NCBI GenBank assembly: GCA_964016885.1 | Contig: OZ024756.1 | Span: 36,146,001 to 36,210,000 of the forward strand | Direction: 5' to 3' | Length of the DNA stretch: 64,000 nucleotides | Origin: Eledone cirrhosa | Taxonomy: Eukaryota | Made by a program: the position numbers and the translations under genes | The notes under the pieces: generated by a model | The model's input: only the letters and a program-made list of their open reading frames with translations | Told to the model about the DNA's origin: nothing | Database searches by the model: none | In this document: positions 1 to 64,000 of the stretch, in pieces | How positions within the stretch are numbered: the stretch's first letter is position 1 | Layout of the letters: each line of letters opens with the position of its first letter

Positions 1-688
1 TCCCACCTCATTGCACGCTCTGAGTTCAAATCCCGCCATGGTCAACTTTGCCTTTCATCCTTTTGAGGTCGATAAAAGAAAGTACCAGTCCAGTACTGGG
101 GTTGGCTCTTCCTCTAGAAAAAATTGGCTGTGTTCAGATCTGGAGAGGGTTGGGCTCCGCCAGGTTTAAAAGTGCTCTAGACACACCGTAAGACAATGCC
201 TTTACGACTCCACAAGGAGTTATGGGATCTTTATCCTTACTGTCACATTTATATACCACCACTGTCTCATGTTCAAATGACAATGACCACCACCACCACC
301 ACCATCTTATGTCCCTACCATCACATGACCATACCATCCTATCATATACCTCTAGTGTAGCTACCATCTATCACCATCATATGTCCATACCATTGTTGCT
401 AGTTCTAAAAAGGTCTCCTCAGAGGTCTGCAGGATATGTTGGAAATGTGTTAAGATCTCATCACTTCCTTCACAGTTGTATATTTGGCCTCAATCCTAGC
501 TTAGTTTACTGTGTGGTATCTTAATCATGAAATAACTCTGGCATTGATCTACCTCATCTTTGTAATGATATCTCATGTTTCTAACTCTGTCTGTCTGTCT
601 GTAGTCTAATCTAATGAGATATACATTGTATATATATATATATATATTCTACTGTAGTGAGATATAGAGTGTGTGTGTGTGTGTGTGA

Positions 689-720
<32 letters not shown>

Positions 721-752
721 CTGTGTCTCTCTGGTGTCCACTATAGTGAGAT

Positions 753-786
<34 letters not shown>

Positions 787-1547
787 AGCAAAGAGATATT
801 TAATTTGCTGGTTTTTCAACAAATTTATTTATAACAGATTCGAAGCACTCTACAGTTTTCTGGAGTATAATATCAAAGATATTAATAAATGGAAACTATA
901 TTTATGAAACCATATTTATTTTATTATATATTTCAAGGGTACCAATATTTTGGTACCCTTGAAATATATATAATAAAATAAATATGGTTTCATAAATATA
1001 GTTTCCATTTATTAATATCATTGATATATATATATATATATATGTGTGTGTGTCTGTCTATATTCCATTGTCGTGAGATATCCAATGTATGTATAACTAT
1101 ATATATATATATATATATAACTATGTCTTTAGTCCACTCTAGTAAGACATACAATCACCATCATCATCATTTGACTTACATCCGCTTTCCCTACTAGCAA
1201 GGGTTATATATATATATGTGTGTGTCTGTCTATAGTCTACTGTAGTGAGATATACAGTATATATATATATGTGTGCCACCCTTTCATGTCTGGCTGGTTC
1301 CTCTGTCGTTGCAGATCTTACATTTGAGTGGCTGCTGATGCTTCAACTTTAACCTTTTCGGTGACATTTTTTTTTTTTTTTAATATATATAAAGTTTTTA
1401 AAACAAGAATCTCTCCCTCACATCTAACGATTGTATTTCTACTGACGTTTTTGCATCTCCATTTACACCGTTCATTGAAACTCACACAGTATTTTGTTAC
1501 AGTTTAATACACTACTACTACTACCACCACTATTATTACTATTGTTG

Positions 1548-1584
<37 letters not shown>

Positions 1585-1622
1585 ACCCCTTTGTTTTGAA
1601 TATATATATATATAAACATATA

Positions 1623-1814
<192 letters not shown>

Positions 1815-1865
1815 AGGGTGAAAGCAGCGATTCTGTGCTTAAACTTTAATCTGTTATTTAAATAA

Positions 1866-1911
<46 letters not shown>

Positions 1912-2208
1912 ACACATATATATATATAAACACACATATATATATATATAAACATATATATATTTATAAATCTGACACAGACAGATAGACAACAATGTTG
2001 ATAGTAAATACATTTTGTATTGGCTGGGAGCTTTTGTTATAGGCGGAAGGGGGCTTTAATAAAAAGTAGGCTTGATTAGGGCTGTGGCTTGAAAGTTGTA
2101 GTATAGTTTAGAGGATTACACTGTATTTCAATTAGTTAATGAAGAATTTGGAAAGATTCACTAACATTATTAATTATTTCATTAAGATGATATTTATACA
2201 TAACTTAA

Positions 2209-2416
2209 CCCTTTAGCATTTATTTTACTCTATATTTACTATTATATTTTGATGGTAAAGCTTTTACCTCGCATAATATCGAATCTATGAGATTTTGGTA
2301 TTATTTACTTTGAGAACAATACCTTAACATCAGTATGAGTGGCTGGTTACAGTCAGTTTGAACAGAAAGAGGTGAGAGAATTCTGGCTGGATATGGCCGG
2401 TTAGAATGCTAAAGGG
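2209..2416. mobile_element. piggyBac-type MITE (~205 bp). Further copies at 23332-23539, 24479-24681, 28370-28472 (partial), 36862-37069, 49290-49709 (SINE-interrupted), 57900-58118, 59362-59581
   Basis: TIRs CCCTTTAGCATT..AATGCTAAAGGG flanked by TTAA. Confidence 0.85.
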
Positions 2417-2846
2417 TTAACAAAAGATTCTTATAACAAAGATTTTAATTTGAATATGAACATATTAAAATGGGATGTTTTATATAATAGAACCTGAAGT
2501 GGTTTTAGGTAAGTTGTTACCAGAAGAGTTAAGATAATATCTTGTGAACTAATTATAACTGTAACAAACTAATTGACTAGTGAAGGCTAAATGAGTGGAG
2601 TTGTTTCAGGTGAGAATTGAAACCCTGACTCACAGGCTCAGTTTACTGAAATCTTATCTTAACTCACTGCACCACCAGCATCATGTCAAATAATAATAAT
2701 TGTTTCTACTTTTGGCACAAGGCCAGCAATTACCCAGTACATTACTGGTACTTTATTTTATCGACACCGTAAGGATGAAAGACAAAGTTAACCTTGGCAG
2801 GATTTGAATTCAATCCGTAAAAGGCCGTAACTCTTTGCTGGAAAGC

Positions 2847-3291
2847 ATGGCGTCCGACCCTCTACCGATACTGCCAATCCACCGCCCTATCATGGCGTCC
2901 GACCCTCTACCGATACTGCCAATCCACCGCCCTATCATGGCGTCCGACCCTCTACCGATACTGCCAATCCACCGCCCTATCATGGCGTCCGACCCTCTAC
3001 CGATACGGCCAATCCACCGCCCTATCATGGCGTCCGACCCTCTACCGATACTGCCAATCCACCGCCCTATCATGGCGTCCGACCCTCTACCGATACTGCC
3101 AATCCACCGCCCTATCATGGCGTCCGACCCTCTACCGATACTGCCAATCCACCGCCCTATCATGGCGTCCGACCCTCTACCGATACTGCCAATCCACCGC
3201 CCTATCATGGCGTCCGACCCTCTACCGATACTGCCAATCCATCGCCCTATCATGGCGTCCGACCCTCTACCGATACTGCCAATCCACCGCC
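2847..3291. repeat. 10x 45-bp tandem array of the SINE family A head
   Basis: Unit catggcgtccgaccctctaccgatactgccaatccaccgccctat. Confidence 0.92.
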
Positions 3292-3901
3292 CATGTCAAA
3301 TAATAATAATAATAATGTTGCTGATGATATTGCTGCTACTGTTGCTGCTGCTGCTGCTGCTATTGCTAATGATGATGTGTACACTCTACTAACATGTAGC
3401 ATGATATCTCACTAGACTACTGCATGTGGTACACCTCCACTGGTGTCGCATGCCTCCACTTGTGTCGCGTGCCTCCACAGGTGTTGTGCACCTCCACTGG
3501 TGTCATGCCTCAATTGGTGTCACGCCTCAATTGGCGTCACACCTCCACTGTTGTCTCACTGCCACTGTTGTTACACCTCCACTAGTGTCACGCCTCCGCT
3601 GGTTTTAGAAACATTTGGAGGGGGAGGAGGAGTTGTTAGTTGTTGTTTTTTTTTGTTATTGTTATTTGTTCTCGTTTGTAATAAATGGTTTAGTTGCTAA
3701 GTTTTGGGGGGGAATACACATATGTACATACACACATGTACATACACACACTCACAGGCTTATGTACGTATATATATATATCATCATATATATACAGTAA
3801 TAATAATAAATGTGAAGACTAAAATCCGAAGAGGGCTCGATAGGGATAAATATATATATTTTATCCCTATCGGCCTTCTTCGGATTTAATCTGTTATTTT
3901 A

Positions 3902-3939
<38 letters not shown>

Positions 3940-4029
3940 GAAAAAAACAAGGAAGTTTCGTTTACATATGAAAACTATTTATTGCGTATCAACCTGTTTG
4001 CAGAGGATTGGTTCACGGTGACCCATAGG

Positions 4030-4112
<83 letters not shown>

Positions 4113-4359
4113 TCATTTTACATTTACTGTTCCATGCTGGGTTGGACAAGTCACTCAAGTGCAAGTCAGTTCTGCCCTCTTAGTGATCTTGTTTATACAG
4201 TCTCTCTGGGCTAGATGCCCTTCCTAATTCCAACCACTACACACACACACATTCACACTCTCTCTCATCACACTTCAACTCTTACCCCAACACTTTTACC
4301 TCATTAATTATTCTCACATTATTACACTGACATTATTTGATACTAATATTTTAGTTATC

Positions 4360-4730
4360 CCAACATTGTTAAACCCTTGTTACACTGTTAAACCCTTGTT
4401 ACACTGTTCACTTCTCCCAACACTGTTTAATCCTTTCCAACACTGTTTAACCCTTCACAACACTGTTAAACCCTTCACAACACTGTTTAACCCATTCCAA
4501 CATTGTTTAACCCTTCACAACACTGTTTAAGCCTTCACAACACTGTTAAACCCATTCCAACATTGTTTAACCCTTCACAACACTGTTTAAGTCTTCACAA
4601 CACTGTTAAACCCATTCCAACATTGTTTAACCCTTCACAACACTGTTTAAGCCTTCACAACACTGTTAAACCCATTCCAACATTGTTTAACCCTTCACAA
4701 CACTGTTATCCCGACACTGTTTAACCCGTC
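4360..4730. repeat. 20-bp minisatellite with 59-60-bp higher-order unit
   Basis: cactgtttaacccttcacaa variants. Confidence 0.9.
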
Positions 4731-5079
4731 CAACCCTACAAACAGAAAGATGGTGAGGAAGAGAGAAATGGAAAAGATGAGGTGTAAATTTGATCTCAAT
4801 ATTATATTGATTGTGTTTTATTATGAAACTGTCTAATTTTTGTCCAGTATTATCATCTCAATAAACCCTCTAGAGTAGCAGCTACAACACTCTAACACTA
4901 ACTGTTACATTACTTGAGTGGTGACCCACAGCTACCTTACCCTAGTGTTGACCCACAGGTCCACTGTTACAATACTTAACAGCAGCTCAATTACTGTAGT
5001 AATATGATAACTAATTTAGATTTTTAAATCTTTTTATGTATGTATTTCCACACTATAATGGTTCGATATGTGTTGCCCT

Positions 5080-5550
5080 CTATTAGAGTGACGCTGGCAT
5101 CTGTTGATCTATATATTTGAGTGACACTGGCATCTGTTGATTTATATATTAGAGTGACACTGGCATCTGTTGTTCTCTATATTAGAGTAAGGTTGACATC
5201 TGTTGATATTAGAGTGAGATTAACATCTGTTGATCTATATATTAGAGTGAGGCTGACATCTGTTGGTCTCTATATTAGAGTGAGGCTGACATCTGTTGGT
5301 CTCTATATTAGAGTGAGGTTAACATCTGTTGATCTATATATTAGAGTGAGGCTGACATCTGTTGGTTTCTATATTAGAGTGAGGTTAACATCTGTTGATC
5401 TATATATTAGAGTGAGGCTGACATCTGTTGGTTTCTATATTAGAGTGAGGCTGACATCTGTTGGTTTCTATATTAGAGTGAGGCTGACATCTGTTGGTTT
5501 CTATATTAGAGTGAGGCTGACATCTGTTGGTCTCTATATTAGAGTGAGAC
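5080..5550. repeat. 33-bp minisatellite
   Basis: tatattagagtgaggctgacatctgttggtttc variants. Confidence 0.9.
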
Positions 5551-5786
5551 AGACAGTAATCATGCCTCAGTGTTATTTCAATACTCCTCCTCCCAATCAT
5601 TAATATCATTATTGGTGGAAGTAGTAGTGTAGGTTGATATAACCTGTAGATATATTTACAGTTGCTGTAATGTCTGTATACTGTTTGTCTGTATACTGTT
5701 TGTCTATAAGCTGTATATATGTTGACATTGTAATGACTATTTGTCCAACACACTACGTCTAATGTCCCTCTCCTTTCATCTTTCAG

Positions 5787-8700
5787 ATTCTGCCTCTTCA
5801 TCCAGCAATGATTCTGATGCTGAAAAGGAGCCGATCCAACTGAGAGACATTCATGCTGACATTCGTCAATCATTTATTCGGGGAGATTCAACGCGACGGG
5901 CCGTCACTTACCGCAAGACATTATCAGCTCCATCAACTCCTCAGCAACAAACCAGACAGCTTGTGTCAGAGAAGAGCAAAACGCAGGAAGAACTTGGAAA
6001 CGAAAGTGACTCTGATAATTCAATAGATGACATGTTTGAAGACAACCAAGACCTTTATCAAATGAAAATTGTCAAATCAGCAGAATTTTCTCAACCATTT
6101 GACTTAGACACTTTCCAACTGATGTCAAAGTCCGATGGTTTTCTTGTGGCGTCTTCAACAGCAGACAACGACACTCGTAGGAATCTCACAGAACAGAGCA
6201 TGAACAAAAGTCTAATGGCACCTTCTTTTATTCAATGGAAGGATGGGCAAACAGAATCATCACAGCATAGTGGCCATGTTTTAAACACGGGTCAACGACA
6301 AGCTTATTACTCTCGCTTCCATGACTATGCAGAAATTGATGAAAGTCAAATTTCAGCCCCAGAAAGTGTGGTAGAAAGAACAAAAGAATATGCTCTGAAG
6401 AAACAAGAAAAGGAAGAAAAAGATCTTGATTCTGGTTCCAAGTCTGAGAAGAAACATGACCAAGCTGAAGAAGTGCCTGTTTCTAAAGACTCTTCCCCGG
6501 AAAGCACTACTCAACTACGATCAGATTTACTTTCAGCAATAGCAAAACTCGAGGATAGCATCTCACCTATAAGCTACATGCAGAAAGATATGAGCAAGTG
6601 TTTGAGTGTGCCATCAGATATTGGAAAATCACTGGAAAATGTCAATTTTGGTAGCCAGTCGGACTTGATGTCTGGCGTTAGCATCAGTGAACTCTCACAA
6701 TCTGTGGACAGTATCTCAGTAAATGATAGCACAGACTTCAATTTGAGTTGTACTTTTGCTGCAAATCCTTCTCTTTGTCCAGATTCTGCTACTGCGATAG
6801 ACCTCTGCAAACAAATTAATAAAGCCTTTTCTAACCCTAACAAAACCACAAGAGACTCTCCTGAAAAAGGAATCCGAAAGTCCACCTCTGACATCCCTAA
6901 CTCGGTTGAAGGAGATAAGGAGCCGTCGAAAATGGTGAGATTCAAGCAAGGCAGTAATTCTTTGGATGAACGTCAATCTAGTATTCCACCTAAAGGTGAG
7001 GGTGACCAAGCAGGTTTTGATAAAAAAATTGGTCAGCTGAGCCATGTGAGTCAGTTGAGTTCATCTGTCAGCGACAACTGTGTGAGGAGAGAAAGGAAAT
7101 CAAATGTTGCACCCACCAAACGATACTCACACCATATCATGGAACATCCAAAACCAGAAAGTGTGAACCCTCTCTTTATTGTTGAAAGTCCCCCTAGTCT
7201 AGAGAGCCTGAACAGCTTCACCCAAATGTTAAAGTTCTACGATCCTGAAGAAGTGAAACATATGATGGCTGAATCTTCTGGCTATTGGTCGCGACATTCT
7301 CACACAACTTCTGCAAACAACCAGACCGTTTCTAGTCCAACATCAGGTACAACACCGTTTGGTAAAACTGACCAGCTTCTACCTCTTGAAAGTGATACAG
7401 TGATGGGGGAATCAAAAGAGCATACACCGGTCAACAGTCCAATTACAGTCTGCAAAAGTCCACCTGTTGGAAGCTCTAAAGACTTAGATTTATCAGACAA
7501 CAGCATCAAGGGAAGTAACTCTTCCTTGCAAAGAACTTTGGAAGGAAATTCTATGGAAGATTTCTCCACTGAAACTTTGAAGCAACTTGATGACACAATG
7601 GAGAGTGACATCATGGTTCGATCTTTACCGCCGGAATCATCCCTCACTGATTCATTACTGAAACCTAAAACACTCCAATCCGTTTCTGGATCATTCAAGG
7701 ATAAAACACAAAGTGAAATCAATCTGAGGTGTTCCTCGCGGAAGCTTTCACCAGACGCTGGCAACAACCAAACTGATGCCGCATCAGATCCGATTCATTC
7801 TTCGGAGACACCATCAGTGAAAAGATGGGAAAGTATGGAAGTGAATCCCTCTCTGGATTCTGTTCTAGTTGTATCTCCGAGGTCCATTATCACTGCTCCA
7901 CGTCATGACTCTGAGTCAACTGTTCCCAGTTTTGATTCCAACAAAGATAGTTGCGACCAATTGTCTGTCAAAGATTCCAGCGAGACTCTTATTTCGTCTC
8001 CACACTCACCAATAAGCCTGAAGAACATCTATGGTGGCAGTCGGCCTCCTCAGTCATCTATTGCAGATTTAGACACCATCATGAACATGTCAAAGGAAGA
8101 ATTGGAGAGTGCTGAAAAGATGATATTATCAGCTGGAGGAGGAGACAATGAACTAGAACAGCAGCAGAGCGGTACTAGTCATCAAATTCCTTTAGCCAGT
8201 CCTGAAGTGTCCGGAATCAGTGACCAATCTGAACAAGATCAATCGAGTGAAGAGAGAAACTTAAATTCTCAAACTGATTCACAACAGCGACACTGTAATG
8301 ACAGAGAGATGTCAAAAGAATTGGGTCCACTGAAAAAGTCCTCAACAGTTCCTGCACTGGGACAGTCCCAGAAAGGAGGTATGGCTGATAATAAAGGGTC
8401 TGAGAACAAGCCGTTAAGTCAGCCGAGCTCACCCATTAAAAGTCCTAGCCACAAAGAGGGAATAGAGAAACTTCGGCGTTCATTCATTGCTGACCGGAAG
8501 GAGTTTGTCAACCAGAATTCCCAATCACCCCAGAAAGAAAAAGAGGAATCTGAGGTTAGTTTGAGTCCTAAAGACAGAAATGTGTGTAAAGGGTCAGAGA
8601 AAAATGGGGACAAGGAGACTGTCAGTAAAGAAACAGCCAAGACAGAGAACAATAAAGACATTTCTGAAGTAACTAAATCGAAAGACCCTAAGACTAACAG

Positions 8701-11599
8701 TAAAGACACAGCCAAATCAGGAGATCCTAGGACTAATAATAGAGATACAGCCAAATCAGGAGACTCTAAGGCTAATAATAAAGACACAACCAAATCAGGA
8801 GACCCTAGGACTAATAGTAAAGATACAACCAAATCAGGAGATCCTAAGGCTAATAATAAAGACACAGCAAAGTCAGGAGACTCTAAGTCTAATAGTAAAG
8901 ACACGTCGAAGTCAGTAGACCCTAGGACTAATAGTAAAGACACTGCCAAGTCAGGAGATTCTAGGACTAATAGTAAAGACACAGCCAAGTCAGGAGACCC
9001 TAGGACTAATAGTAAAGATACAGCCAAATCAGGAGACTCAAGGAGTAATAGTAAAGATACAACCAAATCAGTGGACAGTAAAACTAACAGTAAAGATATG
9101 GCCAGGTCTGGAGACCTTAAGACTAACAGTAAAGACACAACCAAAACAAAAGATAAGAGACTATCTGAAACAAATAAATCAGGGGAGAGTAAGGCAGTTG
9201 GTAAAACTACAGCCAAATCAAGTGACAGTAAAACTGGTACTAAAGGGGACAAAACTGTGGCTAAGGAAATGACAAAAGGAAGTGACAATAAAACTGTGGC
9301 TAAGGAAATGACCAAAGGAAGTGACAATAAAACTGTTGCTAAGGAAATGACCAAAGGAAGTGACAATAAAACTGTTGCTAAGGAAATGACCAAAGCAAAT
9401 GATAGTAAAACTGTTGCGAAGGAAATGACCAAAGGAAGTGACAGTAAAACTGTGGCTAAAGAGATGACCAAGTTAAATAAAAAAGAAACGAACCAGAAAA
9501 CGTCAAGTGACCATCGGAAAACTACATCTGGGGGCCAGAAAGAAGAGAAGAACCAGTCACTTGGAAAAGAGTTTGAATCTTTAAGTAATCCGCCCTGTCA
9601 GATTTCACCCCCTGAAGAAGATGTCCTTATTCAGATCCGTCCCACACTGAAAAGGTCCTCTTCCCCAAGGAGAAAGTTGATCGAGAAGATGAAAAAAGAC
9701 ACTCAAACTCCTCGTGATGTAAAAAGGCCAAGTGTGACTGAAGAAACTATTTCAGCCACAAATATGGTCCCAGCTGCTTGTGGGAGAAGTTGCAGACCAC
9801 AGCACAACACAACATCCCAACAGATTCCACAGTCAACGGCAGGCTTAAACTACCCATGTGATGACGACGATGATGTTGATGGTGATGATGGTGATGGTGA
9901 TGATGGTGATGATGGTGATGATGATGATGATGATGATGATGATGGTGATGAGAATGATGATGATGGTGGTGGTGGTGGTACAGAATATTCAAAGGCTCGC
10001 TCTCTCGACAGTTTGCTGTCCAACTTAAAGACAAAACCTAAAACAGAAAGCTCGAGCCAAAGAAATTATGCATTTCGGTGTAATATGACCTCCAGCAGCT
10101 CCGATGTTCTTCGAGGTCAGAGTAAGACTTCGATGGGGACAGCAACATCGTCCGATCTTGAAGTGATTCATGACCCTGAGGTGATCGACAGTGTGTTTCT
10201 AGACAACTTTACTGTCGATGTGCGACAACGGAAGGAATCAAGAGCAGGCAAGAAATGTGCAACAAATATTGCAAAGAACGTCGTTGACAGCAGCAGTAAC
10301 AGGTCGTCATTGGATGAATCTGTTCTGCAGGTCGCTGCTGAAAGACATACTGCATTTGAGGCTGCTAAAGATGGGTGCAACACTCAGCAATACAACACTG
10401 CATCTCTCAGATATCCTAAAGCAAAGAAATTACAAAACTTGAAAGAATTCTTCGAGCATGAAGAGATGAAGAACAGACCAAACTATAATCGATCTGGTAG
10501 CAGCCCTTCAAACTCACCGACATGTCCACGATACCAAAGACAGTATAGAGAAGCTGGTAAGAAAAGGGAGTCCAGCAGAAAAGACTCAATGTCTCCTTCA
10601 CGTTCTCGTGAACGCGAAGCTGCAAAATCTACCAACAAATCATCCAAAACTGATGCCAACAATCATGGACGTAGCCCAACCCCGAGTGCTCACAGCCCAA
10701 CTCCTAGTGCTCATAGTCCGACCCCTAGCAGTCGAAGCACAACCCCAGGTGGTCGAAGCCCGACTCCAAGTGGTCGAAGTCCAACACCAAGTGGCCGCAA
10801 GCCAGCTGCCTTAGAGAAATGGCAGCGTGCTGAATCGCACGAACGTGATGGCAAGCAGGGATGGGAGATGGGCGTTGATTATGTGCTCTGTAAATCTCCC
10901 AAATCTAAATCAGAACATTCAACAAGTTGCACGACCCCAAAGGGCACTGCTTACCGCATGCGTACTGGCAGTGAGTCATCAACAAGTGATGTGGACGTGA
11001 AGAGTCCACCACCACAACGTGCTCGAGACAAACAAAGGAAGGCTGTACGTAGTGCCGAGCAAAGTAAGAGTGATACCAGTGATTCAGAATCTAAACATTC
11101 ATTTTCAGAAATGGAGAGTATCGGTGAGGAACAAGTTCCTCGCCGAAAGCGTAAAGATAGCATTAAGGAGCTACGGAATTACTTTGAGGGCAAACAGACC
11201 ACAACAACTGAACTAAGTGCTGTTAGTAGTGGCAATAATAGTGGTAGTGGTAGTAATATTACTCCTAACACTTCAGTTTTTACTGCAAGCTGTTCGGAGC
11301 TGAGCAGCCATAGTGCAAGTACTGAAAAAACAGATCCAATGTGTTATATGAGTAAATCGTTAACGTGTGAACCAACAGGTGTTGTTGTCCCAAGGAGGGC
11401 AGCTAGATCTAGGGTCAAGAGTCTATCTCCTGTGTGTGGACAAAGTGATTTAAAATCAGACGATGAATTGTCACATAAAGGAAGTAGTCGTTTTAGTCTA
11501 GACTTTAGTGGTTATACCACTCGACCTCATGTCGAGGGCATTGTTCGACCACAGCCAGTAAGGCTTGGTCCTAAACCATTCTATGGGGCCAAAACTTGA
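5787..11599 (+). CDS. Giant terminal coding exon (~1937 codons) of an unidentified Ser/Lys/Asp-rich, probably disordered protein; upstream exons not located
   Basis: Stop-free frame of ~5.8 kb. Polypyrimidine tract and AG acceptor ctcctttcatctttcag|AT at 5786/5787 (phase 1). Ends ...PQPVRLGPKPFYGAKT-TGA. The TTG start in the ORF track lies upstream of this acceptor. Confidence 0.85.
8680..9470 (+). repeat. Two coding 39-bp (13-aa) tandem arrays: ~12x SKDTAKSGDPRTN-like, then ~6x KTVAKEMTKGSDN-like
   Basis: Visible in both DNA and translation of the giant exon. Confidence 0.9.
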
Positions 11600-11857
11600 C
11601 TGCCCTTAGCTTGCTAACTGTGATATCTCACTGCATTTCCACGCTGAATTTGCTGCCGACAAGACATCAAACCTACCTAGGAGACCATGCAAAGAACTGA
11701 ACGGAGGGGAAGAATCGCAAAATATCATTAATTTTGCTATTGTGCTAATACACATACATACATACATGTATGTATGTGTATATACATATTTATATATATA
11801 TACACATGTACATATATATGTATATATATATATGTGTGTGTGAATATACATATTTCC

Positions 11858-11913
<56 letters not shown>

Positions 11914-12615
11914 CATAAATACACATACAAAAATGTATATATGTGTGCATGTGTGTGTATATATATGTATATATATTTGATTTTTACATGACTTTAACAG
12001 CTGTGAGTAATTGCAACTGTGCTAATACTCCCCCTCCCCACACACAGCCATATACATGTAAATATGTGTATGTGTCTGTGTGTGAATATACATATATACA
12101 TATATATATATAAATATATCCATCCATACATACATGTATATATGCATGTGTGTGTATATATATATGTATATATGTGATTAATTTTTTTTTTTCTTTTTAT
12201 TTTTTTTACCGGACTCTAACCCCTTAATTTTCAGGTATTCTGTAAATCTAACGACTCTGATGTTTATTTCTTAAAATTGTTGTTTATTGAAGAAAAAAAA
12301 TCAGTTATTTTATCATTGAACTCTTGGGGAAAGGGGTTCCAAATTTGGAACCCAGCAACTTTTTAACGTTGTCGTTAGGTCAGTCAAAGATTGTATGTTG
12401 TTGTATAAACTTTTATGAGAAATAAGACTGACCAAACACCATTGCAAGAGTCTATAAACTGGTACACAGTTGGTCATACTACCTGACTGGCCCTGGCCAT
12501 AAACACTATTGAAAGAGTTAAACTGGTGGAATGGATGAACAAACAACTTACCTGAACTGAACTGATCTAATCATTCACACCTGTCAGCAAATCTTAAATC
12601 TCTTATATATATATA

Positions 12616-12646
<31 letters not shown>

Positions 12647-12718
12647 GTGTGTATATATATATATAAATATGTATATATATATATAAATATATATATAAAT
12701 ATGTATATATATATATAA

Positions 12719-12774
<56 letters not shown>

Positions 12775-13708
12775 GGACTTTTTTTCCTGTTAGATCCTCC
12801 TCTCCCCCTCTGCTGCCACAACATTCTTCAATAGCATTCCTAGCCATCACTATCGGCTGTACGTTAGTCCTAACTCTCAGTACAGAGTCAGCTGTACATT
12901 GGTCATAACCCCCCCCCCCTCCTCCTCACATTTTCAGATGTACATTGGTCATATCTCTGTACATTGGTCATATCTCAGTACACTGGTGTCCCCCCCCCCC
13001 AACTCAATACAGAGTCACTGTTAAAAAAGCCACTGCTATATAACGGTCATAACTCCTCTCATATTGACTGGACACTGATCACCCCCACCCCAACCTGGTA
13101 CAGAATCACTGTTAAAGCAAAAAATACTGTCTCTAACTTAACTTTTAGCACATCTACATAAATAGCACTCTTTAAAACATTTATTTATAATTATTATAAT
13201 AATTATTATTATTAAACTCATCTCTCTTTGTATGAAGAGGTTTATGGTTGAAGTGCTTGTGTAAACAGTTCTTAATAGTTTACCATATATGGGCAAAGAG
13301 ATGAGAACAGTTGAAACATGGCATGATGATGATGATGATAAGAAGAACATGGCACATTTTTGCTAAGATTCCTTCAGAATTATATGCATTGAGAAAGTTA
13401 AATGATTAAATGATATATATATATATATAAGTCCCACCAGATCCCTGAAGTCATGTAATATACACACCCACCCCAATTGTTCTTCATGTCTTGCATCATT
13501 AATAATGGTAATAACGTCTTCCAGAAATGTCATGTGCTACCATTTGTCCGTGAATGACCATTGGTTGGTCAACCTCCACACCCTACTACAAGTGGTGTGT
13601 TGTTTTAGTTGTTTAAACAACCCATCAGCCAAATTTACAATCACTGTTCCACCACCCTTTCCCTCTTCTAATAATGCTGTTTAATAATTATTGGTCATTA
13701 TTGGACAC

Positions 13709-13890
13709 ATGGCGGTGAATTGGCAGTATCGGTAGAGGGTCGGACGCCATGCTTTGCAACAGAGTTACGTCCCTTTAAGGTCTGAGTTCAAATCCCGTCG
13801 AGGTTAACTTTGCCTTTCATCCTTACGGGGTCGATAAAATAAAGTACCAGTAATGTACTGGCCTTGTGCCAAAAGTAGAAACAATTATTG
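13709..13890 (+). mobile_element. tRNA-derived SINE family A (Nin/Deu-like core). Other full or partial copies near 1, 2700, 15510, 25170, 28235, 28960, 30515, 32320, 42295, 45735, 45935, 50755, 52750, 53375, 59095, 59755, 60385, 63950
   Basis: A-box tggcagtatcggtag, B-box gagttcaaatcc, core gcctttcatccttacggggtcgataaaataaagtaccag; TSD ttattggacac. Confidence 0.85.
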
Positions 13891-15011
13891 GACACGTCAT
13901 TGTTGTGCCCCAAAATGACCACCGGGTGGATTTGTCATGGGGGTGGTGGAAAAAAAACAACCCCCATACCATTCCTCGGCAATAAACTATTTATTTCTAG
14001 TTAAATCCTCTCTCTTTACCTACCTCCACACTCAATCTTTTTACATGGATTATCTTGTTGAAGAAGTATTTTTAGTTTCTCAGTCCCAAATTTATTTTAA
14101 ATCATTTTTTAAAATTATATAGTATAAACATGCTTAAATAGATACACACGTGTGTGTCTGTGTGTGTGAATGTATGTGTGATAAAATCTACAGTTTAAAT
14201 TTAAGAATTTCAGTCATTCAGTTAAAAAATATATTATATATATAAAAAAAACTATTTTCGAATTTTTCTTGACTGGAACATGTTCTAAGTAATTAATCCA
14301 GTTGTATAGAGATGCTTATAATTCCTTCACCATGGCAACACAAGGGGGAATGGGAGGGTCTTTCATCTTTATCTCTAATTTCTCTCATCCCACATATGGA
14401 GAGTATTAATCTCTTAACGAACTGTTTATTAATTAATTCATTCATTCATTAATTCATTCTTTCTTCGTTCAAGACAGGTGTTATTTTTATTCAGTCATGT
14501 CTACCACTGAACTGAAAGATACAGACCAAATAGAAATCCCCCCTGCCCTGCCATCATTGCCACATGTTACCATGCAGCAGGTTGAGTCATATATATGATG
14601 AATATATATGCACCAAATACCACATGTTACCATGCAGCAGGTTGAATTATATATATATATATGTGCACCAGATACCACATGTTACCTTGTGGCAGGTTGC
14701 ATTATATATATATGCATCAGACACCACATGTTACCATGTGGCAGTTTGGGTTATATATGTGTGTGTGTGTATGTATATATATATACCAGATGTCACATGG
14801 AGAGGACAACCTAAAAAACATCCATGAAGAAACTAAACTGTTTGTCACTCGTTGCTTCCTTTTTTCTGCTCCATGTAACTGACAAAACTGTTTCTACACA
14901 TGGCGCGCCATCTTGTAATCTGCAGACCAATGACTAGCTGGCATCATAGTAACGTCATCATTCAGGAACATACCCTTCTATATGAAGTGTAGATGGGTGG
15001 TGGCAGTGTGT

Positions 15012-15049
<38 letters not shown>

Positions 15050-15447
15050 TTTAAATAAACCAAGAAATATATATAATTGAAAGATAAAAACTAAACCAGA
15101 GGAAACTGCAAAAAAACTGCGATGGAACAAGGTTAGGAAAAAAAAGAATTGTTGAGCTGAGAGACTTGTTTAAGATATCAGTGCTTTTTAGAAATCATGA
15201 ATCGTTTGTAACTGAATTTTTTCCCAACTTTGCAACAACAAACTAACACGCAGATTTCTTTTAAATCAATGTTTTCTTTTTGGTTTATCATTTTAATCTT
15301 TTTCCTCCTCACCACCTACTCTCCCTCTACTCCTCGGCCCCACCACAACAATACATCCTACAATTTCATCTATTGCCACACTATATATACCTGAAGGTGT
15401 ATATATATATATATATATCAAATAATGATTTTTCATTCTGTCTCTGC

Positions 15448-15453
15448 AATAAA
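15448..15453 (+). terminator. Candidate AATAAA poly(A) signal of the giant-exon gene
   Basis: AATAAA followed by T/GT-rich sequence; one of several candidates. Confidence 0.3.
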
Positions 15454-16129
15454 TTCATAATGTACAAATTCAATTGTCGTCTTATTGTTTATATTTCATG
15501 TTTGTGTATAATTGTTTCTACTTTTCGCACAAGGCTAGCAATTATCCCAGTGCATTACTGGTACTTTATTTTATCAACTCCTGTAAGGATAAAAGGCAAA
15601 GTTAATGTCGGCAGGATTTGAACTCAGACAATGCTGCAAAGCATGGTGTCCGACCCCTCCGCAGGATGTCTGCGTATAATGCTGTGTGTGTATCATCATC
15701 ATTTAATGTTGATATGTATATATATATCATCATCATCTTCGTTTAACGTCTATCTTCAACGCTAGCATGGGTTAGATGGGAATTGTCCCACTTGAAGCAA
15801 GATTGGTCGGGTGACCGTGTCTCGCTCGTATAGGACTATCTGTCAGGTTTTCTACAGCTAGATGTCCTTCCTAACACCAACCACATTTACAGTATGGAAT
15901 GTATATATGTATGTGTATATATATATATATATATACACACACACAAACATATACATATATATAAATCAGATAATGTGTTAGTTTAAAACCAACACTTCAG
16001 TATGCAGGGTAGAGCACTCAACAAAGTCCACAAGAGGGTCTGTTAACTCAGGAGTAAATTTATAAACATGAGGTATAAGTGAACATTTCATACTTTACTA
16101 CTTTTATTACCGTAATTCAACTGCTATAC

Positions 16130-16480
16130 CTGTCATGGTCAGGTCTTTGGCGACTAAACTGGCAACCCCACCAAGGTTTCTTGGTGAGGAGGGTGACTTT
16201 GGACATCCTGCAGGACTAAAAACAAAACCTGTTAAAGGGCAAAGGAGCTCTTAAGAGTCAATGGCCATACAAAATCATCGGGAGAGATGACCCCTTAGCC
16301 TTTGTCAAGGCAGAATTCTAGGAGAAGGAAAACTCTGATATAACACCTGCAACTCTGATGGTATCCAATGATGTTGACTTGTTCTTCTTTTTGGTAAATA
16401 TCATCTTGGTTAAGAGAGTGGGACTGGCTTTGTGCAGTGCCTTTGCAAGCAGGGAAAAAGTGGACGTAAAATGAAATGAT
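16130..16480 (+). mobile_element. Internally deleted RTE-derived element
   Basis: Ends in the shared RTE-type tail gcaagcagggaaaaagtggacgtaaaatgaaatgatgat. Confidence 0.4.
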
Positions 16481-16482
16481 GA

Positions 16483-17097
16483 TATATATATAAAGTATAT
16501 ATATATATATAAAGTATATATATATATACATAAAGTATATATATATATACATAAAGTATATATATATACATAAAGTATATATATATATATAAAGTATATA
16601 TATATATATAAAGTATATATATATATATAAAGTATATATATATATATATAAAGTATATATATATACATAAAGTATATATATATAAAGTATATATATATAA
16701 AGTATATATATATAAAGTATATATATATAAAGTATATATATAAAGTATATATATAAAGTATATATATATATATAAAGTATATATATATATATATAAAGTA
16801 TATATATATATATATAAAGTATATATATATAAAGTATATATATATACATAAAGTATATATATATACATAAAGTATATATATATAAAGTATATATATATAA
16901 AGTATATATATAAAGTATATATATATATATAAAGTATATATATATATATAAAGTATATATATATATATAAAGTATATATATATATATAAAGTATATATAT
17001 ATACATAAAGTATATATATATACATAAAGTATATATATATACATAAAGTATATATATATACATAAAGTATATATATATAAAGTATATATATATATAT
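16483..17097. repeat. Compound (TA)nAAG minisatellite
   Basis: Direct inspection. Confidence 0.9.
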
Positions 17098-17099
17098 CA

Positions 17100-17441
17100 T
17101 CATCATCATCATTTCATTTTACGTCCGCTTTTCCCCTGCTTGCAAGTGTGGGACGGGAACTGATTCTGGGTTGGTTTCTACAGCTGGATGCCCTTCCTAA
17201 CACCAACCTCATTTACAGTGAGTGCTGGGTGCTTTTTTGCCGTGGCACCTCCACGACCACTCTACAGTGGAATGATATGGACCCCAGTCCCTATCATCTC
17301 ATTTCTACAGCTGAGGAAACTGGAGCAATGTGAAATAAAGTGTCTTGCTCAAGGAAACAACACATCACCCGGTCTGAGAATTGAACTCACAACCTTTCGA
17401 TTGCAAGGCCAATGCTCTAACCACTAAGCCATGTGCCTCCA
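17100..17441 (-). mobile_element. tRNA-derived SINE family B with RTE-like (GAT)n tail. Near-identical copies at 18960-19260 and 25855-26192; related heads at ~17616, 18488, 44400-44705, 63420
   Basis: Head ggaggcacatggcttagtggttagag, B-box gagttcaattc, core ccttgagcaagacactttatttcac, tail ggacgtaaaatgaaatgatgat. Confidence 0.8.
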
Positions 17442-17600
<159 letters not shown>

Positions 17601-18151
17601 AATTATTCGAAGACTTAGTGGTTAGAGCATTGGGCTTGCAATTGAGAGGTTGTGAGTTCGATTCTCGGACCGGGTGGTGCGTTGTGTCCTTGAGCAAGAC
17701 ACTTTATTTCACGTTCCTCCAGTTTACTCAGCTGTAGAAATGAGTTGCGACGTCACTGGTGTCAAGCTGTATCGGTCGTTGCCTTTTCCTCGGATATCAT
17801 CGGTGGCGTGGAGAGGGGAGGTATGCATGGGTGACTGCTGGTCTTCCACAAAACAAACCTTGCCAAGGCTTGTGCCTCGGAGGGAAACTTTCTTGGTGCC
17901 GAGTGGGGCCAAAGCAAGAAGCAATATATAAGGAATTAAAATGATTTAAAACCTAATTTTTCCAAATATATATATTTGATTATACTCACTCTGCCACAGA
18001 GAAAAACTTAAGATTTTGCAAGGTTTATATTCACCAAACAAGTATTTAAACTCCCAAACTGAAACTTTTAGATATTGTTTGCATTGGAAAAGCCATCTCA
18101 GAAGGTTCAAAATATTAAACACAGACCAATTGAAATAAAATGAAAAATTTC

Positions 18152-18157
18152 TTTATT
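18152..18157 (-). terminator. Candidate AATAAA poly(A) signal of the lachesin-like gene
   Basis: tttatt on + within an AU-rich 3'-end-like context ~1.7 kb past the stop. Confidence 0.4.
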
Positions 18158-18835
18158 ATTTACTATTACAAATATATATATTCAGTATAAAAATGTTTAC
18201 AAAATGTACTATACTATGATTGAATATTTAAAATTATGTTTCCAGGATACTTATTTGTAGGAATTTGTAGCAATGAAAGTTTTGAAGAGATTACAATTGT
18301 ATATATGTGTACTCCACCCACCTAATTCAAGGTAAAGTTGAAAGTAGTTAGATAAGCAGTGAAGAAAATAACTTGATACCTAATCTGACACTTTAATGGG
18401 TTTTCCATTTCACTTTATATATATGCCCGTCCAAACCCATACAAGCGTGGAAGATGGACGTTAAACGATGATGATGATGATATATTGAAGGCGAGTGGCT
18501 GACTGGTTAGAGAATTGGATTCACAATCTTGAGGTTGTGAGTTTGATTCCTGGACAGGGCGATGCATTATGTCCTTGAACAAGACACTTTATTTCACGTT
18601 GCTCCTTCTACCTGGAGTTGCAACCGATAGATAGTATTAGCAACCGGAAAGACCAACGGAAACATTGTTTCCTCGGTCCGATTTGACGAAAGTCAATCGA
18701 TCGTTTCCTACATATTTATTATTTATTAATAAATATTTGTTCTACAGGTTATATACATATATAATTCTCAACGAGCACTCTTCAGATTTTGGTCTTCAGA
18801 ATTATTATTACTATTATATATGTGTATGTATGTAA

Positions 18836-18957
18836 AAGGTAAACAGAAATAACAACACGATCAGTACAGTATATGGAAGGGATATATTAGGTTAACGCTT
18901 GATATAGCAGGAAGAGGGTCTTCACGTTTCGCTAGTCCTTCATCAGAAGAAAGAATC
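18836..18957 (-). mobile_element. Degenerate copy of the hammerhead-bearing element family (stem II partly deleted, GUG at the cleavage triplet)
   Basis: Reverse complement closely matches ~21800-21925. Confidence 0.65.
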
Positions 18958-19874
18958 ATCATTTTATTTTACGTCTGAATTTTCCCTGCTTGCAAGGGTG
19001 GGACGGGAACTGATTCTGGATTGATTTCTACAGCTGGATGCCCTTCCTAACACCAACCTCATTTACAGTGAGTGCTGGGTGCTTTTTTTTGCCATGGCAC
19101 CTCCACGAACACTTTGCAGTGGAATGCTAGGGACCCCAGTCCCTATCATCTCATTTCTACAGCTGAGTAAACTGGAGCCATGTGAAATAAAGTATCTTGC
19201 TCAAGGAAACAACACATCACCCGGTCTGAGAATTGAACTCACAATCTTTTGATTGCAAGGTACAACATTTGTGACTTGTTATTTCATCTATATATAGATG
19301 AAATAATAAGTCACAAATGTCGGACCTGTGAACAGTCAATTTAATCAATTCCAGTGCTCCATGATTATCATATACAGTGCAGTCTCACAGTACCAGTGCC
19401 CCATTTCATGAGTAATTTGCTGTATGAGCTGAGGCTGGAACTGATTATTCATATTAATCTCAATGGGGGGAATTGACTTGTAAAATCAGTAAATCGTAAA
19501 ACGAGCTCGGTCATGGAGCAAATTAAACTTGTACTGCAAGGTATCACTCTATATCTGTAGCAATATTTAAAATAAATCGTTTGTGGAGTAGGAGTTCTAA
19601 CTTAAGAGCAACCATTGCTAATGTATCTCTGGCCTCTCTGCGTGTGTACATGAAACGAACGTAGAAATGAAGAATTAATTTTATAATTTTTTTTCTAATA
19701 TGTATATATATATATATATACACACACACATATATATATACATGCATATATAAAGGGAGTGAGAAGGGGCTATATATATATGGAGCAGGGAGAGGTTATA
19801 TACACACACACACATATATATATATATATATGGAATGGGGAGATTGAAAAGTTATTGACCTAAGAGTCAATATT

Positions 19875-19984
19875 TTACAGTTGCCTCAGTAGAAAGTAGG
19901 TGAAGAGAAAGAGGCTGGAAGTGGAGAGAGAGCAAGCTGAAGACCTCAAGAGTCCAGTACGGTCAAGTACAGGTGAATTGGATT
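19875..19984 (-). CDS. Lachesin-like exon 8 (GPI-anchor signal, stop)
   Basis: Pyrimidine-rich cag acceptor, phase matches exon 7; [38 protein letters not shown]. Confidence 0.8.
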
Positions 19985-22001
19985 CTGAAAAAGAAAAAAA
20001 ATTACCCGAATAAGTGGACATCAGAGCAGAGTTAAAATATGTGAACATGTTAACTTCTATTAAAATATGTGAACATGTTAACTTCTATTAAAATATGTGA
20101 ATATGTTAACTGCTTTAAAATATGTGAACATGTTAACTGCTTTAAAATATGTGAATATTAACTACTTTAAAATGTGTGAACATGTTGACTTCTTTTAAAA
20201 TGTGTGAACATTCCAAAATCCTGGGCTTCTCCAAGCTAATCTGATCAAAATTATTATTTTTTTAATTTTCTCATTAATTGACAGAAATGTTTATTCTCGT
20301 GTTTCACTCACAAAGTTGGCTTAAAAACCATTGATAATTACATAGACATGAAAAAGAGAGATACCAAACAAAATGAATGAGAAAGGGGTGAAGGGGTAAA
20401 GAAGGGCAGATCTGGCTGTATGGGAAAGTAAAGGAAAGGACTATAAATGAGAGGGAAAATCAAGGACTGTTGGGTCACAGAAGGGGAGCAGGTGATGGGT
20501 TCTGAGCCTACGAATGGGCAGTATTTGGGCTGCACCTCATGGACAATGGCCAGCGACACCTGCTGCAACAGCTACCACACCTCGCGGAGATCCTTCCACA
20601 GACGGGCCACTGATGTTCATATTTGGCAGAGGAGCTCGACAGTACAGGGTCCGAGGACGCCTGAGGTCTCAACAGGGACCAGTGTGAAGAGGAAGTGGCT
20701 GGATAATCTCCGGAATTTGTTTGTCTTCCTGTTCTCTGCATTGCGGACTGCAGTACCAGGGGCTTGTGGCCAAAGTGACTAAGTTGGAGGTGGAGAATGT
20801 GTCACAACATGTGGCATCCTTCAAATGGGAAGAGGGTAATTCCGTTGGAATGCTTGCTGTCTCTATGGTCAAGGTCTGTGTGCTCCAGTTGTGATGGGAA
20901 GCCAGCTGCATCCAGGCTCCTTCTCAATATGCCGTTGAGAGAGGGGGTATGTCGGGGGGAAGTGGCCTGCGCTCTGGTGACATGATAGTGGGTACAGCCA
21001 AACTTATAAATGACAGCCCCACAATGGCATTTGTGTAGCTCACACATGTGGAGGCCAAGTGCACTCATCATTAACAGGGCACCGAATTGAGCCACGCACC
21101 GCTGTTTAGCTGCGAAGTGGAAAATGTCACCTTGATTGTATTTTTAGCAGGTGTTTATTTTTTGCATTTTTTTACAAAAAAAAACATGTAAAACCAGTCT
21201 GGGGTGGTAGAGAACAAAAAAAAAAAAAAAAAGAAAACCTCTATGACACTGAAAGGGTTAATGGGTTGTGGCCTAGATGTTGAAGTGATTGAGTGATAGA
21301 AAGTGAAAAAGTGAGAGAGAGTGAGGGAAGAAGGATCAATGTAAGTAACTTACTCTCCAAAGATATCATTCTGGAACCAGTTCCTTTATTGTTGGAAGCT
21401 TTACATTCGTAATTGCCATAATCATTTTCCTGTACGCTTTTAATGACTAATTTACTGGTGACACGATTGAATGCTCCTGAGATGAACACTATTTTGTACC
21501 TGTTAAATAGAATACATACTATACACTGTTTTGTACCTGTTACATATAGAACACGTACTATACACTGTTTTAAATGAAGTTTTATTGAAAAGACTTCTAC
21601 CACACTATGACAGAAAAGAAAACTACAAACTCTATACCATAGAGTTGAAGGTGTGTACGACTCTCTACCACAATCTTCTTACACCACCTTCTTCTCACCC
21701 GTCCATTTTTCACTCCCACCCTAGTACCTTCAAAATGCCCAATCTCAAATCTTTTCTCCAATTCCAACCCACCCGTCCCCTCAATCTATCTTATTTCGCA
21801 TTCTTTCTTCTGATGAAGGACTAGTGTCAGAAACGTTAAGACCCTCTTCCTGCTATATCAAGCGTTAACCTAATATATCCCTTCCATATACTGTACTGAT
21901 TGTGTTGTTATTTCTGTTTACTTTATATATATATATATATATGTGATGATGATATATATATATATATGTGATGATGATATATATATATATAGGTGATGAT
22001 G

Positions 22002-22032
<31 letters not shown>

Positions 22033-22070
22033 CACGCACACACATTTCGCATCAATAGCTGGACAGAATA

Positions 22071-22115
<45 letters not shown>

Positions 22116-25100
22116 AACTCTACACCATTTGCTGGATAGTATATCTCTGTTGTACTCTGCGAATGAGACTGTGAAAATGTTGCCATGGAGAACAGCCAGT
22201 GATACAAATTCCCTCAATGTAGTTCTTAGGGAGATTCAGCAAGACACAATGTATGAAAAGGCTGGCCTTTTGAATTAAAAGAATAACTCATTTTCAGAAC
22301 TGAGTGAACTGGATGAAATAAAGTGTTTTTCTCAAAGACACACTGCACTGACTGGAATCAAACAGACTATCCATTAAGCTATGCAGAGGAGCTTCACTAC
22401 TCAACCACACAGCTTTACTCAATGAAGGGGAATATGAAATAAATCTTGTGATTCGATTTTCTGTAGCAGCTGATGACCACATTTTTCTATCCCTAATGGT
22501 ATTTTACCCAGTTTTCTAAAGTTATAGCAATCTAAAATATAATTGTGATCCTTTCACTCTTCTGTAGATAAAGATGCCTGCTGTTCAGCTTATACAATGT
22601 TCTGTGAAAACAATACCTCTAATCTTGTTATTGACATAATATATAATTCTTGTAGATATTTGCAGACATCAAAATAAGCTACTTGAAAATAACATCTATC
22701 GTTTCTTATCAAATGCATGTGTGTGTTGATTTATAGTTATTTCTGTTTGGATTTCAACGTTTTAAATTGGAATATAACAGTGGTGCTATTAAGTTAGACA
22801 TGGCCTGGGCCAATACTGGCCAAAACCTATCAAAGTTATATGTATGGTTGGTTTGGGGCAAGCATAAGGCAGATATTGAAAATAATAAGTAACACCACAT
22901 ATAAATACCTGTCAGATTTCATGTCAATAGGATTTCCAATCCTGGCCCAGCTAATTTTGTCTTTGGCAACATCAGGATAAGCTTCAATGAAACAGACTAG
23001 CTCTGTTTGGTAACCTGGAGCCTGGGCTACAACTGAGGCCTCAACATTCATTTGGGGAGGAACTAACAACAAAAAAAATAATATAATGATAAAGATGTTA
23101 TTTCATGAGTCACATGGTCAGGGTAGGGTTAGAGTTGCGAGATCGGGGGTGGAAGGTTTCACGGCTAGCTGGTGAACAGTCATGTGGACAGTTGTGCAGG
23201 GCTGGGTGGTTGTGCAGCCAAAGGTGGACGGTTGTGTGGCCAGGTCAAGATGGTCGTATGGCTGGCTAGCCCATTTGATACCAAACCACCTGAAAGCACT
23301 CCTGGTTTTATGATACAGAACTATGCTTTAACACTTTAGCATTTACATTACTCTATATAAACTATTATATTTTCACACTAAACATTTTATCTTACCTAAT
23401 CATCTCACATAATATCGAATCTACGGGATTTTGATATTATTTATTTTGAGAACAATACTTTAACATAAGTATGTGTGGCCTGTTACAGAAAGAGGTGAAA
23501 GAATTCTGGCCGGATAGGGCCGGTTTAAATGCTAAAGGGTTAATGTTTATTTTTATCTAAAACCTTCCATCATAATTTTATGTAAGAACCTTTCTTAAGT
23601 TATGCTTCAAACACCAGCTCAGCTTAATAAGAAAGTTAGTTATATTACTAAATCCTTCCAAATTCTCGATTATTAAAAATCATAGTACTGTATAGTGGTC
23701 ATGTAGGAGTCATGGAAAAAAGCACCCAGTCCACAGTGTAATCTGGTAGTGTAGGTGTCATGACAAAAAGCAACAACCCTGTAAATGTGGTTGGTGTTAG
23801 GAAGGGCATCCAGCTGTAGAAATCTTGCCAGAAAGTTCTATATGAGCAAGACATGGTCACCTGACCCAACTTTCCTCAAATGGGACAAGCCGTCTAACCC
23901 TTGCTAGCATGGAAAATGGTCATTAAACGATGATGATGATGATGTATGTGTGTGAATATCCTGACCTAATCATGACCGTATATCTGTCAAACTTGTCCCA
24001 TTGATAGGCATGAATGCCACAACACCAATGGACAAAACTTACCACTTAATGAAATCTTCAGTCTATTTATCATATATTAATATCTGCAGCAATACATAAA
24101 ATACATCGTTTGAAACAGTTCTATATGAGCAAGACACAGTTGCCTAACCCAACTTGCTTCAAATGTGATGACTTGTCTAACTCATGCTAGCGTGGAAAGT
24201 GGACATTAAACGATGATGACAATGATAATTATAGGCAGTGGCTTTCATTTGAAATATGGTAATGCGAGGGTTAAATGAGGGAAAGAAAAATTTTTAAAAG
24301 CAAAATATACTCACATCGTACAAAAACTGAAATAACTCTCTTGTCAATACCAGCTTCATTAAAGGCTCGGCAAATGTATTTGCCTCGATCACTAGGTTTA
24401 ATTTTTAAAATCGGCATTAGAGAATTCTGAGGAAAAAAAAAAAAAAGAAAATGTATTTACCTTGATCACTAGATTTAACTCTTTAGCATTTAAACCGGCC
24501 ATATCCAGCCAGAAATCTCTCACTTCTTTCTCTTCAAATCTGCCATAATTGGCTGCTCATATTTATGTTAAGGTATTCTTCTCAAAATAAATAATATCAA
24601 AATCTCATAAATTCGATATTATGTGAAGTAAAGCCTTTACCATTAAAATATAATATATAGAGTATTATAAATGCTAAAGGGTTAATTTTTAAAATCGGCA
24701 TTATAGAGGGAAAAAAAAAACAAAAAAAAAAGACCAGAAATCATTTGTACTGTAAGATAGATCAGATAAATTTGTCTTATATAGTCAATGATCTTTGGCC
24801 ATGTTGGAGTATCATCTATAAAGATTTAGCAGATTGTATCAACTCCACTAGAGGCGGCAAATTGGCAGAGTCATTACAGTGTCGGATAGAATGCTTTATG
24901 GAATTCGTTGCGGCTCTCTGAGTTCTGGATAGGTAGATAGCGCTGATTGCTAACAACATGACTCAACACTGCTGAAAACTCATACCCTCACAACTGACTA
25001 AGTTCAAATATGTGTGATATATGTGGCAGTGCTTCTGTCATTATTGTATGCACCCAGTCCACTCTGTAAAAATGATTGGCAAGGGCATCAAACTGTAGAA

Positions 25101-28100
25101 ACAATGTCAAAAGTGGAATATATGATAAAGATATTATCTGACAATGCCTTCTTAGCCTGAACCATAATAATTGTTTCTACTTTTGGCACAAGGCCAGCAA
25201 TTACCCAGTACATTACTGGTACTTTATTTTATCGACCCCTCCGTATGGATGAAAGGGATGTAACTATGCTGGAAAGCATGTCCGACCCTCTACTGATACT
25301 GCCCTTATAAAAACTGAAAAGGTTTACTGGGAACCCTACTCCCGACCAGGATTGAACTTCAGACCGTGATCACCACCATCTATGATTCTGCCAACTAGGC
25401 CGCCAAGACAGCTACTAGCCTGGACCATAATAATCAAGCCAACCTACGCCAGCATGGAAAACATAATAAAAAGTAATCAATTTAAGCAGTTACCCATCTT
25501 TCCATTCCACCATCAGGTAAATCAGCACCAGCCATTCTTGACCAGCTGATCCTTGGGTTTGGTATTCCCTGGGCATTACAGGACAGAATCAGTTTCTCCT
25601 CCACATCTATACTAGTGTCACTGCTAGTACTCATGTCAATAATTTGGGGAAGTTCTGCAAAGAGAAAATATTATTATATTTTTTGAGAAAATATTATTAT
25701 ATTCATTGGAGCGTCGAATGAGTTGAAAAATTCAACAATGTCAAATACAAGAAATAACTGTGAACACAGTCGACTGATATCAATAACAGCTAAGAAGACC
25801 AGTTAAAATACCCCTAGTGACAGAAAAAAGTATTTTACCTGATATATTCATTTCATCATTTCATTTCATTTTACGCCCGCTTTTTCCCTGCTTGCAAGGG
25901 TGGGACGGGAACTGATTCTGGCTTGATTTCTACAGCTGGATGCCCTTCCTAACACCAACCTCATTTCCAGTGAGTGCTGGGTGCTTTTTTGCCGTGGCAC
26001 CTCCACGACCACTTTGCAGTGGAATGATAGGGACCCCAGTCCCTATCATCTCATTTCTACAGCTGAGTAAACTGGAGCAATGTGAAATAAAGTGTCTTGC
26101 TCAAGGAAACAACACATCACCCGGTCTGAGAATTGAACTCACAACCTTTCGATTGCAAGGCCAATGCTCTAACCACTAAGCCATGTGCCTCCATATATAT
26201 ATATATAGCAATCAACTGTGTTCAGTTATTTCCTGTGTTTGAGATTGTTGACATTTTCTAAGCACTTCAACTTAAATGTGTGTACATCTGTATATGTGTG
26301 TGTGTGTGTGTGTGTACATATGTGTGTCTGTATGCACATCTGTATGTGTCTGTGTTCATCTGTATGTGTGTCTATCTGTAAATCTGTCTGTGTGCACATC
26401 TGTATGTATGTATTCTGTCTGTGTGTACATCTGAACGTCTGTCAGTGTGTGTGTGTATCTGTGTGTGTGTGTGAGTGTATCTGTGTGTGTGTGTGTATCT
26501 GTGTGTATCTGTGTTTGTGTTTGTGTGAGTGTATCTGTGTGTATGTGTGTAGCTGTGTTTGTGTTTGTGTGTGTGTATGTGTGTATCTGTGTTTGTGTGT
26601 GTGTATGTGTGTGTATCTGTGTTTGTGTTTGTGTGAGTGTATCTGTCTGTGTGTGTGTATCTGTGTTTGTGTTTGTGTGAGTGTATCTGTTTGTCTGTGT
26701 ATCTGTGTTTGTGAGTGTGTGTGTGTGTATCTGTGTGTATGTGTGTATCTGTGTGTGTATCTGTGTTTGTGTATTTGTGTATTTGTGCTTGTATGTACGA
26801 GTGTGTTTGTGTGAGTGTATCTGTGTGTGTGTGTGTGTGTATGTGTGTATCTATATGTTTGTGTGTGTGTATCAGTGCTTGGGTGTGTGTGTATCTGTGC
26901 TTGTGTGTGTGTATATGTTTGTGACATACAACAGTGACATCAACTCACCGATAACATTGACAATACGGAAGTCCTCACTGTACTGTTTCTCATCAATCTG
27001 TACGCTACATATATACTTCCCTTTGTCACTGGCCTGGACATTTTGGATGGTCAGACGCCATGACACTGAGGTTATTTGGACAATGATATATTTCTGGGGG
27101 TTAGTAGAACTAGTATCAGTACCAACATCGTGTTTCACGTCCTCATTAATATGGCTCCATTTTACCTGTCAAACAACAACAAATTTCATTAGACTGATGA
27201 TGATGATGATGATGATAGTGTTGAAGATGTTGATGGTGTTGGTGATGATGATGAATTTGATGATAATGGTGCTGAAGATGATGATGGTGATGGTGGTGAT
27301 GCTGATGCTGAAGATGATGATGATGATGATGATGATTAATTTGATGATAATAGTGCTGAAGATGATGGTGTTGATGATGATGAGTGTTGATGATGCTGAT
27401 GATGAAGATGAAGATAATAGTGATGAAGGTGGTGATGAGGTTGATTGTGTTGACGATGTAACTTATGTAATATATCCAAACCATCCACCTAAATCCATAC
27501 CACCCACTTATGATGAGTCATACCACCCACCCAGCCACCTATGACGAGTCATACCACCCACCCAGCCACCTATGACGAGTCACACCACCCACATGAGACA
27601 TGTCATACCACCCACCTATGACGAGTCATACCACCCACATGAGACATGTCATACCACCCACCTATGACGAGTCATACCACCCACATGAGACATGTCATAC
27701 CACCCACCCACCCACCTTTATAAGGAGAATGGAAAGATTGGGAATTGTAAAGATTTAGAAAGAGGTAGGTTGGGAGGAGCAGAGACTACTGTAGTAGTAG
27801 TTGTAGGAGCTTAACGAGAGGACACAGTTCTCAAAGAACTATTTTAACTAAAGATGATGGCGTGTGAAGATTTATCTATCAATTTTTTTTTTTACCGGCA
27901 TATCTTCCTCCTTGTTTATTACAACACACACCATTGACACATCATCATTCTTCATAGCCGTGATCTCTTTATCTTCGAAAATATCTTCGGGTTCGGTGAT
28001 TGATATAGACGGATCAACAGAAATAACTGAAAAAAAAAAAAAAAATGAAAAATTACTGAAAGTCGAGGAATATGTGATCCAAACATTGTTAGTAAAATCT

Positions 28101-30320
28101 ACATTCCTCTGAATTTCTTGTTCAAATTTTGATAAATAAATCTTGTATTGTTCAACATGAAGCCTAGCATTTACATTACTCAATATTTACTATTGTACTT
28201 TTACAGTAAACACTTTATTTCACATAATTATCTTTACGGTCTGAGTTCAAATCCTGTTGAGGCTAACTTTGCCTTTCATCCTTACGGGGTGGATATAAAA
28301 TAAAGTACCAGTAATGTACTGGGATAATTGCTGGCCTTGCGCCAAAAGTAGAAACAATTATTTATTTGGAAAACAATATCTTAACATCAGTATGAGCAGC
28401 CAATTATGTCCAGTTTGAACAGAAAGAGATGAGAGAATTCTGGCCGGATATGGCCGGTTTAAGTGCTAAAGGTTTAATTTTGTTTGCTTCGGATTGTAGT
28501 TACCCAGATATTTACATCTCAAATGATATCAATTTTGTTCCATGTATGGACATAAATATATAATATATCAGCTCTCTTCTCGATTGAGCACTATTTTCCC
28601 TTTCCTACCTATGGATATTTTCACTTACGTGTGTGTGTGTATATATATGTGTGTATGTATTCAAAGTAGGGGCCGCACAGGGCAAAAAGCGAAAAGAGAC
28701 AGTCTGATCTCATCAGTCAACCTCTGGAAAGTACTACAGTTTCGTAAAATTAAGGTCAATACCATTTATTCTAGTGCACATTAAGACATAAAAATGTGTG
28801 TGTTTTCATGCATTTCTTTAATTACAATCATTTAATCAAAACATCCAATACATCAGATTGGATTATTTTACTTTAATATAGAGAAAAACATTTAATATTA
28901 CTTTATTCAGTTGTACAAATTGCTCCCACTTCTTTCAGAATGAAAATATAAACCCATATTATTGTTTCTACTTTTGGCACAATGCCAGCAATTTTCCCAG
29001 TGCATTACTGGTACTTTATTTTATCGACCCCGTAAAGATGAAAGTTGACCTCGGTGGAATTTGAGCTCTGAGAGCAGAGAGCTGGAACAAATTCCATAAA
29101 GCATTCTATCCGGTATTCTAACGACTCTGCCAATTCGCCACCTTAAACACATATAATAAATACAATTTAACTATTATGGACAGAGGTTGCCAACCAGTGT
29201 CCCGAGGATCTATGGTGGTCAGTGAACTGTTGTGCAACTAGGCAGACGTACCAAAAGCCTAGAGACACTGCCAGAATTCATTTAACCATTTTGTACCATA
29301 TGTTTAATGAACTACCTGTCCGTTACATATAATTTTGAAAATAATCAAGTTTGTAGGGATTTTGAAATATAATTTTCTCGTTATTTAACAAGTGTTTAAC
29401 ACATAAAATGTCTTATATAAAACTATGATGGAAAGGTTTAGATAAACATAAACAACTTTGATCATAGAAACTAAGAGCGGTTTTCAGGAGAGGTGATATA
29501 GAAAAGTATGGAGTCGTTGGTTCGTGAAATATGATTTAATAAAGCGGGTCTTTCGTAGAGAAAAATAATTGGAATCAATGACTAGACTCAGAGATTAACC
29601 ACCACTAACAAAAGAAAAAGGTAAAATAAGATATATATATATAACTGAAAATACTTGAAAGCGCTAAAAGCTGATGAGAAAGCCATTTGAAGTCCTAAAT
29701 TCCCTTAAAGCACCTGTTACATCAAGGTTTATTCTGACGTAAAATGTAAATAGAAACACCCAACATTTCCTATTGAGTGTGCAGGACTGTTTTTTCTTTC
29801 TCTCCGATTAATGTCTATCAATTTGTCTCTTTTCTACTTATTGTTAATTAAAAAAAAAAAACTATTTTCGAAGAAAGGTTATTCACGTTATTTTTCTCTC
29901 GGATTTTAAATCAAATTTATTACCATCTATATTTTCATTAAGGTGTCTACGACACGTACAACAATCTTCAGGGTTATTTATAAGACAATCGGGGATCATT
30001 TAGCTTTCAAACTTCGTTCTTGTTTTGAACTGACCTGAGAAGTTATCATTTCCTACCAAAAACTTTTCATTTTACATACAAATACAAAATATGTGTATAT
30101 ATATATGTGTGTGTGTGTATATATATATATAAAGGTGTGTGTTTTTATTTTTACCTTCCAAATGAAACAACTAAACGGTATAAACAAACAGAATAAACCA
30201 AAGGTGAGAATAGTTGACCAGGTGAGAATAGCATGTAGCTACAGTGAAGAAATACGCACCTGGACAGAATGTAACGTAGTAGAGCAGTAAAATATAGGTC
30301 AACACAGGTAGTTTCTCCAT
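19875..30320 (-). CDS. Lachesin/IgLON-like GPI-anchored cell adhesion protein, 363 aa, 8 coding exons
   Basis: Exons 30320-30260, 28026-27896, 27165-26949, 25654-25494, 24426-24315, 23062-22909, 21499-21354, 19984-19875. All introns GT-AG with compatible phases; total 1092 nt. Signal peptide [20 protein letters not shown]; three Ig domains (DKGKYIC, DRGKYIC, DYGNYEC); hydrophobic C-terminus [22 protein letters not shown]. Confidence 0.9.
20470..21125 (-). mobile_element. Degenerate CRE-clade non-LTR retrotransposon 3' fragment (zinc knuckle and restriction-like endonuclease)
   Basis: Frameshifted translation [54 protein letters not shown] fits my recollection of CRE-type RLE motifs. Confidence 0.7.
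21354..21499 (-). CDS. Lachesin-like exon 7 (Ig3 C-half)
   Basis: YKIVF...[24 protein letters not shown]; donor GTAAGT. Confidence 0.92.
21806..21841 (+). ncRNA. Minimal hammerhead motif, family shared with 32667-32702 and 18919-18950
   Basis: tctt-CTGATGA-aggactagtgtca-GAAA-cg-TT-aaga; palindromic AACGTT stem III. Confidence 0.6.
22909..23062 (-). CDS. Lachesin-like exon 6 (Ig3 N-half)
   Basis: [29 protein letters not shown]...ISW; canonical splice sites. Confidence 0.92.
24315..24426 (-). CDS. Lachesin-like exon 5 (Ig2 C-half)
   Basis: [26 protein letters not shown]; canonical splice sites. Confidence 0.92.
24479..24681. mobile_element. piggyBac-type MITE inserted at TTAA within a duplicated exon fragment
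   Basis: TTAA on both sides; the empty site is present at 24398-24401. Confidence 0.88.
25494..25654 (-). CDS. Lachesin-like exon 4 (Ig2 N-half)
   Basis: [12 protein letters not shown]...[19 protein letters not shown]; canonical splice sites. Confidence 0.92.
26949..27165 (-). CDS. Lachesin-like exon 3 (Ig1 C-half)
   Basis: VKWSH...[20 protein letters not shown]; cag acceptor, GTGAG donor. Confidence 0.92.
27896..28026 (-). CDS. Lachesin-like exon 2 (Ig1 N-half)
   Basis: Poly-T acceptor; [13 protein letters not shown]...[15 protein letters not shown]; donor GTAAA. Confidence 0.88.
30260..30320 (-). CDS. Lachesin-like exon 1 (signal peptide)
   Basis: ATG at 30320; [20 protein letters not shown]; donor G|GTGCGT, phase 1. 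Confidence 0.8.
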
Positions 30321-30344
30321 TTTGAAATACTTGTTTGGGGGAGG

Positions 30345-30410
30345 GCGCATGCGTTTACAGGACATCGAGGACATATAAAAAACGCATGCGCAAATGCCAC
30401 ACCTGATTGG
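30345..30410 (-). promoter_or_regulatory. Putative proximal promoter of the lachesin-like gene: two NRF-1-like GCGCATGCG sites and a CCAAT box
   Basis: gcgcatgcgt (~30346), acgcatgcgc (~30382) and CCAATCAG on - (30403-30410), just upstream of the ATG. Confidence 0.5.
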
Positions 30411-31251
30411 TAAATTAATACTCTCAATACTTCCTCATTACCTATACCTAATCTACCATTTTGTTGTTTTATATAACTAGCCTTTTAGCTGGGCCAAATA
30501 TCAAACTTTATATATAATTGTTTCTACTTCTGGCACAAGGCCAGCAATTACTGGTACTTTATTTTATCGACCCCGTAAGGATGAAAGGCAAAGTTAACTT
30601 CGGCGGGATTTGAACTCAGTTCATAAAGGGCCGTAACTCTTTGCTGCAAAGCATGGCGTCCGGCCCTCTACCGATACTGCCAATCCACCTGTAAAACCTG
30701 TTATACCATTACTCACCAGAGTACTCGATACTACCTGTTGAAACGGCAGGAGCTCAGCCTTCGGGGTCCCGACTCCTTCAAACATATATATGTAGCTCCT
30801 ACAGGACTAGAACTGTTTCATTCGGAGGAATAATAGAAATCCTTGCCCTACGGTTAAGCTTATACAGTTTTGATAGCAAAAATAAATACACAGAGTTCTT
30901 GAGCATGTCAATAGTTGTCTTATAACCTTATAAACACTCAGGAGAAACTCCAGAGTAAGAAGACACTGATTTGTCTAATAAAACTATTAATCTTTACTGA
31001 GGTATTGAGTACTCATTCTCGCGGCCGTCTGAGGAAATTCGCGGCACTGCAGTACAGGACCACAAAATAGATTCAATTGAACCCATCACTTCACTGCTAA
31101 AATGTTTTGTTGATTCAAGAAATATAAAACGGTGATTCGCCCAGGATGGGATTTGAACTCAGAACCTAACTTGCTGGGGAGGAGATTAGGCTTGTGTGGG
31201 TTGACAATATTGGTAGAGCATCAGACAAAATGCTTTACGGCATATAGTTAC

Positions 31252-32190
31252 ATTCATCATCATCATCATAGTTTTCACGTCTGTTTTTCCATGCTTGCAT
31301 TGGGTGAACATGTCCTGCTCAGCATAGCATCTCTTAACTCACCACATTTCTTCATCATCTCTTCTGTGACTCTCAGCGATTTGAGGTCAGCTCTCACCAC
31401 CTGTGCCCAGGTCTTCCTCAGTCTACCTCTACTGTGGCTTCCATCCACTGGGAATTCCTGGCACTTCTTCATCTTCACCCATTGATCATCATCCATGCGC
31501 ATCACATGTCCGTACCAATGCACACCACCTTTGATTCCTCTTAAACCCAGCTTCTCCTTCAGCTCGTCCAAGCTCTGCCTTTCTCTCACACTTACATTGC
31601 ACATCCAACAATATATATATGTATGCAAAGCAGGGTTGCTTCATTTCTCTCCAGTCTACGCATGTCCTCAGCAGTCAAAGCCCATGTTTCATTACCATGC
31701 AGCATTGCACACAGTCGTCCTTTTGTATGTAGGGAGAAACTTTTATTATCAACAGTGGGAGTAGCTCTCTAATCTTTCTCCATCCTATCCTTATTCTAGC
31801 TATTATACTCTCACAACCCCCTCCTCCACTGCCAATTAAGTCACCTAGATAACAGAAGCTATCTACCACTTCTATGGACCCTTCCTGTGGCTGGAAAAGG
31901 TTTATATCACTGACACTTTCTCCTCAATTACTATTGTGCATCTTCTACATACAAAGTCTTCCCTACCTGTTAGTCTACCCATTACTCCACTACATCTCTT
32001 GTGTCCCCAAAATTTATGTTGTGCACATTATATGAAGTTTGTGCCTACTCCTTTTCTACATATTGAGCAGGGCCACTTATCTGAAGGAATCAGGGTTCTA
32101 TCTTCTTTCCTACTCACTAACACTTTAGTTTTGGCTAAGTTTACCCTTAGACATTTTGATTCCAAATTCTGTTTCCAAATAAATACAAAG
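31252..32190 (-). mobile_element. 5'-truncated degenerate RTE-clade LINE
   Basis: VDSFCYLGDLI..ARIRIGWRK.RELLPLL; WYGHVMRM; RGRLRKTW; (GAT)n tail. Confidence 0.85.
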
Positions 32191-32466
32191 ATCAAAATCC
32201 AGAGAGTACTTTGTAAGGGTTATAATAATGATAATAATAATGAAATTATTGTGCACAGTGCTCAGGTGCACTACAACTTGTCAAAGGTGCATGTATAGTA
32301 CATAGAATAATTGTTCTTTTGGCAGCAATTACCCAGTGCATTACTGGTACTTTATTTTATCAACCCCCTAAGGATGAAAGGCAAAGTTAACTTCAGCGGA
32401 TTTGAACTCAGAATAATGAATAATACACAAATGAATAATGTACAAATGTCAGGAAAGTGAACAGTG

Positions 32467-32502
<36 letters not shown>

Positions 32503-32666
32503 AACCCATAGAGCAATATTTATTATTAGTACAGATTAAAGTTTAAGCAATGAATTTCTGCTTTCATTGTAAGTGTGATCATCTGAAACTCATATATATA
32601 TATATGTGTGTGTGTGTATATATATATATACATAACTTTTTATTTCATCTTTTATTTATAATTCTA

Positions 32667-32702
32667 TCTTCTGATGAAGGACTCGTATCTGAAATGTAAA
32701 GA
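32667..32702 (+). ncRNA. Minimal hammerhead motif (same family)
   Basis: tctt-CTGATGA-aggactcgtatct-GAAA-tg-TA-aaga, followed by the same tail (ctatatcaagcgttaa). Confidence 0.55.
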
Positions 32703-33144
32703 CACTTTCCTACTATATCAAGCGTTAAACTAATATGTTTCTTCATTACACCGTGTTGTTTGTGTCCTGATTTCAAATCCTTCTTAGGTCAGTCTTGACT
32801 TTCATCATTTTGGAATTGATAAATAAAGTACCAGCCAAGTACCGATGATTGATCTAATCACTTCCAACCAATCACTAATACCACCAGTGTTAGTTGTAGT
32901 TGTTGTGTTTTCAACCAGAGGTTTATTTTGATTGAGCTGTCTTATGATCAAAGCCATAACTACCTGGGGTTTTTTTATGGACATGATATATCTAGGACTA
33001 CATCATTAAATGTGTCTGGTTTTGTAAGGAAGATTTAACAGCATGTCAACTGAACTATTAGAACAGGTATGGGAAACCTTTTTCGAGCAGGGGCCTGCAT
33101 AGGATGTTGCTCATCATGAGGTGGGCTACACTACTAAAAAAAGG

Positions 33145-36100
33145 ACATTGTCTTGTCCTACACAGTATGTAGTGTCATATATTACACTGTCTTGTCCTAT
33201 AGATACAGTGTGTAGTGTGTTGGATAGGGCACTCAGTCTTGCCCTATAGATATGGTGTGCAATGTGATATAGTACACTGTTGTCCTATACAGTGTGTAGT
33301 GTGATATATTACACTGTCTTGTCCTATACAGTATGTAGTGTGATATATTACACTGTTGTCCTATACAGTGTGTAGTGTGATATATTATACTGTTGTCCTA
33401 TACAGTGTGTAGTGTGATATATTACACTGTTGTCCTATACAGTGTGTAGTGTGATATATTATACTGTTGTCCTATACAGTGTGTAGTGTGATATATTATA
33501 CTGTTGTCCTATACAGTGTGTAGTGTGATATATTACACTGTTGTCCTATACAGTGTGTAGTGTGATATATTATACTGTTGTCCTATACAGTGTGTAGTGT
33601 GATATATTACACTGTTGTCCTATACAGTGTGTAGTGTGATATATTACACTGTTGTCCTATACAGTGTGTAGTGTGATATATTACACTGTTGTCCTATACA
33701 GTGTGTAGTGTGATATATTACACTGTCTTGTCCTATACAGTGTGTAGTGTGATATATTACACTGTTGTCCTATACAGTATGTAGTGTGATATATTACACT
33801 GTCTTGTCCTATACAGTATGTAGTGTGATATATTACACTGTTGTCCTATACAGTATGTAGTGTGATATATTACACTGTCTTGTCCTATACAGTATGTAGT
33901 GTGATATATTACACTGTTGTCCTATACAGTGTATAGTGTGATATATTACACTGTTGTTCTATACAGTGTGTAGTGTGATATATTACACTGTCTTGTCCTA
34001 TACAGTATGTAGTGTGATATATTACACTCTTGTCCTATACAGTATATAGTGTGATATATTACACTGTCTTGTCCTATACAGTGTGTAGTGTGATATATTA
34101 CACTGTTGTCCTATACAGTATGTAGTGTGATATATTACACTGTTGTCCTATACAGTATGTAGTGTGATATATTACACTGTTGTCCTATACAGTATGTAGT
34201 GTGATATATTATACTGTTGTCCTATACAGTATGTAGTGTGATATATTACACTGTTGTCCTATACAGTGTGTAGTGTGATATATTACACTGTTGTCCTATA
34301 CAGTATGTAGTGTGATATATTACACTGTTGTCCTATACAGTGTGTAGTGTGATATATTACACTGTTGTCCTATACAGTGTGTAGTGTGATATATTACACT
34401 GTTGTCCTATACAGTGCGTAGTGTGATATATTACACTGTTGTCCTATACAGTATGTAGTGTGATATATTACACTGTTGTCCTATACAGTATGTAGTGTGA
34501 TATATTACACTGTTGTCCTATACAGTATGTAGTGTGATATATTACACTGTTGTCCTATACAGTATGTAGTGTGATATATTATACTGTTGTCCTATACAGT
34601 GTGTAGTGTGATATATTACACTGTTGTCCTATACAGTGTGTAGTGTGATATATTACACTGTTGTCCTATACAGTATGTAGCATGATATATTACACTGTTG
34701 TCCTATACAGTATGTAGTGTGATATATTACACTGTTGTCCTATACAGTGTATAGTGTGATATATTACACTGTTGTTCTATACAGTGTGTAGTGTGATATA
34801 TTACACTGTCTTGTCCTATACAGTATGTAGTGTGATATATTACACTCTTGTCCTATACAGTATATAGTGTGATATATTACACTGTCTTGTCCTATACAGT
34901 GTGTAGTGTGATATATTACACTGTTGTCCTATACAGTATGTAGTGTGATATATTACACTGTTGTCCTATACAGTATGTAGTGTGATATATTACACTGTTG
35001 TCCTATACAGTATGTAGTGTGATATATTATACTGTTGTCCTATACAGTATGTAGTGTGATATATTACACTGTTGTCCTATACAGTGTGTAGTGTGATATA
35101 TTACACTGTTGTCCTATACAGTATGTAGTGTGATATATTACACTGTTGTCCTATACAGTGTGTAGTGTGATATATTACACTGTTGTCCTATACAGTGTGT
35201 AGTGTGATATATTACACTGTTGTCCTATACAGTGCGTAGTGTGATATATTACACTGTTGTCCTATACAGTATGTAGTGTGATATATTACACTGTTGTCCT
35301 ATACAGTATGTAGTGTGATATATTACACTGTTGTCCTATACAGTATGTAGTGTGATATATTACACTGTTGTCCTATACAGTATGTAGTGTGATATATTAT
35401 ACTGTTGTCCTATACAGTGTGTAGTGTGATATATTACACTGTTGTCCTATACAGTGTGTAGTGTGATATATTACACTGTTGTCCTATACAGTATGTAGCG
35501 TGATATATTACACTGTTGTCCTATACAGTATGTAGTGTGATATATTACACTGTTGTCCTAACCAGTGCCTAGTGTGTTATATTACACTCTTGTCCTATAG
35601 AACCAGTGTGTAGTGTGTTATATTACACTCTTGTCCTAACCAGCGCCTAGTGTGTTATATTACACTCTTGTCCTATAGAACCAGTGTGTAGTGTGTTATA
35701 TTACACTCTTGTCCTATAGAACCAGTGTGTAGTGTGTTATATTACACTCTTGTCCTATAGAACCAGTGTGTAATGTGTTATATTACACTCTTGTCCTATA
35801 GAACCAGTGTGTAGTGTGTTATATTACACTCTTGTCCTATAGAACCAGTGTGTAGTGTGTTATATTACACTCTTGTCCAAACCAGTGCCTAGTGTGTTAT
35901 ATTACACTCTTGTCCTATAGAACCAGTGTGTAGTGTATTATATTACACTCTTGTCCTATAGAACCAGTGTGTAGTGTGTTATATTACACTCTTGTCCTAT
36001 AGAACCAGTGTGTAGTGTATTATATTACACTCTTGTCCTAACCAGTGCCTAGTGTTTTATATTACACTCTTGTCCTATAGAACCAGTGTGTAGTGTGTTA

Positions 36101-36500
36101 TATTACACTCTTCTCCTATAGAACCAGTGTGTAGTGTATTATATTACACTCTTGTCCTAACCAGTGCCTAGTGTGTTATATTACACTCTTGTCCTATAGA
36201 ACCAGTGTGTAGTGTGTTATATTACACTCTTCTCCTATAGAACCAGTGTGTAGTGTGTTATATTACACTCTTGTCCTATAGAACCAGTGTGTAGTATGTT
36301 ATATTACACTCTTGTCCTATAGAACCAGTGTGTAGTGTGTTATATTACACTCTTGTCCTATAGAACCAGTGTGTAGTGTGTTATATTACACTCTTGTCCT
36401 ATAGAAGCAGTGTGTAGTGTGTTATATTACACTCTTGTCCTATACAGTGTGTAGTGTGATATATTACACTGTTGTCCTATAGAAGCAGTGAGTAGTGTGT
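33145..36500. repeat. 3.3-kb satellite: 37-39-bp unit switching to a 41-bp unit at ~35560
   Basis: Unit tgtagtgtgatatattacactgttgtcctatacagtg; later ccagtgtgtagtgtgttatattacactcttgtcctatagaa. Confidence 0.95.
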
Positions 36501-36841
36501 TAGATCTACTGTAAGGAATCCACTCTGTATCAAGGTTGAATCCACAGACACCGACAATGAAGGATGATATATATTGAGTGTCTAATGATGTAGATCTTTA
36601 TCTACTCTGTTAGATCATCTATATTCTAAGTATCTTGTTGTGTTGGACCCAGTTGTTGGATCAAGGATACAGCCTACATATGAAATTAATGTACTGGTGG
36701 CTGAGCATTCTACAGACACATGTACGCTTAATGTAGTTCTCAGTGGCAGGGAAATTCAGCCATTTCACACTGTGCATGATAAGGCTGAAATGAGGGAGCC
36801 ACTGATGTCCTGCAGTATGTATATCGATATTAACATATATG

Positions 36842-37347
36842 CAGGGTCTTGTTTGCCTTAACCCTTTAGCATTTAAACTGGCCAGAATTCTCTCACCTGT
36901 TTCTGTTCAAACTGACCCCAACCGGCCCCTCATACTGACTTTAAGGTATTGTTCTCAAAATAAATAATATCAAAATCTCATAGATTCAATATTATGTGAG
37001 ATATGTAAGATAAGGCCTTTTACTGCAAAAATACAATAGTTTATAAAGAGTAGTCTAAATGCTAAAGGGTTAAATATGTGAGCGGGGACAAACCAACATT
37101 TGTTGATTCTTAAAGGAGTATAAATTGCTTAGGGTGCCTTTCCCGGACCCTATCACATAAGTAAAATTTTACGCTATTTAAATTTTATATATTCAAATGA
37201 AGCTCAGATATAAAAAAAATAAACTTAAAAAGAATTTATTATATCAAATAAACAAAAAACAAAAGATGGTCGGTCCTCCATTCTTGAAAAAGTGAGGGGG
37301 GGGGGGGGGGGCTTGTCCCCTGATAAACCCCTGAAACAAGGCCCTTG
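36842..37347. mobile_element. hAT-type non-autonomous element with a nested piggyBac-type MITE
   Basis: Imperfect TIRs cagggtcttgttt/aaacaaggcccttg; 8-bp TSD catatatg at 36834-36841 and 37348-37355. Confidence 0.7.
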
Positions 37348-37816
37348 CATATATGGACACCACTGTCTTGTTGGATAAACTCCTTATTTATTGTAACAAA
37401 TTCATTACCAGCTTACCTGTCATGGATTCTGCCTTGCTTTCCCTATAATTCCAGCCCCTCATTCCCAGTTACACCTCAGATCTTCCCCACTCCCCTGCCC
37501 TAATGCTTCACCCCCTATAAACATATCATAGAAAAAATAAAATAACAGAAAATTCCAGAAGATTCTTGGTTCAATATTGGTAAATATATTTTTTATTAAG
37601 ATACAATATGTACAAATGGTCTGACTTCTTTTCTTGTTTTGTTTTTGTGAGGACCCAATAAGGTTTTACTATGAACAAACACACACACATACAAACACAT
37701 ACAAACACACACACGCACACACACAAACACACACACCTCATTGTCTTATTTATATGTCATAAAATGGTGCTTCAGCAACATTGAAGATTCCACTTTATAA
37801 TAATGCCACTGAATTT

Positions 37817-37848
<32 letters not shown>

Positions 37849-37974
37849 TTATATATATATATATATGTGTGTGTATATATATATATATACACACATATAG
37901 ATATATATATATATATAAATAATTTTGGATATAAATCGAAGTTGTAGCTGCCATATAGCAGGTACTAATTGCGT

Positions 37975-38034
<60 letters not shown>

Positions 38035-38076
38035 ATAATATAAATAAATGGAAATTATCTTTATAAAACCATATTT

Positions 38077-38134
38077 ATTTTATTATATATATTTCAAGGG
38101 TACCAAAATTTTGGTACGACTCATCAGATAAAAT
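38077..38134 (-). ncRNA. Type-I hammerhead ribozyme motif in a (TA)n-flanked element
   Basis: attttat-CTGATGA-gtc-gtaccaaaattttggtac-cctt-GAAA-tatata-TA-ataaaat; perfect 7-bp stem I, base of stem II mismatched. Confidence 0.6.
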
Positions 38135-38260
38135 ACAAAAGTTGTTTTACAGAAAGTGACATATTCAAATTAGAACTTTATGTTTTGAGTTCTGTTTGAA
38201 TGCTTCTAATCTGTTATAAACTAAATTTGTTCAATAATCAACAAATTAAATAACTGATTG

Positions 38261-38305
<45 letters not shown>

Positions 38306-38629
38306 GTATATATATGTATATGTATGTATATGTATATATATAATGAGGTCGTGTAGGTGTCATGACAAAAAAAAACACACAGTCCACGCTGTAATGTGGC
38401 CGTGTAGGTAACACGGTAAAAACCTCCCAGTCCACACTGTAAACGTGGTTGGTGTTAGGAAGGGCATCCAGCCGTAGAAAACCCGCCAGACAGTCCTATA
38501 TGAGCAGGACAACCAATCTTGCCTCAAGTGGGAAACCTCCCGTCCAAACCCATGCAAGCGTGGAAGATGGACGTTAGACGATGATGATGATGATGATGAT
38601 ATGTATATATATATATATGTATATATATG

Positions 38630-38706
<77 letters not shown>

Positions 38707-38743
38707 GTATATATATATGTATATATATATATGTATATATATG

Positions 38744-38814
<71 letters not shown>

Positions 38815-38853
38815 ATATATATATGTATATATATATATGTATATATATATATG

Positions 38854-39014
<161 letters not shown>

Positions 39015-39090
39015 GAATATGTATATATATGATGATGATGATATGTATATGTATATATATATGTATATATATATATATATATCTATATGT

Positions 39091-39142
<52 letters not shown>

Positions 39143-39320
39143 GTATATATATATATAGATAGATAAATATACACGGGTGTGTATGATTGTGTATAGAAGA
39201 TTATATTAATTAAAGGAATTCCAACTTTGTCTGATTTACTCGTTTTATTTACAATCCTTTAAAATTATAATGGTATTAGAATGAAATAGTATGGTAGAAT
39301 ATTAAATGTTAAGTGTTAAT

Positions 39321-39359
39321 TGAACAAGTACTTTCATGCTTTCGCAATCTTCAGGTTCA
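39321..39359 (-). ncRNA. Identical minimal hammerhead motif on the opposite strand (inverted twin)
   Basis: Exact reverse complement of 39424-39462. Confidence 0.75.
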
Positions 39360-39423
39360 TAATGTGTGGTGACAATCAAGTTTCACAGTTTAAAATTGCA
39401 AACTTGACTGTCACCACAGAATA

Positions 39424-39462
39424 TGAACCTGAAGATTGCGAAAGCATGAAAGTACTTGTTCA
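39424..39462 (+). ncRNA. Minimal type-I hammerhead ribozyme motif (Penelope-like)
   Basis: tgaac-CTGAAGA-t-tgcGAAAgca-t-GAAA-gtac-TT-gttca: stem I tgaac/gttca, GNRA-capped stem II, palindromic stem III AAGTACTT. Confidence 0.75.
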
Positions 39463-39526
39463 ATTAACACTTAACATTTAATATTCTACCATACTATTTC
39501 ATTCTAATATCATTTAAAATTTTAAA

Positions 39527-39558
<32 letters not shown>

Positions 39559-39583
39559 GTATGTATATATATATATATGTATG

Positions 39584-39660
<77 letters not shown>

Positions 39661-39687
39661 GTATATATATGTATATGTATATATATG

Positions 39688-39834
<147 letters not shown>

Positions 39835-39849
39835 GTATATATATATGTA

Positions 39850-39905
<56 letters not shown>

Positions 39906-40221
39906 CATATATATATGTGTCTGTATGTGTGTATATATATATATACATATATTTATATGTGTGTGTATATATATATACATACCTACATTTTTTATATGGT
40001 ATTATTGAGGTCCAGCCCCTTTTCTCATTTGATTAATTCCCAAATACATACACAAAGACAGAATGTTTACTTCAGTACTTCAATGAATACACTCAGTCAT
40101 TCTACCAGAAAAACAAACACATCACCAACAACACTCATAAAATACATTAAATTAAATTAATTTAGATTTGTAAATATATTTAAACATGTTTTTAGTCTCA
40201 CTTTGAAAGAGATTTTTTTGT

Positions 40222-40227
40222 TTTATT
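40222..40227 (-). terminator. Candidate poly(A) signal of the peroxidase-like gene
   Basis: AATAAA on - ~0.7 kb after the stop; an alternative distal AATAAA lies near 37592. Confidence 0.35.
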
Positions 40228-40392
40228 TTGCTATAGCCTCTGAGGGAATATTTGCTAGCTCGGCCATCACTGATAGTAATATACTATATGCTTCATAGTA
40301 TATAGTAGGTACATAGTATGTAGCTACTATGAATGATGGGCAGTAGTTGGTATATAGTTTATACATAGTGTATAGCTACTATGGACAGTAAT

Positions 40393-40685
40393 CAGTATGT
40401 AGTAGGTACACAGTATATAAGAACAAATACTATGCACATAGTATATATGTATATAGTATGTATGTACATAGTATATAGGTACTATGGATGGTGCAACTAA
40501 GGACAGCAGCCAGTATGTAGTAGGTACACAGTATATAAGAACAAATACTATGCACATAGTATATATGTATATAGTATGTATGTACATAGTATATAGGTAC
40601 TATGGATGGTGCAACTAAGGACAGCAGCCAGTATGTAGTAGGTACACAGTATATAAGAACATATATACTATGCACATAGTATATA
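40393..40685. repeat. ~2.5x 118-bp tandem duplication in the peroxidase-like 3' UTR
   Basis: Repeat starts at 40393, 40511, 40629. Confidence 0.8.
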
Positions 40686-40900
40686 TCTATTAGGATGTAT
40701 CTATGTACATAGTATATAGACACATAGTATATATGCATATAATATATATGTACATAGTATATAGTAGATACATAGTATAAAGGTTCTATGGATGGTGCTA
40801 TCCTCAGATTCTCTATTCACTACCAGCGAAAACAAAACCTTTTTTTTTTTCTTTATACACAGTCTTTTGAAATGAGAAAAAATTCCCAACAGTAGTTGAC

Positions 40901-60623
<19,723 letters not shown>

Positions 60624-60635
60624 TTGTTGAATTGT

Positions 60636-60675
60636 CTAATGAAGTTTCATACAAGAGATTTAGTCTCTTTATATA
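60636..60675 (-). promoter_or_regulatory. Putative TATA box and initiator of the peroxidase-like gene
   Basis: TATATAAAG on - at 60675-60667 and Inr-like TTCATT ~33 nt downstream, directly before the ATG. Confidence 0.45.
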
Positions 60676-61832
60676 CCTGTGTGTACACGTGAGCCTGAGG
60701 GATGGGAAGGTCAGGTTGGACATGTGTGTGTCGGTGTGTGTATCTTTGTGAGTTAGGAAGTGTCTTTGTGAGTATGTCTTTGCAAGTTTGTTTCTGTGTG
60801 CCAGTCTGTATGTGTGTGTGAGAGTTAGTGTCTTTGTGGGCGTGTCTTTGTAAGTGTGTGTGTGTGTGTGATGGAAGTGAATAGAAATATAAAGACAATA
60901 GAAATATAAAGACAATAGGTGAGAACAAATAACTGTAGAAATATTTTGTGTGTGCATATGTGCGTGAGTGTGAGTACATGAGTGTATGTGTGTGTGTATG
61001 CATGTGTATGTGTGTGTGTGTGAGTGTACAAATGGAGAGTGAAAGGATTCTAAGTGAGTGAGGCAAGTGAAGTAACTGGACATTGAGGGAAGATGACCAG
61101 ATGGAGAGAGAGGGGGGAGAGATGGCAAGAGATGGAGAGAGAGAGGAGAAAGGGGGAGAGGGGGGACAGATGGAGACGGGGGAGAGGAGGTGGAGAGATA
61201 GAGGCATTGAGAGAGGATGTCCACATAGAGAGAGGGTGGTGGGATGGCAAGAGATGGAGAGATGGGGACAGGAGGAGAGAGAGGGGTGGGTGGAGAGATA
61301 GAGGCATTGAGAGAAGATGACCAGACGGAGAGAGGGTGGGAAGACAACAAGAGATGAAGAGAGGGAAAGAGGTGGAGAGTAGATATTTGGAAATGTGAAA
61401 ATCCTAAACACAGAAAATTAGTGAAATAACAGTTGAACTAAAGATAATAGTTGAGAAAATTGGGGTAAGAAAAACCTTTAGGAATGAAAAAAAGTGGCTA
61501 GAAGTGTCTACAAGGAATTGAACCCAGTATCTCTCGAATATCATGTGAATGTGTTACCTTACAACTAAAGGGTCACTAACACCTTATCATGTCTTACTAT
61601 GTTATGATATACAGTTAGGGGCAAGAGCATAGGACACCTTATTCTGTCTGTTGTACTATGTTATGTTAGGAGCTAGAGCATAGCCAGGAGTAAATAAATC
61701 TTATGAATTATTGAAGCTCTAGGGAGATTTTATGTTTGAAAATTTGAGAATCTCAAATGCAGAAAATAACTGTAATAAAAGTTGATTGCTATAGATAATA
61801 ACTGAGAAAGTTGAATAAAATACCCACTAAAG

Positions 61833-62150
61833 CAGAGATCCCCAACCATCGGGCAGTGGAATGGTACCAGTCCGTGTTTCATTTGCTACCGGACCACAAA
61901 GAAATAATTAACTTGTTTAAAATTATATAATAGATAAATTGAATATTGGGCTTTATTTAAAACGATTTGTTTAAATATTCGATATTCAAATACTCTATAT
62001 ACTTTTTCTTCCCTTTATTAAATTGCTCTTTTTATTATTGCTCTCTTTATCGAAATGCACTTAAATAACACATATGTGTAACTATCGGTCCGCAGAAAGA
62101 TTAACAAGCATGAAGCTGGTCCATGGTATAAAAATGGTTGGAGATCTCTG
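61833..62150. mobile_element. hAT/Charlie-type MITE
   Basis: TIR cagagatccccaaccat/atggttggagatctctg; TSD cactaaag/ctctagag. Confidence 0.8.
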
Positions 62151-62358
62151 CTCTAGAGACAGAAAAATGTGGCCACAGGTATCTACAAGGAATTGAACAC
62201 TTTTATCTTTACATTAAGGGACAACTGATATTAGGTGTATTTTACGTGACTTTATTTTTTCCAGCTATTATTCCTGACAGTGACTAACTGTTATTACAGT
62301 GAATTTTTACATTTGGGACTCACATTCTCAATATACATATACATATATATACACACAT

Positions 62359-62390
<32 letters not shown>

Positions 62391-64000
62391 ATATATCTAT
62401 ATATGGTCTATGTGAACAGAAATACCACAAGAGAGTTGGAAGTAAGTTTGTTGTTACGTGAGAAATTTTTAACAGTACAATCACAGAGATTAGGATTTCC
62501 TTCACAACGCAACATCTGTCTCTCACACGTGACTTTAAAGCAATGTCTGAATGTACGTTTGACAAAAGCAGCTCTCGTGTGCTGTGTTTTCCAAAACGTT
62601 TTTCTCAACATACCCACATCACCACCATACGTATACACCAATATCAATTTCCTACTACGTTTGTTTTGCCTTGTTGTGAGGGGTTGGGCAGGTTGTCATA
62701 ACCAGTTTCAGTCTTGATGCAGACCTAACAGCCTCTAAAAACCCAAACGGGGAGTACTATGAAAAAAGGGGTCCCAAACGAGGAGAAATGAGGCAAAATG
62801 GGGAGATTTTAAATAATGAAAGCTATACCCATTTTCACAAGAGAAGACCTCTCTCACTCACCCCAAAGTGGGTGGGTGATCTCCCCATCGGACGGGGAGA
62901 GTTGGCAGGTCTGTTGATGGGTTTAAGGACCATATCTTGCTCATTCATTCTATATGTGTATGCAAGCTTGGAAAAATGGATGTAAAAGGATGATATATTT
63001 ATATAGCAATTTATAAGTTTAGGTGGGCATTATGGCACGTTTTGGGTTTGGGGAAGAATGTAGTTCTGTGATAAAGATTTGTGATATAATTGTGTGTCTT
63101 GGGTTGGTAGGAAGGATTGTTCTACAAAATTTGATAACCATAATTTGGCCCTTTACATATTGTACTGTATGCATTTTATTATGGTACCAACACTAGAGAA
63201 GTTATCAGGTAGTACTTGACAAATCCAGAAGGTCCTCTCTATGAGGGGTGGGGTACCAAGAGCATTCTAATGTTACACCAATGTTCGTCTGTTCCACTGC
63301 AGATTAAAAATATTATTTTGTTAATACCTAAATCTAGAAAAAAAAAAAAAAAGCAAAAGATTACACGCCAGAGGTTTATTGTGTAAACGATGAAACTTCA
63401 TGTACACATGTATATTGGTACAGGTGAGTGAATTTAGAGCAACGTGAAATAATGTGTCTTGCTGAAGATCGCAATACGCCACCAGAAATCAAAACTATGC
63501 CCATTCAATCATGAACTGAAAACTGTAACTACTAAGCCATGCATAGTAGGACATTTACTAACACATCAATAATATTCCATTAACCCTTGTGAAGCTCTCT
63601 ACATTCCAGAATCACATCATGAGACTTATGACTAACAAACAACTCAGCGGCCATATCTCTATCAATGAGCTACTTAACATTACCAAGCTTAAACCAATCA
63701 CATCAGTTATCAAGTCAAGAGTACTTAAACTGTATGGTCATATCTGAAGATCAACTCGTGGTGTGAGTAAGTTATGTCTAGAAATAAAGTTAACTTGTAA
63801 GATAAGCAGAGGTCAACAGCCAAAACGCTGGTTTCATAATGTCAATTTATGGACTGGACTTACTTTAATTCTCAGGGAAATTTAGCGTAACAGTGTATGA
63901 TAATGGTGGCCCTTTGAACCACGGGAACATTCTATCTTGTACTATAATGTATGTGGATTGGCAGTATCGGTAGAGAGTCAGACATGGTCATTCTCATCAA

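Follow-up and report, generated by a model that had tools for sequence, protein, structure and literature searches.

Our analysis of a 64,000-nucleotide stretch of the Eledone cirrhosa genome (hereafter the window) revealed at 39167-39530 a head-to-head pair of 5'-truncated copies of one repeat family, each with the same minimal hammerhead ribozyme motif. The pair is most likely the pseudo-LTR (pLTR) end of a Penelope-like element (PLE) left by a single insertion into (TA)n, and the locus is likely silent; we assign this reading a probability of about 0.85. The relevant features are as follows (coordinates in the window, strand, description).

38601..39166, no strand: left (TA)n-rich microsatellite, likely insertion target, read from the sequence
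39167..39383, - (sense): left arm, a 5'-truncated repeat copy with a complete 3' end including the tail; summed depth is high from 39167 to ~39380 in 4 of 4 runs
39167..39201, -: optional 3' extension of 35 nt, a PLE-like "tail", bounded by two preferred ends that loose ends define
39244..39249, -: an AATAAA that belongs to the repeat and does not flank it
39321..39359, -: minimal type-I hammerhead motif, whose cleavage is predicted 3' of U17 (39326)
39384..39399, +: head-to-head junction, forming the hairpin loop; extra base 39384 plus 15 nt of additional right-arm 5' sequence
39385..39530, + (sense): right arm, a 5'-truncated repeat copy, its 3' end 87 nt shorter than that of the left arm
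39424..39462, +: minimal type-I hammerhead motif of 39 nt, predicted cut after 39457; stem I 39424-39428/39458-39462, core 39429-39435, U·U 39436/39447, stem II 39437-39439/39444-39446, GAAA 39448-39451, palindrome 39451-39456
39531..39980, no strand: right (TA)n-rich microsatellite, likely insertion target, read from the sequence
40901..41225, -: final coding exon of a gene for an animal haem peroxidase; the O. bimaculoides chorion peroxidase shares 62% identity over its C-terminal 107 aa

The arms at 39254-39383 and 39400-39530 are mutual reverse complements; across the 115 ungapped positions 39269-39383 they mismatch at 4, and there is a short indel near 39264-39268. The hairpin region has a minimum free energy of -191.1 kcal/mol (z -32), and none of 200 shuffled sequences folded equally well, which confirms the near-perfect inverted arms of ~130 bp reported in an earlier note on this DNA. 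The note had placed the unit at 39254-39530 between (TA)n blocks; (TA)n indeed lies on both sides, but the left boundary was wrong, as the element runs 87 nt further, to 39167. The 3' end of the right arm passes into (AT)n through a shared AT, and a target-site duplication, optional in PLEs, is unreadable inside the (TA)n flanks. The asymmetry of the arms, their differences at several sites and the 10-15 reads of the public run X13 that lie over the junction make an assembly fold-back artefact unlikely; none of the contigs listed spans the whole stretch.

The arm belongs to a high-copy family. Parts of 39160-39530 were present in 12 public runs (9 organism codes, 8 studies), four of them containing at least half of its words and three containing small shares; no RNA run was among those listed, which is uninformative as to expression. 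Four of the 15 public runs listed (X1, X5, X6 and X13) were aligned to a one-arm reference (39165-39425). The contigs aligning to the arm numbered 2047 in X1 and 1647 in X5, and summed depth in X1 was 6.3-7.7e5 across the hammerhead and 6.9-8.7e5 across 39201-39245, while single-contig depth in this run was 11-30 for six of the eight contigs listed (3.2 and 60.9 for the remaining two). The family likely comprises copies of the order of 10^4, the summed depth itself being no copy number. Two preferred 3' ends delimit the tail: at 39202 loose ends enter (TA)n in 35, 29 and 3 contigs of X1, X5 and X6, respectively (all three runs with contigs), and at 39167 they enter (GA)n/(TA)n in 9 contigs of X1 and 101 reads of X13. 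Toward the 5' side the family depth declines in the public runs aligned to one arm. The loose ends behind 39383 and before 39385 are one family sequence on opposite strands; therefore, the family extends 5' beyond the loop, which merely consists of 15 more 5' bases of the right arm. Clusters of X13 molecule ends at 39217/20, 39266 and 39318/21 were rejected as biological ends, since they lie on AATT sites and were read as cuts of the RAD-seq enzyme.

The anatomy of the locus is that of EN+ PLE insertions. We found a hammerhead in a terminal repeat, dispersed 5'-truncated copies, a head-to-head inverted copy with a variable junction (at this locus, in 7 of the 15 weak joints listed, and in one contig), an optional 3' tail of 30-40 bp, and an AT-rich or microsatellite target at both 3' ends. 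In published descriptions, PLE insertions lack 5' sequence, frequently have a neighbouring inverted copy that is likewise 5'-truncated, carry at one end a tail of 30-40 bp and favour microsatellites (PMC8557442). Adineta Pen2a has an inverted pLTR with a 15-bp overlap and a 31-bp tail; head-to-head is given as the most frequent arrangement, and self-priming at junction palindromes has been proposed (PMC3846280). According to in vitro work, the tail is the stretch between two reverse transcriptase start sites, AT-rich DNA is nicked and extended on both of its strands by a protein that is a predicted dimer, and the hammerhead of that PLE cleaves only with the protein and is dispensable for insertion (PMC11167929). 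With EN+ insertions such as those of Adineta Pen2a and of the Penelope/Poseidon, Neptune and Hydra clades the locus shares 5' truncation, the head-to-head inverted pLTR, the optional 30-40 bp tail, the pLTR hammerhead, the AT-rich or (TA)n target and a weak junction palindrome. The palindrome, at 39384-39399, is imperfect (about -0.5 kcal/mol as a DNA fold and about -7 kcal/mol as a self-dimer). In contrast to these insertions, the locus has no ORF, and its arms differ at common family variants.

As no reverse transcriptase partner was found, the PLE assignment rests on anatomy, that is, on four structural features and the hammerhead. Among 90 of the 196 non-low-complexity ORFs (those starting at 24-54 kb of the window), Pfam search detected no reverse transcriptase or GIY-YIG domain, which fits the expectation for a stump. 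Neither arm holds an open PLE-like frame, and the 31-aa open end of the left arm had no matches in the protein search. With no ORF at the locus and no partner ORF found, the assignment is to PLEs in general and not to a clade. In O. vulgaris, 31 recently active Penelope-like families have been reported, in a paper whose main text does not mention hammerheads (PMC13282606).

The first alternative, which we consider improbable, is a short non-autonomous, ORF-less hammerhead family of the SINE or retrozyme-like kind using Penelope machinery; the locus would be an inverted pair formed by the same mechanism from a different parent. The very high abundance in several organisms and the absence of an ORF after the hammerhead in the arm agree with it, and animal retrozymes have been argued to derive from pLTRs (bioRxiv 10.64898/2026.07.22.740005). 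With animal non-LTR retrozymes the locus shares the protein-free state, the type-I hammerhead, low GC content and the link to pLTRs. However, the 3' loose ends listed (a listing short of 272 loose-end rows) enter a microsatellite and no next unit, and the tail and the inversion are features of PLE insertions. Non-LTR retrozymes are defined by a head-to-tail tandem arrangement (PMC7229834). The locus has one motif per strand and no such tandem of same-strand hammerheads; hence, unlike animal non-LTR retrozymes, it has no pair of same-strand ribozymes to release a monomer or a circle. Of the earlier proposal of a protein-free Penelope-derived or retrozyme-like unit, the Penelope part is thus upheld by the tail, the (TA)n junctions, the 5' truncation and the head-to-head inversion, while the protein-free unit or retrozyme part is not supported, given these loose ends and a junction depth of ~1-2% of the arm depth.

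The rarity of the centre bears on a second alternative, a MITE-like, self-propagating palindrome in which the whole 277-bp hairpin is copied in one piece. Depth collapses at 39382-39387: in X1 the junction depth is 2,444 at 39382-39383, ~1.4% of the adjacent inner-arm depth, and in X13 there are 10-15 junction reads against 708 at 39375, so that the centre is rare among family copies. Of the 18 joints, 15 are listed; five of these connect the inner right arm with the left arm at different points and two are internal opposite-strand joints, each of them weak evidence individually (sides of 21-48 nt, 80% likeness); the joints to 39425 (6 of the 15) touch the reference end and were excluded from the inversion count. 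In addition, one X1 contig crosses the centre with 15 nt fewer, and three listed skips inside the left arm are internal deletions (joint 39354 appears as both kinds). Inversions recur at varying points, and the weak joints agree on it. A near-perfect inverted repeat in a TA context would suit the MITE-like reading, and the X1 junction depth does exceed single-locus depth, so that similar centres may recur; however, against the low junction depth, the run of the family past both the loop and the former left "end", and the other inversions at different points, this reading is largely refuted. It is the arm that is repeated and mobile; the hairpin arose as a product of insertion and is not the amplified unit.

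Under the PLE reading, the GIY-YIG endonuclease of an autonomous element would have nicked the AT-rich (TA)n target, and target-primed reverse transcription would have begun at the tail end and halted ~25-40 nt upstream of the ribozyme. During integration, the second arm, in inverted orientation, would have been made at the weak intrinsic palindrome, either by fold-back priming or by the joining of a second cDNA. The origin of inverted PLE ends has been named an open mechanistic question (PMC8557442).

The differences between the arms bear on this choice. Clean differences are found at 39273, 39362, 39364 and 39375. The right-arm letters at the first three positions are common family variants (19, 18.5 and 17% of X1 depth and 70, 63 and 61% in X5, respectively), as is a right-arm T insertion near 39264 (15% of X1 depth), with frequencies skewed by competition for reads between the two inner arms and a comparison limited to one locus. 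At 39375 the left-arm letter is private. Moreover, the arms start and stop at different points, the left one reaching further at the 3' end and the right one at the 5' end. These differences and the end asymmetry are poorly explained by a single fold-back with random mutation afterwards. A better fit would be two cDNAs copied from different family members, each primed separately on one of the nicked strands, and joined head-to-head, by analogy with LINE-1 twin priming and with the two-strand nicking of PMC11167929; we regard this origin as possible but less likely than not. Gene conversion, for which there are thousands of potential donors, could produce the same picture, as could mutational hotspots, assembly polishing or a deletion into (TA)n at a later time. 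Judging by titles and abstract openings, we found no published proposal of two-cDNA joining for PLEs. If true, it would mean that inverted PLE ends arise at least sometimes from two cDNAs and not by fold-back self-priming. A high-copy family with common subfamily variants could serve to test how inverted Penelope ends form.

The two hammerhead motifs, described earlier as identical and on opposite strands (39424-39462 + and 39359-39321 -), are indeed identical over 39 nt and point away from the hairpin centre. A minimal-hammerhead descriptor matched three places in the window (both arms and 32671), compared with an average of 0.04 when the window was locally shuffled 100 times. The core is intact, as had been stated: C3-U4-G5-A6-N7-G8-A9, G12-A13-A14, A15.1-U16.1 and H17 are all present. 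H17 is U, giving the cleavage site CUU, which the NUH rule permits (PMC3088659, PMC12192606). Stem II has only 3 bp and is closed by U10.1·U11.1, the G10.1-C11.1 pair being missing. The self-complementary stem III of the earlier note is present as a palindrome, but the proper stem is the 6-nt AGUACU and not the 8-nt AAGUACUU, which was rejected because core A14 would pair with U17 and mis-fold the core. In the monomer, the predicted energy of stems I and II is -5.0 kcal/mol, and closing A15.1-U16.1 brings it to +0.3; in the dimer formed through the palindrome, the active pairing has -15.4 kcal/mol, less favourable than the over-paired form with A14-U17 (-18.0), which is the minimum predicted. 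Overall, the motif is a credible, probably weak, dimer-dependent hammerhead.

Minimal hammerheads have been described in metazoan PLE pLTRs, with opposite-strand pairs 100-700 bp apart (PMC4209133, Cervera and de la Pena 2014) and low, dimer-dependent cleavage (PMC4209133). The present motif shares with them the CUGANGA/GAAA core, a stem I of 4-5 bp, a short palindromic stem III and the opposite-strand pairing; however, they have a long stem II, a highly conserved G10.1-C11.1 and an extra base after A9, whereas here stem II has 3 bp with U10.1·U11.1 and the cleavage site is CUU. Retention of U11.1 as part of an AUG start is unsupported, as the frame stops after 11 codons in both arms.

Conservation of the motif across family copies was assessed in the 40 rows listed out of 65. 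Among these, 39327-39360 is free of substitutions (permutation P 0.004 for the fixed interval, 0.15 for such a run anywhere), and substituted positions amount to 2 of 39 in the whole motif against 26 of 175 elsewhere (p=0.078). In X5, motif variants include U17 to A in 20% and insertions in loop II, both of which are tolerated by the hammerhead, while a change breaking the outermost pair of stem I (19%) weighs against conservation of the motif. One 4-nt loop II insertion in X5 (39339-39343; one contig, ~5% of depth) would add one G-C pair to stem II. Related families with a better-folding ribozyme may exist, as this insertion and A17 suggest.

The U10.1·U11.1 mismatch occurs in natural hammerheads of bacteria and phages (PMC3088659). 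An axolotl retrozyme family with U·U is also on record, its motifs cleaving weakly as monomers and better as dimers (PMC7229834). Both the axolotl retrozyme and the bacterial and phage hammerheads thus resemble the octopod motif in having U·U at the stem II base, but they are found in tandem repeats or as type-III forms with full stems, whereas the octopod copies are dispersed and inverted. The exact 27-nt motif had no matches in metagenome and viral contigs, and the degenerate motif including the palindrome had none in metagenome contigs. Scanning viral contigs with a degenerate motif (36 of 64 parts, giving 125 loci) yielded 96 distinct contexts of the same module; by script, flanking hammerhead stems are present in 85 of the 96, including all 58 with a 4-nt loop. 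Among 63 type-III viral calls, 58 have A at position 17, three have U and two have C; therefore, CUU is an unusual choice here. A 23-nt string of core plus stem II is identical between the octopod motif and the phage loci L043 and L112, an identity that probably arose by convergence. Beyond these two loci, CUGANGA-UUGC-loop-GCAU-GAAA with U10.1·U11.1 is a recurrent phage form (~90 contexts, mostly type III), and the phage modules often lie just upstream of a Shine-Dalgarno-like sequence and a start codon.

Rfam search of the octopod motif gave no hammerhead at gathering and none among the 14 matches at E<=10, mostly generic hairpin or miRNA models. This result is uninformative, because none of six tested phage modules with fully stemmed motifs attained Rfam gathering scores.

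Inside the full hairpin the predicted probability of stem I is below 1e-45 on either strand, so that the masking of the ribozyme by the antisense arm, suggested before, is backed by folding. Transcription through the locus in either direction produces the antisense arm before the ribozyme, and the RNA would form a ~130-bp duplex; the locus is therefore predicted to be silent, not regulated. The ribozyme would have been inherited from the parent element, where it may have cut RNA weakly as an AGUACU-mediated dimer; here read-through RNA would zip it into duplex, making the locus a likely silent dead end.

The adjacent gene encodes an animal haem peroxidase. Pfam PF03098 was detected in its upstream exons, and the exon at 44739-45209 is 75% identical to the Octopus bimaculoides protein and 71% to that of O. 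vulgaris. The stop codon lies at 40901-40903, and the element starts about 1.37 kb beyond it. The placement of the element between two candidate poly(A) signals holds for one of them only: the gene-strand AATAAA at 40227-40222 is outside the element, between it and the stop codon, but the other, at 39249, is inside the repeat. A co-opted regulator of the peroxidase 3' end, acting by ribozyme cut or as a dsRNA editing or silencing signal, would suit this distance on the gene strand and the sense orientation of the - strand hammerhead, but it is very improbable, given that AATAAA at 40227 precedes the element, that AATAAA at 39249 belongs to the repeat, that the ribozyme is masked in read-through RNA (by folding), and that hammerhead-like remnants are common locally, another family adding three to the window. 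The peroxidase 3' exon (40901-41225 -) ends in a Trp/Cys-rich stretch and then a Gln/Thr-rich tail, an arrangement common to the O. bimaculoides protein; the Trp/Cys-rich stretch, presumably thrombospondin-like, has no Pfam match. The next same-strand gene downstream of the peroxidase contains immunoglobulin I-set exons (24274-28186 -).

The single locus is of little weight, being one of many repeat remnants with an anatomy published since at least 2013-2014. The octopod family is of modest use, for its high copy number and its U·U stem II; we found no description of hammerhead-bearing repeats in octopods in the literature, where the supplements of papers may list cephalopod hammerheads.

A second dispersed repeat family has three copies in the window, at 18880-18990 (-), 21770-21880 (+) and 32630-32740 (+). 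They have a CUGAUGA...GAAA hammerhead-like core with a 4-bp stem I and a degenerate stem II, and only the copy at 32671 met the descriptor; these copies are likely remnants of another Penelope-like family. At 33609-35209 and about 36000-36500 there is a tandem repeat of ~37-41 nt with a small hairpin per unit, which gave three Rfam matches above gathering for Fusobacteriales-1, likely a chance minisatellite match. Finally, a 1957-codon open frame at 5726-11599 (+), rich in Ser, Lys, Thr and Asp and containing 13-aa and 14-aa tandem repeats, is apparently one very long exon.
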